A DNA stretch of 64,000 nt from Candidatus Staskawiczbacteria bacterium (GTDB lineage: Bacteria; Patescibacteriota; Minisyncoccia; Minisyncoccales; Staskawiczbacteraceae). The notes below the pieces were generated by a model. The model was not told the origin of the DNA. It was given only the letters and a program-made list of their open reading frames with translations, and made no database searches. The position numbers and the translations under genes were made by a program. This document shows, in pieces, positions 1 through 64,000 of the stretch (position 1 is the stretch's first letter; the number at the start of each line of letters is the position of its first letter). The stretch covers positions 139,034 through 203,033 of the forward strand of contig JAHFKV010000001.1 in assembly GCA_023245155.1 (NCBI GenBank). Direction: 5' to 3'.

Positions 1-103
1 TTAACTCACGCCTATTTACCCCTTTTTTCATTTATAATTGGACTAATTATGTGGAGTATCACATTATTGCAATATTTTTTTTACAATAAAAAACATACAT
101 AAA

Positions 104-802
104 ATGACAAGGGAACCCACCGGCCCAGCACAAGAGGAAAAATTATCACCGGAAATGGCTATGGAAAAACCAGAATTGTACGTGGAAAAACTTTTAAGTA
201 CACTGGAATCAAAAAGCCAACTAATTCACTCGCTTTGGCAATATTTGGTTGAAAACGACTTAGTAGACAAGGAGATACAATTAGATGGAACCACCGACGT
301 AAGTAGATCCACTGATCATGGTATCGTTATGGGCACTGCACCTTTATCTGCAGAAAGAAAAAAACTAATGTTTGAAGAGGAAAATTTCGCTGACTATTTA
401 ACAGAAAAAGCATACATATTAAGCCATGAAATATCTCACAAGATAGCTGCTTTGATTGGGAGTAGCGAAACAATAGAAAAATTTAATAACTTGTATACAA
501 GTGCGATATATTTCAGAAAGCGTGGCAGAGGTCTATCGCTTCACGCGAATCAGGCATCCTATCTTGAAAAAGGACCGGAGGAACAGGCTAAAGAAGATAT
601 TGTTGAGCTGGTAAATATGTATTTATGGGATAAAGAATATCTGCAAAGATTCCTTGCGTTTTTATCCAATCCGGCACTAAAAGAAGCAAGAAAAAAGTTT
701 AAATTATGCAATCTATCTGAAGGATCAGCTTCAAATTTATTTACAGTGATTTCTGAATCTATTGAAGAATTTCTGAAAGAAAAAAAGATTTATGGAGATT
801 AA
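104..802 (+). CDS. hypothetical protein with a single HExxH-type motif (SHEISHK)
   Basis: 232-aa ORF. No family recognised; the HEISH motif is the only clue. Confidence 0.45.
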   Translation: MTREPTGPAQEEKLSPEMAMEKPELYVEKLLSTLESKSQLIHSLWQYLVENDLVDKEIQLDGTTDVSRSTDHGIVMGTAPLSAERKKLMFEEENFADYLTEKAYILSHEISHKIAALIGSSETIEKFNNLYTSAIYFRKRGRGLSLHANQASYLEKGPEEQAKEDIVELVNMYLWDKEYLQRFLAFLSNPALKEARKKFKLCNLSEGSASNLFTVISESIEEFLKEKKIYGD

Positions 803-1490
803 TATCATTTACGAAGACAAAGATATTCTGGCCGTGGATAAGCCTGCGGGAATGGTCGTTTTTCCTGAAGGACAAACGACAGAGAATACTGTTATTGACC
901 GATTAATTACAGAAAAGCCTGAATTAAAGAACGTTGGCGAAACGCCGCGGTACGGCATAGTGCATCGGCTTGATAAAGACACTTCTGGCATACTTTTGGT
1001 GGCCAAGACGCCGGAGGCCTTGATTTTTTTGCAAAAACAGTTTAAAAATAGAGAGGTAAGCAAGAAGTATACGGCATTAGCTACCGGGGTGATAAAAGAT
1101 GATTTTGGCACAATTCACACCCTGATCGGCAGATCTAAAAGCGATCCCCGAAAACAAAAGGCGTATTCTCTAAAAGAAACAAGGGTGGGTTTACGCCAAG
1201 CTATTACTGAATACAAGATTTTACAACGATTTGCCGAATATACCCTGCTGGAAGTCCAAATAAAAACCGGCAGAAAGCATCAAATTCGTTGCCACTTGGC
1301 CTCCATTCGCCATCCGGTAGCAGGAGACAAACTATATGGCTTTAAAGATTCGCCCCGCCCAGAAGGATTAACTAGGCAATTCTTGCACGCGTCCTACCTA
1401 AAAATCCAATTGTTAAACGGTAGTATTCAGGAATTACAATCTGAATTACCGCAAGATTTACAACATATATTAGATAATTTAAAACCATGA
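792..1490 (+). CDS. RluA-family pseudouridine synthase
   Basis: Catalytic motif [18 protein letters not shown] and C-terminal [10 protein letters not shown] are typical of the RluA/RluD family. No N-terminal S4 domain. Confidence 0.85.
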
Positions 1491-1915
1491 ACAAACAAAC
1501 TGAAACATTTCAAAAGTCACAACTAAAAGCCATGCCCGATATCCGGCCTGGAGATACGGTTAAAGTACACCAAAAAATCAAGGAGGGAGACAAAGAACGT
1601 ATCCAGATTTTTGAAGGCATTGTGATTGCTCGCAAACATGGCAAGGGCATTTCCAGTACGATTACCGTGCGTAAAGTGGTAGAGGGCGTAGGCGTAGAGC
1701 GAATTTTGCCGGTGCATTCTCCTTCAATTGCAAAAATAGAAGTGGTAAAATCAGGGAAAGTACGCAGGGCAAAGTTGTATTACTTGAGGACCGCCAAAGG
1801 CAAAAAAGCTAGACTGAAGAAGAGGGGATTTGCCGCTGCCATCGCACCAGAAGAACTTAAAGCAGTTCAAGAAGAAACAAGCGCGGGTGGCGAAACGGCA
1901 GACGCACTACCTTGA
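1487..1915 (+). CDS. rplS: 50S ribosomal protein L19 with C-terminal extension
   Basis: [34 protein letters not shown]...RRAKLYYLR is the L19 signature. The last ~35 nt overlap tRNA-Leu. Confidence 0.9.
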
Positions 1916-1966
1916 GGTGGTAGCGGGCGCAAGCTCATGCAGGTTCGACTCCTGTCCCGCGCACCA
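1881..1966 (+). tRNA. tRNA-Leu(GAG), long variable arm, encoded CCA
   Basis: Acceptor gcgcggg/cccgcgc. Anticodon stem ctacc/ggtag with loop ttGAGgt. T-arm caggttcgactcctg. 86 nt. Confidence 0.85.
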
Positions 1967-1976
1967 GCAAAATAAT

Positions 1977-2080
1977 GTGTCGCAAGGTATCCAGCGGAAA
2001 TCAGGTCACAAGGAATGCTGTATACTAAAATTTTAACCTGATTTCCGAGGTGAATTTTCTCACTTCGTTCCGAAAATTCA
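1977..2080 (+). promoter_or_regulatory. conserved leader motif, copy E1 (with 11-bp-stem hairpin insert), ending at tRNA-Val 5' end
   Basis: GTGTCGCAA ... ggaaatcaggt/acctgatttcc hairpin (1996-2006/2036-2046) ... GTGAATTTTCTCACTTCGTTCCGAAAATTCA. Homologous to copies at 18319, 20863 and 52689. Confidence 0.6.
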
Positions 2081-2152
2081 GGACGCTTAGCTCAATGGCA
2101 GAGCACCTCGTTTACACCGAGGGGGTTAGGGGTTCGAGTCCCTTAGCGTCCA
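2081..2152 (+). tRNA. tRNA-Val(TAC)
   Basis: Acceptor ggacgct/agcgtcc. Anticodon stem cctcg/cgagg with loop ttTACac. T-loop ggttcgagtcc. Confidence 0.9.
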
Positions 2153-2167
2153 CCGTATTAATTATAT

Positions 2168-2242
2168 GCCGTGGTAGCTCATTGGTAGAGCAGACGCCTG
2201 AAGAGCGCCTGGTAGGGTGTTCGATTCACCCCCGCGGCACCA
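2168..2242 (+). tRNA. tRNA-Phe(GAA), encoded CCA
   Basis: Acceptor gccgtgg/ccgcggc. Anticodon loop ctGAAga. T-arm gggtgttcgattcaccc. Confidence 0.9.
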
Positions 2243-2263
2243 CTATTGAAAATTTATTACGTT

Positions 2264-2335
2264 GCGGGCGTGGTATAGTGGCTATTATACGTCCTTGCCA
2301 AGGACGAGATGGCGGTTCGATTCCGCTCGCCCGCT
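2264..2335 (+). tRNA. tRNA-Gly(GCC)
   Basis: Acceptor gcgggcg/cgcccgc. Anticodon stem cgtcc/ggacg with loop ttGCCaa. T-loop ggttcgattcc. Confidence 0.9.
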
Positions 2336-2344
2336 CATAAAAAA

Positions 2345-2365
2345 GGCCCCTAGTCGGGTCTTTTT
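2345..2365 (+). terminator. putative terminator after the tRNA cluster
   Basis: ggccc..gggtc short hairpin followed by ttttt. Confidence 0.4.
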
Positions 2366-2471
2366 AGTTAATACAAATTACGAAACTTTAATTGAACCAT
2401 GTGCATAATTATTACTATTCACATAGTTACTATTTTATTATAATGAATGAATAAAATTAAATAGTGACCTG

Positions 2472-3851
2472 ATGAAAAATAATAAAATATATTTTGCCGT
2501 AATAATAGTTGCTGTGGTGGTTGTTGGTGCAGTCTTGTTCCAAAGTGTCCTCATTCAGGATGCAGGTGGACCAAAGATTGATTATGTTTCTTTCACCAAA
2601 AGTTTGCTGGGAACAAAAATTACCATTAACGGATCTGGCTTTACAGCCTCATTGACGGGGATTAACAATACAAAAGTTAATGAAAAAATACTGCCACCAG
2701 GAAATTATATTATCATCAAAGACAAACTAATAGACAAACCTATCATCTCTCCTGATGGCAAAACACTCACCGCAGAAATCAATCTTGATGACAAGGACAA
2801 GGATTGCAAAGAAAAAGCCAAATCATGCAAAGTCAAAGTAGTTGATGCACACGGAAAATCCAGCAACGAGGCCGAGGTAGGTTCTTCCGATGAAAAGAAT
2901 GATGATGGCAAGGGTGAGCACGGCACATCCAAAAAAGGACCAACCATAACCACCTCCGTTCTGCCCGACGCTAACATATCCATGCCGTATGCATTTACCC
3001 TCTTAGCAACAGGAGGAACGCCCCCTTATACTTGGAGTGCGACACCAGTATCTAACACCTTCACTCAAACTGTACCTTATTATACCAGTGCCCTTCCCAC
3101 TGAATTCCCGCATGCTTACACGGGCCCCGCGGCTGCATTGGATTTTAATGCTACAACCGGCACTTTATCCGGAACACCACGTATTCTTAACGATCGATCA
3201 GCAAGCACCGTGTTTACTTTTAACGCCGTAGTCACCGATGCCAATGGAAACAGTTCATCCAAGCAACTCACTCTTACTACCAAAGCATTGGCAAGCGCAG
3301 TCTTTTGGGTGGAAAAGGGAAAAGATAGAGTCAACCTTGATACTTGCTATGGAACCAGGCTATCTGAAATTAATTTACTTGATGGGTATTTCTCTCCCCC
3401 TGCCCAAGACCCTCCTTGCATTAATGGTTCCACCTCATATGATGCAAAATATAGTACTGGTGCCCTTTCCAACCAATTAAGCGCCACGATTCAAATCACT
3501 GGCGGAACTTCTCCGTCAATGGATGTTGAGCTTGCAACCGATCTTGGTTCAAAAATGATATATTTGCCAAGTGTAAGCACCATTTGTAGCGGTATATATG
3601 GCATTAATCTTAATAATTCCTCTTGGGAATTTTATATTGCCAAAGATGGGTCAACGTACTTTGGCCGGCAAGATCACCAGTGCGGATATTCTGATATGTC
3701 TCCAGAACAAGCGCTTGCTCCACAAAACCTTGCCAGAGGAGCGAGCGCGGCGCCTAATTTATCATTAACTGCAACCACCACTGATTTATCTCCCAATTCC
3801 ATGAGGGCCAACTCACTATCTAATGTAATCATTAAAAAAGTGGGGCAGTAA
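2472..3851 (+). CDS. membrane-anchored secreted protein with Ig-like repeat region
   Basis: N-terminal TM helix (IYFAVIIVAVVVVGAVLF). The segment LPDANISMPYAFTLLATGGTPPYTWSA resembles putative-Ig/cadherin-like domains. Function unknown. Confidence 0.5.
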   Translation: MKNNKIYFAVIIVAVVVVGAVLFQSVLIQDAGGPKIDYVSFTKSLLGTKITINGSGFTASLTGINNTKVNEKILPPGNYIIIKDKLIDKPIISPDGKTLTAEINLDDKDKDCKEKAKSCKVKVVDAHGKSSNEAEVGSSDEKNDDGKGEHGTSKKGPTITTSVLPDANISMPYAFTLLATGGTPPYTWSATPVSNTFTQTVPYYTSALPTEFPHAYTGPAAALDFNATTGTLSGTPRILNDRSASTVFTFNAVVTDANGNSSSKQLTLTTKALASAVFWVEKGKDRVNLDTCYGTRLSEINLLDGYFSPPAQDPPCINGSTSYDAKYSTGALSNQLSATIQITGGTSPSMDVELATDLGSKMIYLPSVSTICSGIYGINLNNSSWEFYIAKDGSTYFGRQDHQCGYSDMSPEQALAPQNLARGASAAPNLSLTATTTDLSPNSMRANSLSNVIIKKVGQ

Positions 3852-3950
3852 TAAATTACGACGCCATTATAAACCCCACTCAGCTAAAAAATCGTCTGGA
3901 AAAGGCGGTTTTTTAGTACATTTTCACCTTAAAACATCAACCTTGACGCC

Positions 3951-3959
3951 TGTGGATAA
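3951..3959 (-). promoter_or_regulatory. isolated perfect DnaA-box (tgtggataa = TTATCCACA reverse complement)
   Basis: Exact 9-mer match to the consensus DnaA box, 15 nt upstream of a consensus-like promoter. Confidence 0.4.
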
Positions 3960-3973
3960 GTGGTGTATAGCTA

Positions 3974-4002
3974 TTGACAAGGTTAATTGATTATGCTAAT
4001 AT
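3974..4002 (+). promoter_or_regulatory. sigma70-like promoter (TTGACA-17 nt-TAATAT)
   Basis: ttgaca at 3974-3979, a 17-nt spacer, and taatat at 3997-4002. It lies 60 nt upstream of the 4063 start. Confidence 0.55.
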
Positions 4003-4062
4003 ATACATATGCTCGAAAAAGGGCATTTTTTAGTAGGGTAGCCTTATTATTAAGACTATTTT

Positions 4063-4551
4063 ATGAACAAATCTCTAGTAATTAAATCTATTGTTATCGG
4101 CTTTATCACAGGGATAGCTCTATATGCCATAGCAGCCCCGAACACCATCCACGCTGACTTAAAAAACACCTCAAATGATATCACTTCAGCCACGCTGGTG
4201 AAAGATGGGCATCTTACTGTTTGCATGTTAAATGAGTCTTCCCTGATAGTGGTAAGCGAGAAAAGAGTAACGGCTACCGGTTATTCAAGCCGGGTTCAGG
4301 AAACCGATGATACTCCTTTTATTACTGCTTCAGGAAAACATGTACAGTGGGGTATTGTTGCGATTAATGGGTTAAAATTTGGTACTAAAGTAAGATTCCC
4401 GGAATTGTTTGGCGACGAATTGTTCGTCGTTCAAGACAGAATGAATGAAAGCAAAGGAACCGAACATGCCGATTTCTGGTTTGCTAAAACATCGGATGCT
4501 CTCAAGTTTGGAGCTAAATTCAGAGTAAAAATGCAAATCGTGCAAAGCTAA
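4063..4551 (+). CDS. 3D-domain (MltA/RlpA-like double-psi barrel) protein, membrane anchored
   Basis: N-terminal TM helix. VTATGYSSRVQETDDTPFITASGKHVQWGIVAING...VVQDRMNESKGTEHADFWF matches the 3D-domain pattern. Confidence 0.6.
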   Translation: MNKSLVIKSIVIGFITGIALYAIAAPNTIHADLKNTSNDITSATLVKDGHLTVCMLNESSLIVVSEKRVTATGYSSRVQETDDTPFITASGKHVQWGIVAINGLKFGTKVRFPELFGDELFVVQDRMNESKGTEHADFWFAKTSDALKFGAKFRVKMQIVQS

Positions 4552-4560
4552 AAATGCAAA

Positions 4561-4592
4561 AGCGCCCCGATGTACATCGGGGCGCTTTTTGT
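4561..4592. terminator. bidirectional rho-independent terminator
   Basis: agcgccccgatg/catcggggcgct perfect stem flanked by A-run and T-run, between convergent genes. Confidence 0.85.
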
Positions 4593-4602
4593 TTCTAAAA
4601 AC

Positions 4603-5073
4603 TTATCCTTCCATTTCACTCTTTTTAATTGCCATCCAAGCCACTACTGCCGCTATCACTCCTAACAATAACAGCACTGAATAGCCAGCAATATCGGTAA
4701 CGGAAGAGCTTTTCTGCATTCCCTGGCTACGCATAACATCTTGTTCGCAGGCCTTTTGGTAAGCCTTCGAATAATCCTGGAAATCCTGGCTATACTTGTT
4801 GATGGCACCTTGATCTGGAGCCGCCAATCCTTCTCCTGGGCCTATTCCCATAGGGGGCACCGATGGATATTGCGGAGCCATCAAACAAGAAGTGAATGTC
4901 ATAGCTGGTGGGCAATACTGCCCTGAACAGCCGCTTTCCCCATAACTGCCACTGGCAATTTTAACTAATGAAATGGCGAATTGCTGGCCAGACCAGCCCA
5001 TCAATCCAACTGCTACCATAAAAATAATCCAAAGGGCAATTAATCGCACTACTACACGAGGTTCTTTTGTCAT
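4603..5073 (-). CDS. hypothetical membrane protein
   Basis: 156-aa ORF with N- and C-terminal hydrophobic helices. No family recognised. Confidence 0.45.
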   Translation of the reverse strand: MTKEPRVVVRLIALWIIFMVAVGLMGWSGQQFAISLVKIASGSYGESGCSGQYCPPAMTFTSCLMAPQYPSVPPMGIGPGEGLAAPDQGAINKYSQDFQDYSKAYQKACEQDVMRSQGMQKSSSVTDIAGYSVLLLLGVIAAVVAWMAIKKSEMEG

Positions 5074-5116
5074 AGGTTTTTTATTATTTATAGATTCCGA
5101 CCTTTAATAAAAGCAG

Positions 5117-5199
5117 TGCCCGGGGTGGGACTCGAACCCACAAGACGTTACCGTCACAGGATTTTAAGTCCTGCGTGTATACCATTCCACCACCCGGGC
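5117..5199 (-). tRNA. tRNA-Leu(TAA), long variable arm
   Basis: Reverse complement gives acceptor gcccggg/cccgggc, anticodon stem cagga/tcctg with loop ctTAAaa, and T-loop ggttcgagtcc. Confidence 0.85.
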
Positions 5200-5208
5200 A
5201 TGATTTTT

Positions 5209-5280
5209 AAGCTACTTGAGGCCTGGGCGGGAATCGCACCCGCGTATAAGGGTTTTGCAGACCCTTGCATTACTACTTTG
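5209..5280 (-). tRNA. tRNA-Cys(GCA)
   Basis: Reverse complement gives acceptor ggcctgg/ccaggcc, anticodon stem agggt/accct with loop ctGCAaa, and T-arm gcgggtgcgattcccgc. Confidence 0.8.
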
Positions 5281-5295
5281 CTACCAGGCCACATC

Positions 5296-5643
5296 TTAAT
5301 CTGTTATATCAGGCTTTTTAATTTTTTCCAATAATTCCTCCACGCGCGAGGCTTCTGCGGTTTCCTTGTCTGCTACAAATATGATTTTTGGCACCGGGCG
5401 CATGTTCAGCATTTTATTGAGTTTTTTTTGCACGTCATACACCCCTTTATTCAAAACACCAATAACGTGTTCGGTTTTTTCTCCGGGCATAACCGAAATA
5501 TACGCTTTGGTTTGAATTAAATTAGGCGAAGTTTCCACATGGGTTAGCGTCACCAAACTGCCCGCAAACCCAAAATCGGCCGCTAAAATCTTGCTGATTT
5601 CGTGTTCTAACAACGAATTCACTTTTTCAATACGGGTACTCAT
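5296..5643 (-). CDS. rbfA: ribosome-binding factor A
   Basis: 115 aa with RIEKVNSLLEHEISKIL...VTLTHVETSPNL...AKAYISV. Sits immediately downstream of infB, as is typical. Confidence 0.85.
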   Translation of the reverse strand: MSTRIEKVNSLLEHEISKILAADFGFAGSLVTLTHVETSPNLIQTKAYISVMPGEKTEHVIGVLNKGVYDVQKKLNKMLNMRPVPKIIFVADKETAEASRVEELLEKIKKPDITD

Positions 5644-7158
5644 TTAAAGGGTGCCTTTCTGCCGCTCTTCCACGTATGCGACCAATATGTCTGCTGGTTC
5701 AATTTTAACGTTTCCCTCAAACAAAATGCCGGCTTCATCGCCCTTTTTTAACAAATCAACATCTTTTTTATCGCGCTGTAAATTCACAATTCTACCCGCG
5801 CCAATTTTTTCAGGACCGCGGAATACTTCTAATTTCAATCCTTTCTTCAATTCTCCTTCACTGATTTTACCGCCCACAATCTGACGATTTTTTTCAGCCC
5901 AAAACACCAAAATAGTTTTCAACTTTCCCACATCTTTGCGCACGCTTTCAACATCTAACGACTTTTCCATGCCTTGGCGCACCTCTTGGATTAACTCATA
6001 AATAATATCAAAGGTTTTTATCCTAACTTTCTTTTGCGTATCATTTTTCATCAAGGCCAATACCCCTGGATTTATTTTCACCCGAAACCCGATAATCTGC
6101 GCCCTGGTGGTTTCAGCTAACTTGGCATCAGATTCATTAATATCGCCCACTTCAGCTTTTAATACTTTCAGTACAACCTGGTCGCCGGGCAAAGCTTTTA
6201 CCATGGCATCAATAGCTTCCAGCGAACCTTGCGTATCACCCTTTAAAATAATATGAGAGATCTTTTTATCACTAGTAGCTTGTACATCATTCTGCGGGAC
6301 ACTCCGCACCGTTGTGCGAATTTGCAGGTTTTTTGAAGCCTCCTCAATCCCAGCATAACTTTTGAACACTTCTCCAACACCCGGAACCATTTCAAATCCC
6401 AAAATAATGGCGGGCTCTCCGGGCATAGCTTTTTCCAGGGCTTTTCCTTGGAAATCTTGCAGGAGTTTTACCTTGGCTATAGCGGTATCGGTGGCAATAA
6501 TCTGCTTAAGAACCAATATACCTTTTTGCACAATCACCGTTGCCACCGGCCCTTTCAGGCTATCCATGCGCGACTCTATTACCAAACCTTCAGCCGGGCT
6601 TTTTACGTCAGCAGCCAAATCCTGTAAATCAGAAACTAGCAAAATAATTTCCAGTAATTCATCAATACCAGTTTTTTCTTTAGCAGAAACTTCCACGCTG
6701 GGCACCTGGCCGCCCATGTCTTCCACGTACACCTCAACTTTTGCTAATTCGTTTTTAATTTTTTGCGGGTCAGCAGTTGGCAAGTCAATTTTATTTAATA
6801 CCACAATCATGGGAATGCCCGCGGTTTTTATGGCGCCAATAGCTTCTTTAGTTTGAGGTTGCACGCTTTGGGCAGCATCCACCACCAATAAGGCAACATC
6901 GGCCACGCTCGCTCCGCGGGTACGCATGGCTGAAAAGGCTTCGTGGCCTGGCGTATCAATAAAGGTAATTTTATGGCCATTATGTTCAACTTCATAGGCT
7001 CCAATATGCTGGGTGATACCGCCTGATTCTTTAGCAGTAATTTTAAAATCCTTAACAGCTTCCAGCAATGAAGATTTGCCATGGTCCACGTGCCCCAAAA
7101 CCACCACTACGGGAGGGCGCTTGAAAGTAACTTCGGTTGTTTTCTTGCTTTTAACCAT
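5644..7158 (-). CDS. infB: translation initiation factor IF-2 (short form)
   Basis: GTPase motifs GHVDHGKSSLL, DTPGHEAF and NKID, plus the IF-2 C-terminal domains. It lacks the long N-terminal region. Confidence 0.95.
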   Translation of the reverse strand: MVKSKKTTEVTFKRPPVVVVLGHVDHGKSSLLEAVKDFKITAKESGGITQHIGAYEVEHNGHKITFIDTPGHEAFSAMRTRGASVADVALLVVDAAQSVQPQTKEAIGAIKTAGIPMIVVLNKIDLPTADPQKIKNELAKVEVYVEDMGGQVPSVEVSAKEKTGIDELLEIILLVSDLQDLAADVKSPAEGLVIESRMDSLKGPVATVIVQKGILVLKQIIATDTAIAKVKLLQDFQGKALEKAMPGEPAIILGFEMVPGVGEVFKSYAGIEEASKNLQIRTTVRSVPQNDVQATSDKKISHIILKGDTQGSLEAIDAMVKALPGDQVVLKVLKAEVGDINESDAKLAETTRAQIIGFRVKINPGVLALMKNDTQKKVRIKTFDIIYELIQEVRQGMEKSLDVESVRKDVGKLKTILVFWAEKNRQIVGGKISEGELKKGLKLEVFRGPEKIGAGRIVNLQRDKKDVDLLKKGDEAGILFEGNVKIEPADILVAYVEERQKGTL

Positions 7159-7194
7159 AAGGGCATCATACTCTAATTTTACCTAAAATTCAAT

Positions 7195-7230
7195 GAAAAA
7201 AGGGGCCAGATGTCACACGCATCTAGCCCC
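7195..7230 (-). terminator. terminator of GC-rich island A gene
   Basis: ggggccagatg/catctagcccc 11-bp stem with one mismatch, followed on the minus strand by TTTTTT. Confidence 0.7.
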
Positions 7231-7242
7231 TCGGGATAAGCT

Positions 7243-7899
7243 CTAGGCCCGGCACCTTCGCAGCTCGCCGTACGTTTGCACTTGCTTGGGGAAACGTACG
7301 AATTGTTTGCAAACCCTGCAGATAATCTGATCTTCGGCGCTCGTAAGCGTTTTTCGGTCCATCCACCCCCTGCAGCCCGCATGCACACCCACGCAGCCAG
7401 ACAGCTCGCTTTCATTTCTGGTGTGATTGACGAAGTACTTCGGATCTATCAAAAGTGGCAGGGGTGGGTACTCGAGCAAAACGATTCTTTGCCCAAGCTG
7501 GACTGGTTCAAGCGGAACGCTCCGCTCAACTTCCGCGCACACCGCGTCGTAAAGCTCGTTTTCGTCTTCATCCCGGTTGATCCGTCCGAAATGGACGCGC
7601 TTGACCGCGCAGTCTAGCCAGCCCGTGGCAAAGTGGTCCGGTTCGCCCCGGCCATCAATCACCCTGTACGAACACAGGGAATTGACGGCGAAGGTGTCAC
7701 CAGTCGGACGACTATCCTGGTCCAGATAGTTGCCCCGGAGCTTACCGGGCAAAACATCGACTGGTTCAAAACCAGCGGCCTTGACGAGCTCAAGAAGAAC
7801 CTTTTCTCCTGGGCGATCAACTTTTTCGATTCGCGGCCAGTCGTGTCCCAACACCAGTTGAACGAATGGCATTATGACAGCATGGGGTTGCAGAGACAT
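7243..7899 (-). CDS. hypothetical protein encoded on GC-rich island A
   Basis: Start moved to M38 (MSLQPH...), preceded by AAAGGA. The longer ORF would overlap tRNA-Ser. 35/60 GC in lines 7321 and 7561. No family recognised. C-terminal Cys/His cluster (CVGVHAGC...CRVC). Confidence 0.5.
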   Translation of the reverse strand: MSLQPHAVIMPFVQLVLGHDWPRIEKVDRPGEKVLLELVKAAGFEPVDVLPGKLRGNYLDQDSRPTGDTFAVNSLCSYRVIDGRGEPDHFATGWLDCAVKRVHFGRINRDEDENELYDAVCAEVERSVPLEPVQLGQRIVLLEYPPLPLLIDPKYFVNHTRNESELSGCVGVHAGCRGWMDRKTLTSAEDQIICRVCKQFVRFPKQVQTYGELRRCRA

Positions 7900-8000
7900 T
7901 GCGGCGTCCTTTCTTGTTTTGGGTTCGGAAATGGGTTTGGAAAAATGTACTGATTGCTTAACATGGTATACCCTATAACCAGACAAGTCAACAAAAATTG

Positions 8001-8083
8001 CGGAGGGCACAGGATTCGAACCTGCACGGGATTTCTCCCACTGGTTTTCGAAACCAGCGCATTAGCCGTTCTGCCAACCCTCC
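8001..8083 (-). tRNA. tRNA-Ser(CGA), long variable arm
   Basis: Reverse complement gives acceptor ggagggt/gccctcc, anticodon stem ctggt/accag with loop ttCGAaa, and T-loop ggttcgaatcc. Confidence 0.85.
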
Positions 8084-8098
8084 AAAATGTTAATAATG

Positions 8099-8170
8099 TG
8101 CCCCCATCAGGAATTGAACCCAAATTTTTCCCTTAGGACGGGAACGTTCTATCCGTTGAACTATGGAGGC
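8099..8170 (-). tRNA. tRNA-Arg(CCT)
   Basis: Reverse complement gives acceptor gcctcca/tgggggc, anticodon stem ttccc/gggaa with loop gtCCTaa, and T-loop ggttcaattcc. Confidence 0.8.
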
Positions 8171-8217
8171 ATATTCACAAGTTACCAAAAATTTAGTATA
8201 ATTTCAATAATACAACT

Positions 8218-9258
8218 ATGTTCAAAAACGTTTCCCCGATTACAAAAATTGCAAAAAAAGCTTGCCCCGCAGTCATTACCGTGATTGTTTCCAAAGACTT
8301 GCCTAAAGTGGAAGATTTTTACAGCTTCCCCTACGGCGGTAAAGAATACATGATGCCCATGATGGATAAAGATGGTAAAGGCATTTTGGAAAAGACCCAG
8401 ATTGGCGGAGGATCTGGCTTTATCATTTCTAAAGATGGTTATGTGATGACCTCAAATCACGTGGTGGCGGATGTAAATGCCGAATACACGGTTATTTTAG
8501 ACCCTGAACACAAATATCCGGCCAAAGTATTGAGCCGGAACCAAATTAATGACACTGCCATTTTGAAAATTGAAGGCAAAAACTTTCTCTATATTGAATT
8601 GGCGGATTCAGATAATATTGAACTGGGAGAAAGCGTGGTAGCCATTGGAAATCCCTTGGGAGAATTTAATGACACCTTAAGCGCGGGCATTGTTTCAGGC
8701 CTTTCCCGCTACATTTCAGCTTACGGGGGTATTGACCACCAAATGCAGAATTTACGCGGGCTGATTCAAACGGATGCCGCTATTAATCCGGGAAATTCCG
8801 GCGGACCACTAGTAAACATGCAAGGCAAAGTCATTGGCATTAACACCGCCACCATTATGGGAGCCCAAAATATTGGCTTTGCGATTCCCATTAATTATGC
8901 CAAAAAAGATTTAGCTGAAGTGAAAAAATACGGCAAATTAGTGGTACCATTTTTGGGAATTAAATATGTATTACTGAACAAAGAAATGGCCAAAACCAAT
9001 AAACTGCCGGTGGAAGATGGAGCTTTGGTAGTAAGGGAAGCTTTGGGCGAACCACCGGTTATTAAGGGGTCAGCTGCCGACAAAGCCGGTATGAAAGAGT
9101 TTGACATCATTTTAGAGTGCGATGGCCAAAAGATTACTGTAGAAAATTCCTTGGGTAGTGTTTTACAAAAGTGTAAGATTGGAGCAGAAACGGTTTTTAA
9201 GGTATTGCGCGATGGGCAGGAAATAATGCTAAGAGCTACGCTAAGAGAAAAAGAATAA
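8218..9258 (+). CDS. HtrA/DegP-family serine protease with PDZ domain
   Basis: Trypsin-fold motifs TSNHVV, DTAILKI and GNSGGPLVN, followed by a PDZ-like C-terminus (VIKGSAADKAGMKEFDIIL). Confidence 0.85.
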   Translation: MFKNVSPITKIAKKACPAVITVIVSKDLPKVEDFYSFPYGGKEYMMPMMDKDGKGILEKTQIGGGSGFIISKDGYVMTSNHVVADVNAEYTVILDPEHKYPAKVLSRNQINDTAILKIEGKNFLYIELADSDNIELGESVVAIGNPLGEFNDTLSAGIVSGLSRYISAYGGIDHQMQNLRGLIQTDAAINPGNSGGPLVNMQGKVIGINTATIMGAQNIGFAIPINYAKKDLAEVKKYGKLVVPFLGIKYVLLNKEMAKTNKLPVEDGALVVREALGEPPVIKGSAADKAGMKEFDIILECDGQKITVENSLGSVLQKCKIGAETVFKVLRDGQEIMLRATLREKE

Positions 9259-9260
9259 AA

Positions 9261-9288
9261 AAGCCCCCGCTTAGGCGGGGGCTTTTTT
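9261..9288. terminator. bidirectional rho-independent terminator
   Basis: aagcccccgc/gcgggggctt stem with ttag loop, flanked by an A-run and a T-run, between convergent genes. Confidence 0.85.
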
Positions 9289-9289
9289 A

Positions 9290-10036
9290 TTAAACTTGAA
9301 TTTTTGAAAACAAGTAACTACCAACACCAATCAGGGCGGCTGCGATAACAACCATGACTACAAAGTCTGCAGGCAGGCCGAAGTGAGCCATTTGGCCAAG
9401 GGTGCCCCGCAGGCCATCAATACCATAACTCAATGGGTTGATTTTAACTACAACATTTAAAACACTGGGCAGATTGCCTGGCGGGAACAATGAACCGGAA
9501 AGGAAAAACAAGGGCATAACAATAAAGTTCATAATCAGGGGGAAGCCAGTCATATCTTGCACCACTGAAGCAATGGCAGTACCCAAGGCCGTGAACATTA
9601 AGGCAATTAAAAACATAAAGACGAGGGCTAGGGGCAGCAAGGCGAAATTGGTAACACGGAATCCAATCAGCATAGAAATGAACAGAACAATAATGCCCTG
9701 GAAGATGGCAACAGTGGCTCCGCCCAGGGTTCTGCCCAACATAATTTCAAAACGGCTCACTGGGGCCACCAAAGTTTCTTTCAAAAAGCCGAATTGCCGA
9801 TCCCAAATAATTTCAATGCCGCCAAAAATAGCGGTAAATAAAATGCTCATGGCAATCACGCCCGGCGCTAAAAACTGGATGTAATTTCCCTGCCCGGCCT
9901 GCTCAAAGATGTGGCCGAAGCCAAAACCCAGCGCCACCAAAAACAAAATGGGCTGGCCTAAAGATCCGATAATCCTGGATTTTGAACGCAGGTATTTTTT
10001 AATTTGTCTTAACCAAAGAGTGTAAATTGCAGTCAT
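9290..10036 (-). CDS. ABC-2 type transporter permease
   Basis: 248 aa with six hydrophobic segments. Directly downstream of the ABC ATPase. Confidence 0.8.
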   Translation of the reverse strand: MTAIYTLWLRQIKKYLRSKSRIIGSLGQPILFLVALGFGFGHIFEQAGQGNYIQFLAPGVIAMSILFTAIFGGIEIIWDRQFGFLKETLVAPVSRFEIMLGRTLGGATVAIFQGIIVLFISMLIGFRVTNFALLPLALVFMFLIALMFTALGTAIASVVQDMTGFPLIMNFIVMPLFFLSGSLFPPGNLPSVLNVVVKINPLSYGIDGLRGTLGQMAHFGLPADFVVMVVIAAALIGVGSYLFSKIQV

Positions 10037-10048
10037 ACGTTTTAAAAG

Positions 10049-10849
10049 TTAGCGTCTCCTTCCCCACATTTTAGCCTGGCCGCGCAGAGTATCTACGCTG
10101 CTGGCTTCTTCAGGGCGAACCTGGTGGCCCGTCAATTCCAAAAAGGCTTCTTCCAAGGTTTGCTTGCCAGTGCGCTGTTTTAATTCCTCCGGGCTGCCCT
10201 GAGCAATGATTTTTCCATGGTCAATAATGGCGATGCGATTAGAAACGCGGTCAGCTTCCTCCATATGGTGAGTAGTCAAAAATACCGTCAAACCTTCTTC
10301 TTGATTTAACTTTTTCAGATAGGCCCAAATGTGATTACGGGTCTGGGGATCAAGACCAATGGTAGGTTCATCCAAAAACAAAATCTTGGGTTTATGCATA
10401 AAGCCGCGGGCTATTTCCAGACGCCGTTTCATGCCGCCTGAAAATTCTCGTACCATACTATCTTTCCGATCCCACAGCTCCACAAAATCTAGTAAAGTTT
10501 TAATGCGTTCCTTACGCTGGGCAGCTGGAATGCCATAGAGCATGCCATGCATGTCCATATTTTCATAAGCGGTTAATTCATCATCCAAACTGGGGTCCTG
10601 GAACACAATACCAAAAGTTTGCCGGGCTTTATTTTGCTGGTGGAAAACGTCATGGCCATCCATGGTGATATTGCCCTCCGTGGGTGCCAACAATGTGGTA
10701 AGCATTTTAATGGTAGTCGTCTTTCCCGCCCCATTCGGTCCCAAAAAAGCAAACATTTCCCCTTTTTTAACGCTAAAGGAAATGTTGTTAACGGCCGTGA
10801 AGTCCCCAAATTTTTTAGTAAGATTTTTAGTTTCAATAATGTTTTCCAT
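10049..10849 (-). CDS. ABC transporter ATP-binding protein (DrrA/NatA-like)
   Basis: Walker A GPNGAGKTT, signature FSGGMKRRLEIA, Walker B ILFLDEPT. Start moved to MENIIETKNL. Confidence 0.9.
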   Translation of the reverse strand: MENIIETKNLTKKFGDFTAVNNISFSVKKGEMFAFLGPNGAGKTTTIKMLTTLLAPTEGNITMDGHDVFHQQNKARQTFGIVFQDPSLDDELTAYENMDMHGMLYGIPAAQRKERIKTLLDFVELWDRKDSMVREFSGGMKRRLEIARGFMHKPKILFLDEPTIGLDPQTRNHIWAYLKKLNQEEGLTVFLTTHHMEEADRVSNRIAIIDHGKIIAQGSPEELKQRTGKQTLEEAFLELTGHQVRPEEASSVDTLRGQAKMWGRRR

Positions 10850-10883
10850 ATGTGTAATACTACCAGAAAATCTATTTTGGCGC

Positions 10884-10916
10884 AAAGAAATGGCGCGCGT
10901 CTTCCGACCGCGCGCC
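10884..10916 (-). terminator. GC hairpin terminator closing island B
   Basis: ggcgcgcg/cgcgcgcc 8-bp stem, followed on the minus strand by ATTTCTTT. Confidence 0.5.
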
Positions 10917-11244
10917 TAACAACTTTACCAACATGGCCAAGGCCTTCCTCTGGGGCGTTGGTGCTCCCGCGGCACGATTGCCGCCCGTTGTTTTCCCGCG
11001 TAGCGGGATGATAATCCTGTTTCTTTTGGGGGAACAACAGCAATTCCCAAAAAAGACAGTGTGTCTGCCATGCGCATCTATACCCGCCGCTTACTGGGTC
11101 TCAACGCAAAACACTGCTTTTCAAAAGAACAGCACCCACGGGCACACGAGTTTTTGCTGGCCTGTACAGCCTCGTCGTGGGATTGCGCCAAACGGAATTT
11201 TCAGGCAACCGCCAAGAGTTTTTTCATGGACACCACCTCCTTTC
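10917..11244 (-). other. GC-rich island B: non-coding or decayed gene (SD+ATG followed by only 8 codons; fragmentary ORFs)
   Basis: 36/60 GC in line 10921. On the minus strand, GAAAGGAGGTGGTGTCC-ATG opens MKKLLAVA-stop. Other frames give only 50-66 aa pieces. Many short GC hairpins (cccgc/gcggg, gcggca/tgccgc, ggcc/ggcc). Confidence 0.3.
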
Positions 11245-11257
11245 TTGATTTTATTAT

Positions 11258-11284
11258 ACCAAAAAATCGCCCAAAGGGCGATTT
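11258..11284 (-). terminator. terminator after minus-strand tRNA-Pro/tRNA-Gly pair
   Basis: aaatcgccc/gggcgattt stem, with a T-run on the minus strand. Confidence 0.6.
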
Positions 11285-11288
11285 TAGA

Positions 11289-11362
11289 TGGAGCGGGTAT
11301 GGGGAGTCGAACCCCACTCATTAGCTTGGAAAGCTAAGGTAATACCGATATACGATACCCGC
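11289..11362 (-). tRNA. tRNA-Gly(TCC), encoded CCA
   Basis: Reverse complement gives acceptor gcgggta/tacccgc, anticodon stem ttagc/gctaa with loop ttTCCaa, and T-loop ggttcgactcc. Confidence 0.85.
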
Positions 11363-11379
11363 TTGCAATATTCTTCTTG

Positions 11380-11450
11380 TCGGGGTACTCGGATTCGAAC
11401 CGAGATCAAACGGTCCCAAACCGTTCGTGCTACCGTTGCACCATACCCCG
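11380..11450 (-). tRNA. tRNA-Pro(TGG)
   Basis: Reverse complement gives acceptor cggggta/taccccg, anticodon stem aacgg/ccgtt with loop ttTGGga, and T-loop ggttcgaatcc. Confidence 0.85.
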
Positions 11451-11524
11451 ATATAAACATATACTATAAGAAAATCCCCGTCTTGTCAAAGGAAAAAATT
11501 TGTGATAATATTGAACTGAAATTC

Positions 11525-11596
11525 GCCCTCGTAGCTCAATGGATAGAGCTTCGCTCTTCTAAGGCGCAGATGTGGGTTCGATTCCTACCGAGGGCA
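11525..11596 (+). tRNA. tRNA-Arg(TCT)
   Basis: Acceptor gccctcg/cgagggc. Anticodon loop ctTCTaa. T-loop ggttcgattcc. Confidence 0.85.
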
Positions 11597-11616
11597 CAGG
11601 GAAGAATTTAAATTAT

Positions 11617-11692
11617 GGAGGCCGTAGTGTAGTGGCCAGCACAACGCTCTGTGGCAGCGTTAGCGGGAGTTCGAATCTCCTCGGTCTCCCCA
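11617..11692 (+). tRNA. tRNA-His(GTG) with encoded G-1 and CCA
   Basis: Extra 5' G opposite C73. Acceptor gaggccg/cggtctc. Anticodon stem acgct/agcgt with loop ctGTGgc. T-loop agttcgaatct. Confidence 0.85.
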
Positions 11693-11697
11693 CACAT

Positions 11698-11735
11698 CAA
11701 AAGCTGCCCCGATATGCATCGGGGCAGCTTTTGTG
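11698..11735. terminator. bidirectional rho-independent terminator
   Basis: aagctgccccgat/atcggggcagctt stem between tRNA-His (+) and rny (-). Confidence 0.85.
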
Positions 11736-13265
11736 TTATCTAGCGTACTCAATTACCCTGTTTTCCCGAATTACCGTCACTTTAATTTCCCCGGGATACT
11801 TTAACTCTTCTTCAATATTAGCGGCAATCTGGCGGGCCATTTTTGCCACGCCCAAATCATCCACCTTATCGGCCCTCACAAACACCCGGATTTCCCGGCC
11901 CGCTTGAATAGCGTAGGTTTTTTCCACGCCTTCAAACTTGTTGGCAATATCTTCCAAAGCTTTCAACCGTTGCAAATAATTTTCGATACTATCTTTCCGA
12001 GCCCCCGGACGGGAAGCGGAAATGCTATCTGCTACAATCACAATGGTACCTTCAATAGAATCAATCGGATAGTCGCCGTGATGCGAACGCATGGCATGGA
12101 TAATTTCTTCTTTTTCCCCGAATTTTTCTAAAATTTTAATCCCAATTTCAATGTGACTGCCTTCCATTTGCTGGTCCAAGGCTTTACCAATGTCATGGAA
12201 CAAACCGGCACGTTTTGCCACTTGGGCATTTGCCCCTAATTCTTCAGCAATGGTTTGAGCAATCAAAGCCACTTCCATGGAATGTTGTAACACATTTTGA
12301 CCATAGCTGGTGCGGTAATGCAGCCGGCCTAAAATTTGCACCAGTTTTTCATGAGCGGCCAGCTGGTTCATATCATACATGGCTTTTTCTCCGGCCTTTT
12401 TAATGACATCGGAAATTTCAGCAGTAGCCTCGGCCACCTTTTCCTCAATTTTAGCCGGCTGAATGCGGCCATCGGCAATCAGCTTATTCAAAGCCATAGC
12501 GGCAATCTGGCGACGGATAGGGTTGAAGCAAGAAATGACCACTGAATCGGGAGTTTCGTCTAAAATCAATTCTACGCCGGTCAATTTTTCAAAGGTTTTA
12601 ATGTTGCGACCCTCTTTTCCAATAATTCTGCCCTTCAAATCTTCGCTGGCCAGAGTAATGGTGGTGGTGCTCAGCTCTAACGTGTGGGCCACAGCACATT
12701 TTTGGATTGCCAAGGTTATAATTTCCCGGGCTTTGGTGGCTAAGGCATCTTGGCCAGATTCTTCCATTTTATGCATTCTGGCTAATAAATCTTTTTCTGA
12801 ATCTTTTTCCACGAGCGATAACAGTTCCTTCTTGGCATCTTCCCGGGTTAAGCTGGCCACTTTTTCCAATTTACCCTCAGCTTCAAGGCGTAACTTGTCC
12901 ACGCTTTCCTTAACTTCTTTCAACTTTTCCACTTTCTGGCCTAGCTCAACTTCTTTTTTATCAAAAGCACTGATTTTTTCTTCCAACAATTTTTCCCGAT
13001 CTAAAATCAGTTGCTGGGCTTTTAAGAATTCGCGCCGGCGCTCATCCACCTCTTTTTGCGAATCTTCAAGGATTTTTGAAGACTTAACTTCAGCTTCTTT
13101 TACCAGCCTGGCGGTTTCTTCTTTGGTATCTTGCACTCTTTTTACTAATTTTGCTTCCAAAGAACCTGCTCGCTGCTTGGCAATCGATTGGCGGATGTAA
13201 TACCCTAAACCCAAGCCCGCGCACAATCCCAGCACAACCAGGAGTAACGATATAATAGTGTCCAT
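11736..13265 (-). CDS. rny: ribonuclease Y
   Basis: N-terminal TM helix, coiled coil, KH domain (GRIIGKEGRNIK) and HD domain (LHDIGKA). Start moved to MDTIISLL. Confidence 0.9.
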   Translation of the reverse strand: MDTIISLLLVVLGLCAGLGLGYYIRQSIAKQRAGSLEAKLVKRVQDTKEETARLVKEAEVKSSKILEDSQKEVDERRREFLKAQQLILDREKLLEEKISAFDKKEVELGQKVEKLKEVKESVDKLRLEAEGKLEKVASLTREDAKKELLSLVEKDSEKDLLARMHKMEESGQDALATKAREIITLAIQKCAVAHTLELSTTTITLASEDLKGRIIGKEGRNIKTFEKLTGVELILDETPDSVVISCFNPIRRQIAAMALNKLIADGRIQPAKIEEKVAEATAEISDVIKKAGEKAMYDMNQLAAHEKLVQILGRLHYRTSYGQNVLQHSMEVALIAQTIAEELGANAQVAKRAGLFHDIGKALDQQMEGSHIEIGIKILEKFGEKEEIIHAMRSHHGDYPIDSIEGTIVIVADSISASRPGARKDSIENYLQRLKALEDIANKFEGVEKTYAIQAGREIRVFVRADKVDDLGVAKMARQIAANIEEELKYPGEIKVTVIRENRVIEYAR

Positions 13266-13351
13266 GGTTTTAATATTAATAATTTTACAAACAAATAAAC
13301 CCACCAACGGAGTGGGCCCGTACACAACACATTGCAGGCCAAAGACCTGTT

Positions 13352-13936
13352 TTATTTAGCTCCTTTTATGACTTCATCAATCAGGCCGTACTTTTGGGCC
13401 TCCTCAGCAGTCATATAAAAATCACGGTCGGTATCTTTTTCAATCATGGCCAAGGGCTGACCGGTTTTGGCGGCCAAAATCTCGTTGATTTTACCCTTGA
13501 TTTTTATAATCTGCTTGGCTGCAATTTCAATTTCCGTTGCCTGTCCCTGGACGCCGCTAGCCACCTGGTGCAGCATGATTTCAGCATTGGGCAAAGCAAA
13601 CCGTTTGCCTTTGGTTCCCGCTGCTAATAGTACTGCTCCCATGGAAGCCGCGAGTCCCACACAAATCGTGGAAACCGGGCACTGGATGAACTGCATCGTG
13701 TCATAAATCGCTAAACCAGCGGTTACTGAACCGCCAGGGCTGTTAATGTAAAGCTTAATATCTTTCTTGGGATCCTTGGAAACCAGATACAGCATTTGTG
13801 CAATTACCACATTTGCGTTCATATCGGTTACCGCGCCAGCCAAAAAAATAATACGCTCTTCTAAAAGCCTAGAAAATATGTCGTATACGCGCTCACCGCG
13901 TTGTGTTTTTTCTACAATAGTTGGTACTATTGGCAT
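13352..13936 (-). CDS. clpP: ATP-dependent Clp protease proteolytic subunit
   Basis: [24 protein letters not shown]...[11 protein letters not shown]...MLHQ. Full-length ClpP signature. Confidence 0.95.
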
Positions 13937-13972
13937 TTTCTATTATTGTTAACACTACTCTTACTACGATAC

Positions 13973-15238
13973 TTATTTTGAAAAAGTTTCCAACAAATTG
14001 AAGACTTTTTCATTAAATACCGCGCTTTTACTATACTCTTTTAGGCGACCAATGTCAACTTTGTCCGCCTGCTCGGGAGGATACTTTTTCAACTCGCGAT
14101 TCACCTCTTCTTCCAACTCTTCCTTGGTAACTTCAATACGCTCCGCTTTACCGATTTGGCGCAGCACCAAAAAATCTTTAATCCGTTTTTCTGCTTCCAA
14201 TTGGTAACTGGCCTTCACTTCTGCTTCCGTTTTTTTCACGTTCTGTAAATATTGTTCCAGGGTCATATTAAATTGGCGGCTCACATGATGTTTCATATCT
14301 TCGAACAATCGCTCTTGCTCGTGCTGCACCATTTTTTCAGGCAACTCAAAGGTGATTTTCTCGGCAATCTTGGTTAGCAACTCACCGCGCTTGCGTTGTT
14401 TTTCTGTTTCCCGTTTCTCTGACGTAATGCCTTCTTTCAGATTGTTTTTCAAGGCCACTAAGCTGTCAAACATCCCCAGCCCCTTAGCAAATTCGTCGTT
14501 AATTTCGGGTAATTCCATGGTTTGCACGGCCAGCATTTTTACTTTAAAATTGCCAGATTTCCCTGCCATACTATTAGGAGTATTTTCCGGGAATTTAGCA
14601 GTAAATTCCTTTTCTTCGCCCATTTTCATGCCCAGTAAATTTTTTTCAAAGTCTGACAAAAACGCGCCCTCGCCTAAAATAAACATGTCTTTAACCGGCT
14701 TACCGCCATTGATACTTTCACTCTGGTATTCAATTTTCACATAATTTTTGTTCTCAGCTCCCGTGGTTTCATCGGTAAATTTAGCCCGGCTTTTTTGCAG
14801 ATATTCCAGGGTTTCCTGGATTTCTTTTTCATCAACGGAAACTTCGTTGCCCTTAATCTTGCTGGAAATTTCTTTGTAATCTGGCAGTGGCAGCTCTGGC
14901 AACACAGCTACCGTTACTACAAACTCAAATGGACTGCCTTTAGCAATTTTCTTGATCTCCACATTCGGCTCGCTCACTGGCTCTAAATTATTTTCTTTAA
15001 CATAGTTAGTGTACGCAGCTTTCACGGCCAAGTCTCCCGCTTCCATGAGTAGATTTTCTACGCCCATTTTCTTTTCCACCATTTCTTTTGGTACCTGGCC
15101 CTTTCTAAAGCCATCCATTTTCATATGGCTTTTTAAATGCTCAAGGGCTTTATCAATATACTTAGCAAAATCTTCAGCGGGCATTTCAAATAAAAGCTCT
15201 ATCTCTGATTTCCCCAATTTTTTAATTTCTGTTTTCAT
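13973..15238 (-). CDS. tig: trigger factor
   Basis: 421 aa. N-terminal ribosome-binding motif GFRKGQVP and tig-clpP synteny. Confidence 0.9.
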   Translation of the reverse strand: MKTEIKKLGKSEIELLFEMPAEDFAKYIDKALEHLKSHMKMDGFRKGQVPKEMVEKKMGVENLLMEAGDLAVKAAYTNYVKENNLEPVSEPNVEIKKIAKGSPFEFVVTVAVLPELPLPDYKEISSKIKGNEVSVDEKEIQETLEYLQKSRAKFTDETTGAENKNYVKIEYQSESINGGKPVKDMFILGEGAFLSDFEKNLLGMKMGEEKEFTAKFPENTPNSMAGKSGNFKVKMLAVQTMELPEINDEFAKGLGMFDSLVALKNNLKEGITSEKRETEKQRKRGELLTKIAEKITFELPEKMVQHEQERLFEDMKHHVSRQFNMTLEQYLQNVKKTEAEVKASYQLEAEKRIKDFLVLRQIGKAERIEVTKEELEEEVNRELKKYPPEQADKVDIGRLKEYSKSAVFNEKVFNLLETFSK

Positions 15239-15824
15239 GTGTCCTGATGCTAATAATTTCTTTTAATATTTCTTGGAGTTTTGGATCAATAATCCGATTA
15301 TTATAATACGTAAAAAATTCTTGTAAATTATTGTAACCAATCCTCTCATACACACTTGCTTGCAAGGCCAATTCCAACTTATCAACCTGCTCTACAAACT
15401 TTGCTTCGGGCAACTCTCTATCTTCATAGTCTAGCCACGCACGGATATACTTTTGGCCATTGGGTAATTTTGAAAATACCTTTTGCACTGCTTCTGTTTC
15501 CCGCTTCCTTTTTTCTTCCCGACTTACGTTATCTCGTGGCGTAAGATCTCCCACAAATATTTCTCCCAAATCGTGGAAGACGGCCAGCTGTAATACTTTT
15601 AATGGGTCTAAATCCGGCCGGTATTCTATGGCAATAGTGTAAGCAATCATGGCCAAGCCAAAAGAGTGATCGGCAACGGTTTCTGCGTGCTCTTTTGAAA
15701 CTCCAAAATCCAGCCAACCCTGATGGTATAAATTTTTCAACTGGGCAAAATCAAAAAAGATTTCAATAATGGGATTCGTTTTCTCCTTCAGTAATTCGCT
15801 GGTATGTTTATACTTGGTTTCCAT
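15222..15824 (-). CDS. HD-domain phosphohydrolase (YfbR-like 5'-nucleotidase family)
   Basis: ETVADHSFGLAMIA...VFHDLGEIFVGDLTP gives the H..HD..D metal-binding pattern. Confidence 0.75.
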   Translation of the reverse strand: METKYKHTSELLKEKTNPIIEIFFDFAQLKNLYHQGWLDFGVSKEHAETVADHSFGLAMIAYTIAIEYRPDLDPLKVLQLAVFHDLGEIFVGDLTPRDNVSREEKRKRETEAVQKVFSKLPNGQKYIRAWLDYEDRELPEAKFVEQVDKLELALQASVYERIGYNNLQEFFTYYNNRIIDPKLQEILKEIISIRTHENRN

Positions 15825-15825
15825 G

Positions 15826-16176
15826 TTACAATTTGTCTATTTTAGCCGCCACAATAAAATCATTTTCTGACAATCCACCAACGGCGTGCGTCCAAAGCGT
15901 AATCGTAACTTTATTGTAATTAATGGCAATGTCGGGATGATGGTCATCGTGATTAGCAATACCCGCCACCTTGTTAATAAACACCACCGCTTCCTTAAAA
16001 TCTGCAAACTTAAACTCTTTGATAATTTTTTTGTCTTCAAACACCTCCCACCCTTCTTTGAGTTCAGATAAATAGCTTTTAATTTCTTCTGCCCCCAGCG
16101 CCGGCATCCCACCCTCGCACGGCACACACTTTCTTGCCCTGAGCGGAGCCGAAGGGTTCTGAGCCAAGTCAGACAT
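15826..16176 (-). CDS. 4a-hydroxytetrahydrobiopterin dehydratase (PCD/DCoH family)
   Basis: 116 aa with NKVAGIANHDDHHPDIAINYNKVTITLWTHAVGGLSENDF. Confidence 0.85.
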   Translation of the reverse strand: MSDLAQNPSAPLRARKCVPCEGGMPALGAEEIKSYLSELKEGWEVFEDKKIIKEFKFADFKEAVVFINKVAGIANHDDHHPDIAINYNKVTITLWTHAVGGLSENDFIVAAKIDKL

Positions 16177-16219
16177 AGTTAATTTCTGGTTTCATGAATT
16201 TTCGGTTAACAAAATAAAA

Positions 16220-16303
16220 CTGTATCCTGGAAGGGATTATATTTAGGCACAGAGCCAAGGTGGACCAACCCTACCACCAAAGGTTTATTTATCCAGGATA
16301 CAG
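16220..16303 (-). terminator. long-loop palindrome/terminator downstream of hppA
   Basis: Perfect 12-bp arms ctgtatcctgga/tccaggatacag enclose 60 nt. Followed on the minus strand by TTTTATTTT. Confidence 0.5.
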
Positions 16304-16320
16304 ATAACAAGGGGCTCGCT

Positions 16321-18318
16321 CTACACCAAGAACGCCACAATCAACAATGCCACAATGTTCAAAACCTTAATCATTGGGTTAATCGCTGGACCAGCGGTGT
16401 CTTTATAAGGGTCGCCGACGGTGTCGCCGGTAACTGCTGCTTGGTGAGCAAAAGAACCTTTACCGCCATGGTTACCCTCTTCAATGTATTTCTTGGCATT
16501 GTCCCATGCAGCTCCGCCCGTAGTCATAGAAATTCCCACAAACAAACCAGTTACAATTGAGCCAATCAGCAATCCTCCCAAAGCCTGGACGCCCAAGAAG
16601 AATCCCACGAGCACCGGGGCTACCACGGTAATAATTACCGGCAACATCATTTCTTTCAAAGCAGCTTTGGTTACAATGTCCACACACTTGCCATATTCCG
16701 GTTTAGCCGTGCCTTCCATTAAACCTTTAATTTCTCTAAATTGTCTGCGCACTTCTTCCACTACCTTGCCGGCCGTTTTTCCAACCGCTCCCATCAAGAA
16801 GCTGGCAAACAAATATGGCAGCAATCCTCCAATCAACAAACCGGCAATGACCCTTGGATTGTCCAAAGCAAAATTGGCAGCGCTTGCCGATCCCGTCAGA
16901 TCAATGACTCTCTGGCTGTAAGCAGCAAACAGTACCAGGGCAGCTAATCCGGCTGAAGCAATGGCATAACCTTTGGTCACCGCTTTCGTGGTATTTCCCA
17001 CAGCATCCAAGGCGTCAGTAATTTTCCTGATGTCTTCGGGCATGCCAGACATTTCTGCAATTCCTCCGGCGTTGTCGGTGATGGGACCGAAAGCATCAAT
17101 ACCCACCACAATTCCTGAAAGCGAGAGCATCGCGGTAACCGCCAATGCCACACCGTAAATGCCAGCTAACCAGAAGGTGGTAATGGTTGCCGCTGCAATA
17201 AGTAAAACAGGTAAAGCAGTTGACTGCATACCCAAGCCAATGCCACGGATAATGTTGGTACCATGGCCAGTTTCTGAAGCTTGGGCAATTGAACGCACCG
17301 GGTTAAACTTTTTTGATGTGTAATATTCGGTAATGACGAACATGCCAACGGCAACCACTAAACCAACAATGGTTGAAAGATACAAATTCATTACAGAAAT
17401 GTCTTGCCCAGCCATCATATTGCTAATTAATGGATAAAATCCAATAGCTGACAAAACGACTGCCACTGCCAAACCCTTGTACATCGCCCCCATAATAGAC
17501 TTGTCTTTGCCAAGCCGTACAAAGAAACTGCCGATAATGGAAGTTAAAATAGAAACGCTGCCCAGCATCAATGGCAACAAGACAAACTGAATGGCGCGAG
17601 GGAAAAGCAGAGCTCCTAAAATCATGGTGGCTACCATGGTGACTGAGTAAGTTTCAAAAATATCAGCAGCCATGCCGGCATTGTCTCCCACCTCGTCTCC
17701 AATTAAGTCTGCAATCACAGCTGGATTTCTGGGATCATCTTCTGGAATAGACTTTTCTACTTTTCCAACCAAGTCAGCTCCCACATCAGCGGCTTTGGTG
17801 TAAATACCTCCGCCAACCCGGGCAAACATGGAAATCAAGCTGGCTCCAAATCCCAAACCAATTAGACCGCTCAAACCAGTCAAAAAGTAATATCCTGCAA
17901 CTGACAAAAGGCCCAAGCTCACTACCATCAAGCCGGTGATTAAACCGCCCTTAAATGACAAATCCAAGGCAAATGCCAAGCCCCTCTTGGCGCCTTCAGC
18001 CACGCGAGTGTTGGCCCGGGTTGAAACCCACATGCCAATAAATCCTGAAAGTCCGCTTAGCACCGCGCCGATTAAAAATCCAATGGCAATCTTCCAGCCC
18101 AAGACAATCCAGAGCAGCACCAACAACACGGCCGCAACAATTGCAACCGTTTTTGACTGGCGACTAAGGTAAGAAGCCGCTCCTTCTTGAATAGCGGCGG
18201 TAATAGCAACAGCCTTATCTTTAGCGGCAGGAGCTTTGCTGACCTGCATGACTAAAAAGATGACGAACGCAATTGCGAATAACGAAACGATGATGGGGAA
18301 ATAGGTGATGAGCATCAT
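16321..18318 (-). CDS. hppA: membrane-bound ion-translocating pyrophosphatase
   Basis: About 16 TM segments, with [28 protein letters not shown] and [11 protein letters not shown] motifs. Start moved to ATGATG at 18318, because the upstream GTG lies inside the repeated leader motif. Confidence 0.95.
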
Positions 18319-18421
18319 GAATTTTGAGCGAAGCGAGAAATTCACTTTGAAAATCAGGTTGAAATTTTAATAGAACGTATCTACTAGACCTGATTTTCAT
18401 TGCGACACATTACTTCGTTCG
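18319..18421 (-). promoter_or_regulatory. conserved leader motif, copy E2 (with hairpin insert)
   Basis: Gene orientation: CGAAGTAATGTGTCGCAATG-[gaaaatcaggt/acctgattttc hairpin]-AAAGTGAATTTCTCGCTTCGCTCAAAATTC-ATG. Confidence 0.6.
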
Positions 18422-18467
18422 TTAATTATTAATTATTTTAATTTTATTTTTTCCATTTAAAGGTGGA

Positions 18468-19574
18468 TTAGAAGCCATCATAATTCCGCATACTGATATT
18501 GGTAATTTCAACCTGAGCGCCATCTGGACCGTAAAGATTAAATCCTAAAACTGTGTCTTTTTTACCAAGCCAAGAAGGATCACTCATTATAACGCTAAAT
18601 GTATCAGGTGTATCTCCCCAAATATAATCCTTACTTTTAATGGTAGCCACAGGAACCGAGTCTAATGTTACCGTTAATGTCGCATCGCTGGATGTCGGGA
18701 AATCGTAATCAAATTCAGTTACAAAGGCTTTATTAGGAGTATACACTGCTTGAGATAGTGTCACTGGCACATTGTCATTTCCCTGCTTTGTTAGCTGAGC
18801 CCAATGGACGTTAGCTCCATATTTTTCATTATACTTTTTCTCTACCACATCTTTGCTTGATGGCTTTTCTGCCGAAAAAGATATATTAGAAAATACTTCG
18901 TTCAATTTGTGGTTAGAGAGTGTAAAGATTACTAATTTACCGCTTAAACTCTTGAAAAAATAGCAACTCATTGAAATGCCATTCTTACTCCCACTTACCC
19001 TAAGCATCTTAATTCCATCAATGTATTCCATTCCAGCACTCTCTTTTCTAAACGATGTTTCAAGCGGATCGCAGAAAGTTTTTTCATACAGAGCTATATT
19101 ATCATTGTAATTCTCTACAGAGAGTTCCTCATTGAATGCCGGCATAATATCAACTCGCCCTGCATTAAAATAAGAAGGGCCCGAGTAATAAATGATTGCT
19201 GATTCATAAGACCCTTTAATGCTATTGATTTTTTGCTCTTGATTAGGCCCCAACAGCTTTACGTTATAGCTAGCCAGATAGTCAAATGAAACGCCATACT
19301 CACTAATAGAATAAGGCAACATGTTAAAAACAGGCTGCTGAATCTGCACTTGTTCTTGAGATTGCTTCTGATTGCTCCCCGAGAGTTGTGGCTGGTTAAC
19401 AGTTTGAATAGCTTCTTGCTGCTGATTTTGAGCTGATTCTGTTCCCGGCCCTGGCAATGAAGCTGGGATAGAATAATTTTTGTATACAAAATATCCACCA
19501 ACCGCCAGCATTACCAGCACTGCCACCATTAAGATTATCGTAATAATTCCGACGATTCCTTTTTGGTTTTGCAT
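18468..19574 (-). CDS. hypothetical membrane-anchored secreted protein
   Basis: 368 aa with an N-terminal TM helix and a Q-rich linker. No family recognised. Confidence 0.5.
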   Translation of the reverse strand: MQNQKGIVGIITIILMVAVLVMLAVGGYFVYKNYSIPASLPGPGTESAQNQQQEAIQTVNQPQLSGSNQKQSQEQVQIQQPVFNMLPYSISEYGVSFDYLASYNVKLLGPNQEQKINSIKGSYESAIIYYSGPSYFNAGRVDIMPAFNEELSVENYNDNIALYEKTFCDPLETSFRKESAGMEYIDGIKMLRVSGSKNGISMSCYFFKSLSGKLVIFTLSNHKLNEVFSNISFSAEKPSSKDVVEKKYNEKYGANVHWAQLTKQGNDNVPVTLSQAVYTPNKAFVTEFDYDFPTSSDATLTVTLDSVPVATIKSKDYIWGDTPDTFSVIMSDPSWLGKKDTVLGFNLYGPDGAQVEITNISMRNYDGF

Positions 19575-19596
19575 AGTTTTACCTTTTCCTTGAAGA

Positions 19597-20862
19597 TTAA
19601 TCAGTTTTTTCTTCGTTTTCTTCTTTCACTTTCTTCGTTTTCTTTTTTGGTTTTTCCTCACCAGCATCAGCCGTCTTTACCCCGTCAAATTGTTCCGCAT
19701 CTTGCGGAACACCGCTTTCGGCGGATTTGACTGGGTGAATATCAATCTTCCAGCCCGTTAATTGAGCAGCTAAGCGCACATTTCTGCCTTCTTTTCCGAT
19801 GGCCAGACTTAACTGGTCTTCAACCACAAATACTTCCGCAGAATTGTTATCAGCAATTTCAACTTTGGTAGCTTTGGCCGGGCTCAAAGCATTAGCAATA
19901 TATTTTTGCGCATCTTCTTGCCACAAAATCACATCAATTTTTTCTCCGCCCAATTCATTAATAACTGCCATGATTCTGGTTCCGCGCTGGCCCACACAGC
20001 TGCCGATGGGGTCAATCCTGTCTTCAGTGCTGGCCACGGCCATTTTTGTCCGGTAACCTGGTTCGCGGGCAATTGATTTTATCACCACAACACCGCCGGC
20101 AATTTCTGGTACCTCTAATTCAAACAAGCGCGAAACTAATTTGGGGTAAGCGCGGCTCAACAAGACAGCCGAGCCCTTGGGGGTATCTTCCACCTTTAAA
20201 ATGTAAAACTTCAAGCGAGCGCCCTGCTTGTAAAATTCGCCGGGAATTTGCTCTTCCCGATTTAAAATGCCCAAGGTTTTGCCAATATCTACCAGCACGG
20301 TATTTCCCTCAACTCGTTGCACAATTCCGGAAATAATTTCCCCTTCTTTGCTTTTGTATTCAGAGGCAATCACACCTTTTTCCGCCTCCCGTATTTTTTG
20401 CAAAATCACCTGCTTGGCAGTTTGGGCGGCAATACGGCCGTAATCCTGCTTTGAAACCAAGGGAATTTCCAATTCTTCACCTAGTTTTATTTTTGGCGCG
20501 GCTTTTTTGGCCTCGTCAATCATGATGTGCTTTTCAGGATTGAAAACCACTTTTTTAGGTGCTTCTTCCCCTTCAATATGCCGGTCAAAATCTTCAGCCG
20601 GTACCAATTTCTGGGCTTTTAATTCTTCAATTTCTTCTTCGGTATACAGCATGCTTTCATCTACTACCAATTTTACCTGCCAAAACTGGGCGTCTCCTGA
20701 AACCTGATTAAACTTGGCTTTGATTTTTTGCCCTTTTTGGCCGTAGTCTTTTTTGTACGCGGTAGCCAAAGCGGCCTCAATGGTTTCTATAATTGATTCG
20801 GTTGAAATACCGCGGGTTTCTGCAATTTGCGCTAAGGCGCGTTGAAATGATTTAATGTCCAT
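19597..20862 (-). CDS. nusA: transcription termination/antitermination factor NusA
   Basis: N-terminal domain, S1-like domain and two KH domains (GSCVGQRGTRI, AIGKEGRNVRLA), plus a K/E-rich tail. Confidence 0.95.
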   Translation of the reverse strand: MDIKSFQRALAQIAETRGISTESIIETIEAALATAYKKDYGQKGQKIKAKFNQVSGDAQFWQVKLVVDESMLYTEEEIEELKAQKLVPAEDFDRHIEGEEAPKKVVFNPEKHIMIDEAKKAAPKIKLGEELEIPLVSKQDYGRIAAQTAKQVILQKIREAEKGVIASEYKSKEGEIISGIVQRVEGNTVLVDIGKTLGILNREEQIPGEFYKQGARLKFYILKVEDTPKGSAVLLSRAYPKLVSRLFELEVPEIAGGVVVIKSIAREPGYRTKMAVASTEDRIDPIGSCVGQRGTRIMAVINELGGEKIDVILWQEDAQKYIANALSPAKATKVEIADNNSAEVFVVEDQLSLAIGKEGRNVRLAAQLTGWKIDIHPVKSAESGVPQDAEQFDGVKTADAGEEKPKKKTKKVKEENEEKTD

Positions 20863-20914
20863 GAATTTGGAACGAAGTGAGAAGGTCGCGAGTTTGCGAC
20901 ACCTTATTCGTTAT
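20863..20914 (-). promoter_or_regulatory. conserved leader motif, copy E3
   Basis: Gene orientation: CGAATAAGGTGTCGCAAACTCGCGACCTTCTCACTTCGTTCCAAATTC-ATG(nusA). Confidence 0.6.
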
Positions 20915-20933
20915 TTAATTTTTTAAATAAAAA

Positions 20934-20951
20934 GTCCGTTTTCAGACGGAC
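20934..20951 (-). terminator. terminator after yraN operon
   Basis: gtccgt/acggac stem, followed on the minus strand by TTTTTATTT. Confidence 0.6.
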
Positions 20952-21005
20952 AAAAAAGTTAATCAGTATTAATTGCAATAAGTGTAGCAAAAACCAACAG
21001 CCATG

Positions 21006-21377
21006 TCAACCTTCCACCGCATTGGGGAAATAGTGAAGTTTAGCTACGCGAGTATTTTGATTGGCCAGAATACCAATGATGTCAATTTGGTAGGCCGCAT
21101 CCTGCCTGTACTTATTTTTTTCAAGCCAGATTTGAGCCATTTGGCGGAGCTTTCTTTGTTTTCGATAATCTACGTGTTCCTCGGGCGCAAAATTATAGCC
21201 ATTATCAGCCATAGCTTTCACTTCCACAAAATGAATCGTTTTGTCTCTTTTAGCAATAATGTCAATTTCTCCAAACGTTATCCTATAGTTTTTCCCTAGA
21301 ATTTTAAACCCCTTTTCCACCAGATATTCACAGGCCATTTTTTCACCCAAATCGCCCAACTCCTTGGTGGTCATCAC
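21006..21377 (-). CDS. yraN: YraN-family (UPF0102) endonuclease
   Basis: LGDLGEKMACEYLVEKGFKILGKNYRITFGEIDIIAKRDKTIHFVEVK is the family signature. Confidence 0.8.
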   Translation of the reverse strand: MMTTKELGDLGEKMACEYLVEKGFKILGKNYRITFGEIDIIAKRDKTIHFVEVKAMADNGYNFAPEEHVDYRKQRKLRQMAQIWLEKNKYRQDAAYQIDIIGILANQNTRVAKLHYFPNAVEG

Positions 21378-22318
21378 TTTTTAATGGGAGGATATAATTG
21401 TTGGTCTATGCTTCTTGAGAAACAGGTCCTGCCTTTGCCATGGCTCCACAATCTGTCATTAAACTGACTAGGCAAAGTATAAGATGATGTTGGCTTAAAA
21501 TCATTCGGCAAATTGAAATCCGCACAAAGCTCAAAAACTAATTCTGTGGGGGCTGTGATTTTATATTCGTAAGGAGTATTAGTTTGGGAATCAAACGGAG
21601 TAATATAACCTGAAAAAGCATCATTTAAACTAGAAAGAGACTCTGGCAATTGTCCTTTTCTTTGCCAGTAGTATGCGACTTGTGATTGGATATTTTGCAA
21701 ATCGCTGATTTTTTGCTGATCAAATTGCTGCTGGCGGGCGGTGAAGGGCGAACCAACAATGAAGAAAGCGCCAACAATGCCAATCAAGACAACTGCACCG
21801 CAAACCCAAGCCACATATTTTGCCAATTTGGCGGGCACGCTCCTTCTGACATCATCCAAATAATATCCAAAAACAACTCCGGCAACGATAATAATGGAAA
21901 GCGCTTTTAACAAAAATCTTGGGGTGGTTTCGCCGCCAAGCAGATTATTGATGACAAAAATTAAGTCTCCAATAATAACCAAAGCCGCGATAAAAAGCGT
22001 AAGATAGATGAGCCACTTTCTAATTTTTGATTCGCGCACCGCCGATTCTTTAGCATAAATCTTGTTTAAAAACCATGACGTGGCAATAAAAACCGGAAAA
22101 ACAATAATCAGCGAGCTTACGGCAAAACGAACGTTGCCGGCAAAGCCATAATTGTAATTTAACACATCCGGAAAAAAGTAATTGACATACTGCCAGCAGA
22201 GCGTGATAACACTGATGGCCGACCAGTATAAGGTGACGATAGCCAAGAGATGCAAAAATACATCACGGGGAAGATTTCTTGCTTGCCCCGAGCCAGGTCT
22301 AAGGGTTGTTTCACTCAT
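21374..22318 (-). CDS. multi-pass membrane protein (possibly DUF5671-like N-terminus)
   Basis: 314 aa with about six TM helices, then a soluble C-terminal domain. Family call is from memory only. Confidence 0.45.
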   Translation of the reverse strand: MSETTLRPGSGQARNLPRDVFLHLLAIVTLYWSAISVITLCWQYVNYFFPDVLNYNYGFAGNVRFAVSSLIIVFPVFIATSWFLNKIYAKESAVRESKIRKWLIYLTLFIAALVIIGDLIFVINNLLGGETTPRFLLKALSIIIVAGVVFGYYLDDVRRSVPAKLAKYVAWVCGAVVLIGIVGAFFIVGSPFTARQQQFDQQKISDLQNIQSQVAYYWQRKGQLPESLSSLNDAFSGYITPFDSQTNTPYEYKITAPTELVFELCADFNLPNDFKPTSSYTLPSQFNDRLWSHGKGRTCFSRSIDQQLYPPIKK

Positions 22319-22413
22319 ATTTTTTGTTTAGTTAATTGCTTTATACTCATAATAGGTGGTATAGTGAAAAAGGTAAAGGTCTTAATAATAAATTTTAAAT
22401 TTATATTACAAAC

Positions 22414-22572
22414 ATGGAAGACGATAAAAAACAAGCTATGATGGGCATGACCTGCAAATGCGGTTCAGGCAAAACCTACGCTGAATGCTGTGGCAACCAG
22501 CCCTGCGCATGCGGATCTGGTAAAATGGACAAAGACTGCTGCATGAAAAATGCACCAGAAGCAACTGCGTAA
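22414..22572 (+). CDS. 52-aa Cys-rich protein with two SEC-C-type metal-binding motifs (not in ORF track)
   Basis: MEDDKKQAMMGMTCKCGSGKTYAECCGNQPCACGSGKMDKDCCMKNAPEATA. CxCGSGKxxxxCC occurs twice. Followed by a hairpin terminator. Confidence 0.55.
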   Translation: MEDDKKQAMMGMTCKCGSGKTYAECCGNQPCACGSGKMDKDCCMKNAPEATA

Positions 22573-22585
22573 TTTTAGTTCAACA

Positions 22586-22619
22586 AAAAAACTGCTAGCT
22601 TAATTGTCGGCAGTTTTTT
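22586..22619 (+). terminator. putative terminator
   Basis: aaaaactgc/gcagttttt stem with a 14-nt loop and a T-run. Confidence 0.5.
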
Positions 22620-22636
22620 GTTGATACACATTTTTG

Positions 22637-22707
22637 TCGGGACAGGGCGAATTGAACACCCGCTACACGACCCCCAGCCGTGCGTACTACCTCTATACGA
22701 CAGCCCG
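22637..22707 (-). tRNA. tRNA-Pro(GGG) with imperfect acceptor stem
   Basis: Reverse complement gives anticodon stem cacgg/tcgtg with loop ctGGGgg and T-arm gggtgttcaattcgccc. The acceptor cgggctg/tgtcccg has one C:U mismatch and two G:U pairs. Confidence 0.6.
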
Positions 22708-22717
22708 TAATAATATA

Positions 22718-23959
22718 TTATTTATAAACGTAATACAGATTCCCGCCAAAGTCATCTGTAAAAAAGAAACTAGAATCAGAGTCGGGTAAAATATCTACTG
22801 GGCGGGCGTAGCACGTACCATTGTGTAAAAATCCAGTGACAAAATCTGTTACTGTTCCTTGCTGGTCAATGTGTACTATTTTATATCCATGCGCCAGTGA
22901 AACCGTACTTGAACCGTGCAGTGAAAGTAAAAAACTATTAGCCAATTCCAATGCCGCACTAGCTCCGAAAAATGCCAACCCAAGCGGAGCTGCGTGGGCG
23001 GGGAAGGCGGCGGCGGCCGAAGGGACTGCTGAGCAATCAATAGGGTGATCCCACGCTTGAGTATTGTTTGTATAGATCTTTGATTGGTATTGATAGCAAT
23101 ATGGCCAGCCATAATTAGTGCCAGGTTTGATTAGATACAAAGCCTCTTCGGGTTTATCGTCACCCAGTTTATCAGCGCCCATAGCAGAGACATATAGTTG
23201 ATCACCTTTAAAATAAAGGCCGACGGCGTTGCGAAGTCCACTAGCAATGATTTGCTGGTTTGAACCATTTGCATCCATTTGTATAATAGAAGCCCGCATT
23301 GGCTCTTCGGTTTTTTCTTCGCACGAATCACAACTTGAACCAACCGAAACATACACCTTATCATTGTGTACTTTGACGGTACGAGTCAAATGCCAACCGC
23401 CATATTTGTAACTTAGCCCGTAGGCAGGAAATGTTGCCAGCACTTCTGGTGCTGACGTGGGGACAATTTCACCAAGCGTAAAGCGGTAGCGAACCAGCTG
23501 GTCAGTAAGCGCAACGTAGAGCCAGTTGACTCCAATCGGATCTGTGTAAAATGCAACACTGTTGGGATTTCGTAAACCAGAAAGATAGGTGGTGCGGCTT
23601 TCAAATTTTTTGGTGGCAGTATTAAAGTGATCCAAAATATATATTTTGCCCTCTGAATTATCGGATAAATCTTTCATATCAGTTACAAAAAGCCGCCCAT
23701 CGGGACTTTTGGCCATAAAACGTACTCTGTTTAAGCCGGTTGCGGCAGTTGCAATATTAAATCCTTTGGGAATTGAAAGCGAGAATGCAGTTCCGGCGGC
23801 GGTTAGCACATGTGGTTCAAGTGTAAAAGGAACCGATGAGCTAGAATTATTTTGGACTGGCTGGGGCACTTTTGAAGGTTTCAAATAAAAAACAATGCCA
23901 ACTATGGCTATCGCAACAACTGCTAAAAAAATTATGGTCTTTTTTTGAAAGGAATTCAT
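22718..23959 (-). CDS. PQQ-dependent sugar (glucose/sorbosone) dehydrogenase-like beta-propeller protein, membrane anchored
   Basis: GLRNPNSVAF, GGWHLTRTV, SGLRNAVGL and GTNYGWPYCY motifs, plus an N-terminal TM helix. Confidence 0.65.
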   Translation of the reverse strand: MNSFQKKTIIFLAVVAIAIVGIVFYLKPSKVPQPVQNNSSSSVPFTLEPHVLTAAGTAFSLSIPKGFNIATAATGLNRVRFMAKSPDGRLFVTDMKDLSDNSEGKIYILDHFNTATKKFESRTTYLSGLRNPNSVAFYTDPIGVNWLYVALTDQLVRYRFTLGEIVPTSAPEVLATFPAYGLSYKYGGWHLTRTVKVHNDKVYVSVGSSCDSCEEKTEEPMRASIIQMDANGSNQQIIASGLRNAVGLYFKGDQLYVSAMGADKLGDDKPEEALYLIKPGTNYGWPYCYQYQSKIYTNNTQAWDHPIDCSAVPSAAAAFPAHAAPLGLAFFGASAALELANSFLLSLHGSSTVSLAHGYKIVHIDQQGTVTDFVTGFLHNGTCYARPVDILPDSDSSFFFTDDFGGNLYYVYK

Positions 23960-23960
23960 T

Positions 23961-25430
23961 TTACTTCACCCAATATTTGCTTTTTACGACAGAATCTTCT
24001 TTGCTTTGGACTTCCTCTTTTTCCCCCTTCGACTTTTCGGCCAATTCTTTTAATTCTTTGTCGGGCAAACCAGCCAACATTATAGCCTCTTTTTCCAAAA
24101 AAGCTTTAGTATTTTTTTTAGAGTCGTCCAAAACATGTCCTAACAGAATGTCTAGGATTTGTCCTATCTTCGGTCCCGGCGTAATTTTTAATAATTCCAT
24201 CAAATCATTTCCATTAACCTTAAGCATTTTTACAGAAATGGGATCCTTGGACACTTTCTCAATGATGTATTTTAAGTGGCGCAGTTTGTATGGCTCAGCC
24301 TTGGGCACACCACTGCCAATTCTATCTGCTTCCCGCACCTGCATTAATTCTTCCATGTTTTCTGGCCCTACATTTTTTATTAATCGGCGCACGGAAGATT
24401 CTGTTACCTCGTCCACATTGTAATAAAACATATGGTAACGGATGAGGGTAACTATTTTTTCAATATCCTTATTGGGAAACTTCAGGCGGTTTAAAATCTG
24501 AAACGCCATTTTAGCACCCACCATTTCGTGGTTGTAAAACGTGGCTTCTTTGCCTTCGCCGGTTTTTGAACGGGGTTTACCTACGTCATGCAGGAGCGCA
24601 GCAATCCGCACGTGCAAGTTGTACTTTTTTTTAGCGGTGTATTCTAAGGCTTTAAGGGCATGCCAATAGCAATCGTATACATGGTGCTTGTTCTGGCTAA
24701 CGCCATAATTTTCCTGCAATTCAGGGAGAATAAACTTCAATAAATTCAGACTGCGCAACAGTTCAATACCATCGGCCGCTTTTGGCGCCATAATCATTTT
24801 GACAAATTCATCGCGGATGCGTTCTTTTGAAACGGCCTCAATCCAAACATTATTTTTCTTAACTGCCTCAGCAGTTTTTGGTTCAATCTCAAAACTCAAC
24901 GTTGTGGCAAACCGCACCGCCCGCAGCATTCGCAAGGCATCTTCAGAAAAACGTTCGTTAGCGTCGCCCACCGTCCTGATGATTTTTTTCTTTAAATTGG
25001 CTTGACCATCAAATGGGTCGATTACTTTCTTATCCAAGCCCATCGCCATCGCATTAATCGTAAAATCGCGCCGACTCAAATCTTCTTCAAGTGTCTTGGC
25101 ATATTTGACCGCATCCGGATGCCGCTTGTCAGAATACTTAGCTTCTAAACGATATGTCGTAACTTCCACGATGCCGTCGGCAGTTTTTACCCCTACGGTC
25201 AAAAAATTATTTTCATAAAAACTATCAGGAAAGACTTTTTGAACGTCTTCTGGCTTAGCGTTAGTGGTCACATCCCAATCTTTTGGCTCAATACCCAATA
25301 AAAAATCACGCACGCATCCGCCCACGATGTAAGCTTCAAACCCGGCTTTTTGCAAAACCGATAAAATATTTTTTACTTCTCTGGGAATGACCATTACGCT
25401 TATGCTATCTGAAAAATTGATTAATTTCAA
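23961..25430 (-). CDS. cca: CCA-adding enzyme / poly(A) polymerase-family nucleotidyltransferase with HD domain
   Basis: GGCVRDFLLG...DWDV head domain, RDFTINAMA, and HD domain LLHDVGKP. Confidence 0.85.
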   Translation of the reverse strand: MKLINFSDSISVMVIPREVKNILSVLQKAGFEAYIVGGCVRDFLLGIEPKDWDVTTNAKPEDVQKVFPDSFYENNFLTVGVKTADGIVEVTTYRLEAKYSDKRHPDAVKYAKTLEEDLSRRDFTINAMAMGLDKKVIDPFDGQANLKKKIIRTVGDANERFSEDALRMLRAVRFATTLSFEIEPKTAEAVKKNNVWIEAVSKERIRDEFVKMIMAPKAADGIELLRSLNLLKFILPELQENYGVSQNKHHVYDCYWHALKALEYTAKKKYNLHVRIAALLHDVGKPRSKTGEGKEATFYNHEMVGAKMAFQILNRLKFPNKDIEKIVTLIRYHMFYYNVDEVTESSVRRLIKNVGPENMEELMQVREADRIGSGVPKAEPYKLRHLKYIIEKVSKDPISVKMLKVNGNDLMELLKITPGPKIGQILDILLGHVLDDSKKNTKAFLEKEAIMLAGLPDKELKELAEKSKGEKEEVQSKEDSVVKSKYWVK

Positions 25431-25466
25431 TTATTCTGGTAAAGTAATGCAACGGTTTGATTTACC

Positions 25467-25541
25467 GCTCCCGTAGTGAAATGGATATCACGACAGGCTT
25501 CGAACCTGTTATTGGGAGTTCGAATCTCTCCGGGAGCACCA
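25467..25541 (+). tRNA. tRNA-Arg(TCG), encoded CCA
   Basis: Acceptor gctcccg/cgggagc. Anticodon stem acagg/cctgt with loop ctTCGaa. T-loop agttcgaatct. Confidence 0.85.
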
Positions 25542-25551
25542 AGCAACATTT

Positions 25552-25998
25552 ATGAAAAAGTTTCTTAAAGTATTTTTTGCATCATCTGCGCTAATGTTAA
25601 TGCTCTCAGGAGTAGCCTTTGCCTATGGGCCGGGTTGTGACGCTGTTACCCATAAAGACCCTGCTGCCACTGGAATCGTGCCCTGCGGAGTCAGCAAAGA
25701 CGCCACCGGAGTATTAACCTGCCCCTGCGAAATACCCCATTTTTTCATCATGATACGAAATGTTTATATTTTCGTTACCTGGACCATTGCCTTACCGCTA
25801 GCCGGGCTACTCATTGTGATTGGGGGAGTGTTGCTGATTATTTCAGGTGCCAACCAGAACATGTTTGATTTAGGAAAAAGGCTGTTGTGGGGCGCATTCT
25901 GGGGAGTGGTGCTGGTCTTTTGCGCCTGGATTATTATTAATATTATTTTCATGACATTGGGAATTAATATGAACCCTGGGGCAATATTTTTCACGTAA
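25552..25998 (+). CDS. T4SS pilin-like (TrbC/VirB2-like) small membrane protein
   Basis: Signal peptide and Cys-rich stretch, then two TM helices joined by ISGANQNMFDLGKRL. Same architecture as the N-terminus of 42806..44446. Confidence 0.55.
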   Translation: MKKFLKVFFASSALMLMLSGVAFAYGPGCDAVTHKDPAATGIVPCGVSKDATGVLTCPCEIPHFFIMIRNVYIFVTWTIALPLAGLLIVIGGVLLIISGANQNMFDLGKRLLWGAFWGVVLVFCAWIIINIIFMTLGINMNPGAIFFT

Positions 25999-26022
25999 CA
26001 ACTATTGTAGTCCAGTATCCCT

Positions 26023-26775
26023 ATGTGCTATAATAGGGGTATGAATAACTATGCACCACGCAGGAAAAAAGCTATAAAATTAAGAAAAGATGGCTTAAGT
26101 TATGGAGAAATAAAAAAGAAGCTAAACGTTTCAAAAAGTACTTTAAGTTATTGGCTAAAAAATATACCACTCACCGAAGAACAGAAAAAAAGGCTTTACA
26201 TAAAAAATACCTTAGCATTAAACACTGGATATTATAGTCAAAAAGAAAGAAGGGCGCGCGAAGTCGCTGAAATTATAAAAAACGCAGGAAAAGAAATAAG
26301 TGACTTCATATCGCTAGAAAGCTATCGCTTATTTGGGGCAGCGCTCTATTGGGCAGAGGGCAATAAGAAAAATAGCCTAGGAATTACTAACTCCGACCCC
26401 TATCTTATTTTATTTATGGTAAAGTGGTTTGAAAGAGTATTAGGAGCTTCGCCCAAAAAAGATTTAAAAGCCCATCTCAATATTTATCCTCAACAAAACG
26501 AGCAAGATATTAAACAATTTTGGTCGCAATTAACAGGTATCCCCTTAAAAAACTTTGGAAAAAGTTTCGTAAAGCCATTAAGCAAGAATTATAAAAAAAA
26601 TAATTTATATTACGGAACAATAAAAGTTAAGGTGCACAAAGGCACCGACCGAAGACATAGAATTTTTGGATGGATTAAAAAAGTATTAAAAGATATCACA
26701 CCAAGAACAGAACTAATTCAGCAGGAATGGAGAAAACTCACCGAGGTTTCGCGAGCAATTAATTTACCAAAATAA
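26023..26775 (+). CDS. HTH-domain protein with possible LAGLIDADG-like endonuclease core
   Basis: N-terminal LRKDGLSYGEIKKKLNVSKSTLSYWLK (HTH). ALYWAEGNKKNSLGITNSDPYLILFMVKWF resembles a degenerate LAGLIDADG block. Ends 5 nt before tRNA-Lys. Confidence 0.4.
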   Translation: MCYNRGMNNYAPRRKKAIKLRKDGLSYGEIKKKLNVSKSTLSYWLKNIPLTEEQKKRLYIKNTLALNTGYYSQKERRAREVAEIIKNAGKEISDFISLESYRLFGAALYWAEGNKKNSLGITNSDPYLILFMVKWFERVLGASPKKDLKAHLNIYPQQNEQDIKQFWSQLTGIPLKNFGKSFVKPLSKNYKKNNLYYGTIKVKVHKGTDRRHRIFGWIKKVLKDITPRTELIQQEWRKLTEVSRAINLPK

Positions 26776-26780
26776 TACTT

Positions 26781-26853
26781 GCGCCTGTAGCTCAGTTGGT
26801 AGAGCTCCCGACTCTTAATCGGATGGTCCTGGGTTCGAGCCCCAGCGGGCGCA
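26781..26853 (+). tRNA. tRNA-Lys(CTT)
   Basis: Acceptor gcgcctg/cgggcgc. Anticodon loop ctCTTaa. T-loop ggttcgagccc. Confidence 0.85.
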
Positions 26854-26856
26854 CTC

Positions 26857-26885
26857 TTTACAAATCCGCGTAAATATACTATAAG
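26857..26885 (+). promoter_or_regulatory. putative promoter of rpsO (TTTACA-17 nt-TATAAG)
   Basis: Hexamers at 26857-26862 and 26880-26885 with a 17-nt spacer. Confidence 0.4.
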
Positions 26886-26932
26886 TAACATATTAAATAA
26901 ACAGGCTAGCCGGAAGCTGGTCGTAACAAACA

Positions 26933-27199
26933 ATGCTCAAGAAAGAAGCAAAATCAAAAATAGTGAAAGACTTGGGGATTAACGCCAAAGACACCGGTTC
27001 AGCTGACGTGCAAATCGGACTGCTTTCAGAAGAAATGGATAAATTAGTAGGACACCTCAAAGAACATCCCAAAGATTTGCATTCAAAACGGGGGTTGATT
27101 GGCATGGTGGTAAAACGCAAGAAATTGCTGGCCTATTTAAAAAAAGATAACGAAAAAAGGTATAACGAAGTGATTAAAAAAATCGGGCTCAAAAAATAG
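26933..27199 (+). CDS. rpsO: 30S ribosomal protein S15
   Basis: 88 aa with DTGSADVQIGLLSEEMDKLVGHLKEHPKDLHSKRGL. Confidence 0.95.
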   Translation: MLKKEAKSKIVKDLGINAKDTGSADVQIGLLSEEMDKLVGHLKEHPKDLHSKRGLIGMVVKRKKLLAYLKKDNEKRYNEVIKKIGLKK

Positions 27200-27702
27200 T
27201 GATGCTTACCAAGTCCAAAGAACAACGAGTGGAAGTATTGATCGATGTCCAGAATTTATACTATTCTGCCAGAAACCTTTACCAATCCAAAGTTAATTTC
27301 GCCAAAGTGTTAGAAACTGCCATCTCCGGCAGAAAGTTTATCCGCGCATTCGGATATGTAGTCCGAACAAAAACCGGCGAAGAAAAGCCGTTTTTTGATG
27401 CGTTAAGCAAATTGGGCATTGAAACCCGCGTGCGAGATTTGCAAGAATTTTACGGCGGAGCCAAAAAAGCCGACTGGGACGTGGGAATTGTGATTGACGC
27501 CATTCGGACTTCGCCGGGATTGGACGTTATTGTCCTAGCCTCGGGTGATGGTGATTTTATTCCCCTGGTGGAATATTTAAAAAACCAAGGCAAGCGCGTG
27601 GAAATTCTAGCCTTTGGAAAAACCACGTCAGGGAAGCTCATTGAAACTGCAGATGAATTTATTGATTTGGATGAGGCAGAAAAGTATTTGTTGAGGAAGT
27701 GA
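27199..27702 (+). CDS. NYN-domain (LabA/DUF88-like) protein
   Basis: VLIDVQNLYYSA...DWDVGIVIDA...VLASGDGDFIPLVEYLKNQGKRVEILAF. Confidence 0.8.
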   Translation: MMLTKSKEQRVEVLIDVQNLYYSARNLYQSKVNFAKVLETAISGRKFIRAFGYVVRTKTGEEKPFFDALSKLGIETRVRDLQEFYGGAKKADWDVGIVIDAIRTSPGLDVIVLASGDGDFIPLVEYLKNQGKRVEILAFGKTTSGKLIETADEFIDLDEAEKYLLRK

Positions 27703-28292
27703 TGAAACAGATTTCTACACTAACTGGAATTTTAATTATTGTGGCCGCCGCGGCGGTGCTTTTTGGCGGAGTGTTTGGGTGGGAATACTATGTAAATCCA
27801 AATTTTACAAATATAAACCTTAATCAAGTTCAGAGTAAAAAATTAAAAAATGTCACAGTATCTCTATCCGAAGAAAGTATTCTAAGCGCAATCGAAAAAC
27901 TTGAGTCGGTAAAGTTGCAAAAGTATAATAATCTCTATAGAAGTGCTCCCGAGGGTGGGCAGGGAATTAGCTGGTACAGCCTCGATTCCATAACTAAAGG
28001 TGATATTAATGGCGACGGATTAGAAGATGCTTTCACTTCGAGTACCGGATGCGGTGCATCTTGTGGCAGTGCTTTCGCGGTAATACTTAATCAAAAAGAC
28101 ACGCCGCCGAAAGCATTCAGAGTTTTTCCGCCATACCTTGTAGCATCGGGCGCGGCGCAATACAGCGTGAATAATATAACCATACACAATGACACAATAT
28201 CTATTGAAGTAAATATTCCCCAATTTGACGGCCAGATAACAAAATCTACGTTAAATTATAAACTTACTAATGAAAATTTAGAAAAAATATAA
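27699..28292 (+). CDS. hypothetical membrane-anchored protein
   Basis: N-terminal TM helix and a GDINGDGLEDAF (FG-GAP-like) stretch. Otherwise unknown. Confidence 0.45.
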   Translation: MMKQISTLTGILIIVAAAAVLFGGVFGWEYYVNPNFTNINLNQVQSKKLKNVTVSLSEESILSAIEKLESVKLQKYNNLYRSAPEGGQGISWYSLDSITKGDINGDGLEDAFTSSTGCGASCGSAFAVILNQKDTPPKAFRVFPPYLVASGAAQYSVNNITIHNDTISIEVNIPQFDGQITKSTLNYKLTNENLEKI

Positions 28293-28396
28293 AAATAAAT
28301 AACCTGTGGCCTCAATAAAGAGAATATCAGCCGAATGTTCCGAAAAAATCTTCGGAGTATGCGAATGAAATTCTCTCTTGAGCCGCAAAAAACAAT

Positions 28397-30514
28397 ATGG
28401 AAATAGAAAAATTTGAGTTAGAAGTGGGGGGCAAAACATTAAAAATCACTATCAACGACTGGGCGGTGCAAGCCGGCGGTTCTTGCTTGGTGCAATATGG
28501 CGAAACCGTGGTAATTGCCAACGCCACCATGAGCCAACAAACCAAAGAAGGCATTGATTTTTTCCCCTTAACAACCGAGTACGAAGAAAAGTTTTACGCC
28601 GCTGGGAAAATTTATGGCAGCCGATTTTTAAAGAGAGAATCAAGGCCAACTGACGAAGCCATTTTAACTTCCAGAATGATTGACCGTGCGATAAGACCTT
28701 TATTCCCCAAAGACTTTAAAAAAGAAGTACAGGTAATTGCCACGGTGCTTAGTTGGGACGGAGAAAACGACCCCGATGTGCCGGCCTTTATTGCCGCCTC
28801 TTTTGCTTTAGCCATTTCACCGATTCCCTGGAACGGACCATTAGGGGGCATTCGTGTTGGCCGCGTGGGTGAAAAACTTATCTTAAACCCGACATACAAA
28901 GAAAGAGCCGAGGGTGATATGGATTTAACCATTACCGCACTGACAAAAAATGGTGAGCTTTTGGTAAACATGATTGAAATGGGAGCCAAAGAGGTTAGTG
29001 AAGATGATGTCATGGCCGCCACTAAATTTGCTGAAGAGTCCCTAAAAAGTCTAATTGATTTTCAGGTAAAAAATGCTAAAAAAATTGGTAAAGCTAAAGC
29101 CGAGTTTGTGCCAGCTGTGGAAAGTGGCATTAGCGCTGACATTAAAGAATTTTTGGGCAGCAAATTGGATGACGCCATTACTAACGCCAAAGCAGGAGAA
29201 AAAAATATGGATGTAGTGGACACGCTTAAGGCCGAATTAGTAAAACATATTGATGCTAAATATCCTGACGAGGGCAAGGGTAAACAAGTGCTGCCATACT
29301 TTGAGAAAGAAACCGAAAGAATTATTATCAGAAATATTCTGGAGAAAAACCAGCGGCCCGATGGCAGAAAACCGGAAGAAATTAGAAACTTAGTGGCAGA
29401 AGTTGGTGTTTTGCCGCGTACTCACGGCAGCGGCGTGTTTCACCGCGGATTAACTAAAGTGCTTTCCATTTTAACTCTTGGCGGCCCGGGCGATGCGCAA
29501 ATTTTAGAAGGCATGGAAATTGTGGGCAAACGCAGATTTATGCACCACTATAATTTTCCTCCATTTTCCACCGGCGAAACTGGGTTTATGCGCGGCCCAA
29601 AGCGCCGCGAAATCGGCCACGGACACTTGGCAGAAAAAGCTTTACTGCCACTTATTCCAGAGCCTTTGAACTTCCCCTACACTATCCGAATTGTATCTGA
29701 AGCCTTGTCTTCAAATGGCTCAACTTCCATGGCTTCGGTATGCGCGGCAACCATAGCGCTTATGGACGCCGGAGTGCCAATTAAAGAACCGGCCGCAGGT
29801 ATTTCTATTGGACTGGCTAAAGATGAGGAGTCAGGAAAATACAAGGTCTTAACCGATATCCAGGGCCCGGAGGACCACTTTGGCGATATGGACTTTAAAG
29901 TAGCTGGAACCAAAAACGGTATCACTGCCATTCAGCTGGATGTAAAGATTGACGGCATCTCAAACGCCATTATGGTGGAAGCATTAACCAAAGCAAAAGA
30001 TGCAAGATTAAAAATTCTTGATATAATAAAAGCACAGATTGCCGCACCAAGGCCGCAGCTTTCTCCCCATGCTCCCAAGATTGCTTCCTTTATGATTAAT
30101 CCGGCTAAAATTGGCGAGGTGGTGGGACCAAAAGGCAGTGTTATCAACAAACTGATTGAAGAATTTGGTGTTACCATTGATATTGAAGACTCGGGCTTAG
30201 TGGCTATTACCGGCCAAGACCAAGCGAAGGTTGATTCATGTGCGGCCAAAATAAAAAGCATTGTACGGGAAGTGGTAATTGGAGAAACCTTTCAAGGAAC
30301 GGTGCGCAAAATTATGGACTTTGGCGCTTTTGTGGACATTTTACCGGGCCAATCGGGCTTGGTGCACATTTCCCAGTTCGTGCCCAATAAAATCGCCAGC
30401 GTTAAAGATGTGGTAAAAGAAGGTGATGTGATTCCGGTAAAAGTGGTAGAAATTGACGCTATGGGCAGAATCAATTTATCAGCCAAAGACGCGGGGTTCA
30501 AACCAAAAAAATAA
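28397..30514 (+). CDS. pnp: polyribonucleotide nucleotidyltransferase (PNPase)
   Basis: Two RNase PH domains, a KH domain (GPKGSVINKLIEEFG) and an S1 domain (GTVRKIMDFGAFVDILPGQSGLVHISQ). rpsO-pnp neighbourhood. Confidence 0.95.
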   Translation: MEIEKFELEVGGKTLKITINDWAVQAGGSCLVQYGETVVIANATMSQQTKEGIDFFPLTTEYEEKFYAAGKIYGSRFLKRESRPTDEAILTSRMIDRAIRPLFPKDFKKEVQVIATVLSWDGENDPDVPAFIAASFALAISPIPWNGPLGGIRVGRVGEKLILNPTYKERAEGDMDLTITALTKNGELLVNMIEMGAKEVSEDDVMAATKFAEESLKSLIDFQVKNAKKIGKAKAEFVPAVESGISADIKEFLGSKLDDAITNAKAGEKNMDVVDTLKAELVKHIDAKYPDEGKGKQVLPYFEKETERIIIRNILEKNQRPDGRKPEEIRNLVAEVGVLPRTHGSGVFHRGLTKVLSILTLGGPGDAQILEGMEIVGKRRFMHHYNFPPFSTGETGFMRGPKRREIGHGHLAEKALLPLIPEPLNFPYTIRIVSEALSSNGSTSMASVCAATIALMDAGVPIKEPAAGISIGLAKDEESGKYKVLTDIQGPEDHFGDMDFKVAGTKNGITAIQLDVKIDGISNAIMVEALTKAKDARLKILDIIKAQIAAPRPQLSPHAPKIASFMINPAKIGEVVGPKGSVINKLIEEFGVTIDIEDSGLVAITGQDQAKVDSCAAKIKSIVREVVIGETFQGTVRKIMDFGAFVDILPGQSGLVHISQFVPNKIASVKDVVKEGDVIPVKVVEIDAMGRINLSAKDAGFKPKK

Positions 30515-31422
30515 TGGCAATAGAAACACAACAGCCTCAGGGGAAAATTTTGTTCAAGCGAACCGATATTGTCACCATGAAAAAAGACATTAAGATGTTG
30601 CGCGAGCTTGATGCCCGCAAAGAAGGTGAAAAAATATTGGCTCCAAAAACAACGGTAGCCCCAGCCCAGCCCGTGCTCCAACCTAAAAGCACCAACATTC
30701 CTATCGAAGAAAAAGTTGTTGAACAGATTCATCAACAAGATCAGGAAAAGATGGCCAAGGCACGCCCCTACGCCTCAGAGGCCGAAAAGCAACAAATTTT
30801 TACTTTAGAAACGCAAATCGCCGATATCAAAAAGCAACTACAATCACTGGGGACGCAGGAACAGCCTTCTCTGAATTTGAAAAAAAATCAAGTTTTATTA
30901 CAACAAGAACAGCAAAAAAAACAGTTAGATGAACTTATTAAAGAAGAGGAAAAAATTGGCAAAGAAATCGCCGTGGTGGAAAAAGCAGAAAGCACCATTA
31001 CGGTGCCCACTGAACGATCCCACTTAGAACGCGAACGGGCAGCTATGGAAAATAAACGCCAGGAAACAGAAAAAAAGCGCTGGGCAGCCGAACAAGACCT
31101 GTCAAAGCTTAATGACCAGATGAAAGGATTAGAGGCAAATTATCAAGGATTTGGGGATCAAGAAACAGCCTTGAAGGAAAAAATAGCAAAGATTAATGAT
31201 TCATTGCGGGCCATTTACGCGGAAATTATCCAGCGCGAAAACAGCAAGCCGAAAGCCGTGCCAACCCTCACCCCAGAGCCAAAATCAACTCCCGCCAAGA
31301 TTGTCTCATCTGCCTTTGTCCCGCCAAAGCGAGACGATGGCGCAGCAAAGGAAAATGAACAGCGGAAAAAGTTCATGGAAGATATTGAGGCGTGGGCTAA
31401 TTCTTCAGATAAAAAATCTTAA
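30514..31422 (+). CDS. hypothetical coiled-coil protein
   Basis: 302 aa, Q/E/K-rich with heptad-like composition. No family recognised. Confidence 0.45.
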   Translation: MAIETQQPQGKILFKRTDIVTMKKDIKMLRELDARKEGEKILAPKTTVAPAQPVLQPKSTNIPIEEKVVEQIHQQDQEKMAKARPYASEAEKQQIFTLETQIADIKKQLQSLGTQEQPSLNLKKNQVLLQQEQQKKQLDELIKEEEKIGKEIAVVEKAESTITVPTERSHLERERAAMENKRQETEKKRWAAEQDLSKLNDQMKGLEANYQGFGDQETALKEKIAKINDSLRAIYAEIIQRENSKPKAVPTLTPEPKSTPAKIVSSAFVPPKRDDGAAKENEQRKKFMEDIEAWANSSDKKS

Positions 31423-31427
31423 AAATC

Positions 31428-31784
31428 ATGCAAAAAAATTTGATTGACGGGCTAAAAGTAAAATTAGAACAAGAAAAAGCCACGCTAGAAAAAGAGCTGG
31501 CTAGCTTTGCCGTTGAAGACAAACACATGAAAGGCAATTGGGACGCCAAACGCCAAAACAACGAAGATTCCGACATGGAAGAGAAAGCTGATGAAGTGGA
31601 AGAATATGATAATCTCTTAAGCCTGGAACACAGCCTGGAATTGAAATTAAAAAATGTGAACATGGCACTGGAAAAAATAACGGCGGGCACCTATGGCACA
31701 TGCGGAAAGTGCGCCAAGGAGATTGAAACGGATCGACTCCAAGTAGCTCCAGAGGCTCGGCTTTGCATGAACTGCAATAGCTAA
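31428..31784 (+). CDS. DksA/TraR-family C4 zinc-finger protein
   Basis: C-terminal GTYGTCGKCAKEIETDRLQVAPEARLCMNC four-Cys finger after a coiled-coil region. Confidence 0.75.
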   Translation: MQKNLIDGLKVKLEQEKATLEKELASFAVEDKHMKGNWDAKRQNNEDSDMEEKADEVEEYDNLLSLEHSLELKLKNVNMALEKITAGTYGTCGKCAKEIETDRLQVAPEARLCMNCNS

Positions 31785-31796
31785 TTTAACGTATTC

Positions 31797-33314
31797 ATGC
31801 CAAGCAAAGTTTTTTCAGCCGCTATCGTCGGATTGGACGCCAAACTAGTGGAAGTGGAAGTAGATGTGGCGCAAGGCCTACGGTCTTTTACCATTGTCGG
31901 CTTGCCCGACAAAGCCATTAACGAATCCGAGGAGCGCGTGGATTCGGCCATCAAAAGTTCCAAATTACTGTCGCCTCATTCGCGCACGTTTAAAGTGCTC
32001 GTCAATCTGGCGCCGGCGGATGTAAAAAAAGAGGGGTCGTTGTATGATTTGCCAATTTCGTTGGCTTTTTTAATTGCTTCAAAACAAACCAACTTTAATC
32101 CGGCCGGTAAAATATTTTTGGGCGAATTGTCGCTGGATGGGAGGCTGCGGCCAATCAAAGGCGCGCTGTCGTTTGCCATTATGGCGCAAAAGCAGGGGAT
32201 TAAAGAAATTATTTTGCCTTTGCAAAATGCCGGCGAAGCTTCGCTGATAAAAAGTGTAAAGATTATCGGCGTAGAATCATTGGCCGAAACACTGGCTTAT
32301 TTAGAAAACAGAAAACAAATTGTGCCGACGCCCGCGCCCGCAGGCGCGGGCCAAACCCAAGAAACCGGCTTGGATATCAGTTGGATTCAAGGCCAAGAAT
32401 ATGCCAAGCGAGCGCTGGAAATTACCGCCGCTGGCGCCCATAACTTATTTTTCTTCGGACCGCCTGGAGGTGGAAAAAGTTTGCTGGCCAAAGCCCTGCC
32501 CTCTATTTTACCCTCACTCAACTTTGAAGAAGCTTTGGAGGTGACCAAAATTTACAGCGTGGCCGGTTTACTGCCTGAAGGCCAGACCCTCATGAATTAT
32601 CGGCCATTCCGCCAACCTCACCACGTTTCTTCTGATGTGGCTTTAGTGGGCGGGGGAAATCCGCCGCGGCCCGGTGAAATTACCCTGGCGCACCGGGGCG
32701 TACTTTTTTTGGACGAATTCCCCGAATTCCACCGGGATGTTTTGGAATCCTTACGCCAGCCGATTGAAGACGGGTTCATCAGCATTTCCCGAGCCAAACA
32801 TTCCTTCACCTTTCCCAGCCGTTTTATGTTGGTGGCCGCCAGCAATCCCTGCCCCTGCGGTTATTTAAACAGCCCAGACCATCCCTGTACCTGCGGGCCG
32901 GGAGCCATTGCCATGTATAAACGCAAACTTTCCGGACCTTTAATGGACCGGATGGATTTGTTCTTAGAGGTACCCGCGGTTAAATACGATAAATTAGCCA
33001 CCACAACCACCAGCAATCAAAGCGGAGTGGTCAAACAGAGAATAGAACAGGCACGGGAAATCCAAGCCAAACGTTTTACCGGTGAAAAAATTTTGGTAAA
33101 TGCGGAAATGCAGATCCCCCACATAAAAAAATACTGCCAATATGATGCAGCATCAGAAAACTTGCTCAAAAAATATGTGGATTCGGGCAAACTTTCAGCC
33201 CGCGGTTACCATCGGGTTTTGAAAGTGGCCCGTACCATTGCCGACTTAGCCGGCTCTGCCAACCTTCAACAAAACCACATTAGTGAAGCCTTAATGTACC
33301 GGACTACCGTTTAA
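31797..33314 (+). CDS. YifB/ComM-family Mg-chelatase-like AAA+ ATPase
   Basis: N-terminal Lon-protease-like domain, Walker A GPPGGGKS, Walker B GVLFLDEFPEF, and a C-terminal ChlI-like region. Confidence 0.9.
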   Translation: MPSKVFSAAIVGLDAKLVEVEVDVAQGLRSFTIVGLPDKAINESEERVDSAIKSSKLLSPHSRTFKVLVNLAPADVKKEGSLYDLPISLAFLIASKQTNFNPAGKIFLGELSLDGRLRPIKGALSFAIMAQKQGIKEIILPLQNAGEASLIKSVKIIGVESLAETLAYLENRKQIVPTPAPAGAGQTQETGLDISWIQGQEYAKRALEITAAGAHNLFFFGPPGGGKSLLAKALPSILPSLNFEEALEVTKIYSVAGLLPEGQTLMNYRPFRQPHHVSSDVALVGGGNPPRPGEITLAHRGVLFLDEFPEFHRDVLESLRQPIEDGFISISRAKHSFTFPSRFMLVAASNPCPCGYLNSPDHPCTCGPGAIAMYKRKLSGPLMDRMDLFLEVPAVKYDKLATTTTSNQSGVVKQRIEQAREIQAKRFTGEKILVNAEMQIPHIKKYCQYDAASENLLKKYVDSGKLSARGYHRVLKVARTIADLAGSANLQQNHISEALMYRTTV

Positions 33315-34379
33315 GAATTGGGTGTGAACAGGGTACCCCGCCAAAGGATTGGCATATCCGCCCATTACTTGGAAGTGCACATGACAGCCAGTAGCCTCGA
33401 TGCCTGTTCGGCCCACCAAGCCAATTTGGTCTCCAACGGTGACGTGGCTTCCAACTGAAACCAAGATAGCAGATTCGTGGCCGTAATAGGTTAAAGCACC
33501 ATTTTCGTGGGCAATAACAATGTAGTAACCGTAGCGGCGGTCAAACGCCGCTTTTTCAACCACACCGGAAGCAGCTGCGTATATGGGATCACCACAACTG
33601 GTAGCCATATCTACGGCGTTAAAGTAATGCAAACCCTGGGTGATAACGAATTTTAACAGCGGCAAGATAAAGAAGCTGTTGGGCAAAGGGGCATAATTTG
33701 CAGCAGGGCGGGCAGGAGCCTGTTGGGTGATAACGCCTCCCAATACAAATACAGGCTGACCCACGTAAACGGTTGAGTCGCCGTTGTTATAGTCTAGAAT
33801 ATCTTGTGTTTTTGCCTTGAATCTGGCTGCAATACTTTCAATCGTATCACCCGATTTTACAATATATAAAATTCCGTCAGCGGGCAAAATCACCAATGAA
33901 TCACCGGTTTTAAGGATTGAATTTTTAGAAAGGTCATTGGGCTGGGCTACGCTTTGCCAGCGTTCAAACCCAAACTGCTGGGCAATAGAAGTAACTGTGT
34001 CTCCCGGCTGAACGGTGTAGTCAGTCACGTCGCTGCGGTTCTGAGTTGTATTTTGGCCACCCATAATGTCTCCCAAGGTTTGGGCGCTAATCACATGGGG
34101 AGTGGCCACGCCATACAAAAAAGCCTCTTGCGAGGTTTTTAAATCTGGGGTTTCTAACGCATGGGCGCTGTTTTGATTAAGATAAGCATCATTGGCATCT
34201 TGGCTCACTCCATTTGAAACTTGGTCAAAAGCCATCAAACCACCGGTGTTGAGCTGGGCTAAGCTGCTGGAACTAAAAAACAGCATACCAAGCAAAATGA
34301 ACGAAAGGAAGCCAAAATAGAGATTGGTTTTCTTCACTAGCATCTGGTTCATTCTACCCTTTCCAAGCACACAGGTCAA
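33291..34379 (-). CDS. LysM-domain M23 peptidoglycan endopeptidase
   Basis: Two LysM repeats (YTVQPGDTVTSIAQQFG, YIVKSGDTIESIAARF) and M23 motifs (HENGALTYYGH, GCHVHFQV). Confidence 0.8.
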   Translation of the reverse strand: MTCVLGKGRMNQMLVKKTNLYFGFLSFILLGMLFFSSSSLAQLNTGGLMAFDQVSNGVSQDANDAYLNQNSAHALETPDLKTSQEAFLYGVATPHVISAQTLGDIMGGQNTTQNRSDVTDYTVQPGDTVTSIAQQFGFERWQSVAQPNDLSKNSILKTGDSLVILPADGILYIVKSGDTIESIAARFKAKTQDILDYNNGDSTVYVGQPVFVLGGVITQQAPARPAANYAPLPNSFFILPLLKFVITQGLHYFNAVDMATSCGDPIYAAASGVVEKAAFDRRYGYYIVIAHENGALTYYGHESAILVSVGSHVTVGDQIGLVGRTGIEATGCHVHFQVMGGYANPLAGYPVHTQFLNGSPVH

Positions 34380-34429
34380 GGTACTGTATAATCCTTTTTA
34401 TTTTTGTCAAATCTGCTATACTAAGCCCC

Positions 34430-35209
34430 ATGAAACCCAATAAACTCTTAGGCCAACATTTTTTAGTGGACAAGAAGGCACTAGCTAAGATTGTAGCCGC
34501 TGCTAACATCCAAAAGGACGAAACGGTTTTAGAAATTGGACCAGGCACGGGACTTCTCACCAAAGAATTGGCCGCCAGAGCCCAAAAAGTGATTACGATT
34601 GAAAAAGACCCATCCATGGTACATATTCTCAAAGAGACCTTAGGCAATTTTGAAAATGTAGAGATTATTCAGGGCGATGCGTTAAGTTATCAAGTTATAA
34701 AGTTATCAAGTTATAAAGTTGTTGCAAATATTCCCTACTATATTACCGCACCCATTATTAGGAAGTTTTTGGAAGAAAAAGATAAGCCTGCTGAAATGGT
34801 GCTCATGGTGCAAAAAGAGGTGGCCCAGCGCATTTGTGCCAAGCCTCCCGATATGAGCATCTTGGCCGTTTCGGTACAATTTTACGCAACTTGCAAAATT
34901 ATTTCGCGCGTATCAAAAGGATGTTTTTGGCCGGTTCCCAAGGTTGATTCTGCTATTATAAAAATTGTGCCGCAGATAACTGTGGATAACCAGGGGATTA
35001 ACCGGGACGCATTTTTCAGGGTGGTAAAGGCTGGTTTTCTACACCCCCGCAAAAAAATAATCGGCAATTTGCGCGAGGGGCTTAAAATACATAAAGAACA
35101 AATCACGTCCTGGCTTATTGATAACAAAATTGATCCGGGCAGGCGGGCAGAGACATTAACTCTTCAAGAATGGGCCTCCTTGACAAGAGGACTTGATATG
35201 ATAACATAG
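34430..35209 (+). CDS. rsmA: 16S rRNA (adenine1518/1519-N6)-dimethyltransferase
   Basis: LGQHFLVD, VLEIGPGTGLLT and NIPYYITAP motifs. Confidence 0.9.
   Translation: MKPNKLLGQHFLVDKKALAKIVAAANIQKDETVLEIGPGTGLLTKELAARAQKVITIEKDPSMVHILKETLGNFENVEIIQGDALSYQVIKLSSYKVVANIPYYITAPIIRKFLEEKDKPAEMVLMVQKEVAQRICAKPPDMSILAVSVQFYATCKIISRVSKGCFWPVPKVDSAIIKIVPQITVDNQGINRDAFFRVVKAGFLHPRKKIIGNLREGLKIHKEQITSWLIDNKIDPGRRAETLTLQEWASLTRGLDMIT
34684..34720 (+). repeat. in-frame tandem repeat (2.3 x 16 nt aagttatcaagttata) inside rsmA, related to the 59961/60357 inverted repeats
   Basis: aagttatcaagttata|aagttatcaagttata|aagtt encodes LSYQVIKLSSYKVV. It shares perfect 15- and 17-nt blocks with the left repeat at 59961-59995. 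Confidence 0.8.
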
Positions 35210-35307
35210 AGTTAGTATGTTATGAGTGCTATTTTTGCATTCTTAACTCCAAGGGTGTGTCCTTGGATTTGTCATAACCAAACATCTGCACCCAACCAGA
35301 GGTACCC

Positions 35308-35613
35308 ATGAAGACCGAAGCTCCGAAAACTGAAGACCGACGACGGCCACAGCGAAGTCGTCGGGAAAAGGCGAGCACCGCCGAACCGAAAAAACGGAAT
35401 TTGTTGCCCGTCGCGATTATGGCGGGCCTTAGTGGACTGGCGGCCACCGTCCTCGTGGTCACCATCGTCGCCATCGGAGGACTTCTCTTCCTCCGGGCTA
35501 GCGCTAACGCGGACGCCCGGGCGATTGAAACCCGAGAAACCCAGAAGACCAAGGAGGCCCACGACAACTACGACGCTCTCATGAAGGGGGCAAAAATGAA
35601 GGGGAGTAATTAA
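35308..35613 (+). CDS. small single-TM protein encoded on GC-rich island C
   Basis: 101 aa with an Arg-rich N-terminus (DRRRPQRSRRE) and one TM helix (LLPVAIMAGLSGLAATVLVVTIVAIGGLLFL). 36/60 GC in line 35341. Confidence 0.5.
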   Translation: MKTEAPKTEDRRRPQRSRREKASTAEPKKRNLLPVAIMAGLSGLAATVLVVTIVAIGGLLFLRASANADARAIETRETQKTKEAHDNYDALMKGAKMKGSN

Positions 35614-35634
35614 TTTTACTCGACCAATCAACAA

Positions 35635-35665
35635 AGCTCACGAGACACGCCCCGTGAGCTTTTTC
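35635..35665 (+). terminator. terminator of island C gene
   Basis: agctcacg/cgtgagct stem followed by TTTTT. Confidence 0.75.
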
Positions 35666-35757
35666 CATGTTCAAAAAAGAGGCTTTCAGGCTGTGGATTA
35701 TTTGTTGATTATTGATTTTTGAATTTATGATATGATAAAGGAATTTATCTGAAAAGA

Positions 35758-38721
35758 ATGCACAACTTTTTAAGGAATATGCCAAAGAAAAAGATATTGC
35801 TCGCTACACTTTTACTGTTAAGCATGGTTGGTGTTTTTTTACCGAGCCCCAAGCCAGCTTCCGCAGAATTTTGTGGTGGTTTAGTGGGAGCAGCTCTTGG
35901 CAACCCCTGCTCGGAGGGTTATTTTTGTTCCGGACCGGTGGCGGGGGTTTGCCTGCCTAACCCATTGAGTTCTGCTACCTCTGCCATTAGCGAAGCAGCC
36001 ATTGATGCCGCGCTTGCCATATTAAAATACTTGGCGTTCATACCGCTTTTTATCACGGGGATCTTAGATTTTATAGCAGGAACTGCATTATTGTGGGTTA
36101 TCAGGATATCTGACGTAGTATCGTTTACCCACAACTCGGCTGTGAATATAGGTTGGCCCATTGCAAGGGATTTTGCCAACATCCTTATTGTCCTGGGATT
36201 CATCGCCATAGCCGTAGCCACTATTTTGCGTTTTAAAGAATATGAAGCCAAAAGCCTTCTGGTTAAATTAATCGTCGCCGCGCTTTTGGTTAACTTCTCC
36301 CTCTTAATATGCGGCGTTATTATTGATGGGTCAAATATTATCATTAGAAACTTTTTGAGCATAGGAAGTGATAGCAGTATTGGCGGGCTTTTTGATTTTA
36401 GATTTTTTAATGCCGCAGTTGCATTGGTGAACAGTCCTGTAGACGCGGCACACGCCGTAGAATTTATGGCGAAGGTGATGGGTAACGTGTTTTACAATAT
36501 CATGTCTGCCATTGTGCTGGCCCTCTTTGCTTTCTTGTTTTTATTCAGGATTGTTGCGCTTTGGATGCTCGTTATTATGTCGCCGATTGCATTTATCTGT
36601 TACGTTTTTCCGGCCACCAAAGGGGTTTGGAATATGTGGTGGAGCAATTTCGTCCAGTGGTGCATCATAGGCATCCCCGGAGCTTTCTTCCTGTATATCG
36701 GAAGAGCGCTCATGGCAAGCATGAGCACAAACCCGCCAGTAACGCCGGTGCTTAATGAAATTTCCGCCGGGGCGGGGGTAAACCAAATTTTCAACGCCTT
36801 GAGCCCCTTTTTCACCATGCTCATCCCCGGACTATTTCTCATTATGGGCTTCCTATTTTCCCTGCAGGTTTCTGCCATGGGATCGGCGGTGGCAATCGGA
36901 TGGGCAAGAAAAGCTGGTGGCTACGCGAAGGCCGGGGCGGGGCGAACCGCAAAGTGGGCTGGCAACCGATCTGGCATAACCCAAGCGTGGGAACGAGCTA
37001 AAGTTTCAGGCGTGGGAGCATTAGAAGGCGCGGGAATCCTAACGGCTGGCAGTAAGGCAACCGCCGATAAAAAGAGGAAAGAAGAAGCTATTAAGCCGCA
37101 TGAAGACAGAATTGATAACATAAAAGACAATGCGGAAGTTGCAAGAATTGCAACCAGCGGCGCCACACCAGAAGAAAGGGCGGCGGCAGTAAAAGTATTG
37201 AATAAAAGAGGAGCGATAGATGCCATTGAAGATAAAAAACAGCGCGAAACAGCAGTGCAGGCCGCAACGGCGTATGTTTCCGCCGGCGAGCTTGCTAAAA
37301 CAGATCCCGAACAGGCTAGAAAAGATGAGAATAAGGTTGCCGATATTAAAAGGAGGCTTAAATTGGCCCACCCTGATTGGAACGAAGCAAAGCTCCAAAC
37401 AAAAGCTGAAGACCAGGCAGTTAGAGAGGCGTACGCAAGAATGGATACCAGCGACCTTGATAAGTTGCAAGAAGTTGACGCAATTGCAAAGTTTGGCAAC
37501 AAGTCTACCAGCGAAGCCGAGAGGTCTAAGATATTAGAAAGAGCCGTTAAAGAAGGCTGGGCTCATAGGCTTGAACAAGAGTACTCTAAGGAAGAAATTG
37601 TTGAGGCAGTTAATACTGCAGAAACCGATTATGGCTCCAATGTAAGGAAGGGTTATGAAAATTCAAATCCAGCAGCAGCCGCGGATAATAAGAAAACCGT
37701 GGCAGACATCCAAAAAGAGGGTGGTAAATTTGCCGACGAAAAAGAGGCTAAGAAAGAAGCGGTGAGAAGAAAAGTGAAGGGACTAACTCCGAGCAAGGCC
37801 GCCGATTTGTCTGAAAAAGTATTTGATGACGAGGAGTATGGACAAGTTATTTTTGATTCGCTTTCCAAAGGCCAAAAAGACAAAATAGAAAAAGACGGCA
37901 GCGCTCAACTGCAACAAAAAATTGATGAAATGAAAGAGCGGACGGGAAACGTTTTGGTTAAGAATGTCATGGCCGATGTTGATGCCATACCAGAAAATCT
38001 GACAAAAGCAGCCAACTCAGAAGAAATTAGTGATGCGGTTAAAAACGCGTCTCCGGAAATCCAAGAAAAACTTAAAGAAAAATTTATTCCAACGGCGGTT
38101 GACCCAGAAACCATCAAAGAAACAACCGTTACCAAAGAAGAAGCAGGAGCGCAAAAGGCAAAAAATATCAGCGTTCTGATACAAGAGAAATTCATGAGAA
38201 GCCAATATGATGATTATGATGCCGCGCTAGAAGCAAAGAACAAAAAAGACGAAGAAGATGGCTATCAGAAGTTGCCAAATCCTTCTGAGGGAGAAACGAG
38301 GCCAACCACGCCACAAGAGCAGGAAAAATTAAGGATTGAGAAACAAGACCCGAAGCTGCGCGATATGTTAAAAAAGTTGGCCGACCCAAAAACAGACGAA
38401 CAAGACAAGGAAAAAATACAGACTTTCCTAAACGAAGTTAACAACCTGCCTCACGCAAGCACGGAAAAAGAATTAGCAGCTAAAAAACAAGTTTTGACGG
38501 CCGCATCTTCGCGCCACGAACAGTTAGTGAAAGAAACAGAGAGGCTTCAGAAAAAAACATCCAAACCGCCAAAACCGGGTGAACCTGGAGCAGTCCGCGA
38601 AAAAGAATTGGCCGATTTGGAAGCCCGGGAAAAAGAAGTTTCAGAAAAACGCGAGCAGATGGTGAAATTAGAAAATGAAATAAAAGCGCTACAAGAAAAG
38701 TTACCAAAGCCCGAAAAGTAA
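35758..38721 (+). CDS. TrbL/VirB6-like polytopic membrane protein with ~590-aa charged C-terminal tail
   Basis: Signal/TM segment plus at least six hydrophobic helices in residues ~60-390. The remainder is a K/E/A-rich low-complexity or coiled-coil region. Located at the head of a VirB4-containing cluster. Confidence 0.55.
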   Translation: MHNFLRNMPKKKILLATLLLLSMVGVFLPSPKPASAEFCGGLVGAALGNPCSEGYFCSGPVAGVCLPNPLSSATSAISEAAIDAALAILKYLAFIPLFITGILDFIAGTALLWVIRISDVVSFTHNSAVNIGWPIARDFANILIVLGFIAIAVATILRFKEYEAKSLLVKLIVAALLVNFSLLICGVIIDGSNIIIRNFLSIGSDSSIGGLFDFRFFNAAVALVNSPVDAAHAVEFMAKVMGNVFYNIMSAIVLALFAFLFLFRIVALWMLVIMSPIAFICYVFPATKGVWNMWWSNFVQWCIIGIPGAFFLYIGRALMASMSTNPPVTPVLNEISAGAGVNQIFNALSPFFTMLIPGLFLIMGFLFSLQVSAMGSAVAIGWARKAGGYAKAGAGRTAKWAGNRSGITQAWERAKVSGVGALEGAGILTAGSKATADKKRKEEAIKPHEDRIDNIKDNAEVARIATSGATPEERAAAVKVLNKRGAIDAIEDKKQRETAVQAATAYVSAGELAKTDPEQARKDENKVADIKRRLKLAHPDWNEAKLQTKAEDQAVREAYARMDTSDLDKLQEVDAIAKFGNKSTSEAERSKILERAVKEGWAHRLEQEYSKEEIVEAVNTAETDYGSNVRKGYENSNPAAAADNKKTVADIQKEGGKFADEKEAKKEAVRRKVKGLTPSKAADLSEKVFDDEEYGQVIFDSLSKGQKDKIEKDGSAQLQQKIDEMKERTGNVLVKNVMADVDAIPENLTKAANSEEISDAVKNASPEIQEKLKEKFIPTAVDPETIKETTVTKEEAGAQKAKNISVLIQEKFMRSQYDDYDAALEAKNKKDEEDGYQKLPNPSEGETRPTTPQEQEKLRIEKQDPKLRDMLKKLADPKTDEQDKEKIQTFLNEVNNLPHASTEKELAAKKQVLTAASSRHEQLVKETERLQKKTSKPPKPGEPGAVREKELADLEAREKEVSEKREQMVKLENEIKALQEKLPKPEK

Positions 38722-39296
38722 TGCCTAAAAGCCATACCCTACATTTTACTGCAGATGTTCAAGAGGCTATTGCAAGCTTAATTTTGCAGTATCATGTGCA
38801 GGTTAATTGGGATGAAAGTGTCTTTGAACTTATCAAAAAACGCAACCCCAAGATTGTAATCTTTGAATTGGCTAAAAAGATTGTAAATAAAGAGGGTAAT
38901 TTCAAAGATATTCCCCATGCATTAAAAAAGGAACTGGGAATGAACCAAAAAGACGCAGAAAGCTTAGCCGACGATATAAAAAATAAGATTGCCGTTTTAG
39001 CTGAAATGGAAGAACTCCAAGAGCAGGTTGCAACAGAAAAAACAGATGCGGAGCAAGAAAAGAAAGAAGCTTTTGCTAAAGCGAAAGAGGAGCTGATGAA
39101 AAAAATTATGGTAAAGAGCGCCCCCGAACCCATCCCTGCTCCAAAACCCCAAAATATTGGTGTGGTAAAGCCCACCATCACTAATGTTGAAGAAAATGCC
39201 AAATCCGTTCAACACACCCAGGAAAGAGAGGTGCAAACTCCCGCGCCAGAGCCAAAACCAAAACAATCTGACACATACCGAGAATCCATAGAATAA
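38721..39296 (+). CDS. hypothetical protein (T4SS-like cluster)
   Basis: 191 aa. Start overlaps the upstream stop (ATGA-type coupling). No family recognised. Confidence 0.45.
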   Translation: MPKSHTLHFTADVQEAIASLILQYHVQVNWDESVFELIKKRNPKIVIFELAKKIVNKEGNFKDIPHALKKELGMNQKDAESLADDIKNKIAVLAEMEELQEQVATEKTDAEQEKKEAFAKAKEELMKKIMVKSAPEPIPAPKPQNIGVVKPTITNVEENAKSVQHTQEREVQTPAPEPKPKQSDTYRESIE

Positions 39297-39297
39297 C

Positions 39298-39711
39298 ATG
39301 GCCCAGTATCCCATTCCACAATTTATTGAACAAGAGGGGAAAATCATTTTCTTCCTCACCTTTAGACAGTTTTTTATGCTCGTGGGCGGAGGAGCTTTGT
39401 GTGCGCTGTATTTTGTTCTATTGCCGTTTTATTTCTTTGTCATGGGATCAATGATAACCCTGGCAATAACCGCTATCATTGCCTTTATTAAGATTGACGG
39501 CTTCCCCGTAATTACCACGATATTAAATTTTGCAGGCTTCAGCGTTGCTTCAAAAAGCTACATGTGGCAAAAAAAAGAGGCGAGTTATCCTTTTAAAATA
39601 CAAAAAAAACCGGAGTTGGGCGAACTGCAGAACACGCCAACAACCGCCCCCGTTAAAATGCAAACCAGCAAACTAAACGACATTAAAAAGCTAATAGAAA
39701 CCAAAAAATAA
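39298..39711 (+). CDS. PrgI-family / VirB3-like small membrane protein
   Basis: YPIPQFIEQEGKIIFFLTFRQFFMLVGG followed by two TM helices. Positioned directly upstream of the VirB4-like ATPase. Confidence 0.55.
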   Translation: MAQYPIPQFIEQEGKIIFFLTFRQFFMLVGGGALCALYFVLLPFYFFVMGSMITLAITAIIAFIKIDGFPVITTILNFAGFSVASKSYMWQKKEASYPFKIQKKPELGELQNTPTTAPVKMQTSKLNDIKKLIETKK

Positions 39712-40376
39712 TGGCTAATCCCGCAACCCAAGAATTTTTAGAAATAAAGGATATCCGCGAGGGGGTTTTAGTTTTGAAAAATCAGGGATTGCGCGGGGTT
39801 TTAATGGTTTCTTCGCTGAATTTCGCCTTAAAATCTTCCGATGAGCAGTCTTCGATTATTTATGCGTACCAAAGTTTTTTAAACTCACTGGATTTTTCCT
39901 GCCAGATTATCATCCAGTCCCGGAACATCAACATCACCCCATATTTAGACTCCATTAAAAGCTTGGAAGAGCATCAAGCAAACGAATTACTAAAAACCCA
40001 AACTGCTTCATATCGGGACTTTATTAAGGAACTAGTTCAAGGAGACAATATTATGACCAAGAACTTTTACGTAGTGGTGCCTTATACCGTCATGGAAGCC
40101 TTGGGAACGGGCAGCGCGCTAAAACAGTCGGGGTTATTTGATTTTTTTAAAAAAGATAAAAGCGCAACGCAGCAGTTAAACGATGAAGATTTTGAAAAAT
40201 GCAAAAACCAGCTTTGGCAACGCATGGAATTTTTAGCCATGGGGCTCAAGCGCTGCGGCTTGGACGTAATGCCCTTAACCACTCCAGAATTAATTGAATT
40301 ATTTTGGGCCATCCACCACCCCGACCAGGCAGAGATAGGATACTACCCGGAAATATTACCGGAATTATTAAAATAA
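39711..40376 (+). CDS. hypothetical T4SS-associated protein
   Basis: 221 aa. FLEIKDIREGVLVLKNQGLRGVLMVSSLNFALKSSDEQ resembles the N-terminal logic of VirB4/TraC-type proteins. Separate reading frame from the ATPase. Confidence 0.4.
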   Translation: MANPATQEFLEIKDIREGVLVLKNQGLRGVLMVSSLNFALKSSDEQSSIIYAYQSFLNSLDFSCQIIIQSRNINITPYLDSIKSLEEHQANELLKTQTASYRDFIKELVQGDNIMTKNFYVVVPYTVMEALGTGSALKQSGLFDFFKKDKSATQQLNDEDFEKCKNQLWQRMEFLAMGLKRCGLDVMPLTTPELIELFWAIHHPDQAEIGYYPEILPELLK

Positions 40377-40381
40377 TATAC

Positions 40382-42187
40382 ATGCCACTTTTTGGAAAGA
40401 AAAAAGACAAAGAACTAGACGATAAACTGTTCCAGGAAGAGACAATTAATATCAAGGATATTATTGCTCCTCCCTACATTGGCGTTTCCCAAGACCATAT
40501 AAAACTGGGTGAAAAAATCGCCAAATCGTTTTTCATCTTTTCTTATCCTCGGTATTTAAACACTGGCTGGCTTTCCCCGGTTATTAACCTGAACGTCCCC
40601 ATGGATATTTCTTTTTTCATCCACCCCATTAACAGCAACCTGATTTTGAAAAAATTGCGCAATAAAATAACCCAAGTTTCTTCAGAATTAATGGAGCGGC
40701 AGGAAAAAGGCCTAATCCGCGACCCCGCTCTTGAAACGGGCTACCAAGACATTGAAAACTTGCGCGATAAAATCATTACCGCTCAGGAAAAAATGTTCCG
40801 GTTCGGGCTCTATATTACTGTGTACGAAAATGATGCCCAAAAAATGAAAGAAACCGAAAGCACTTTCCGGTCTATTTTTGAGTCACGTTTGATTTACATT
40901 AAGCCGGCCACCTTTAAACAAAAAGAGGGTTTTATTTCTTCTATTCCTTATGGCCTAGACCTGATTAATGTGAACGTGCCCATGGACACTGAACCTCTTT
41001 CTACCGCCTTTCCGTTTGTTTCGTTTGACCTCAGCAGCAACGAAGGTATTTTATATGGCATCAACCGTCATAATAATTCTTTAGTGCTTTTCGACCGGTT
41101 CACCTTAGAAAATGCCAATATGGTGGTATTCGCCAAGTCTGGCTCAGGAAAGTCTTATGCTATTAAGCTGGAAATCCTGCGGTATCTTATGTGGGGAGTG
41201 GATGTAATTGTGATTGACCCGGAAAATGAGTATGAATTTTTGGCCGATGGTGTTGGAGGAAGCTTCTTTAATATATCATTGGCATCTGACAGCCATGTAA
41301 ATCCCTTTGACCTGCCCATGCCCGGTCCCGACGACAATCCGGAAGATATTTTACGTTCAAACATCATTAACTTGGTAGGTTTGATGCGAATTATGCTGGG
41401 GGGATTAACTGCCGAAGAAGACAGTATTTTAGACCAAGCCATTACCGAAACCTATGCTGTGCGCGATATCACCCCCCAATCAGATCCAGCTAAATGGCAA
41501 GAAAATATTCCTTTAATGTCTGATTTCGCTGAAATTTTAGAAAATATGACCGGAGCCGAATCCTTGGCCCGGCGCTTGAAAAAATTCACCGAGGGAACTT
41601 TTGCTGGGTTTTTCAACCGAAAGTCAAATATCACCGTTGATAAAAACTTCATTGTTTTTGGCATCCGCGATATGGAAGAATCCCTTAAAACTATTGCCCT
41701 GTATATTATCATGCGCTATGTTTGGAATATTGTGCGCACCCATATTAAAAAACGGATTTTAGTGGTGGACGAAGCCTGGTGGCTAGTGCAATCAGAAGAC
41801 GGCGCCTCTTTCTTGTTCGGCCTGGTAAAACGCGGCCGCAAATATTGGCTGGGAACCACCACCATCACCCAAGACGTGGAAGATTTTATGAAATCCCCCT
41901 ATGGCAAGGCTATCATTACTAACTCGTCGCTCCAAATGTTAATGAAGCAATCTCCTGCTGCCATTGAAATGCTGCAAAAAACCTTTGACCTGACCGAACA
42001 AGAGAAGACGCTGTTATTAGAGTCATCGGTGGGAGAGGGATTGTTTTTTGCCGGTAAAAAACATGTCTTTATGTCGGTTAAAGCCAGTTATACTGAAGAC
42101 CAGATTATCACCACCAACCCAGGAGAGGTGGAAAAGATAAAAGAAGCGCGGAGAAAATTACGTGCAAACCCGAATGAGCAATTATGA
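40382..42187 (+). CDS. VirB4/TraC(PrgJ)-like T4SS ATPase
   Basis: Walker A FAKSGSGKSYAIK, Walker B ILVVDEAWW, and downstream TTTITQDVEDF. Start moved to MPLFGKKK at 40382. Confidence 0.8.
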   Translation: MPLFGKKKDKELDDKLFQEETINIKDIIAPPYIGVSQDHIKLGEKIAKSFFIFSYPRYLNTGWLSPVINLNVPMDISFFIHPINSNLILKKLRNKITQVSSELMERQEKGLIRDPALETGYQDIENLRDKIITAQEKMFRFGLYITVYENDAQKMKETESTFRSIFESRLIYIKPATFKQKEGFISSIPYGLDLINVNVPMDTEPLSTAFPFVSFDLSSNEGILYGINRHNNSLVLFDRFTLENANMVVFAKSGSGKSYAIKLEILRYLMWGVDVIVIDPENEYEFLADGVGGSFFNISLASDSHVNPFDLPMPGPDDNPEDILRSNIINLVGLMRIMLGGLTAEEDSILDQAITETYAVRDITPQSDPAKWQENIPLMSDFAEILENMTGAESLARRLKKFTEGTFAGFFNRKSNITVDKNFIVFGIRDMEESLKTIALYIIMRYVWNIVRTHIKKRILVVDEAWWLVQSEDGASFLFGLVKRGRKYWLGTTTITQDVEDFMKSPYGKAIITNSSLQMLMKQSPAAIEMLQKTFDLTEQEKTLLLESSVGEGLFFAGKKHVFMSVKASYTEDQIITTNPGEVEKIKEARRKLRANPNEQL

Positions 42188-42771
42188 AAAACATCAACTT
42201 CGCATCGCCTGAAACCATTTTGATACTACCCATTGCTATAGTCTTGGATGGGTGCATGTTGCTGATTGGTATTGTGGGAGATTGGTGGGGGTTTAGCGAT
42301 TATGGAACCATTGGATTTTTGGGCTGGATTATTATTGGGATTTGGGCATATTTCAGAAGAGGAGGTATTAGAGAAAAACTAAAACAGGAAGAGAGAAAAG
42401 AGGGGGAGTTGCAAGAAGCCGCGGCAGCACAAGAATTCGCCGGTTCAGGAAATATGGAAGACTGGAAAGAAAACGAGGAAGGCGTTTATCAGTTAAATAA
42501 AAAAGGAAGTGGACAGGTGGAGTCAAGGGGTCCTAAAGAACCAGGCGAAATTACAAAATTTGCTCAAAGAAAAAACCGCCAGAATAAAGCTATGACGGAT
42601 AATCCAAAAAATAAACAGAGTATTACTAATGTAAAAACTAAGGCTAAACAAAAACTTTTAAAAGTTGCTGAAAAATATGGTTTCGGATTTATAGTAAAAG
42701 GAGTGCCAATCGTTGGGGACTTTTGGCCGGGGTTCACGATTTTTGTTTGGAGGGAGCTTGGGGGAGCTTAA
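42184..42771 (+). CDS. hypothetical membrane protein (T4SS-like cluster)
   Basis: Two N-terminal TM helices, a charged middle region and a C-terminal hydrophobic segment. Start overlaps the upstream stop. Confidence 0.45.
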   Translation: MKNINFASPETILILPIAIVLDGCMLLIGIVGDWWGFSDYGTIGFLGWIIIGIWAYFRRGGIREKLKQEERKEGELQEAAAAQEFAGSGNMEDWKENEEGVYQLNKKGSGQVESRGPKEPGEITKFAQRKNRQNKAMTDNPKNKQSITNVKTKAKQKLLKVAEKYGFGFIVKGVPIVGDFWPGFTIFVWRELGGA

Positions 42772-42805
42772 AAAATAATATTGAAAATGCTAGAATAAAC
42801 ATAAG

Positions 42806-44446
42806 ATGCCTAAAAAGTATTTAAAGTTATTATTCCTTTTTGCTGTAATTGTTTTTTTGCTGTCAGCATTTCATCCCGCCTCGGCGCTTGAGGTAACTTA
42901 TCCAAACTTCAGCCAAAACGGTGGTGGGAGCCCTGTTAATAGCAACTCTCTGGTTGATTTTATAAAATATTTCTTTACGTTTTCCATAGCTGCTGCCGGG
43001 GTATTGGGAATATTAACCATTATCATTTCTGGCTTTCAGATATTAATATCGGGGGGCAGCCCCACCGCCATTGGCGATGCCAAAGAACGTATTGTAGGCG
43101 CCGCGCTGGGAATTGTTCTTTTATTTGCTTCGGTTATTATTATTAACACCATTAATCCAACTCTCGCAAGCCCCAGTCTTAGCGGGTTGCCACAGCAACC
43201 GCAACAGGGTGTTCTCTTAAATACTATTTATAATACAACCGTAACAGGGTTTCCCTATCCTCCAGTAGGCGATGCTATTACCACCATCAGCGCGCCTCAA
43301 AGCAGATCATGTATTATATCTAATGCGCCCGCCGGAACTCCGGCATCATGTGTGGTAGCTCAAGACAAGATAATCCCCAACCCTCTTAATAATCCAATTT
43401 TCCCCCAGGGCGACATAACGCTTGATGGCAAAAAAGCCTCGCTCTCCATTACCTATGTCTGCCCCGCCTGGCCAGGCCCAAACGTCCTTTTGTGGGTATA
43501 CAACAAAATAGACTTTCAATTAGACCGCTTGGCGAACGGTAATGATGATGTAAAAACGTATTCTTTGCCATGCAAAAAAATGGGCGAAGTTCCAGCAACG
43601 GTTACCTTGCCCGCAACGGTAAAGTCGTATAAGTGGGCGTATGAACAACCTGGCGTTTACTTTTATAAAACTAATAATTGCAGTGGGATTAGCTTGAATG
43701 TTCAAACTGAAAACGGAAGGGTGGCGCAATTTGACAACGAACCACGAGCCGATAGTCTTGGGGGCAACTTAAACCAGACGCCCCAATCAATGAGGATTGT
43801 AAATGGCCAAACCCAGCAATATGGAGTAATTTTGAATGAATTAGAGGGAGCGACAGGGGAATGCAGTTATCCTATTTTAAATACCCAAGTGCCCACTGGC
43901 AATGACTTTACCAAAGATGTTTGCGAACCAATACCAAATGTCGCTAATGGAAACCAAGGAGACCCTCGCTTTGCTTATGTCTTCCGAACCGCCGAACCAC
44001 GCAATAACTGGAGTTTCCGGTTTGAAAGCAACAGTATGTTTGTAAATGCAAATGAGGATGGTGGTTTTGTTGACAGGATTTGGAGTCTCCCGGGCGCATA
44101 TGGCGGAGATCTTAATAAGTGGTTTGATAATGTTAGAGGAGACGTAACTGACCAGAGTCATTGGCTTACTCGCGATGTTGAACCAATTGCAAATGAATGC
44201 GCTGATCCATGGCCGCCCTGCTTGTCCTTTACAAGATCTAATGGAAACTTCCGGCTGATTTTGTACACCTGGGATCAGTTTAATGAAGCTGACCACATAT
44301 GCCAAGTTTACACTGATCAAGAAAATAATTTCAGTGATGCAACCCCAAACCGCAAGCGCTGGGTTTTCAACGGCGGACGAACTTTTTATGATGTGATGAT
44401 TATTCCCATGCCCAACGCTGCAGCGGCCTCAGGCAGTGGCCCCTAA
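42806..44446 (+). CDS. pilin-like N-terminal domain fused to large secreted Cys-containing domain
   Basis: Signal peptide, then two TM helices joined by ISGGSPTAIGDAKERI (paralogous to 25552..25998), then about 420 aa of soluble domain. Confidence 0.5.
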   Translation: MPKKYLKLLFLFAVIVFLLSAFHPASALEVTYPNFSQNGGGSPVNSNSLVDFIKYFFTFSIAAAGVLGILTIIISGFQILISGGSPTAIGDAKERIVGAALGIVLLFASVIIINTINPTLASPSLSGLPQQPQQGVLLNTIYNTTVTGFPYPPVGDAITTISAPQSRSCIISNAPAGTPASCVVAQDKIIPNPLNNPIFPQGDITLDGKKASLSITYVCPAWPGPNVLLWVYNKIDFQLDRLANGNDDVKTYSLPCKKMGEVPATVTLPATVKSYKWAYEQPGVYFYKTNNCSGISLNVQTENGRVAQFDNEPRADSLGGNLNQTPQSMRIVNGQTQQYGVILNELEGATGECSYPILNTQVPTGNDFTKDVCEPIPNVANGNQGDPRFAYVFRTAEPRNNWSFRFESNSMFVNANEDGGFVDRIWSLPGAYGGDLNKWFDNVRGDVTDQSHWLTRDVEPIANECADPWPPCLSFTRSNGNFRLILYTWDQFNEADHICQVYTDQENNFSDATPNRKRWVFNGGRTFYDVMIIPMPNAAAASGSGP

Positions 44447-44904
44447 CGCGGCATAATAACCACCGACCGGCTTTCTCCCTCACCCTGGCTTTCGGTTGTC
44501 ACATCACTCCTGCCCGCCAATTCGGCGTGGACAATCCTGCGCTCATAAGAACTCATAGGGGGTAATGTTTTACTAATACCCGTTAAAGAAACCTGGTCAG
44601 CCGCCTGGCTGGCCATTTTTTTTACGTGTTCAGTTTTTTTAGTGTTATATTCATTAATATCCAGCTTTACGTAAAAAACTTTTCCCAACTTTTTGTGTAA
44701 CACTATTTTTAATAAACGCTGGAGGTCTAATAGGGTTTTGCCATCTTGCCCAATCAAAAATTGGGGCTCAGCAAGATCAATGCGCAAATCAACCGCGTCG
44801 GAAGCGGGCGAGGTTGCTTGCAGAGTAAAACCAATAACAGTCATCTTCGCCAAAAATTCTTCTACGGTTGCTTTAATCACCCCCAATTCTTCTTGGGTTA
44901 TCAT
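44443..44904 (-). CDS. Jag/KhpB-like RNA-binding protein (KH + R3H)
   Basis: C-terminal R3H motif SYERRIVHAELAG. yidC-jag synteny. Confidence 0.8.
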   Translation of the reverse strand: MITQEELGVIKATVEEFLAKMTVIGFTLQATSPASDAVDLRIDLAEPQFLIGQDGKTLLDLQRLLKIVLHKKLGKVFYVKLDINEYNTKKTEHVKKMASQAADQVSLTGISKTLPPMSSYERRIVHAELAGRSDVTTESQGEGESRSVVIMPR

Positions 44905-45623
44905 GGTTTTTTCATTTTTTTAAAGATAAAGTATTGTTGGAGAATAGAGAAAGCCCCGCTTACAATCCAATACAAACCCAGGGCCGAGGGTAAACGCCAT
45001 AAAATCACCACCGTAATAAATGGGAGAAAATACACCATTTGTTTTTGCATCATCGAGGTTATATCAGCTTCTTTGTTGCCTCCGGCAGTCTTGGCGGGCA
45101 TTAACATTTTTGTTTGGAAAAACTGCAACACTCCCGCCGCCAAGGCAAACCATAGGCTTGGTTTGGATAAATCTATCAACCCCATAAATACTGCGTTAAT
45201 GTGGAGCGGATTAGCCACAAAACCGTATAAATTAGCCAATTCAGAGGGTTTTAACCCTTGCCAGAATACCCGGTACAAGGCGATTAGTATGGGAATTTGG
45301 ACAATAGCTAAAAACAAACCGCTAAAAGGGTTAATTTTTTCTTTCCGATATATTTCAAGGGTTTCTTTGGCTTGTTTTTCTTTGTCGTCTTTATACTTTT
45401 TTTGGATTTCCTGGAGTTGGGGCTGCAAATTTTGCAAGGCTTTTTGCGAGCGCAAAGCCTTAACTGCAATAGGGTAAAGTATCAGCCGAATAAGAATGGT
45501 TAAAAAAATAATAGCTAAACCAAAATCATGTCCGGGTAAATAGTTGTATGCCAAAATAAGGGCATTAAAAAGCGGGCGATACAACAATACGGTATAAGGG
45601 ATGACGATAAAATCAAATATCAT
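44901..45623 (-). CDS. yidC: membrane protein insertase YidC (short form)
   Basis: 240 aa with five TM helices, GLAIIFLTILIRLILYP and the KSQKALQNLQPQLQEIQKKYK loop. rnpA-yidC synteny. Confidence 0.9.
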   Translation of the reverse strand: MIFDFIVIPYTVLLYRPLFNALILAYNYLPGHDFGLAIIFLTILIRLILYPIAVKALRSQKALQNLQPQLQEIQKKYKDDKEKQAKETLEIYRKEKINPFSGLFLAIVQIPILIALYRVFWQGLKPSELANLYGFVANPLHINAVFMGLIDLSKPSLWFALAAGVLQFFQTKMLMPAKTAGGNKEADITSMMQKQMVYFLPFITVVILWRLPSALGLYWIVSGAFSILQQYFIFKKMKKP

Positions 45624-45949
45624 AATGCATTGATTACCTTAGCCACAGTTTCTTTTATTTCGCTGAATTCTTTTTTTGTTGCGTTAGGCAAGGCAACAAA
45701 CACTACATCGGCGGTGGTTGACATCTTTTCTGTGGCCAAAAATGCGGCTTGTTGCAGCCGCCGCCTCACCTTGTTGCGCACCACCGCTTTTGCGGAAACT
45801 TTCTTGCTGACCACAAATCCAAACCGGCTATTTTTCGCTTGACCCTTCAATACTTTTACGATTAAAAAGTCTCTTTTAAAACCCTTACCGGCTTTAAACA
45901 CTGTTTCAAAATCTCTTTTTTTTGTGAGCCTATGGCTTTTAGGAAGCAT
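45620..45949 (-). CDS. rnpA: ribonuclease P protein component
   Basis: 109 aa, basic, with the VSKKVSAKAVVRNKVRRRL (RNR motif) region. rpmH-rnpA synteny. Confidence 0.85.
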   Translation of the reverse strand: MLPKSHRLTKKRDFETVFKAGKGFKRDFLIVKVLKGQAKNSRFGFVVSKKVSAKAVVRNKVRRRLQQAAFLATEKMSTTADVVFVALPNATKKEFSEIKETVAKVINAL

Positions 45950-45950
45950 A

Positions 45951-46085
45951 CTAGACGGTCAATCTCGTCCGCCCTTTTGCGCGCCTCCGGCTCACCACCT
46001 GTTTGCCATTTTTAGTTTTTTTGCGCTTTAAAAAACCGTGGGTACGCGCCCGTTTCTTCTTTTTTGGTTTATAGGTGAAGCTCAT
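45951..46085 (-). CDS. rpmH: 50S ribosomal protein L34
   Basis: [44 protein letters not shown], 44 aa. The 100-aa ORF in the track is an upstream extension. Confidence 0.9.
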
Positions 46086-46204
46086 GGTTGTTTTTTTTAT
46101 TAATAGTATTGTATAATACCGTATTGTCAGCATAGCAAAAAAAATAACCTTGGTCAAACTCCGTTTTTTGTATTGTGCGTCTGACTGCAATTGACTAACA
46201 CACG

Positions 46205-46213
46205 TTATCCACA
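46205..46213 (+). promoter_or_regulatory. perfect DnaA box TTATCCACA (a second near-box TTAACCACA at 46216-46224)
   Basis: Exact consensus 9-mer in the rpmH-dnaA intergenic region. Confidence 0.7.
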
Positions 46214-46312
46214 GGTTAACCACAGCTGTGAGTATCTTCTTCTTATTTGACAAGCGACCGGTAAATAAGGAAAAATGATTTATTGTAATAATTTAAGGTA
46301 ATTTCTTTATCC

Positions 46313-47671
46313 ATGAACAATAGCGACCTTTGGCAATCAGTCTTAGCTCAAATGCAATTGCATATATCTAAAGCTAATTTTGCCACCTGGTTTCAAAACA
46401 CTGAAATTTCTGAAAAAGACAATGAAAAAATTGTCATTTCGGTTCCTAATGCCTTTTCTAAAGAATGGTTGAGCAATAAATACTATAAAATCATGCTCAA
46501 AACCATGCGGGATATAGATAACAGCATTAAAGAATTGGCCTTTGTCATAAACCCTCAAACCCTGAAGACCAGCTTACCCCAGTCCGTTAAAGAAAATGAA
46601 AAAATAGAAACAGAACAGTTAAAGTTTGATGAGTTTAAGATAAATAAAGAAACTAATCTTAACCCTCGTTATACTTTTGAAAATTTTGTAGTGGGTTCAT
46701 TTAATGATTTAGCCTATGCGGCGGGCTTGGCGGTTTCTGAAAACCCAGGATATGCCTACAATCCATTATTTATTTATGGAGGGGTTGGGTTGGGAAAAAC
46801 CCATTTAATCCAGGCTATTGGCAATAAAATCGCCAGCGACCCTAAAAAGAAGAAGGTGAAATATATCCCCTCCGAAAAACTGATATCTAATATCGTTGCG
46901 GCTATCAGGAGCAACACCATGGAGGCCTTTAAGGCCAGCCTTGCCCCAATTGATGTGCTGATTATTGATGATGTCCAATTTATTGCCGGAAAGATAAAAA
47001 CCCAGCAGGAATTTTTTCACGCCTTTAATTCTTTGTACGAAAAAAATAAACAAATCATCCTCTCGAGCGATCGCCAACCCAACGCCATCCCCGAACTTGA
47101 AGAGCGGCTAAGGTCCCGTTTTGAAGGCGGCATGATTATCGACGTCAGCTTACCCGACTACGAAACCAGATTGGTGATTTTAAAACAAAAACTTCAGGAA
47201 AAAAACGTTAAACTCCCCGAAGACATCTTAGAATATATTGCCTCAAACGTAAAAAAGAATGTGCGCGAATTAGAGGGGGCTCTCAACAGCCTTTTAATTT
47301 ACTATAAAATCAACAACTCTATTCCCACCCTAGAGGTGGCAAAAAAACTCCTTAAAAGCTTTATTTTCTCACCGTTCGACGTAACTAATTATAAAAAAAT
47401 CATTGAGACGGTCTCTAGGTTTTATAATCTTGAAGAAAAACACCTGTTTGACGTTACCCGCCGCAAAGAAATCGTAAAGCCGCGGCAAATTGCCATGTTT
47501 TTACTGCGCAAGGAATTAAAATATTCATTCCCTGCCATTGCCCGCAAGTTTGGCGGCAAAGACCACACTACCGTCATTTATGCATACAAAAAAATCCTTC
47601 GCGAGGTAGAAGAAAATAGCAAACTAACCGAAGAATTAAACTTAATTAAACAGCGGGTATATAGTGGATAA
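46313..47671 (+). CDS. dnaA: chromosomal replication initiator protein DnaA
   Basis: Walker A GGVGLGKTHL, Walker B LIIDDVQF, and C-terminal DNA-binding helix GGKDHTTVIYAYKKI. Confidence 0.97.
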   Translation: MNNSDLWQSVLAQMQLHISKANFATWFQNTEISEKDNEKIVISVPNAFSKEWLSNKYYKIMLKTMRDIDNSIKELAFVINPQTLKTSLPQSVKENEKIETEQLKFDEFKINKETNLNPRYTFENFVVGSFNDLAYAAGLAVSENPGYAYNPLFIYGGVGLGKTHLIQAIGNKIASDPKKKKVKYIPSEKLISNIVAAIRSNTMEAFKASLAPIDVLIIDDVQFIAGKIKTQQEFFHAFNSLYEKNKQIILSSDRQPNAIPELEERLRSRFEGGMIIDVSLPDYETRLVILKQKLQEKNVKLPEDILEYIASNVKKNVRELEGALNSLLIYYKINNSIPTLEVAKKLLKSFIFSPFDVTNYKKIIETVSRFYNLEEKHLFDVTRRKEIVKPRQIAMFLLRKELKYSFPAIARKFGGKDHTTVIYAYKKILREVEENSKLTEELNLIKQRVYSG

Positions 47672-47754
47672 CCTGTAGAATAAATCATAGAAAGCTGCAC
47701 AGTAAAAACTATACCAAAAGAACCCCAGCCCCAACCACTAGGCAAAAACACATA

Positions 47755-47763
47755 TTATCCACA
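47755..47763 (+). promoter_or_regulatory. perfect DnaA box TTATCCACA
   Basis: Exact consensus 9-mer. Confidence 0.7.
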
Positions 47764-47884
47764 ACTTATTATTAAAATAATTTACCTTAAAATAGCTAAG
47801 AGAAAAGCTAATAATATATTAAAAAAGCCACTACTAATAACAATAATAAGTTATTTAATATATTAATTACTATTATTATATAAT

Positions 47885-47893
47885 TGTGGAAAA
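47885..47893 (-). promoter_or_regulatory. DnaA-box variant (TTTTCCACA on minus strand)
   Basis: One mismatch to the consensus, 10 nt upstream of the dnaN start. Confidence 0.5.
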
Positions 47894-47902
47894 CCACATT
47901 AC

Positions 47903-49030
47903 ATGAAAATCGAAATATTAAAAGAAAATTTAAAAACAGCATTACTGGTGTGTGAAAAAGTGATTGGTAAGAACTTGTCGCTACCCATTTTAAATAATGT
48001 GCTTATTGATGCCCAGGACACTTTTTTGGGTTTAGTTTCAACCGACTTAGAGTCTGTTATTAAGTTTTGGGTGTTAACTAAAATTATTAAAAAGGGGAAG
48101 GTGGTGGTGCCGGCTAAATTCCTCTCTGGTTTTGTTTCTTCGTTGCCAAACCAAAAAATTACCCTGGAAACGATGGGCGAAGATTTAAAACTCGAGTGCG
48201 GGGCCATAAAAACTCAGGTGCGGGGCTTTAATTTAGAAGACTTCCCTATTATCCCCGAATTCAATAACGGTGATTTTTTAGAGGTAGACAATCAACTCTT
48301 TCTTGACGGCCTTGGCCAGATTATTGATGTGGCCTCACCATCTTCAACCCGGCCGGAAATTTCGGGAATTTATTTACATTTTTCTAAGAACACCATTACT
48401 ATTGCGGCCACTGACAGCTTCCGCTTGGCGGAAAAACACATTACCCTTGCCGGCCCCGTTAAAAAAGAGTTCTCATTTATCTTGCCCCAGAAACCAGCCC
48501 GGGACATCATTAGTATTTTAGGGGGCAAAGAGGGGTTATTAAAAATATTTTTTTCTGACAACCAAGTGTTGTTTGAGTTTCCCATGAAAGAGACCGCACA
48601 CCCTCAAGCTCAAATTACCTCCCGCTTGATTGAAGGCCAATACCCCAACTACCAAGATATTATTCCCGCCAAATTTAAAACCAGGATTGTAGTTGCTAAA
48701 GATGACTTTTTAAGCCAGATAAAAACCGCCTCGCTGTTTTCTGGGAAGGTTAACGAAGTGAAAATTTCTCTTAATGCGGAAAAACATCAAATGGAAATCT
48801 TTTCTAAAAGTCCCGATCTTGGCGAAAACATATCCACTATGCCTATAAAAATAGAAGGCGAGTCCATGGATGTTTCCTTTAACTATAAATACTTAATTGA
48901 CGGCCTCATGCAAATTAAGGGTTCTGAGGTGGCTTTTGATTTAAGCAAGGAGGAGGGGCCGTGCATTTTACGCCCCGTGGGTGATGCCAGTTATATATAT
49001 ATGGCTATGCCCATTAAATCAATGCAGTAG
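47903..49030 (+). CDS. dnaN: DNA polymerase III beta sliding clamp
   Basis: 375 aa with a three-domain clamp pattern (ATDSFRLAE, LIEGQYPNYQDIIP). dnaA-dnaN synteny. Confidence 0.95.
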   Translation: MKIEILKENLKTALLVCEKVIGKNLSLPILNNVLIDAQDTFLGLVSTDLESVIKFWVLTKIIKKGKVVVPAKFLSGFVSSLPNQKITLETMGEDLKLECGAIKTQVRGFNLEDFPIIPEFNNGDFLEVDNQLFLDGLGQIIDVASPSSTRPEISGIYLHFSKNTITIAATDSFRLAEKHITLAGPVKKEFSFILPQKPARDIISILGGKEGLLKIFFSDNQVLFEFPMKETAHPQAQITSRLIEGQYPNYQDIIPAKFKTRIVVAKDDFLSQIKTASLFSGKVNEVKISLNAEKHQMEIFSKSPDLGENISTMPIKIEGESMDVSFNYKYLIDGLMQIKGSEVAFDLSKEEGPCILRPVGDASYIYMAMPIKSMQ

Positions 49031-49052
49031 TGGAGCCGCCAGAGACGCTCCT

Positions 49053-51239
49053 TTAGGGTTGTGGTGGCTGAGGGGTTGGGTTGGTATAGCTTTGCACCGC
49101 TGCCTCCCAAAGCGGGTACATTGGGTCGCTGGCTGGGTTGTTAGGCGCAGACCCGGTTGGATTATTCCTATCAATATACTGTAAAATACTGTGGGGTGGG
49201 TCTTGGGTTGGATATTGGCCGAGTAAAATAGGATTGGTGGTTGAGGGCGCGGGATCGGGTTTAGTGAAGTTTTCTATGGGATGGGAGGTTAATAATTTTT
49301 CCATAACCTTCCTCCAAATAGGTGCGGCCAACCCAATGCCCGTTTTTTTATTCGTCGAAGCGTTGTTATTATTTCCCACCCACACGCCCACTGCTGCAAA
49401 TGGGCTGTAGCCCATAGTCCAGGCGTCGTTAAAATACTGGGTGGTTCCTGTTTTAGCCGCCACTTGATAGTCGTTGAAGTGTAAGGCATTGTTGACCCCA
49501 AAAATCGGAGCCCGGGCGTTATTATCTGAAAGCACGTCGTTGATTTGGCGCGCCACTTGGGTGCTCAGCACCTTGGTGGGTTCGCCTTGGTTCTGTTCAA
49601 TAATGTTGCCATTACTGTCTTCTATTTTTAAAATACTGACCGGATCAAATTTTTCACCTTCGGCTGCAAAAACCCCATAAGCTGAAGTCATCTCCAGCAG
49701 GGTTACTTCGCCCCCTCCCAATACCAGGGATAAACCATAGCGGTTGGGGTCATTTAAGGTGGTGATCCCTAAATCTTGGGCAGTTTTTAAGCTGTCTTTG
49801 AGCCCGGCCAAATACAATAATTCCACCGAAGGGATGTTAAGCGATTCATCAAGGGCGGATCGTAAAGATACTTTTCCCCGATATAGCCCATCGTAATCTT
49901 GGGGATTATAGCAGCGCGAACCATCGCTACCCACAACGCCGTTGCCATCGGGGTTGCAGTTGGAGTTAAATTCCGTTTTCACATCCCAAAGGACCGTATC
50001 GGGGGTGTAGCCCTTTTTAAATGCGGTTGCATACACAAAGGGTTTAAACGAAGAGCCCGGTTGGCGCTGGCCAAGAATAGCCACGTCGTAGTTTGGATCA
50101 AACAAACAACTACCATTAGTTTTCTTGTCGCATCCGGCCGGGTATGATTTTCCAAAATAATCTTTTGATCCTATCAGCGCCAATATTTCTCCGGTTTTAG
50201 GGTCAATCACTACCATGGCGGTGTTGTTGGCGTTAAACGAAGCGTTGGTTGCATCGGTATCCCGGACCACTTGTTCAGCATAGTCCTGTAAGTCCCAGTC
50301 CAGGGTGGTGTATACTTTCAGGCCTTTTTGCTGTAAAAAATCTGTTCCATATTTGTCTTCTAAATATTGCTTCACATACATGACAAAATGGGGAGCCTTA
50401 ATAGGCGCGGTTGATTCAGTAAAATTTAACACTTCCTTTTTGGCAACATCCTCTTGGGCCGTATTAATATACCCAAGCTCTTTCATTCTGCCTAAAATGT
50501 AGTCTTTCCGTTGCAGGAGCAGGTCTTTATGGGAGCCATATGGAGAATAATAGCTGGGGGCGGGGATGAGGGCGGTAAGGGCCGCAGCCTGGGCGAGAGA
50601 CAAATCAGAAGCGGGTTTGTTGAAATAGGTCTGGGCAGCTGCCTCGGCCCCATAAGCATTTTCCCCGAATGGGATTTTATTCAAATACCAGTCAAAGATT
50701 TGGTCTTTAGAGTACCGGCGCTCCAGCTCAATACTTAATACAATCTCTCGGATTTTACGGGCAATGGTCTTGTCTCGGCTAAGGTAGACCGACCTGATCA
50801 ATTGCTGAGTGATGGTGGAGGCCCCCTGGCTAGCCGATTGGAGCTTTAAATCAACCAAGAGAGACCTGATAATTGATGCTAGGTCAATGCCGCCGTGCTG
50901 ATAAAACCTGGCGTCTTCAGAGGCTAAGACTGAATGCTTTAAGTTGTCTGATATTTTATCAAAGGGAACAATAGATCGCTTTTCTTCGCCGTAAATATCA
51001 TACAGGAGCACCTTGCCCGTTCGGTCATAGATTTTTGTGGATTCAATAAAAGGGTTTTCGGTAAACTTTTCGGGCCGAGGCAGGTCATAGGTATAATAAA
51101 AAAATAAAAACAACAGCGCCGCGCATCCAAAGAGCAACAAAAAAAGCAGGTACTTACCAATGCGCAGAGCAATTTTCAGTTTAGGGGAATAAGAAGACAT
51201 GGTTGTATCGTCCCACAGTTTTTTAAGAAAATCAATCAA
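49053..51239 (-). CDS. class A penicillin-binding protein (PBP1A-type transglycosylase/transpeptidase)
   Basis: GT51 motifs EDARFYQHGGID and GASTITQQL. Transpeptidase motifs SSFKP and KTGTT. Pro-rich C-terminus. Confidence 0.9.
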   Translation of the reverse strand: MIDFLKKLWDDTTMSSYSPKLKIALRIGKYLLFLLLFGCAALLFLFFYYTYDLPRPEKFTENPFIESTKIYDRTGKVLLYDIYGEEKRSIVPFDKISDNLKHSVLASEDARFYQHGGIDLASIIRSLLVDLKLQSASQGASTITQQLIRSVYLSRDKTIARKIREIVLSIELERRYSKDQIFDWYLNKIPFGENAYGAEAAAQTYFNKPASDLSLAQAAALTALIPAPSYYSPYGSHKDLLLQRKDYILGRMKELGYINTAQEDVAKKEVLNFTESTAPIKAPHFVMYVKQYLEDKYGTDFLQQKGLKVYTTLDWDLQDYAEQVVRDTDATNASFNANNTAMVVIDPKTGEILALIGSKDYFGKSYPAGCDKKTNGSCLFDPNYDVAILGQRQPGSSFKPFVYATAFKKGYTPDTVLWDVKTEFNSNCNPDGNGVVGSDGSRCYNPQDYDGLYRGKVSLRSALDESLNIPSVELLYLAGLKDSLKTAQDLGITTLNDPNRYGLSLVLGGGEVTLLEMTSAYGVFAAEGEKFDPVSILKIEDSNGNIIEQNQGEPTKVLSTQVARQINDVLSDNNARAPIFGVNNALHFNDYQVAAKTGTTQYFNDAWTMGYSPFAAVGVWVGNNNNASTNKKTGIGLAAPIWRKVMEKLLTSHPIENFTKPDPAPSTTNPILLGQYPTQDPPHSILQYIDRNNPTGSAPNNPASDPMYPLWEAAVQSYTNPTPQPPQP

Positions 51240-51261
51240 AAACCCCGCGAACGGGGTTTTT
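51234..51261 (-). terminator. terminator after the yebC-ruvC-small ORF operon
   Basis: aaaaccccg/cggggtttt stem with a cgaa loop. Confidence 0.6.
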
Positions 51262-51263
51262 GA

Positions 51264-51425
51264 TTATTCTTCTTCTATGGGTTCTTCGGTATCATCGTCT
51301 TCAACGTCATCTTCTTCTTTTGATTCATCATCTTCCATTTTTTCTTCTTCGTCATCATCATGACTCTCATCAAGATCGTCGTCATCGGATAGGTTCATAG
51401 CGTTTTTTAAAAGATCCTCTTCCAT
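51264..51425 (-). CDS. 53-aa extremely acidic protein (not in ORF track)
   Basis: MEEDLLKNAMNLSDDDDLDESHDDDEEEKMEDDESKEEDDVEDDDTEEPIEEE. About two thirds of residues are D or E. Lies between ruvC and a hairpin terminator. Confidence 0.4.
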   Translation of the reverse strand: MEEDLLKNAMNLSDDDDLDESHDDDEEEKMEDDESKEEDDVEDDDTEEPIEEE

Positions 51426-51489
51426 TTGTTTTATGTGTGGTTAATTATATTTACTCACTTTTCCTATTATATTTTTTCACGAAGAGTTG

Positions 51490-51999
51490 TCAAGCCTTGA
51501 GCTTATCCACAACCAGGGCTGCGCACAAAGCTACTCCTAGCGCGTCAGCTGCATCATCTTTTTTTCGGTGTTTGCTTTTTCTATCCAGGTTGCCAAAGTC
51601 TAAAAGCTGCTTAGTCATTTCCTGTACCTGTTTCTTCTCGGCTCGGCCATAGCCCACCACCGTCATTTTCACCTGCAGGGGAGTAAACTCTACTATTGGC
51701 ACTCGCTCTTTGGCTGCAGCTAATAACACCACTCCGCGGGCCTGGCTCACCTGCATCACCGTTTTGGCGTTTTTAAAGAAGAACAAGCTTTCCACTGAAA
51801 CTTTGCCGGGTTTGTGCTCTTTAATTAACTTCTGAATTTCTGTATAAATATCAACCAGGCGTTGTCCCATGGTGTCACCCGGGTGGGTGGTAATGCACCC
51901 AAAATCAATCACTTTAGGCTTTTCATCCCGGTCTTTAGATTTTTCCAACACTGCAAACCCGGTTAGAGCCGTTCCAGGATCAATCCCTAAAATAATCAT
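51490..51999 (-). CDS. ruvC: crossover junction endodeoxyribonuclease RuvC
   Basis: MIILGIDPGTALTGFAVLE start and the DDAADALGVALCA C-terminal catalytic motif. Confidence 0.9.
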   Translation of the reverse strand: MIILGIDPGTALTGFAVLEKSKDRDEKPKVIDFGCITTHPGDTMGQRLVDIYTEIQKLIKEHKPGKVSVESLFFFKNAKTVMQVSQARGVVLLAAAKERVPIVEFTPLQVKMTVVGYGRAEKKQVQEMTKQLLDFGNLDRKSKHRKKDDAADALGVALCAALVVDKLKA

Positions 52000-52688
52000 G
52001 CTAAATTTGAATAAATATTTTGAATGGCGTCGTTTTCGTCGAGCGCCTCAAATAATTTCTGGGCTTTCTCGCGGGCCTTTTCGTCCACCGCAATTTCTTC
52101 TTTCGCAAACCAGCCGAGCGACGAGCCGACTATTCTCACCCCTTTTTCTTCCAGGGATTTTTTAACCGTTTCCAAGTCTTCAGGTTTAGTGTAAACAAAT
52201 TCGCCACGGATATCATCTGCCCCGGCTTCAATGGCAGCCTCTTCAATGGTCTGGCCTTTTTCTGTTTCAATGCAACCCTTGCGTTCAAACATCCAGCGAA
52301 TAGCTCCTTCGCCGGCCATTTTGCCTTCATATTGGCCCAAAATTCCTTTTATTTCCCCCAGGGTCCGGTTCTTGTTGTCGGTAATGCCATCCATAATAAT
52401 AGCAATGCCTCCAGGGCCGAAACCCTCAAAAGAAACTTCTTCCAAATTTTCACCCACCAATTCACCGGTGCCCTTTTTAATAGCCCGTTCAATGTTTTCC
52501 TTGGGCATGTTAAACTCTTTGGCTTTTTCTATCAAACCCTTCAAGGTGGCGTTCACAGAAATATCTGCTCCCTTTTCTTTTACGGCAATCGTAATCACTC
52601 TTCCCATTTTGGAAAAGATTTTACCCTTTTTGGCATCGTTGGCATTTTTAGTGGCGGCAACTGTTTTGGCGTGACTATGACCTGACAT
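51996..52688 (-). CDS. yebC: YebC/PmpR-family transcriptional regulator
   Basis: MSGHSHAKTVAATKNANDAKKGKIFSK N-terminus is the family hallmark. Confidence 0.9.
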   Translation of the reverse strand: MSGHSHAKTVAATKNANDAKKGKIFSKMGRVITIAVKEKGADISVNATLKGLIEKAKEFNMPKENIERAIKKGTGELVGENLEEVSFEGFGPGGIAIIMDGITDNKNRTLGEIKGILGQYEGKMAGEGAIRWMFERKGCIETEKGQTIEEAAIEAGADDIRGEFVYTKPEDLETVKKSLEEKGVRIVGSSLGWFAKEEIAVDEKAREKAQKLFEALDENDAIQNIYSNLA

Positions 52689-52740
52689 GAATTTGGAACG
52701 AAGTGAGAAATTCGCAGCTATTGCGACACCTTACTTCGCT
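52689..52740 (-). promoter_or_regulatory. conserved leader motif, copy E4 (5' half overlaps the comEA stop region)
   Basis: Gene orientation: CGAAGTAAGGTGTCGCAATAGCTGCGAATTTCTCACTTCGTTCCAAATTC-ATG(yebC). Confidence 0.6.
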
Positions 52741-53212
52741 TTAGTTTAATAAATAGTAATACGAGTAATCCTAAAATAACAATTACTGCTCCTGTACTGG
52801 TAAAAAGGGGCCGTGGATCGGGCATGGTGCTTACATCTATAGCCGTACTCAACGCGGCCGGAGCTACACTAACATTATTATCAATTTTTTTGGTTTTTGG
52901 CAAGCTGGATGCTTTGGCAGACCTTGGTTTTGCTGCCGGCGGCGCGAGCGCGACCATTTCAGGAGCCACATAGGCCAACCCTTGATCCTTTATTTTCTTC
53001 AAAGTGGCCTGGCCAATACCCTTAACATGTAATAAATCATCAACGTAATAGTAGGGGTGTCCGTCAACAATCCGCTGTGCCAGTGCCGGTCCAATTCCGG
53101 CTAGCCCGTCAAGCTGTTTTATGCTGGCCGTATTGATATCAACGCGATCGGCTGCTAATAGGAAAGCTGGCCACACAAATAATAGTAAAAAAGCCAGCCA
53201 AAGCTTTTTCAT
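52718..53212 (-). CDS. comEA: ComEA-like helix-hairpin-helix DNA-binding protein
   Basis: Signal/TM segment, then [26 protein letters not shown]...[12 protein letters not shown] (HhH motifs), then a C-terminal TM helix. Confidence 0.75.
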
Positions 53213-54219
53213 AGTAAATTGTTTTGCCGATTGTATTTTATTCCCAAATGGTCATAGGCTAATTTTGAGGCTACTCTTCCCTTTGGTGTACGTTCTAAAA
53301 ATCCCAGTTGCATTAAATAAGGTTCATACATGTCTAAAATCGTATCTTCTTCTTCAAGGGCGGCTGCTGCCAATGATTGCAGTCCCACCGGCCCGCCATC
53401 AAACTTTTCAATCAAAGCCAGTAAGATTTTAATGTCGCCTGGCTCTAGCCCCATTTCATCAACTTCCAAGGAGGCTAGTGCATGTTCGGTAATTTCCCGG
53501 GTTGCGATGCCCGTGCTTTTAACTTCTGCAAAATCCCGCACTCGTTTTAGCAGCCGGTTGGCCACCCGTGGGGTAAAGCGACTACGCGTGGCAATTACTT
53601 TAATGGCATCGGGCTCAATGCTTACTCCCAACAACTTGGCGCTCCGCTCAATAATTTTTTCAATATCTTTAGGTTTATAAAAATTTAATTGAAATGTTGC
53701 CCCAAAGCGATTCCTTAGCGGGGAAGAAAGCATGCCCGGCCGGGTGGTGGCGCCCACTAGGGTGAACCGCGGCAATTTTAATTCCATGGTTCGGGCCATG
53801 GGGCCTTTTCCTAAAATCAAATTCAATTTATATTCTTCCATAGCCGGATATAGGTATTCTTCAATGGATTTATGCATCCGATGTATTTCGTCTAAAAACA
53901 GCACATCACCTTCTTGTAAATTGGTTAAGATAGCCGCCAAATCTCCCGCTCGCTCAATGGCTGGGCCTGAAGTCGCGCGGATTTTCTTGCCCATTTCCAA
54001 TGCTATCAGTTGGGCTAAGGTGGTTTTACCCAAACCCGAATTTCCATAGAGCAATACATGGTCGGGCGAGCCTCCCCGCTGCTTGGCGGCGGCCAAAATC
54101 ACCTTAATATTTTCTTTAATATTCTCTTGGCCGACATAATCAGCCCAGGTTTTAGGGCGAAGGGCAGAATCGATGACCTGGTCATTAAGACTAGGTTTTT
54201 CGGGTGGGGGGCTTGACAT
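53209..54219 (-). CDS. ruvB: Holliday junction branch migration ATPase RuvB
   Basis: [12 protein letters not shown], Walker [12 protein letters not shown], Walker [10 protein letters not shown], and the C-terminal winged-helix region. Confidence 0.95.
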
Positions 54220-54280
54220 GGTTCACTTATTATGCTATGCTTAAGATATTGAGTTTATTGCCCTTATAGTACCATAAAAA

Positions 54281-54407
54281 CAGCTGTGGAGTTGGAGGCC
54301 TTATATGGGCTTTCCTTAGTAATGGATAATCTTGCTCCGGCTCGATTATTCCTCAGGAAAACCTTTACTTGTATCCCAGATACAACGCGCCTCCAACTCC
54401 ACAGCTG
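54281..54407. repeat. 127-bp element with perfect 18-bp terminal inverted repeats (long-loop palindrome / MITE-like or terminator)
   Basis: cagctgtggagttggagg (54281-54298) and its exact reverse complement (54390-54407) enclose 91 nt. T-runs follow on both strands. Confidence 0.7.
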
Positions 54408-54425
54408 TTTTTTCGTATTTGAAAA

Positions 54426-55739
54426 TTAATCCGCTTCCACTACTTTTTTAACTTCTTCTAAGGTAGTATTTCCCAGCACCACTTCAATTAAACCTGCTTG
54501 CCACATGGTCACCATGCCATTTTTTACTGCTAACTCCTTGATGGTTGATTCAGCCGGGTTGGTGAGAATAAACTTTTCCATGTGGGCGTCCACCAAGAAT
54601 ACTTCATATAATCCTTTCCTGCCTTTATATCCGGTAAGGTTGCATGCTGGGCAACCCTTTTCTTTAGCCTTGGCAATTTTTAAGCCAATTAAATCTGGCG
54701 TTTCTGCTGTTTCGGGCAAATTTTTTAAGCCCTTTTTTATTTCTGCCAATTCTTCAGCGGATGGTTTTTGCATTACCGCGCACTCTTTGCAAACCTTGCG
54801 GACCAAGCGCTGGCCAACGGACATTTTCAAGGCCGAGGCAATGGAAGCACCATCGGTTCCCAAGTCAATGAGGCGGGGAATGGCGCCAATCGCGCTGTTA
54901 GTGTGTAAGGTGGTGAGCACTAGGTGCCCGGTTAACGAGGCCTGCAGGGCGATTTTGGCGGTTTCAAGGTCTCTGATTTCTCCCACTAAAATCACGTCCG
55001 GGTCTTGGCGGACAATGCTGCGCAGACCTTCGGCAAAACCATATCCTTTTTCGGGGTCGGCCTGGGTTTGGGAAATGCCCTGGATGTGATATTCAATGGG
55101 ATCTTCAATAGTGATAATTTTAATTTCCGGATTCTGGATTTTTAATAGAAAAGCGTACAGGGTGGTGGTTTTTCCCGCGCCCGTGGGGCCGGTAACCACA
55201 ATCATGCCGTTAGGTTTTTTAATTTCTTGGGTAAAAATATCATACAAGTCTTTGCGCAGGCCCAGGGTGTCCAATTCCTTCAAGTTTTTCGGGTTTAAAA
55301 TTCTCATCACAATTGATTCTCCGTATTCAGCGGGCAGGCTAGAAGTTCTTATTTCAATGACATCTTCGGCCATAGCAATGGTAAAGCGGCCGTCTTGGGC
55401 TTTGTCGGTGATATTTAGTTTTATTTTACTTAACAACTTCAGGCGGGAAAGAATGTGGTGGTATATTTCTTTTTCAAAAATGTGGGCGTCTTGCAGTAGG
55501 CCGTCAACCCTTATCCGGAGGCGTACTTGTTCTTCTTGTGGTTCAAGGTGGATGTCGGAAGCCTGCAGTACGATGGCGCCGAACAAAACCACATCTAAGA
55601 TGTTGGTAGTGCTTTCTGCTGTGTAAGCATCAATTTTTTTGCCAAAATCAGCGATATTTTTTAAGCTGCTCTGTAAGTCTTGGGCTATTTCTTGCGGAAT
55701 GGTAACCGCGCCTAACATTTTTTTGTTTTCTTCCATCAC
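54426..55739 (-). CDS. GspE/PilB-family type II/IV secretion ATPase
   Basis: Walker A GPTGAGKTTT, Asp box, Walker B VILVGEIRD, His box LVLTTLHTN, and a CxxC...CPAC tetracysteine motif. Confidence 0.9.
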   Translation of the reverse strand: MMEENKKMLGAVTIPQEIAQDLQSSLKNIADFGKKIDAYTAESTTNILDVVLFGAIVLQASDIHLEPQEEQVRLRIRVDGLLQDAHIFEKEIYHHILSRLKLLSKIKLNITDKAQDGRFTIAMAEDVIEIRTSSLPAEYGESIVMRILNPKNLKELDTLGLRKDLYDIFTQEIKKPNGMIVVTGPTGAGKTTTLYAFLLKIQNPEIKIITIEDPIEYHIQGISQTQADPEKGYGFAEGLRSIVRQDPDVILVGEIRDLETAKIALQASLTGHLVLTTLHTNSAIGAIPRLIDLGTDGASIASALKMSVGQRLVRKVCKECAVMQKPSAEELAEIKKGLKNLPETAETPDLIGLKIAKAKEKGCPACNLTGYKGRKGLYEVFLVDAHMEKFILTNPAESTIKELAVKNGMVTMWQAGLIEVVLGNTTLEEVKKVVEAD

Positions 55740-56788
55740 ATCAGTTTTAATAATTTTTCTTTTATGAGTCCAGTGTCTGATCCGCCAAATTCTAGAAATA
55801 CCCAGCCATTTTTTGTTTTACCCTGAACGGCGTTGAGCAGTTCCACGTTTTTTGAATAGAAAAAGCCTTTAATCATGGGATCTGAAGCGTGGCTTTTCCA
55901 AAGTACCAGCAAGTTGTTTTGCAAGCCAAGGGTGCTGATTTTTTCCATGGCCGAGGTGGCTTCTGGTTCGCCAAAATTCCAAAATTGTTCTGAAGAGAGT
56001 TCGGCTACATAGCTGCTATTTTCATGGCGCATCTGTTTAAATATTTCAGTTAAAAATTCCATTTGCTGGGGTGTGGTGGTGTATAAGTTTTCCGTAATCT
56101 GTTGGTAGTTGGCGCCTCTTTCCATCAAATCGGCGGCAATTTTTAGCGTTTCTGGTTTTGTTTTAGGGTTTTTGAAGTTTTCGTAATGTGCCACCATGCC
56201 AACTAGCAGGCAATTGGCAACTTCTTTGCTGTTGGTGCCCCGGCCGGTAATATCCATGACAATTTCGGCAATGGAAGATTCCCGTACCATGTTGATGTTT
56301 CCAAAGGCGGTGTTCGCAAGGCCGTTATCAATATTAATAATGGGAGCGCCCAGCAAAAAACCGAACGAATCTAGGTTTTGCGCTAATTCTTTTTGAAAAT
56401 CGGTAACTGACAGGGTAATTACCAGGTCTGGTTTTGGCTGTTCAAAGTAAAAGGCAATATGTTCTTTTTTTAAGTTGCTGTTTTCTACGGTCAGGTGGAT
56501 TTTTAGGTTTTCATCATTTTTTTCATAGTAAATTTGAGATACATTGGCAGTGTTGCGCGGGATAGAAATGACAAAATTCTTGGGTTGGGATAAAAAATCC
56601 AGCGAAGGAATTAAAAATTGCAATTTTTCAGGAAATACTTCGTTGAGCAGATTTACATTTTTACCCAAATCACGTAAAGTATAAAAAAGAGCCAGGGCCG
56701 AGGGCAAACTTTCCGCCTCATTGGTTTTTGAGGGGATAATGCAGATATTTTTTGCATTAAGGATAAGTTTTTTTGCTTCTTCATTCAT
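55736..56788 (-). CDS. hypothetical protein (possibly degenerate DHH/NrnA-like fold)
   Basis: Start moved to MNEEAKK (M39) to avoid overlap with divergent tsaE. No catalytic DHH motif seen, so the family call is weak. Confidence 0.35.
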   Translation of the reverse strand: MNEEAKKLILNAKNICIIPSKTNEAESLPSALALFYTLRDLGKNVNLLNEVFPEKLQFLIPSLDFLSQPKNFVISIPRNTANVSQIYYEKNDENLKIHLTVENSNLKKEHIAFYFEQPKPDLVITLSVTDFQKELAQNLDSFGFLLGAPIINIDNGLANTAFGNINMVRESSIAEIVMDITGRGTNSKEVANCLLVGMVAHYENFKNPKTKPETLKIAADLMERGANYQQITENLYTTTPQQMEFLTEIFKQMRHENSSYVAELSSEQFWNFGEPEATSAMEKISTLGLQNNLLVLWKSHASDPMIKGFFYSKNVELLNAVQGKTKNGWVFLEFGGSDTGLIKEKLLKLM

Positions 56789-56824
56789 TGGCTTTAAGCT
56801 ATAGTATTTAGTTTTAAAAATCAA

Positions 56825-57250
56825 GTGGAGAAAATTATCACGAACAGTTTCAAGGAAACGCAACAAGCGGGCGCAGCATTTGCCGCGCAAATGCTGCGCC
56901 AAAAACCCTCAAAAAGTGCGATGATTTTGGCATTAAGCGGAGATTTGGGGGCCGGGAAAACCACGTTTTTACAGGGTTTTGCTAAAGGTTTAGGGGTTGA
57001 AGAGGTAATAAATAGTCCCACGTTTGTGGTAATGAAAAGATTTGGCAATTTTTACCACATCGATTGTTATCGCTTGGAAAATCCCGAAGAAGTGTTGCAA
57101 TTGGGATTTAGTGAAATTATTTCCAACCCTAAAAATATTGTGGCCATTGAATGGCCAGAGAAAATAAAAAAGCTTATGCCTAAAAATTTCATATCTATTC
57201 ATTTTAAACATTTTAAAGAAAACGAGAGGCAATTGACAATAGATAGATAA
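56825..57250 (+). CDS. tsaE: tRNA t6A37 biosynthesis ATPase TsaE
   Basis: LSGDLGAGKTTFLQGF Walker A and SPTFVVMKRF...HIDCYRL motif. GTG start. Confidence 0.85.
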   Translation: MEKIITNSFKETQQAGAAFAAQMLRQKPSKSAMILALSGDLGAGKTTFLQGFAKGLGVEEVINSPTFVVMKRFGNFYHIDCYRLENPEEVLQLGFSEIISNPKNIVAIEWPEKIKKLMPKNFISIHFKHFKENERQLTIDR

Positions 57251-57301
57251 TTTCATAGCCTGTAGATAGTCCTTTCGTCCAGTTCACTTACGGAGTAATC
57301 C

Positions 57302-57577
57302 ATGAAAACGCGCAGCAAGTCAGGCGAACACTTGTGGGAAACGAGGCGTGCGAAAAAATTGCCTCAACGAATCGTCGCCCCGCGTCTCTGGGGTCACCTG
57401 TCTCTTAAAAAAGCCATTTTGCGTCTTCGTGGGATTGAAACGCATGGCCTCCACGTGAGTTTCTTTCGGCGGGTTGCTGGAGCTTATGGAATGACTCCAA
57501 AAGAGACAAGCAAACTTAAGAAGCTTGCCGAAGAAGACACCATGATGTTCGCGAGAGAATTCGTGGCAGCCGGCTAA
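57302..57577 (+). CDS. small basic protein encoded on GC-rich island D
   Basis: 91 aa, K/R-rich. 32/60 GC in line 57361. Preceded by ACGGAG and followed by a strong hairpin terminator. Confidence 0.45.
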   Translation: MKTRSKSGEHLWETRRAKKLPQRIVAPRLWGHLSLKKAILRLRGIETHGLHVSFFRRVAGAYGMTPKETSKLKKLAEEDTMMFAREFVAAG

Positions 57578-57602
57578 TCTCAAATGCACAGATGTACGGT
57601 TT

Positions 57603-57633
57603 CCGCACGACCTCAGTCGTGCGGCTTTTTTTT
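57603..57633 (+). terminator. terminator of island D gene
   Basis: ccgcacgac/gtcgtgcgg 9-bp stem with a ctca loop, followed by TTTTTTTT. Confidence 0.85.
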
Positions 57634-57659
57634 GTTTCCAAAAATGATATAATCTACCA

Positions 57660-58544
57660 ATGGAAAAAGAAAAACGGTTAATTATTATTGACGGCCTCTC
57701 TCTTTTATACAGGGCATTCCATGCCTTGCCGCCTTTAAATAATAGCAATGGCCAGTTAACCAACGCGGTGTATGGATTTTTACTGATACTATTTAAGGCG
57801 ATTAAAGACGTGGAGGCTAATTATGTGGTGGCCTGTTTTGATACTAAAAAACCAACTTTCCGGCACGAGCAATTTGAAGAATACAAGGCTCACCGCGCCC
57901 CTATGCCCGATGGCATTGCTTCGCAAATCCCCATGGTCAAAGAGGTATTAAGGGTTCTGAGTATACCCATGTTTGAAAAAGAAGGTTTTGAAGCAGATGA
58001 CTTGGTGGCTACTATTGCCGTTAAAAATCAAGACAAAGTTAAGGTATTTATTTTGAGTGGAGATTTAGATAATTTGCAATTGGTGAATGATAATATAAAA
58101 TTGTACACCATGGGTAAGGGAATTAAAGAAAGTATGGTGTATGATAGTGCCCGCGTGGTTGAGCGGTTTGGTGTGCGGCCAGACCAAATGAACGAATTTA
58201 AGGCGTTAACTGGCGATACCTCCGATAATATTCCGGGCGTTCCGGGAATCGGCAAGACCACAGCGGCAGATTTAATCGGGCGCTTTAAGAGCATTAAGAA
58301 CTTGTATGATGAATTGGCTACCGACACTGCGGTTTTGAAACCGAAGATAAAAGAAGCTCTGAAGGCAAACAAAGAAAAGGCATTGTTATCGTTAAAGCTC
58401 GTGAATACCGATAAAAATGTGGAACTGGATTTTAATTTAGATGATTGCGCCTTTGGCCGTTTTGACCAGGCCAAGGTGCAGCAGGTTTTTACCGCCCTGA
58501 ATTTTACCACTTTAATGGACCGGTTGAACGCACTTATTTTTTAG
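57660..58544 (+). CDS. 5'-3' exonuclease (Pol I N-terminal / FEN-like domain, stand-alone)
   Basis: LIIIDGLSLLYRAFHA, FEADDLVAT and LTGDTSDNIPGVPGIGKTTA (H3TH) motifs. Confidence 0.9.
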   Translation: MEKEKRLIIIDGLSLLYRAFHALPPLNNSNGQLTNAVYGFLLILFKAIKDVEANYVVACFDTKKPTFRHEQFEEYKAHRAPMPDGIASQIPMVKEVLRVLSIPMFEKEGFEADDLVATIAVKNQDKVKVFILSGDLDNLQLVNDNIKLYTMGKGIKESMVYDSARVVERFGVRPDQMNEFKALTGDTSDNIPGVPGIGKTTAADLIGRFKSIKNLYDELATDTAVLKPKIKEALKANKEKALLSLKLVNTDKNVELDFNLDDCAFGRFDQAKVQQVFTALNFTTLMDRLNALIF

Positions 58545-58560
58545 GTTACAATAAGGTAAC

Positions 58561-59130
58561 ATGTTAAGTTTTTCTTCGAAAATAACCTATTTTATTTTCA
58601 TCGCGGGGGCATTTGTGGTGGTGAGTTTTGCAGCCTTGAATTACCAGGCGTTGAATGCGGATATGTATTTTGTGCTCTATTTGTTGCTGGTGTTTTTATT
58701 GCTGTTTGGCATATTTGTGGCTAGTCACACCTCCAAGCCTTTGAAAAAAATTGTGAAAACCGCTCATGAATTAGCCGAGGGGAATATACATAGCCGGGCG
58801 TATGTAAGAAATAATGATGAAGTTGGCCAGCTGGCAGGGTTATTAAATAAGATTGGGGAGAAATTGGAAAAAGCCAATTACGAAAAAGCGACTATTCACC
58901 AAGCGGTGTCCGCTAAAGTCAATGCCATTGTCGGCCCACTCCACGAAACGATAGAAGCCTTAGAAGAAAAGGCCAAAAACCGGACCATTGAATTTCATAA
59001 AGCCAATGAAGTTGCCCAAAAAATGCAGATTGATTTATTACTCAAAGAGGCCGAGCTAGTTGACTTGAAGGGCGAGTTGGCAAAGTTAATGAAGCGCAAG
59101 AATAAAAAAGTAACCAGAGAACAGGCATAG
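58561..59130 (+). CDS. membrane protein with HAMP domain and coiled coil
   Basis: Two TM helices followed by PLKKIVKTAHELAEGNIHSRAYVRNNDEVGQLAGLLNKI. Confidence 0.6.
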   Translation: MLSFSSKITYFIFIAGAFVVVSFAALNYQALNADMYFVLYLLLVFLLLFGIFVASHTSKPLKKIVKTAHELAEGNIHSRAYVRNNDEVGQLAGLLNKIGEKLEKANYEKATIHQAVSAKVNAIVGPLHETIEALEEKAKNRTIEFHKANEVAQKMQIDLLLKEAELVDLKGELAKLMKRKNKKVTREQA

Positions 59131-59131
59131 C

Positions 59132-59962
59132 ATGCCAGAATTACCCGAGGTTCAGACTACGGTAAACGGTTTGCAAAAAAGGGTCCTTGGCAGGACCTTT
59201 GTTCGTGTGTGGTCAGATTGGCAGAAGACAGTTACATTCCCCAGAAAATTTGCTGCATTTAAAAAACAGCTCAAAGGTAAGAAAATTCTACGGGTTTGGC
59301 GACGGGGTAAAAATGTGATTTTTGAATTGTCGGATGGATATTCTTTGTTAATTCATATGAAAATGACTGGGCATTTGCTGGTTGAGCCCTGGAATACACA
59401 AGATCCCATGAATGGCTATTTGCATATAATGTTCTTCCTGGATGATGGTCGTAAAATTGCCCTGTCTGATTTGCGCAAGTTCGCCAAAGTTGAATTACGG
59501 CCAACGAAAGAGCTGCTGCAAATCTTTGAGGGACTGGGGCCAGAGCCCTTAGAAAAAATTTTTACGTTTGAAAAATTTGAAAAATTATTTGTAAGAAAAA
59601 AGGGGAAGGTAAAAGAAATTATTATGCGGCCAAGTTTTATTGCGGGTATCGGCAACATTTATGCTTCCGAAGCTTTGTGGTGGGCAAAGATTCATCCAGC
59701 TAAAGATGTTTCGCGTTTGAATGCTCGGGAATTAAAACTATTATACGGCGCGATAAAAAAAGTATTACAACTGGGCATTAACTTTGGCGGTGACAGTTTT
59801 TCGGATTACCGGGACGTGGATGGCAATAAGGGAGAGTTTGAGGGTTCTAAAAAAGTCTATCAACGCGAAGGTGAAAAGTGTTTTCGGTGCAAGTCAGTCA
59901 TTAAAAGATTGGTTATTGCGCAGCGCAGTTCGTTTTATTGCCCGCGGTGTCAGAGGCTATAG
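59132..59962 (+). CDS. mutM: formamidopyrimidine-DNA glycosylase
   Basis: MPELPEVQT N-terminus, H2TH region, and C-terminal zinc finger CFRC...CPRCQ. Confidence 0.9.
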   Translation: MPELPEVQTTVNGLQKRVLGRTFVRVWSDWQKTVTFPRKFAAFKKQLKGKKILRVWRRGKNVIFELSDGYSLLIHMKMTGHLLVEPWNTQDPMNGYLHIMFFLDDGRKIALSDLRKFAKVELRPTKELLQIFEGLGPEPLEKIFTFEKFEKLFVRKKGKVKEIIMRPSFIAGIGNIYASEALWWAKIHPAKDVSRLNARELKLLYGAIKKVLQLGINFGGDSFSDYRDVDGNKGEFEGSKKVYQREGEKCFRCKSVIKRLVIAQRSSFYCPRCQRL

Positions 59963-59995
59963 TTATCAAGTTATAATGTTATAAAGTTATCAAGT
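59961..59995 (+). repeat. left arm of 35-bp imperfect inverted repeat flanking the four-helix-bundle gene
   Basis: agttatcaagttataatgttataaagttatcaagt matches the reverse complement of 60357-60391 at 30 of 35 positions. Confidence 0.85.
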
Positions 59996-59997
59996 CG

Positions 59998-60342
59998 GTG
60001 AAAATTGAAAAATTTGAAGAATTAATATGTTGGCAGAAAAGCAAAGAACTGTCCTTGCTGATGTATGGGTTATTTAAGAATAACAGAGATTTTAGTTTCT
60101 GTGATCAGATTAAGCGCGCAGTTGTGAGCGTTATGAATAATATAGCTGAAGGATTTGAGCGCCAAACCAACAAGGAGTTTACTCAATTTTTATATATTGC
60201 AAAAGGATCTTGTGGTGAGGCGAGATCGATGTGCTACATAGCACTGGAATTGGGATACATTTCGAAAGAGGATTTTGAAAAAGTAAATAGATTATCCCTC
60301 GATACAGCTAGATTAATTTCAGGCCTAATTAAGGTTTTATAG
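59998..60342 (+). CDS. four-helix-bundle protein (23S rRNA intervening-sequence protein family)
   Basis: FEELICWQKSKELSLLMY...IKRAVVSVMNNIAEGFERQTNKEFTQFLYIAKGSCGEARSMCYIALELGYI is the family signature. GTG start. Confidence 0.85.
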   Translation: MKIEKFEELICWQKSKELSLLMYGLFKNNRDFSFCDQIKRAVVSVMNNIAEGFERQTNKEFTQFLYIAKGSCGEARSMCYIALELGYISKEDFEKVNRLSLDTARLISGLIKVL

Positions 60343-60356
60343 AGCTTTCTTTTAGA

Positions 60357-60391
60357 ACTTGATAACATTAGAACTTGATAACTTTATAACT
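60357..60391 (-). repeat. right arm of the inverted repeat
   Basis: acttgataacattagaacttgataactttataact. Ends 5 nt before the holA start. Confidence 0.85.
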
Positions 60392-60396
60392 TCGTT

Positions 60397-61332
60397 ATGA
60401 TTATATTTCTATACGGGCCGGATTCCTATCGGTCCAAACAAAAATTAGATGAAATAATCAGTCACTATAAAGAGTCCGGGAAAAGCGGCTTGAATTTAAT
60501 TTCTGTTGATGCCAAGGAAAACGCTTTCCCTGATTTTTACGATACCCTTAGGGTTTCCTCCATGTTTGCTGAAAAAAAATTGGTTATTATAAAAAATGTG
60601 TTTGCCGGTAAGGGTTTTCAGGAGGAATTATTGGAAGAGATTAAAAACATAGAAAATTTAAAGGATGTGGTGGTTGTTTATGAAACCGAAGCGCCCGATC
60701 AGCGCTTAAAAATTTTTAAAACTCTCGTAAAAACCTGCAAATGCCAGGAATTTGCCCTATTAGAGGGGTCGGCTTTAAAGCAATGGGCTCAAAAAGAATT
60801 TGAACGTCTTGGGCAAAAATCCAATCTTGATGCCGCAGATCTTTTAGTGCAGTATGTGGGCAATGATTTGTGGCGTCTTGCGGCTGAAATAAAAAAATTG
60901 GGAAATTTTAAAAATGGAGCAACAATCAAAAAAGAAGATGTGTTGCTCATGGTAAAACCGCGCCTTGAAGTGGATATTTTTAAAACTATTGACGCTATGG
61001 CGGCAAAAAACAGACCACAAGCCCTTTCGTTGGTAAAAAAACATTTAGACAATGGCGAAGCGCCCCTGTATATTTTGAGTATGATTGCTTACCAGTATAA
61101 AAATTTACTGGTGGTAAAAGAATTGGCTCAAAAAGGATTTATGTATGCTTCTATTGTGAAAAAAAGCGGCCTGCACCCTTTTGTGGTTAAAAAAACGTAC
61201 TTTGCCTCAAGCCAGTTTTCACTTGAAGAGCTCAAAATTGCTTATCATAATATTTTCCAAATGGATTTAGATATCAAAACAGGCAAGATTGATCAGGAGG
61301 CAGCCTTGGAATTATTGGTCTCAAGCATCTAA
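60397..61332 (+). CDS. holA: DNA polymerase III delta subunit
   Basis: 311 aa with the MIIFLYGPDSYRSKQKLDEI start and a delta-like C-terminal helical domain. Confidence 0.8.
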   Translation: MIIFLYGPDSYRSKQKLDEIISHYKESGKSGLNLISVDAKENAFPDFYDTLRVSSMFAEKKLVIIKNVFAGKGFQEELLEEIKNIENLKDVVVVYETEAPDQRLKIFKTLVKTCKCQEFALLEGSALKQWAQKEFERLGQKSNLDAADLLVQYVGNDLWRLAAEIKKLGNFKNGATIKKEDVLLMVKPRLEVDIFKTIDAMAAKNRPQALSLVKKHLDNGEAPLYILSMIAYQYKNLLVVKELAQKGFMYASIVKKSGLHPFVVKKTYFASSQFSLEELKIAYHNIFQMDLDIKTGKIDQEAALELLVSSI

Positions 61333-61333
61333 A

Positions 61334-61357
61334 AACCGCGGTTTCTGCCGCGGTTTT
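61334..61357. terminator. bidirectional terminator between holA and rpsT
   Basis: aaccgcgg/ccgcggtt stem flanked by an A-run and a T-run. Confidence 0.8.
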
Positions 61358-61370
61358 TAGATGAGTAAAT

Positions 61371-61637
61371 TTATTTTGAATTTTTGCCTATAAGTTTTGC
61401 AATCCTGGATTTTTTTCTGGAGGCATTATTTTTTTTAATAATACCAACTTTGGCGGTTTTATCTAAAATTTCATATACTTTTGGCAATAAAGCTTGTGCC
61501 TCTTTTATTTTTTTCTCCGCAACAAAAGCCTTCACTTCTTTTACAAGTGCCTTCATTTTATTAATATAGATAAGGTTTCTTGCCCTTCGGGTTTTGTTTT
61601 GCCTTATCGCTTTTTTCGCTGATTTGATTATGGCCAC
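61371..61637 (-). CDS. rpsT: 30S ribosomal protein S20
   Basis: MAIIKSAKKAIRQNKTRRARN start. 88 aa, basic and helical. Confidence 0.9.
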   Translation of the reverse strand: MAIIKSAKKAIRQNKTRRARNLIYINKMKALVKEVKAFVAEKKIKEAQALLPKVYEILDKTAKVGIIKKNNASRKKSRIAKLIGKNSK

Positions 61638-61692
61638 GTTGGAAACATCATAACAGAAAATATATTATTTTGCAATGCCTCTGTGATTTTTT

Positions 61693-61740
61693 AGAAAAAA
61701 ACAAGCGCGACAAGTGGGACTAGATTCCACTTGTCGCGCT
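61693..61740 (-). terminator. terminator of island E gene
   Basis: agcgcgacaagtgg/ccacttgtcgcgct 14-bp perfect stem, followed on the minus strand by TGTTTTTTTCT. Confidence 0.85.
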
Positions 61741-61769
61741 TCCGTTAGTTTATCGCCTGGGTAGGCGGT

Positions 61770-62489
61770 TTACTTTTTCGCCGGTTGATCCGGCGGCTTC
61801 GGTGCCGGCGGAACGTCGGCTGGCAATGCTCTGCCGTCCGGTGGCGGAGGCGTTTCAGCCTTGGCGTCAGGCGCCGTCGGCTTGCCCATCATTTTGTCTC
61901 GGGCCGCTTTGGCTTCCGCAACTTTCCGCTGCATCTCTGCGAGCTTGCCGGCCGATTCTTCTTTCCCGGCTGCCCTCTTTTGCTCATCCTCTGCGACCTG
62001 GCGTTCTCGCTCCGCGCGCCCAGCTTCCCAATCCGCCTGGCGCTTTTGTTCTGCGGCCGCTTCTGCCTCCGCGGCCTCGGTGCGCTCGTCGTGAGCCTTC
62101 TTGAGCTCATCAACGACGCTCTTGAGTTCGGCGTGACCCTGGCCTCTGGCTTCTATCTCCGCGACCTTGAGGCAGAGATCCCGTAGGACACCTGCCAAAT
62201 CGCCGTCAGCCTCAGCGAGGATGGTGATTTCATCCTCTTGCCTCCTGTCAACTGGGTCCATTTGCAGTGCCTGGTCGGCCATGATCTTTTTCCCTTTCCC
62301 TGTGTAGTGGTGGTGGATGACCTGAATCGTAATTGAGCGACCCGCCGATGATCGCTTTCGCGCCGTCGGCTCTGACTTGGTTTCTGGTTTGGCGTTTTTA
62401 GGACGCCGAGCTTTGCCCTGCCCCTGGTTTTTGGGCGGACTCCGCGGCTTTTTAGAAGCTGCGGACGGCTTCTTTTTTCTGGCGGACAT
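61770..62489 (-). CDS. hypothetical basic / coiled-coil / Pro-rich protein encoded on GC-rich island E
   Basis: 239 aa with a K/R/P-rich N-terminus, an A/E/R coiled-coil centre and a PPAPKPP tail. 43/60 GC in line 61801. Strong SD GAAAGGAGGG 3 nt before the ATG. Confidence 0.5.
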   Translation of the reverse strand: MSARKKKPSAASKKPRSPPKNQGQGKARRPKNAKPETKSEPTARKRSSAGRSITIQVIHHHYTGKGKKIMADQALQMDPVDRRQEDEITILAEADGDLAGVLRDLCLKVAEIEARGQGHAELKSVVDELKKAHDERTEAAEAEAAAEQKRQADWEAGRAERERQVAEDEQKRAAGKEESAGKLAEMQRKVAEAKAARDKMMGKPTAPDAKAETPPPPDGRALPADVPPAPKPPDQPAKK

Positions 62490-62525
62490 AAGCCCTCCTT
62501 TCTTTGTGTAGGTTCTGGATATGAC

Positions 62526-62554
62526 ACCCTATCACGCCTAAACATATTTGTCAA
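62526..62554 (-). promoter_or_regulatory. putative promoter of island E gene (TTGACA-17 nt-TGaTAGGGT)
   Basis: Minus strand: TTGACA (62554-62549), 17-nt spacer, TAGGGT (62531-62526) with an extended-10 TG. Confidence 0.45.
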
Positions 62555-62611
62555 TAGTGACTCTATTCCTGGGGGATGGTAAAGTAATATAATAATGAGG
62601 ACTATAAATGT

Positions 62612-64000
62612 ATGATTCAAGAAACAAAGGTTACTACAAGGGAATCCGGAGATGATAAAAAACCGCTTGATGAAGTAATTGATGCAACTACCAGTCTTGC
62701 CGATACGCAACTGGAAACAATAAAACGACTGACTGCCTTAGAAAAAAAGGCTAAGGAGGGAGCACTATCTAATCAAGGTCAGCTAAAAGAAAGCCGGGGT
62801 TATGATATGACTCCTGAAGACGAGGAGCGGGAAAGACTAGCTGCCGCAGAATACAAAAGACTAAGAGGCGGTAAAGAAGAAGAACCGGTTATGCTTGAGG
62901 TGGCAACCCCAGCTCAGATTTTAAATAAAAAAAGTGAGGATTTGCAAAAGATACAAGAGCAATTAAAAACAGCCAGGCTTCTTGGTGATGTTGAAAGAGA
63001 AGAAGCTTTATTAGAAGAGCGTGATGCAAAGCTTGCTGAGGTAAAAGAGCTTATTGGCGAGGATTTTCAGGAAAAGATCACGGCAAAAACCAAAGAGAGG
63101 TTGGGAGAAAAAGGAATGACTGAGCGGGAGTTTAAAAAGAAAAAAATGCCGGGGATAAAGCGGGAACTGCTAGCGGAAAATAAAATGAATGCGGAAATAA
63201 TTTGTTGCAATTCCGGTCATGGCAAGAAGTTATTTGATTTAGACCAGAAGGATGGCGGAACCAGATTTGAATTTTATATGCAAGAAAAACTCGAAGCTTC
63301 AGGGCTTGATTCAGAAGAGTTTTATGGCATGATTTGCCGGGGCGTGCGGGTTGATCTTTTCCGTGAAAAGGTGGCTTTTTGGCGCAGCGTGGGTAATTTT
63401 GTGACCGGCAACGAAAGCGTGGCCCATAAATATGAAATACCAACGGGGCCTGAGGGACCCGACGAGGTTATTAAACTTTCGGAAAGCGAATTAAAAGCGT
63501 TTTTATTTGATCAGGCAAAAAAACAGGAAGCAGAAATCAAGAAAGAATCTGAAAAAAGATTTTCCCGAAAATTAAGGGAAGGCAAAGCCAGGTTACAGGA
63601 AACAAAGGTTGGGGTTGCCCAAGAAATTATTGATGAAGCGCTGGAAACGGGCCAGGTGGCCAAGGTGGGCAAGGCTGCTGAAAACGTGCCCAAAGAGAGT
63701 GAATATGATGCATTTAAGAAAGATACTCCACCCATTCCTGCTGGGTTTTTTGCCAGTTATGGAGAAAAACTGAAAAAGACGAAAAAAAATGAAAAAGAAA
63801 CAAGGGAGGGTGCCCGGGCAGGACTCAGGGAAAACCTTGGCCTTGATGAAAAAATCAGGATGCAGGAAAGAGCACTGGCAGAGTGCGAAATATTTATCGA
63901 TCAGGAAATTGAAAATAATCCTGATGTAGAAAAAGGAACGTTAACAGCATGGGTGGAAAAATTTGCCACAGATTATGATTTTAGGAAAGAGCAAAAAGAA
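62612..64000 (+). CDS. large hypothetical protein, 3'-truncated by window end (not in ORF track)
   Basis: Open frame from ATG 62612 (GAGGA 12 nt upstream) to the window edge, at least 463 codons. MIQETKVTTRESGDDKK...; K/E-rich; no family recognised. Confidence 0.55.
   Translation, partial: MIQETKVTTRESGDDKKPLDEVIDATTSLADTQLETIKRLTALEKKAKEGALSNQGQLKESRGYDMTPEDEERERLAAAEYKRLRGGKEEEPVMLEVATPAQILNKKSEDLQKIQEQLKTARLLGDVEREEALLEERDAKLAEVKELIGEDFQEKITAKTKERLGEKGMTEREFKKKKMPGIKRELLAENKMNAEIICCNSGHGKKLFDLDQKDGGTRFEFYMQEKLEASGLDSEEFYGMICRGVRVDLFREKVAFWRSVGNFVTGNESVAHKYEIPTGPEGPDEVIKLSESELKAFLFDQAKKQEAEIKKESEKRFSRKLREGKARLQETKVGVAQEIIDEALETGQVAKVGKAAENVPKESEYDAFKKDTPPIPAGFFASYGEKLKKTKKNEKETREGARAGLRENLGLDEKIRMQERALAECEIFIDQEIENNPDVEKGTLTAWVEKFATDYDFRKEQKE

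Follow-up and report, generated by a model that had tools for sequence, protein, structure and literature searches.

A strain-specific GC-rich insert between a tRNA-Gly gene and an ABC-2 exporter operon of a Candidatus Staskawiczbacteria bacterium looks foreign and carries no protein-coding signal

The GC-rich segment called island B, which lies between a tRNA gene and an ABC-2 exporter operon of a Candidatus Staskawiczbacteria host, is a real, reproducible and unusual-looking orphan: a strain-specific insert of ~350 nt, located roughly at 11240-10892 on the minus strand of the window (the whole 64-kb stretch of DNA that was analysed). It is foreign-looking, with a GC content of 55.3% against a window mean of 43.1% and a 9-nt Shine-Dalgarno (SD) sequence of a strength found before none of the native gene starts that were scored, and it is non-protein-coding, showing neither periodicity nor a protein homologue in any frame. 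The promoter, SD, ATG and terminator that can be read in it suggest an independent transcription unit. The explanation that we favour, with slightly less than even confidence, is that island B is a foreign non-coding transcription unit of ~360 nt that has an SD and a mini-ORF at its 5′-end, is closed by its own terminator and probably lacks a conserved function. The body of the RNA is more probably a horizontally acquired leftover with working signals than a dedicated regulator; that island B instead has a function as a strain-specific small RNA or through its mini-ORF is less probable.

On the minus strand, the genes are ordered as tRNA-Pro (11450-11379), tRNA-Gly (11362-11289), the terminator of the tRNA unit, island B, the ABC-2 ATPase and the permease, and the segment lies directly upstream of the ABC exporter, as the first-pass annotation had stated, with the ATPase starting at 10849. 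The deposited gene call of this ATPase begins at a later Met. RNase Y (11736-13262), encoded two genes upstream, assigns the window to Candidatus Staskawiczbacteria (Parcubacteria/CPR), and its identity to the RNase Y of the closest species representative is 93%. The content of the slot between tRNA-Gly and the exporter was compared among the relatives. In the closest relative (L001), synteny is lost right after the identical tRNA-Gly, and in L011 the ABC start is only 35 nt from tRNA-Gly. Three loci, L082, L083 and L084, which have the most similar ABC ATPase (82-86% identity), carry a glyoxalase/bleomycin-resistance-like (Ble-like) gene with its own terminator in the slot, while a beta-lactamase-like gene was found in L085 and L086 and a cupin in others. 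Since the slot content differs among relatives, island B occupies a variable accessory slot. In a tblastn and blastn comparison of island B with these glyoxalase-like, cupin and beta-lactamase-like slot genes, nothing aligned except the ABC promoter.

The 60 nt located 5′ of the ABC start can be aligned between the window and L082, L083 and L084 (TTTGCGCC..GATTTT..GTAGTATTA, 5 nt, ATG), thus the ABC promoter is present in three loci which carry the glyoxalase-like gene in place of island B, and a −10-like box 5-8 nt before the ABC ATG also occurs in many more distant relatives. The ATG at 10849 is 34 nt past the tail of island B, while the −35 box starts 7 nt after the stem of the island terminator, within its U-tract. 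The position of the promoter, 7 nt before the ATG, indicates that the mRNA of the ABC operon is apparently leaderless.

The candidate signals of island B follow one another closely (Table 1). Transcription would be initiated from an extended −10 promoter, the start of which is placed near 11246 by consensus signals only. The T-run and GGTA(T/G/A)A(A/C)AT module seen here also precedes genes in L009 and L077, and in L009 a homologous terminator-promoter module lies 3′ of tRNA-Gly, where it is placed to drive the downstream gene. The sequence GAAAGGAGGTGGTGTCC (11244-11228, minus strand) stands directly 5′ of the ATG, and the SD contained in this region is the strongest match before any start codon in the 64-kb window. 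The first-pass annotation had described an SD and ATG opening only MKKLLAVA and a stop, and a GC hairpin terminator at the other end. Both descriptions proved right: the ATG at 11227-11225 is followed by TGA at 11203-11201, and the terminator stem (10916-10892), formed by GGCGCGCG (10916-10909) and CGCGCGCC (10899-10892) with a predicted energy of −18.2 kcal/mol, is trailed by ATTTCTTT (10891-10884). The Logan assembly L081, an independent sequencing-run assembly, is identical over the whole island B segment, therefore the stop codons are not the error of one assembly; the intact ORF envisaged in other sequence data did not appear, as the stops are included in this identity.

Table 1. Features of island B and its surroundings, with positions given in the window
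Feature	Position	Strand	Remarks
tRNA-Gly(UCC), upstream neighbour	11289..11362	-	synteny with closest relative breaks here
Terminator hairpin of the tRNA-Pro/tRNA-Gly unit, AAAATCGCCC-TTT-GGGCGATTTT	11263..11285	-	inverted repeat I7; native backbone, outside island B
Putative extended −10 promoter of island B, TGGTATAAT	11253..11261	-	read from sequence; without −35 box
Perfect Shine-Dalgarno of island B, AAAGGAGGTG	11234..11243	-	6 nt 5′ of ATG
Mini-ORF of island B, ATG AAA AAA CTC TTG GCG GTT GCC TGA, MKKLLAVA	11201..11227	-	stop TGA 11203-11201
23-nt stretch complementary to ABC promoter region 10863-10885	11183..11205	-	inverted repeat I1; 19/23 pairs counting G-U; weak significance
GC-rich body of island B, ~55% GC, ~275 nt	10925..11200	-	without coding signature
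Predicted intrinsic terminator of island B	10884..10916	-	8-bp all-GC stem, 9-nt loop, tail AUUUCUUU (10891-10884)
Predicted native promoter of the ABC-2 operon	10850..10885	-	−35 TTGCGC 10885-10880, 17-nt spacer, TGG-TAGTAT, −10 at 10862-10857, 7 nt to ATG 10849
ABC-2 type exporter ATPase, downstream neighbour	10049..10849	-	PF00005
ABC-2 permease, after ATPase	9290-10036	-	PF01061/PF12698

Over 10884-11262 the GC content of island B was 52.2%; in the core (10892-11240) it was 55.3%, and the peak 200-nt window reached 58%. The value of about 60% given for the segment in the first-pass annotation was thus too high. Even so, the island is in the top 1.9% of same-size windows. Its translation signal is similarly deviant. 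For comparison, the 45 nt upstream of ~56 native starts were extracted and the SD was scored at positions −20 to −4 against AAGGAGGTG, the host 16S 3′ end lying outside the window. A match of at least 6 nt was found in 0 of 56 native starts and a 5-nt match in three, where some native SDs may be missed, as the longest ORFs were used to define the native starts. The AAGGAGG motif as such shows no enrichment, with 10 copies in the window compared with 8.0 expected. In contrast to the native starts, the match covers all of the 9-mer in island B and 7 nt in island E, and the CAAGAAAGGA(G/C)G motif, 7-8 nt from the ATG, is common to islands A, B and E, each of which is closed by a GC hairpin terminator, so the cassette-like layout that had been ascribed to island B by likeness to the other islands was borne out.

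These data suggest that the translation signals of the GC-rich units are foreign to the host genome, which fits horizontal acquisition. The host genome appears to start translation almost without SDs, often on leaderless mRNAs, whereas the acquired GC-rich units have strong ones. Horizontal gene transfer has been reported to be common in Patescibacteria, where it accounts for up to 13% of the genome length (PMC12455944). As for island B, it has deviant GC, adjoins a tRNA gene, sits in a variable slot and carries translation signals of foreign type, with no identifiable donor.

The absence of coding capacity is evident from the reading frames and from the composition alike. The frame opened by the ATG passes the TGA of the mini-ORF and a TAG at 11080-11078 and ends with TAA at 10927-10925, leaving two later pieces of 37-40 and 50 codons. 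The first-pass annotation had placed these pieces in other frames, with lengths of about 30 and 50 codons; actually, all of them are in the ATG frame, split by TGA and TAG, and of the two lengths only the 50 codons held, while the last piece ends 8 nt before the hairpin just as described. The two internal stops in ~113 codons are to be compared with ~4 expected at this GC content and 0-3 observed in the other frames. The period-3 Fourier power of island B gave z = −0.9, with values of −1.1 to +0.3 in 150-nt sub-windows. This signature is independent of the frame, and in the coding controls (islands A, D and E, the ABC ATPase, the permease and ClpP) all 43 windows of 303 nt had z of at least 1.9, ranging from 1.9 to 16 SD above shuffles; at 150 nt their median z was 2.7 and only 8% fell below 0.5. 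In the ATG frame, the GC content hardly differs between the three codon positions (0.53-0.545), while in the coding islands that of the second position is 0.12-0.25 below the other two. In a codon log-odds model built from islands A, D and E, the ATG frame scores −0.205 bits per codon, between the leave-one-out values of true frames (−0.03 to +0.16) and those of wrong ones (−0.26 to −0.41), but this model is too weak to decide and backed no frame. A spurious uninterrupted ORF of 134 codons, annotated by gene callers, runs across island B on the plus strand and overlaps tRNA-Gly. Reassignment of stop codons was rejected as it would have to involve both TGA and TAG, and the native genes in the window keep the standard code.

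No homologue of island B was found in any collection that was searched. Its DNA was unmatched in 80 syntenic Staskawiczbacteria/Parcubacteria loci and in the 5 loci that carry the closest ABC homologues by blastn and nhmmer, the sole matches being those of the tRNA terminator-promoter module. Phages and plasmids gave only chance matches of 23-30 nt, and IMG/VR gave nothing with a protein pattern and three DNA patterns. The protein-pattern scan of the JGI metagenomes resulted in 188 pattern matches, none of which was confirmed, and in the 33 loci obtained by an 18-mer scan of these metagenomes the likeness was confined to the seed in all cases. A second copy was present neither within the window nor in the 86 loci or any of the collections searched. 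At the protein level, the plus-strand ORF, searched as 112 aa, recovered itself alone from 5.8 billion proteins and the five other frames, concatenated, recovered nothing at E ≤ 10 from the same set, although very distant relatives could escape the 5-residue word prefilter used in these searches. The conceptual translations gave no hit in Pfam and PHROGs either. The island A protein (218 aa, encoded at 7243-7899, with no Pfam match) served as a control and found 269 homologue clusters by a full HMMER scan, which indicates that the protein-coding GC-rich islands of this genome are recognisable. Since island B has no homologue, covariation cannot be assessed.

According to the explanation preferred here, the backbone extended −10 promoter TGGTATAAT, situated after the tRNA-Gly terminator, would fire into the inserted DNA and produce an RNA of ~360 nt; of all products, a non-coding transcript is the one that the signals of island B would most naturally yield. 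The perfect SD, about 3-12 nt from the presumed 5′-end, would load a 30S subunit or a ribosome, and only MKKLLAVA would be translated. Such a 5′-proximal ribosome could protect the RNA where decay is of the RNase Y/J type, in a manner like STAB-SD, while the all-GC hairpin would end transcription and insulate the ABC promoter that starts in its U-tract. In the STAB-SD of Bacillus thuringiensis cry3A, which acts in RNA decay of the Gram-positive type, the SD-bound 30S subunit near the 5′-end blocks 5′-to-3′ decay (PMC4113751). Island B would share with it an SD of the GAAAGGAGG kind, which lies near the predicted 5′-end of the transcript and starts no real protein. In contrast to STAB-SD, however, the SD of island B leads into an ATG and eight codons, and its host is a CPR bacterium, the own genes of which seem not to use SDs. 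As to the decay enzymes of the host, RNase Y is encoded in the window and RNase J is absent among the ORFs examined. Considering the RNase Y gene located two genes away and the STAB-SD precedent, the island B transcript may be fairly stable. Some points weigh against the preferred explanation. That the promoter, SD and terminator are intact and the GC content is still high in an AT-biased genome would fit either very recent acquisition or selection, and a foreign gene fragment should keep a period-3 signal, unlike the 300-nt stretch of island B. Moreover, as the homologue is missing, the statement that island B has no function rests on absence.

Alternatively, island B could be a functional orphan small RNA or dual-function RNA of ~360 nt with a 5′ mini-ORF, acting in trans or in cis, which we regard as possible, though well short of probable. 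The full promoter, SD and terminator together with the lack of coding potential speak for it, as does the GC content that is still high within an AT-biased genome. Small RNAs with a short ORF or a dual function are represented by RNAIII-hld, SgrS-SgrT and SR1-SR1P, and the layout of island B resembles that of the RNAIII/hld type of small-ORF RNAs: an independent promoter and terminator, a short ORF at the 5′-end and a long untranslated body are shared. Island B differs from them in its ORF of only 8 codons and in having no conservation, demonstrated structure or known target. An example of a cis role would be pairing of the 11183-11205 stretch with the region proximal to the ABC promoter on read-through transcripts, by which the exporter could be modulated. 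The predicted duplex between 11183-11205 and 10863-10885 has −28.2 kcal/mol, a value reached in 3.7% of the dinucleotide-shuffled sequences and in 1 of 384 control segments from the genome. Nevertheless, this 23-nt complementarity was spotted post hoc and is marginal, and its target lies beyond a strong terminator. Folding gave no support to a functional RNA, either: the core (10922-11200) has a folding z-score of −0.87, no better than chance, with 35 of 200 shuffles folding equally well, and the predicted transcript (11246-10884) has z = −1.76 compared with shuffles, while equal-length pieces of the coding GC-rich islands range from +0.07 to −2.8. Consequently, the density of GC hairpins noted in the first-pass annotation does not exceed chance in the core or in the transcript. 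The small RNA also has no Rfam relative and no homologue in any collection, thus neither conservation nor covariation can be put forward for it.

It is rather unlikely that island B is a decayed protein-coding cassette, that is, a foreign ORF of ~100 codons inactivated by nonsense mutations (TGA at codon 9 and TAG at codon 50), as had been proposed by calling it a pseudogenised member of the islands. Such an origin would account for the SD-ATG frame that reaches the terminator with two internal stops only, for the architecture, which matches that of the coding islands A, D and E, and for MKKLLAVA, which resembles the start of a signal peptide. On the other hand, no residual periodicity was detected at any scale, while all the coding controls show it, the composition of the three codon positions is flat, and the log-odds of the ATG frame falls between those of true and wrong frames. 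No frame has a protein homologue, in contrast to the 269 clusters of island A, and two stops in 113 codons are within chance at the GC content of island B. Furthermore, if decay had gone far enough to erase the periodicity, neither the high GC content nor the perfect signals should have survived, yet both remain.

It is also conceivable, but improbable, that islands A, B, D and E form an undescribed CPR class of GC-rich single-unit cassettes, each led by a strong SD, closed by a terminator and inserted beside tRNA genes or promoters of a genome that makes no other use of SD initiation. Island B would then be the non-coding member of the class, an orphan regulatory RNA of ~360 nt that is stabilised by the SD and mini-ORF and is able to pair near the ABC promoter.

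A novel structured RNA with a specific fold, such as a ribozyme-like, riboswitch-like or other large ncRNA, has a small chance of being the right explanation. Structured RNAs are classically recognised in AT-biased genomes as long intergenic regions rich in GC, and island B shares with the ncRNA candidates of GC-versus-length screens a long intergenic region with GC far above the genome mean. When the whole interval was folded with its flanks, z-scores of −3.6 and −4.4 were obtained. These values arose because the tRNA-Gly terminator and long-range pairing with the ABC promoter were included, and the strong z-scores vanished when the flanks (the tRNA terminator and the native ABC promoter) were left out. 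The validated candidates of GC-rich intergenic screens recur across many genomes with covariation, and real structured RNA classes normally span many genomes, whereas island B is a singleton. Rfam 15 detected only tRNAs above the gathering threshold in the whole 64-kb window, so the known RNA family that had been considered in the first-pass annotation was not found, be it RNase P, tmRNA, 6S, SRP, a T-box, a riboswitch, a ribozyme or an intron. At E ≤ 10, the search of 10780-11300 gave nothing in island B beyond noise: the best match within the island was a partial opuB (19.1 bits compared with the 75 needed, E = 0.29), ctRNA_pND324 (19.4 bits compared with 45, E = 3.3) sits on the tRNA-Gly terminator region, and no T-box or riboswitch was matched in the island B region. 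ARAGORN detected no tmRNA.

There is very little to recommend island B as the 5′ leader or attenuator of the ABC operon, in which a leader peptide or riboswitch would act on the GC terminator. Leader-peptide attenuators of resistance exporters are known, the ermC leader and bmrB-bmrCD being examples of those located upstream of resistance or ABC exporter genes, and island B has in common with them a short ORF and an intrinsic terminator before an exporter operon. It differs from them in that its terminator is parted from the ABC genes by a conserved promoter, its ORF is distant, it has no antiterminator and it is absent in relatives. Since the ABC operon keeps its own promoter past the terminator, in front of an apparently leaderless start, even in relatives without island B, island B is not its leader, which refutes this part of the first-pass annotation. 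The spacer of only 35 nt in L011 argues against a leader as well. In addition, the mini-ORF ends ~285 nt upstream of the terminator stem, upstream CGCGC/GCGCG is absent, and the best antiterminator pairing with the 5′ arm of the stem is interrupted and reaches −14.1 kcal/mol compared with −18.2 kcal/mol of the terminator.

Finally, a MITE bounded by the 23-nt inverted repeat (10863-10885/11183-11205; 78% complementary, with 297 nt between its arms) is the least credible origin of island B, as one arm lies in the native ABC promoter, conserved in relatives without island B, which removes the idea, and only one copy occurs in the window and none in the 86 loci or the collections searched, no other ORF is homologous to any of its frames, which argues against further copies in the same genome, and neither target-site or tRNA-end duplication nor a flanking direct repeat was found. 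Two further kinds of mobile element were rejected. The GTTAGGC before the hairpin recalls an integron attC, but ~0.8 chance occurrences of GTTRRRY are expected when both strands of 400 nt are counted, the inverse core site is missing and the hairpin is a plain terminator. An integrative islet targeted to the tRNA gene would not fit, as the tRNA-Gly 3′-end is not repeated at the distal border and 350 nt is too short for an integrase.

If the preferred explanation of a foreign non-coding transcription unit is true, island B is nothing more than an ordinary result of horizontal transfer, received by a CPR genome that is otherwise streamlined. Its novelty is modest, as it would be one more lineage-specific non-coding insert or orphan RNA locus. 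It nevertheless calls for caution on two counts: a GC-rich island with promoter, SD, ATG and terminator does not have to be a gene, pseudogene or structured RNA, and flanking terminators readily inflate the z-scores of folding. The slot before the ABC-2 exporter, filled with differing accessory genes in the relatives, may be a small hot spot of genes for resistance or defence. The contrast between the SD-less native genes and the SD-led acquired units is a more interesting by-product of this analysis than island B itself. This contrast could mark foreign DNA in CPR genomes, and it raises the question of how such genes get expressed in these hosts.

Among the 56 native genes of the window, whose starts were taken from the longest ORFs, none had a Shine-Dalgarno (SD) match of at least 6 nt to AAGGAGGTG, and strong SDs were confined within the window to the GC-rich islands. 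Many native genes carry a TATAAT-like box 5–10 nt 5′ of the ATG (e.g., at 10850-10885, 8218, 34430, and 57660), which suggests that the native mRNAs are leaderless in many cases. In several Staskawiczbacteria, a module consisting of a terminator hairpin and an extended −10 promoter recurs 3′ of tRNA or gene ends. Its hairpin reads AAAATCGCC...GGCGATTTT, and the T-run leads directly into the extended −10 element TGGTAnAAT.

The product of GC-rich island A matched no family in Pfam or PHROG. For this protein, 269 homologue clusters of similar length were detected (best identity 48%), which makes it a member of a real but uncharacterised protein family. No family match was obtained for the island E protein, whose gene is equipped with a promoter (TTGACA-17-TAGGGT), the SD AAAGGAGGG, and a strong terminator. 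Island D lies directly 5′ of a gene cluster (35758-44446). Among the products of this cluster are a membrane/coiled-coil protein of 987 aa and a P-loop ATPase of the TraG/VirB4-like kind (40304-42187), which makes the cluster a candidate module for type IV secretion or a conjugation-like process.

Coordinates of the terminator/promoter modules (window and related loci L009, L076, and L077), the protein-coding GC-rich islands and dnaA
Feature	Position	Strand	Description
Terminator/extended −10 module	window 11253-11285		
Terminator/extended −10 module	L009 9184-9227		
Terminator/extended −10 module	L076 11918-11957		
Terminator/extended −10 module	L077 1652-1687		
Island A	7243-7899	−	56% GC, adjoins tRNA-Ser, 218-aa protein
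Island D	35308-35613	+	101-aa protein, charged termini, single hydrophobic segment
Island E	61770-62489	−	60% GC, Lys-, Ala-, Glu-, and Pro-rich protein of 239 aa
dnaA	46313-47671	+	flanks 45624-46312 and 47672-47902 AT-rich

Elsewhere in the window, the period-3 signal was very strong (z = 12.8) in the "intergenic" region 51264-51425 (−), which contains an extremely acidic 53-aa ORF (MEEDLLKNAMNLSDDDDLDESHDDDEEEKMEDDESKEEDDVEDDDTEEPIEEE). Beside dnaA, the GC content drops to 26–28% at about 47.6–48.0 kb, and the dnaA region with its AT-rich flanks is probably the chromosomal origin region.

At island B, gene callers annotated a 134-aa ORF (10933-11337, +), the product of which has been deposited in NCBI, ENA, and Logan. 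This ORF overlaps the opposite-strand tRNA-Gly, it was found to have neither SD, nor periodicity, nor homologue, and it is almost certainly spurious. The 5′ part of the island (11183-11205) is complementary over 23 nt to the native ABC promoter region (10863-10885); the pairing energy of −28.2 kcal/mol was equalled by 3.7% of shuffles and by one of 384 genomic controls. The complementarity could be a chance match or the result of an old inverted duplication, or it could serve for pairing on read-through RNA.

In the closest species representative (L001, 9116-13524), synteny is lost directly after an identical tRNA-Gly, beyond which the genes are unrelated and include GC-rich ORFs (at about 11.7–13.3 kb); the tRNA-Gly flank thus has the appearance of a hot spot for rearrangement or insertion. 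The accessory genes immediately 5′ of the ABC-2 exporter operon also differ between relatives (loci L082-L086, L046, L080, L027, and L023). The slot 5′ of the ABC ATPase homologue holds a glyoxalase/bleomycin-resistance-like gene, a Beta-lactamase2-domain gene or a cupin, and the order in these relatives is accessory gene, terminator, and then ABC promoter. This slot is a possible small hot spot for genes of resistance or defence.

Follow-up and report, generated by a model that had tools for sequence, protein, structure and literature searches.

The closest known systems to the element described here are co-transcribed bacterial MITEs, namely the Correia/NEMIS, ERIC, and RPE families (PMC2229807). 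Correia/NEMIS in Neisseria and ERIC/IRU in enterobacteria are MITE-like repeats co-transcribed with their neighbours (Delihas 2008, PMC2229807), and the hairpins that they form in RNA have been proposed as modulators of mRNA processing or stability (PMC2229807). In the window, that is, the whole 64,000-nt stretch of Candidatus Staskawiczbacteria DNA analysed, we identified a hairpin-forming element of 55-125 bases that precedes several housekeeping genes and one tRNA. CPR genomes are usually regarded as nearly repeat-free. As in MITEs, copies of this element are dispersed, four of them within 64 kb, and orthologous sites are found empty. Our tentative reading, to which we give somewhat less than an even chance, is that the element is a portable cis-acting leader RNA that would affect translation or stability; its site of action is probably the mRNA leader.

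Homologues of NusA, YebC, and L19 assign the window to Candidatus Staskawiczbacteria (Parcubacteria, CPR), a bacterium with a tiny genome. Gene identities in the window were taken from Pfam and ARAGORN, with YebC and the ComEA-like HHH domains recognised by Pfam. Two of the copies are short forms: E3 (20863-20918, minus strand) adjoins the ATG of nusA at 20862-20860, and E4 (52689-52745, minus strand) that of yebC at 52688-52686; the two have 24 identical bases in common. The long-form copies reach further 5', to a conserved ATAATTAA box. E2 (18319-18436, minus strand), whose box is at 18436-18422, lies 5' of the hppA ATG (18318-18316), and E1 (1967-2080, plus strand), a long-form variant, occupies all of the spacer between tRNA-Leu(gag), whose CCA end is at 1966, and tRNA-Val(tac), whose G1 is at 2081. 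All four copies are homologous and terminate in ...AAATTCA, the last A being the A of the ATG in E2-E4 (hppA, nusA, and yebC) and base -1, before G1 of tRNA-Val, in E1. The sequences that an earlier, sequence-only reading had quoted for the four copies were found in the window as written. Its observation that the 5' half of E4 lies within comEA also held, since the comEA stop codon (TAG, 52720-52718) falls in the inner hairpin loop of E4; the last seven comEA codons and the stop come from the 5' part of the element.

The similarity among these copies is far above chance, as judged from both a pattern count and covariance-model scores. The 15-mer TTCTCACTTCGTTCC has three exact occurrences in the window and matches E2 with 3 mismatches; allowing up to 3 mismatches, it yielded 6 matches against 1.25 expected, a number reached in none of 100 shuffles. 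Run on the window with filters off, covariance model R1 scored the four copies at 47-116 bits (E 3e-10 to 5e-29), with 47.5 bits for E3 (E 3e-10), 59.7 for E4, 66 for E1, and 115.7 for E2. No fifth copy emerged from the window with this model, the next forward-strand match reaching 15 bits (E 0.29), so within the window a model built from the copies, as had been suggested, recovered these four only. The model likewise found zero matches in viral control DNA (54 loci, 470 kb). At gathering scores, Rfam 15 matched only tRNAs over the whole window, and at E <= 10 it returned only chance-level matches elsewhere for the region 18250-21000, which holds E2 and E3. The motif had not been recognised from its letters either, and indeed the element belongs to no catalogued RNA family. 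A search for TTCTCACTTCGTTCC across 596 Gb of genome contigs gave 119 matches, all attributable to chance and none with the extended motif, and a literature search on CPR repeats and structured RNAs returned nothing relevant.

Relatives were searched with a longer pattern against metagenome contigs and through the loci of NusA, YebC, and L19 homologues, giving a census of about ten loci that comprises the 64-kb window, a 6.6-kb contig (L207) of a near-identical strain, which also carries E1, and the fetched loci of relatives. Orthologous to E2 are copies 5' of hppA in L139 (11297-11407) and L141 (13650-13759). Others precede efp in L127 (570-670, minus strand), pyrG in L126 (297-371), and rpsO in L142 (3138-3244, minus strand). 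Diverged copies lie 5' of rpmA in L126 (2390-2496, minus strand), where the element adjoins a GTG start, and 5' of ftsH in L209 and its duplicates (3589-3691; 39 bits in R1, 71 bits in R2), and a degenerate, E1-like variant was found 5' of tig in L141 (16543-16685). All copies of relatives are sense to the next gene and end in TTC or TTCAC directly before ATG. The association with gene starts was thus sustained over about ten independent loci, all sense and 0-2 nt from the start, rather than dissolving into scattered occurrences; the claim that the motif ends exactly at start codons stands for the window copies and is relaxed to 0-2 nt by the TTCAC-ending copies of relatives. The genes concerned mostly serve core expression (nusA, yebC, efp, rpsO, rpmA, tig, tRNA-Val, and ftsH), with pyrG and hppA in addition. 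The carrier gene differs from genome to genome, the hppA copy being the only one common to three close relatives (window, L139, and L141), and no conserved link to orthologous genes or to one pathway was evident among the loci compared in the window and its relatives.

Comparison of orthologous sites revealed extensive gain and loss. The nusA site is devoid of the motif in all seven relatives (NusA identity 83-90%); in L139, for instance, the leader reads ...ttagaaaaaatt directly before ATG, with the motif absent. At hppA, five of the seven relatives have an empty site (...aaaaaaattc before the ATG in L142), and the filled ones, which besides the window are L139 and L141, belong to the closest genomes by NusA identity (88-90%). 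The tRNA-Leu/tRNA-Val spacer measures 6 nt in L209 versus 114 nt in the window, and insertion into so short a spacer is why E1 touches both tRNAs; the abutment on tRNA-Val singled out earlier is therefore exact in the window, but follows from the insertion. In relatives, comEA and yebC overlap (L202) or ComEA ends in ...FKLKK* (L205), and in the window the protein ends in ...KLKRSKVSQ*, of which E4 supplies KRSKVSQ*. Because orthologous sites are so often empty, the element is an insertion-type duplicating module and not an inherited gene-specific leader; it spreads into leaders by insertion or duplication, and the notion of a conserved leader of these particular genes had to be abandoned. The patchy distribution also argues against an indispensable regulator.

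The 5' surroundings of E3 offer a further view of such an event. Upstream of nusA lie a promoter-like TTGACA-17-TACACT (21009-20981, minus strand; 10/12 match) and a terminator-like hairpin, GTCCGTCTGAAAACGGAC followed by a T-run (20951-20924, minus strand), which together resemble a nusA leader/attenuator. Promoter and hairpin are kept in L138, L139, L143, L145, and L146, and in L141 the hairpin only was identified, the match to the promoter being unclear. Since these nusA leaders lack the motif, E3 was inserted between the conserved attenuator and the ATG, and it is predicted to sit within the transcribed nusA 5' UTR. The earlier statement that the motif is not simply a promoter is well founded on this arrangement, on the location of E1 inside a tRNA operon, and on the start of E4 within comEA.

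The strongest competitor of the leader reading dispenses with an RNA function: the element would be a palindromic DNA repeat of the MITE/REP kind, selfish or neutral, whose hairpins matter as DNA, for instance in ssDNA recognition, and whose spread depends on a transposase or on slippage during replication or recombination. Copies would then be sense and start-abutting because of where the repeat prefers to insert and because harmful insertions are lost from a very compact genome. We regard this as unlikely, although it accommodates a good part of the data: the filled and empty orthologous sites, the in-frame extension of comEA, and the existence of long forms and of short ones with an internal deletion, known also from Correia elements (PMC2229807). 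It also accommodates the terminal inverted repeat CGAAGTAAG/CTCACTTCG, which matches at 8/9 positions in E4, although E1 and L126 have it in degenerate form. The pre-start position is taken by other, unrelated AT-rich palindromes in L138, L141, and L143 at nusA and in L205 at yebC, as a repeat of this kind would allow. Folding energy has no strand bias, the sense strand folding better in four copies and the antisense strand in five; a sense-strand bias was among the candidate signals that we discarded. Against this reading, a target-site duplication was not evident in the filled-versus-empty comparisons at nusA (window versus L139) or hppA (window versus L142), the nusA pair having only AAATT-like microhomology, and 11-12 conserved bases extend beyond the 3' inverted repeat. 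Sense orientation 0-2 nt from the start at about ten out of ten loci is unexpected for random insertion into spacers of 20-100 nt. Orientation tracks the gene and is independent of the replication strand, with E1 (plus) and E2 and E3 (minus) on the same flank of dnaA/dnaN (46.3-49.0 kb). Moreover, compensatory changes have preserved the hairpin in the hppA copies that were passed down vertically, which indicates that these copies are not decaying, and Pfam lists of the annotated neighbourhoods contained no transposase.

The order of blocks along the element is, from 5' to 3', the ATAATTAA box (long forms); a 5' domain CGAAGUAAG-GUG-UCGC, a loop or a 12-bp P3 hairpin, and G(C/U)GA; and a 3' module UGAAUUU-CUC(A/G)CUUCG(U/C)UCC-AAAUUCA, which ends on the A of AUG or immediately before it. 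Predicted folds have energies of -12.7 kcal/mol for E3 (z = -3.5), -16.4 for E4 (z = -3.4), and -31.5 for E2 (z = -5.6). In E3 (minus strand), the outer stem P1 pairs AACGAA (20912-20907) with TTCGTT (20876-20871), P1b, as read from the sequence, AAGG (20905-20902) with CCTT (20885-20882), and P2 GTCGC (20900-20896) with GCGAC (20889-20885); the MFE fold reduces P1b to 3 bp, AGG (20904-20902) with TCT (20882-20880). The core CTCACTTCGTT (20881-20871) and the tail CCAAATTC (20870-20863) complete this copy. P3, which E2 contains, is absent from the short forms E3 and E4.

Covariation was assessed on a nine-copy alignment fitted to the model. P2 (UCGC/G[C/U]GA) together with P3 reaches 98.3% pairing; in 8 pairs both partners have changed, and none of 500 shuffles attains the observed covariation score. 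This signal must be read with the relatedness of the copies in mind, and palindromes at the DNA level would equally give it; compensatory changes are already seen among the inherited hppA copies. P1/P1b is 70.7% paired, with zero pairs changed on both sides, and E1 and the L126 pyrG copy have a degenerate P1. The outer stem CGAAGTAAG/CTCACTTCG, in which a test for compensatory mutations had been proposed, failed to show any, and covariation spoke for the inner helices P2/P3 and for the 3' helix P4, and not for P1. Wobble evidence (G.U versus A.C) is mixed; P3 of L142, for example, contains a C.A mismatch when read as sense RNA. Pairing by itself does not account for the degree of conservation of the 5' block UAAGGUGUCGCAA or of the 3' block. 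Collectively, these patterns suggest that the palindromic architecture is clearly under selection, be it on RNA or on DNA.

P4, a hairpin missing from the earlier account, pairs (G)UGAAUUU with AAAUUCA(U/C) around an invariant 13-nt loop, CUC(A/G)CUUCG(U/C)UCC; the 3' strand of P4 extends up to the AUG or contains it. In E2 (minus strand) it is formed by GTGAATTT (18345-18338) and AAATTCAT (18324-18317), flanking the core CTCGCTTCGCT (18337-18327); in E1 (plus strand) it has 9 bp, TGAATTTTC/GAAAATTCA, with its 3' end at 2080. Nine of the ten copies can form P4 with 7-9 bp, the exception being E3, where the substitutions that break it strengthen P1b. The L209 copy flips an A-U pair to U-A (UGAUUUUA/UAAAAUCA), and the arms are extended by matched bases in E1 (UUUUC/GAAAA), L126 (UUUUU/AAAAA), and L139 (UUUC/GAAA), P4 being longest in the copies with a degenerate P1. 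Loop positions 4 and 10 are combined as A...U (six copies) or as G...C (four copies), and intermediate combinations do not occur. Long forms only have in addition an 'alt' hairpin, GAAGUGA/UCACUUC, that competes for the same 3' segment, so the segment GUGAAUUU-CUCACUUCG has three alternative partners, namely the 5' arm, the internal GAAGUGA, and the tail with the AUG. Nevertheless, P4 is weak (-3.6 to -7.4 kcal/mol); it is the MFE structure of the isolated 3' module in six copies and not the MFE in E3, E4, and L142. The computed accessibility of positions -8 to +3 is nearly the same in full-length and 5'-truncated RNAs. A thermodynamic switch is therefore not demonstrated, and we rejected the ON/OFF version of it, as truncation of the 5' part barely altered the unpaired probability.

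Taken together, the sense orientation, the abutment on starts, the invariant blocks, the covarying helices, the duplicating spread, and the prevalence of core expression genes led us to judge a portable leader the most likely explanation. The element would be a lineage-restricted, duplicating non-coding module of Candidatus Staskawiczbacteria, transcribed as the last part of a 5' UTR or of an intercistronic spacer, and it could adopt two mutually exclusive folds. In the first, P1, P1b, P2, and, where present, P3 would form, the 5' arm pairing with the invariant CUCACUUCG and leaving an A/U-rich 10-nt tail and the AUG single-stranded. In the second, the P4 hairpin (7-9 bp) would display CUCACUUCGUUCC as its loop, with the 3' strand at or including the start codon. 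The module may thereby control the form in which the start region meets the ribosome in a host without Shine-Dalgarno (SD) pairing or, alternatively, a factor that reads the invariant loop; protection of the message is another possible role. We infer that the module is retained only where its 3' end coincides with the start codon, and transcription, the choice of fold, and an effect on expression are all features that the model predicts. A role in translation cannot cover the tRNA-Val copy.

SD usage in this organism bears on such a role. SD-like 4-mers precede 6 of 47 window genes, which equals the 13% background, and the 20 nt 5' of starts consist of 43% A; the genome does not use SD sites. 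The anti-SD motif is absent in about half of Parcubacteria (PMC9297842). It was correctly noted that no SD lies between the motif and the ATG, but with an SD frequency at background (6/47) this characterises the genome as a whole rather than the motif.

A more specific version of leader-based control would make the element an operator of translation, or a leader that recruits ribosomes, common to a set of highly expressed genes, most of them related to translation, in SD-less bacteria. There, CUCACUUCGUUCC would be read by a trans-acting protein, a small RNA, or rRNA, the 5' domain would compete with that interaction, and the whole would behave as a 5'TOP-like portable regulon tag spreading by duplication. 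No 16S rRNA gene, in which GGAACGAAGUGAG might have a complement, occurs in the fetched loci. We find this version improbable.

Equally improbable in our estimate is a portable promoter-plus-leader cassette in which the ATAATTAA box would act as a -10 element, transcription would begin at the first P1 base, and the 5' P1 helix would protect the mRNA from 5'-end-dependent decay. The box lies 4-8 nt 5' of P1 in E2, L139, L141, L142, and L127, and its 8-mer occurs only 7 times per 128 kb when the two strands of the 64-kb window are counted, a rarity that assigns it to the element and suits such a cassette. So does the spacing of AATAAT or TATAAT: the hexamer precedes the first base of P1 by 7 nt in E2 and in the rpsO copy of L142, and by 4-10 nt in L139, L141, and L127. 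The hexamer of L142 is a perfect TATAAT that follows a hairpin and Ts (read by eye), and a weak TTTAAA-18-AATAAT was called just 5' of E2. Yet a -35 partner was not found, and the sigma-70 promoter scan placed no site within the conserved blocks and called nothing at the L142 copy. A conserved promoter and attenuator already precede E3, and E1 and E4 lack the box, being adjoined by tRNA-Leu and by native comEA codons, respectively. Strings resembling -10 elements are moreover common in AT-rich spacers, and the conserved 3' block and tail would go unexplained. As to transcript ends, no intrinsic terminator was called in any copy, the stems being followed by UUCCAAAUUC.

Least probable, and in our judgement very unlikely, is an RNA-processing signal: an endonuclease or self-cleavage would cut the 3' edge, so that leaderless mRNAs, or nearly leaderless ones, would be released and tRNA-Val would receive its 5' end. 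In its favour, that edge coincides with the A of AUG or precedes it by 2 nt, falls on -1 of tRNA-Val, and is also where the 3' strand of P4 ends. Against it, the boundary moves by 2 nt between copies (TTC versus TTCAC before ATG), insertion into a 6-nt spacer accounts for the coincidence at tRNA-Val, no ribozyme family was matched, and an RNase P protein encoded in the clade (L205) suggests that RNase P makes the tRNA 5' end.

Several other candidates were tried and set aside. An SD mimic, AAGGUG, in the 5' block is not conserved (AAUGUG in E1 and E2) and is paired in P1b; a conserved uORF is contradicted by copies that differ in frames and stops. Neither the tandem G.A pairs of a kink-turn nor the RYYYAAC/GTTRRRY ends of an integron attC site are present, and the genes involved are housekeeping genes. 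T7-like or ECF-type promoters have the wrong spacing or boxes that are not conserved, and a leaderless-transcript promoter does not fit CGTTCC at -12 to -7 relative to the ATG. AAATTCA is no general initiation signal, given that its 31 occurrences in the window are start-linked only in the motif copies and in one remnant at 16201. Core motifs of hammerhead or other self-cleaving ribozymes are absent, with no Rfam match.

For studies of SD-independent initiation or leader-based control in uncultivated CPR/Parcubacteria, a compact, start-abutting module would provide an experimental handle. Even under the dullest reading, the element is a small mobile repeat with an unusual habit, sense and start-abutting, and such insertions can rewrite the ends of genes, as at the ComEA C-terminus, and tRNA spacers.

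Among known systems, the expression platforms of riboswitches and attenuators resemble the element in having alternative, mutually exclusive helices over one segment. It differs from riboswitches in that it matches no Rfam aptamer, precedes genes that are not metabolically coherent, is patchy at orthologous sites, and has computed energetics without a balanced switch. Translational operator hairpins that contain the start codon are known from the MS2/R17 coat-protein operator and from ribosomal-protein operators, e.g., that of S15, and a small hairpin with an invariant loop and a 3' strand at or containing the AUG is the form of an operator bound by a repressor. By analogy, P4 has this very form; unlike those operators, it precedes many unrelated genes, and the upstream domain of the element can pair with its loop. 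The short intergenic imperfect palindromes of REP/BIME, which are tied to RAYT transposases, similarly lie between co-directional genes, but REPs are placed 3' of genes, often clustered, in both orientations, and with a GTAG-type head, none of which applies to the element, and no RAYT gene was observed in the annotated neighbourhoods.

RPEs of Rickettsia are closer: they are palindromic repeats, likewise in a reduced genome, whose insertions hit genes, those for RNAs among them, and can contribute in-frame residues (PMC2229807), a behaviour paralleled by the KRSKVSQ* that E4 adds to ComEA. RPEs are found mostly inside coding regions, whereas the element resides in leaders and adjoins start codons. 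With Correia/NEMIS and ERIC/IRU it has in common a small size (<200 bp), a non-coding nature, inverted-repeat ends, long and internally deleted short forms, filled and empty sites, occasional ORF fusion, and a co-transcription with flanking genes that is predicted here. In contrast to these families, it has neither TA ends nor a target-site duplication, carries a conserved 11-12-nt tail outside the 3' repeat, is apparently low in copy number (about 4 per 64 kb), and inhabits an SD-less CPR bacterium. All observed copies are oriented like the gene that follows and stop at its start, and this rule of position, foreign to the Correia/NEMIS, ERIC, and RPE families alike, distinguishes the element from its closest known counterparts.

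A degenerate form of the element was identified in a related genome, and a possible remnant in the window. A variant resembling E1, the long-form copy abutting tRNA-Val, lies upstream of tig in a locus from a relative (L141, 16543-16685), where covariance model R2 scores it at 38.6 bits. It has the interior GCAAGGTATCCAGCG...GGTCACAAGG in common with E1 and carries a nested insertion but has lost the 3' core; therefore, the element family has sub-variants common to different genomes. In the window, the sequence CCGAAAATTCATG (16196-16208, minus strand), located 25 nt 5' of the pterin-4a-carbinolamine dehydratase start, matches the E1 tail exactly and includes an out-of-frame ATG. This stretch may be the remnant of a lost element copy.

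Relatives devoid of the motif display unrelated AT-rich palindromes or tandem repeats directly 5' of the nusA, hppA or yebC start codons, namely at ~9880-10000 in L138, L141, and L143, ~12400-12500 in L138, ~11900-11933 in L143, and ~9910-10000 in L205. They include hairpins of the type CTAAATCC.../...TTTAGAG and repeats of CAAATTT. In the Staskawiczbacteria clade, it may be a general habit for hairpins to abut start codons.

Upstream of nusA in the window, we also found a promoter-like site (TTGACA-17-TACACT; 10/12 match, with TG) and, 3' of it, hairpin GTCCGTCTGAAAACGGAC together with a T-run (20924-21009, minus strand). This hairpin also precedes nusA in six relatives, five of which have the promoter-like site. 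Together, site, hairpin, and T-run likely constitute a nusA autoregulatory attenuator. Directly 3' of hppA, a 12-bp stem (CTGTATCCTGGA/TCCAGGATACAG) enclosing a ~65-nt loop is followed by TTTTATTTT (16215-16304, minus strand). This structure, for which Rfam returned no match, is kept upstream of tig in the related locus L145, and is probably a terminator with an unusually big loop.

Pfam confirmed dnaA and dnaN at 46313-49030 (plus strand), which adjoin the part of the window richest in A and T (GC 0.358 at 46-48 kb). Despite the cumulative GC-skew minimum falling near 24-26 kb, this is probably the oriC region.

Among the tRNA genes, tRNA-Leu(gag) is overlapped over 35 nt (1881-1915, plus strand) by the L19 (rplS) ORF, whose same 142-aa product is annotated in public assemblies. 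The tRNA-Phe gene of the window (2168-2242) is intact, whereas tRNA-Phe(gaa) of a related Staskawiczbacteria genome (L209) is split immediately 3' of the anticodon by a group I intron at 10648-10882, which matches RF00028 with 56.6 bits.

Follow-up and report, generated by a model that had tools for sequence, protein, structure and literature searches.

An in-frame tandem array in rsmA of a Staskawiczbacteria genome shares repeat units with the arms of a four-helix-bundle cassette

The Rickettsia palindromic elements (RPEs) are selfish repeats carried in frame by a variety of unrelated housekeeping genes; they sit where the protein fold can accommodate them and give rise to a recurrent peptide (PMC10969869). 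[quoted passage not shown] We analyzed a 64-kb stretch of a Candidatus Staskawiczbacteria genome (the window), in which an array inside the housekeeping gene rsmA shares repeat units with the two arms of a four-helix-bundle (4HB) cassette. In the open-access literature, we found neither arms made of AAAGT repeats nor any 4HB cassette described outside rRNA or diversity-generating retroelements (DGRs).

The rsmA array occupies positions 34684 to 34720 on the forward strand, within an intact 259-aa open reading frame (ORF) for the 16S rRNA adenine dimethyltransferase RsmA (ksgA; 34430 to 35209, forward strand). Its 37 bases read AAGTTATC AAGTTATA AAGTTATC AAGTTATA AAGTT, which Tandem Repeats Finder resolves either as a perfect 16-nt unit (2.3 copies, 100% matches) or as the 8-nt unit AAGTTATM (4.6 copies, 89% matches). 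The first-pass annotation of this DNA had described an in-frame repeat between the GDAL and NIPYY motifs, and this description holds. The encoded peptide, L-S-Y-Q-V-I-K-L-S-S-Y-K-V, lies between GDAL and ANIPYY and corresponds to residues ~85 to 97 (LSYQVIKLSSYKV), that is, most of the β3-β4 connector and the first three residues of β4. Neither unit length is a multiple of 3, and all three frames are used in reading the 8/16-nt period. At the 3′ end of the array, the conserved codons TAT AAA GTT GTT (Y-K-V-V; 34710 to 34723, forward strand) are identical to the commonest 8-nt unit of cassette arms, TATAAAGT, and are a putative seed or homology anchor of the array. The first-pass annotation had missed these codons; since Y-K-V is itself one repeat unit, less coincidence has to be explained.

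Despite the array, the predicted RsmA enzyme is most likely fully functional. It passes the curated TIGR00755 cutoff over its full length (255.6 bits, cutoff 171; residues 1 to 253 covered), matches PF00398 with an E value of 1.3e-58, and has Bacillus subtilis KsgA as its closest solved structure (6ifs; E 4e-50). The class I methyltransferase motifs EIGPGTG, IEKD, GDAL, and NIPYY are intact. Across 50 homologues, N100, P102, and Y104 are invariant and Y95 and K96 are conserved at ≥90%, and most of 120 homologues carry YK[VIL][VI]AN. The AlphaFold2 model has a mean pLDDT of 92.5 and the expected strand order, and DSSP assigns a strand to residues 77 to 81, a loop to 82 to 94, and a strand to 95 to 100.

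The loop that holds the array is of normal or short length, with 28 residues in the compared stretch versus 25 to 52 in 120 homologues, and is 8 residues shorter than the loop of B. subtilis KsgA; the earlier view that the repeat replaces rather than lengthens the loop is borne out. No extra length was found relative to orthologues, the codon count being that of orthologue L001 and within the range of the 120 homologues. The array has one orientation only, with no terminal inverted repeats, palindrome, or target duplication, and no inverted partner was found within 3 kb of it; the sequences complementary to it are the two cassette arms alone. Its codons are minor ones for the encoded peptide (ATA, 14% of Ile; AAG, 27% of Lys; AGT, 15% of Ser), and the probability of this DNA given the peptide is 10^-7.2. 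Together, these values argue that the DNA repeat is primary and the peptide secondary.

The cassette sits between mutM/fpg (59132 to 59962, forward strand; PF01149, PF06831, and PF06827) and holA, encoding DNA polymerase III delta (60397 to 61332, forward strand; PF06144 and PF21694). Its left arm, delimited by sequence and repeat search (59960 to 59995, forward strand), reads TAGTTATC AAGTTATA ATGTTATA AAGTTATC AAGT and overlaps at its start the mutM stop codon TAG (59960 to 59962), with the arm unit AGTTATCA starting at the last two bases of mutM. [quoted passage not shown] The right arm (60351 to 60392, reverse strand), with the reverse complement AAGTTATA AAGTTATC AAGTTCTA ATGTTATC AAGTTCTA, is followed 4 nt later by the holA start codon. 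The arms (36 nt) are 86% complementary and pair in both MFE and centroid RNA folds, forming a stem that encloses the ORF (z = -3.45). In relatives, mutM and holA overlap (ATGA) at the position of the cassette, and these empty sites identify the cassette as an insertion that is demonstrably mobile. Rfam returned only tRNAs within the window; neither the arms nor the array matched a family.

The 15- and 17-nt blocks that the first-pass annotation had reported between the rsmA array and the left arm are real and slightly longer, at 16 nt (AGTTATCAAGTTATAA) and 18 nt (GTTATAAAGTTATCAAGT; 59978 to 59995). A further 21 nt (AAGTTATAAAGTTATCAAGTT) are shared with the right arm, positions 34692 to 34712 being the reverse complement of 60372 to 60392. 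As had also been claimed, this identity exceeds the length that random sequence would give: when as many as 3 mismatches are allowed, the 16-mer of the rsmA array has 10 matches in the window, all of them in three arrays (rsmA and the two arms), versus 0.9 expected by chance and a maximum of 3 in 100 shuffles. The same three arrays rank first in the window among both direct and inverted repeat families. The rsmA array matches the arms of its own genome more closely than those of 80 other cassettes (mean, 9.9 nt; maximum, 16 nt), none of which reaches 21 nt, and solo arrays at other loci match the arms of their own cassette best in 8 of 13 cases. The C variant TATCAAGT is rare (3 of 80 cassettes) and is also present in hairpin elements of a related Staskawiczbacteria genome, so the 0-of-80 result may reflect lineage rather than within-genome exchange. 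The closer match to own arms is in part a combinatorial effect, since arrays draw on few kinds of unit and even unrelated ones often match over 20 to 25 nt. A similarity extending past the array edge (7 of 9 nt, GTTGCAAAT versus GGTGAAAAT) was noticed post hoc and is probably due to chance.

AAAGT-core arms are a family-wide property of related 4HB cassettes. We sampled the best 80 of 467 metagenomic relatives of the 4HB protein (54 to 66% identical). Among the 71 cassettes whose flanks are complete, the upstream side has 4.5 [AC]AAGT cores per 100 nt (sense) versus a background of 0.3 (~15-fold), and the downstream side has 4.0 ACTT[TG] per 100 nt versus 0.3. Cores are spaced 7, 8, or 9 nt apart (87, 32, and 88 cases, respectively), and TATAAAGT accounts for 24 of 74 as the commonest 8-nt unit. 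In 55 of 62 loci, the cassette gene is preceded by an ORF that ends at a median distance of 50 nt from it, and in 50 of 62 it is followed by an ORF that starts at a median distance of 45 nt; the cassettes seen lie between codirectional genes, with arms filling the spacer, and never inside genes. Because these arm units are also found around cassettes of Bacteroidota and other phyla (L057 from Brumimicrobium, L012, L087, and L097) and around the 80 metagenomic cassettes, we rejected rsmA as the origin of the arms. A universal arm sequence was likewise rejected, since the arms of other 4HB subfamilies use unrelated units (AGCTTGT, CTTGACCTTGTT, and ATCCTTT). Scanning genome contigs with the pattern GTTATMAAGTTATMAAGT yielded at least 117 array stretches. 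Only 4 of the 117 matches listed adjoin a 4HB gene, even with iterative HMM search, and the idea that octamer arrays always do so was abandoned; many of the listed loci are solo arrays or short-loop hairpins. ORF-less hairpins with cassette-type termini are present in a related Staskawiczbacteria genome. No rsmA homologue was found beside a cassette or array among the best 80 cassettes and the 117 array loci among the matches listed.

Array-like loops with other periods occur in three RsmA orthologues (L001, L003, and L004) at 61 to 69% identity. The L001 loop has the same codon count as the loop studied here and identical ends (AGTTATCAAGTT ... TCAAGTTATAAAGT), sharing 12 and 14 nt of the array ends. 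Equal codon number and identical ends indicate that the array is a replacement and not an insertion. The 5 differences between L001 and the rsmA array all fall in the central 9 nt, and each completes the perfect repeat here. Spacing in the L001 loop is 7/9/8 nt, and the L003 and L004 loops consist of 9-nt units (YKV PKV CKV YKV). All three loops match arrays of other genomes exactly over 20 to 25 nt, with the matches of L001 and L003 falling in element arms. The first-pass annotation had held that orthologues with the same loop and no link to cassettes would speak against its reading; this is partly the case, as orthologues, notably L001, have much the same loop, on contigs too short to show whether cassettes are present. 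In a neighbor-joining tree built without the loop and without support values, the four RsmAs that bear arrays are not grouped in one clade, and P0003 lacks an array even though it is 74% identical to P0002. This scattered distribution suggests recurrent overwriting. Other tandem duplications, for example, KIKNYKIKNYKVV and SNFKFQISNYKVV, are common in the RsmA loop.

Outside the window, in-frame arrays ending in (S)YKV were found in four housekeeping genes of other CPR genomes. They lie in genes for MiaA (L101), where the array is a 7-aa insertion relative to solved MiaA structures, a PrmC-like methyltransferase (L047), where it contains ELKVIKLSSYKVLDMFAGSG, an Asp/Glu racemase (L080), and a Mur ligase (L086). 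The peptide SYKVIKL(S/K)SYKV recurs in RsmA, MiaA, and the PrmC-like methyltransferase.

We give an even chance to the explanation that repeat units overwrote the RsmA loop at the DNA level, either by slippage or by short-tract copying from arm arrays. The rsmA repeat would then be a coding-region case of the AAAGT-core short tandem repeat that builds 4HB cassette arms. Its host site is the connector between β3 (GDAL) and β4 (NIPYY) of the Rossmann fold, which varies freely in sequence and length among RsmAs. Overwriting would begin at the conserved Y-K-V codons (TAT AAA GTT) that open β4, the presumed anchor, and further units would replace the remaining loop, copied within the locus by strand slippage or template switching. 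In this genome, the units may instead have come from templated exchange of short tracts with the cassette arms. Selection would keep only outcomes that preserve frame and loop length and contain no stop codon; TTA TAA would terminate translation, so the C variant is forced in TTA TCA. The encoded peptide (SYQVIKLSSYKV) would be a passenger of the DNA repeat, and the array would have no role in the cassette. We infer this copying mechanism, and the direction of any exchange, from the comparisons above. Gene conversion, which the first-pass annotation had listed among its explanations, stays viable in the form of templated copying, although no conversion event was observed directly and the shared tracts of 12 to 21 nt are short for RecA-dependent conversion, which weakens it.

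A more far-reaching version of overwriting is plausible only as a tentative proposal. AAAGT-core arrays may be a propagating class, found in CPR/Patescibacteria and some other phyla, that forms the arms of 4HB cassettes and of ORF-less hairpins. Templated copying anchored on K-V (AAA GTT) codons would repeatedly overwrite surface loops of housekeeping enzymes (RsmA, MiaA, PrmC-like, MurI-like, and Mur ligase), with frame and length kept. On this view, conversion from the arms of the neighboring cassette would recently have produced the rsmA array, whose mRNA could possibly pair with the cassette 3′ arm as well as the 5′ arm does.

A purely local origin, in which TAT AAA GTT (YKV) expanded by slippage or tandem duplication in a tolerant loop and no sequence was exchanged, is a serious rival, although we consider it less likely than overwriting by arm-type units. 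The resemblance to the arms would then arise because both are AT-rich arrays made from the same very common 8- to 9-nt unit, and it is consistent with this that YKV is near-universal in these RsmAs and matches the commonest arm unit, that the same 18-mer pattern occurs in ~5% of cassettes, and that matches of 20 to 25 nt among unrelated arrays arise combinatorially. Tandem duplications of other sequences are frequent in the loop, and the loops of L003 and L004 consist of clean codon-level repeats of 9 nt; their in-frame units, one-step neighbors of TAT, are fully explained by codon-level duplication, which weakens cassette involvement. The C positions in rsmA are independently needed to avoid stops and keep the frame open, which favors a local origin and weakens the case for exchange with the arms. 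However, frame-preserving slippage cannot give an 8/16-nt period, whereas the array here is perfect in a loop of unchanged length. The mixed 7/9/8 spacing of L001 matches the arm of a hairpin in a related genome over 20 nt, none of the 80 other cassettes matches the rsmA array as well as the genome's own does, and the out-of-frame array peptide VIKLSSYKV also occurs in an unrelated methyltransferase of a related genome.

The first-pass annotation had also proposed a footprint or solo repeat of the same element and a preferred target sequence, both of which our results disfavor. Under the former, a cassette or ORF-less hairpin once sat in the rsmA loop and was later lost, leaving one arm that was in frame by chance. 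The array does start as the left arm does (AGTTATCAAGTT), is of nearly equal length (36 versus 35 nt), and is 87% identical to it over 45 nt; in addition, the cassette is mobile, with empty sites in relatives, and a relative has ORF-less hairpins with the same termini. Nevertheless, we regard this history as very unlikely, as the array has no inverted partner within 3 kb, the loop is no longer than in orthologues, every cassette seen is at a gene junction and none is inside a gene, and there is no simple mechanism for losing one arm of an inverted pair. Ends shared with an orthologue at 61% identity would make the event ancient, yet the repeat is perfect; array-like loops already present in three orthologues at 61 to 69% identity likewise indicate that the array is not a recent scar. 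A preferred target fits poorly with cassettes located at gene junctions, an empty site that is an ATGA overlap, and no rsmA among the ~200 loci listed.

It is highly improbable that the array is functional, whether through trans-pairing of rsmA mRNA with the cassette 3′ arm RNA, which would link expression to processing of the cassette transcript, or as a slippage-prone on/off frameshift switch (contingency locus). The predicted RNA duplex with the right arm (-35.3 kcal/mol) is comparable to that of the cassette's own arms (-34.6 kcal/mol), whereas random 55-nt windows have a median of -10 and reach -26.2 at best; rsmA and the cassette are on the same strand; and a change of one 8- or 16-nt unit would shift the frame. 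However, the left arm is expected to sequester the right arm in cis, the orthologue arrays are built of different units, with no conserved pairing partner evident, 4.6 copies are few for efficient phase variation, and four assemblies all encode an identical intact protein. Misjoining of cassette-arm reads into rsmA can practically be dismissed: assemblers can be misled by short low-complexity repeats, but the reading frame is unbroken across the array, the loop is of normal length, the fold is modeled with confidence, the exact 259-aa protein is found intact on four long contigs (0.2 to 1 Mb; NCBI and ENA) from different sources, which makes an artifact unlikely, and the same array ends occur in orthologues from independent metagenomes.

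If overwriting by cassette-type units is correct, enzymes that are essential and universally conserved can have loops rewritten by the repeat of a small mobile cassette and still work; otherwise, the array is a coding tandem repeat of an ordinary kind, located in a loop that is variable. The cassette offers a concrete handle on the long-unexplained 23S-IVS/S23p family through its strand-specific AAAGT-repeat architecture, presence/absence polymorphism at gene junctions, and ORF-less derivatives, features that suggest hypotheses about how the pentameric protein may recognize the repeat, about processing by RNase III, and about how the cassette moves. Like the 23S rRNA IVSs with an S23p ORF in Coxiella, Leptospira, and Xanthomonas, the cassette (59960 to 60392) carries PF05635 cargo and an inverted-repeat stem around its ORF. 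It differs in lying between mutM and holA rather than in rRNA and in having arms of AAAGT-core units, and the rsmA array differs further as a single arm-like array in a coding region. Avd accessory proteins of DGRs belong to the protein family of the cassette, and one cassette of the 80 (L143; 1 of 55 with long flanks) adjoins a reverse transcriptase of the DGR type (IGNLTSQ, PF00078) and a template-like region rich in Asn. DGR involvement in the window was rejected, as phmmer with the L143 reverse transcriptase found nothing there, and no link between rsmA and retrohoming was found. Coding microsatellites and contingency loci resemble the rsmA array in being tandem repeats within an ORF whose unit length is not divisible by three, and for such repeats slippage is the expected mutational process. 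In contrast to them, the rsmA array has few copies, a conserved housekeeping host instead of a surface or restriction gene, and units shared with a dispersed repeat family; as to variation in array length, the four contigs encode the identical 259-aa RsmA. RPEs and intragenic MITEs (ERIC, BOX, and Correia) are alike in that a repeat lies in frame in several unrelated genes and yields a recurrent peptide. RPEs, however, are ~150-bp palindromic units that lengthen the host protein, whereas the rsmA array is 37 nt of tandem 8-nt units and adds no length. If its proposed origin is correct, the rsmA array would parallel in CPR bacteria what RPEs do in Rickettsia, by replacement rather than insertion.

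The rsmA (ksgA) open reading frame (ORF; 34430 to 35209, plus strand) encodes a 259-residue protein that matches TIGR00755 (255.6 bits; cutoff, 171) and PF00398, and it carries a tandem array at 34684 to 34720 (plus strand) that reads AAGTTATC AAGTTATA AAGTTATC AAGTTATA AAGTT. Tandem Repeats Finder reported 2.3 copies of a 16-nt period (100%) and 4.6 copies of an 8-nt period (89%). The array is in frame, and its peptide, LSYQVIKLSSYKV, lies between GDAL and ANIPYY, as the first-pass annotation had it. The primary object is the DNA repeat and not the peptide: the codons used are minor ones (ATA, AAG, and AGT make up 14%, 27%, and 15% of the Ile, Lys, and Ser codons, respectively), and, with the peptide and the codon usage of the window taken as given, this DNA has a probability of 10^-7.2. 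Successive 8-nt units fall into all three reading frames. Such an array has a single open frame, which itself depends on a C in unit 3 (TTA TCA, not TTA TAA). The identical RsmA protein was found on four long contigs (NCBI and ENA), which argues against misassembly.

The same repeat forms the inverted arms (left, 59960 to 59995; right, 60351 to 60392) of a cassette between mutM and holA, which enclose a gene for a 114-residue four-helix-bundle (4HB) protein (PF05635, "23S rRNA intervening sequence protein"; TIGR02436). Ten matches to the 16-mer with up to three mismatches occur in the window, compared to 0.9 expected (maximum of 3 in 100 shuffles), so the claimed identity does lie well above chance for random sequence. 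All ten fall in the rsmA array, at 59960 to 59991 (plus strand), or at 60353 to 60392 (minus strand), and these three segments make up the highest-ranking direct and inverted repeat families in the window as a whole. The exact blocks shared with the left arm, first given as 15 and 17 nt, are slightly longer (16 and 18 nt), and the right arm shares 21 nt (34692 to 34712, the reverse complement of 60372 to 60392).

Three lines of evidence (length, structure, and orthologues) rule out that the rsmA array is an insertion, and the original view that it replaces rather than lengthens the loop holds. Over the compared stretch, the loop is 28 residues long versus 25 to 52 in 120 homologues, and that of Bacillus subtilis KsgA is 8 residues longer. 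An AlphaFold2 model (50 homologues; mean pLDDT, 92.5) maps the array to the β3-β4 connector, on loop 82-94 and extending three residues into strand 95-100. In L001, a syntenic orthologue with 61% identity, the codon count is unchanged and the loop ends are identical (AGTTATCAAGTT ... TCAAGTTATAAAGT); only five positions differ, all in the central 9 nt (TCAAGTTCA versus ATAAAGTTA). The loops of L003 and L004 are (NNT AAA GTT)x4 arrays (YKV-PKV-CKV-YKV and YKV-HKV-SKV-YKV), and L005 has no array in its loop. The rsmA loop is the sole array of [AC]AAGT cores on each orthologue contig examined. Downstream of rsmA, at 35758 to ~45000, precomputed Pfam labels (matching ENA contig) indicate a 987-residue TrbL-like membrane protein and PrgI-like, TraC-like, and VirB4-like (DUF87/AAA_10) genes, a type IV secretion or conjugation-like module; the order LysM/M23 peptidase, rsmA, module is kept in L004.

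The window cassette is an insertion, given the empty mutM-holA sites of relatives L203/L204 and L206 (MutM 71 to 75% identical), where the two genes overlap at ATGA with no spacer (L203, 10780 to 10870; L206, 10834 to 10924). It comprises ~434 nt placed exactly at this overlap, with a possible 2- to 3-nt duplication (TAT); the left arm overlaps at its start with the mutM stop codon (TAG), and the holA ATG lies 4 nt past the right arm. As RNA, the arms form a stem of ~35 bp around the ORF in both MFE and centroid folds (z = -3.45). A different, unrelated 400-nt insert occupies the same junction in L205 (2500 to 3000); it encodes a 77-residue hydrophobic protein and has AGCTTGT-like repeats at its start.

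A metagenome search with the 4HB protein recovered 467 relatives. Among the best 80 loci (54 to 66% identity), the architecture is nearly without exception 4 to 5 [AC]AAGT cores upstream at 7- to 9-nt spacing, with the reverse complement downstream. Sense-strand cores reach 4.5 per 100 nt upstream and ACTT[TG] cores 4.0 per 100 nt downstream (background, 0.3 per 100 nt), at least three cores flank both sides in 51 of 71 loci, and spacings of 7, 8, and 9 nt occur in 87, 32, and 88 cases. The units seen most often are TATAAAGT (8 nt), TTGT-/TTAT-/TCAT-/CTGT-AAAGT (9 nt), and TG-/CG-/TA-AAAGT (7 nt). In nearly all compared RsmAs the Y-K-V-V opening β4 is conserved; it is encoded by TAT AAA GTT GTT, and TATAAAGT is thus contained in conserved codons. 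The arms wholly fill the spacer between codirectional host genes: the 4HB start lies a median of 50 nt past the end of an upstream ORF (55/62 loci), a downstream ORF begins a median of 45 nt past the 4HB stop (50/62), and the stop codon of the upstream gene is often provided by the left arm (window, L012, and L097). More distant 4HB genes have the same arm design with unrelated units. We found no description of the AAAGT-arm architecture of 4HB cassettes in the searchable literature.

Arrays also occur apart from cassettes. A scan for GTTATMAAGTTATMAAGT in one genome per species returned at least 117 loci in many phyla; among the matches listed, 109 of 117 are not within long ORFs, four flank a 4HB gene, including one in Brumimicrobium (Bacteroidota), and some take the form of hairpins with a short loop or of solo arrays. 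Three ORF-less hairpins in JAHFKW01, from a Staskawiczbacteria relative of the source genome (L031, 556 to 623 and 1337 to 1395; L047, 143 to 194), consist of two inverted arrays joined by a 2- to 3-nt loop; each lies in the gap from a stop codon to the following ATG. The second has both termini of the window cassette (TAGTTATCAAGTT ... TTATAACTTCG) and the others have the right terminus; they look like MITE-like cassette derivatives. A very long solo array of 23 consecutive AAAGT cores (L196, 1955 to 2141; units GTCTATAAAGTC, GTCCATAAAGTC, and GTCAAAAGTC) lies ~1 kb from a cassette with arms of the same GTC-type units. In other CPR genomes, in-frame AAAGT arrays ending in (S)YKV were found in housekeeping genes, all on the minus strand: MiaA (L101, 4447 to 5481; GTGKDKDSYKVIKLKSYKVIPYHLID / SYKVIKLKSYKV; exceeding solved MiaAs by 7 residues), a PrmC-like methyltransferase (L047, 4416 to 5168; ELKVIKLSSYKVLDMFAGSG; KVIKLSSYKV just before motif I), an Asp/Glu racemase (L080, 5115 to 5891), and a Mur ligase (L086, 3598 to 5004). 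The MiaA and PrmC-like arrays run into what looks like a β-strand starting with (Y)KV.

The best explanation for the rsmA array, to which we give about an even chance, is templated overwriting of the loop, exchange with the cassette arms included. Such a patch would yield perfect 8/16-nt periodicity at unchanged loop length. Points counted for a relation are this periodicity; the 21-nt block shared with the right arm, a length reached in none of the arms of 80 other cassettes (longest common block: mean, 9.9 nt; maximum, 16 nt); the solo arrays at other loci, for which the best match is to the arms of their own cassette in 8 of 13 cases (rank, ≤4 of 79), so that variants tend to be shared within one genome; the L001 loop, which has mixed 7/9/8 spacing and a 20-nt match to a hairpin arm of the related Staskawiczbacteria genome; the array-bearing RsmAs, which do not group as a clade in a neighbor-joining tree built without the loop and without support values; and the arrays in other genes. 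Gene conversion, suggested from the outset, is possible.

Purely local slippage plus coincidence is a less probable but sizable alternative. Because the unit repertoire is small, matches of 20 to 25 nt are common between unrelated arrays (e.g., 25 nt between the L003 loop and an arm of cassette L168), and the L003 and L004 loops are explained by plain codon-level duplication. The reading frame demands the C positions of the rsmA array, and the C variant, rare in cassettes (3/80), also occurs in the hairpins of the related genome and may be a lineage trait. Stepwise slippage, however, would shift the frame at each step, yet the array is perfect and the loop length constant. That the array is an excision footprint or solo repeat, as also first proposed, is very improbable: it has no inverted partner within 3 kb, adds no length, and shares its ends with a distant orthologue, and no cassette was seen inside a gene. 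A functional array, acting by RNA pairing in trans or as a frameshift switch, seems at least as improbable; for the pairing version, the duplex predicted between the array and the right arm (-35.3 kcal/mol) is as stable as that between the two cassette arms (-34.6 kcal/mol). The idea of a preferred insertion target was not supported, as cassettes sit at gene junctions and no rsmA gene neighbors any cassette or listed array locus.

Alone, the rsmA array is a modest curiosity, a patch of a dispersed repeat that is in frame and tolerated by a variable loop. The wider interest lies in its context: an AAAGT-repeat 4HB arm architecture conserved across phyla, insertion polymorphism with ORF-less derivatives, and recurrent in-frame arrays in housekeeping genes, none of which we found described in the searchable literature.

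The window has other features of note. A perfect 24-nt inverted repeat (AAAAACAGCTGTGGAGTTGGAGGC; 54276 to 54299 and 54389 to 54412) with an 89-nt loop precedes a T run in an apparently noncoding stretch; it has no Rfam match, and a small structured RNA and an elaborate terminator are both conceivable. A conserved ~30-nt motif (reverse complement ...TTCTCACTTCGTTCCAAATTCATG; 18316 to 18345, 20860 to 20889, and 52686 to 52715) directly precedes three minus-strand genes and takes in their ATG codons; in two cases a small hairpin (GGTGTCGCAA..GCGAC) comes before it. The motif may be a leader or a promoter-RBS module common to these genes. Fifteen tRNA genes occur on both strands of the 64 kb, several tightly clustered (1881 to 2335, 5117 to 5290, 8001 to 8170, and 11292 to 11689).

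Among known systems, a diversity-generating retroelement (DGR) was rejected for the window cassette: the window has no reverse transcriptase (RT), and a DGR-type RT stands beside only 1 of 55 related cassettes. At that locus (L143, 3001 to 5047), a C-type-lectin/FGE-like variable gene ends (..GFSVRCVRD) on one side of a 4HB gene with AAAGT arms, and on the other is an Asn-rich template-like region fused upstream of the RT (IGNLTSQ, YVDD), with an antisense core array (4672 to 4698) inside the RT gene; L201 (upstream of 771) was listed alongside this arrangement, and in L042 an RT lies 3.6 kb from an array. For the rsmA array, the closest working likeness is to intragenic selfish repeats such as the Rickettsia palindromic elements (RPE; PMC10969869); lacking inverted repeats and adding no length, it is not itself a MITE or RPE. 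In the Coxiella 23S rRNA intervening sequence (IVS), the stem around the S23p ORF is cut by RNase III, and upstream tandem heptamers vary in copy number (PMC4990558); in CPR bacteria, PF05635 ORFs also occur in rRNA insertions (bioRxiv 10.1101/2024.02.27.582315). The window cassette differs from the 23S rRNA IVS in not lying in rRNA and is therefore not a member in the strict sense, but it resembles the IVS both in its cargo and in its stem of inverted short tandem repeats.
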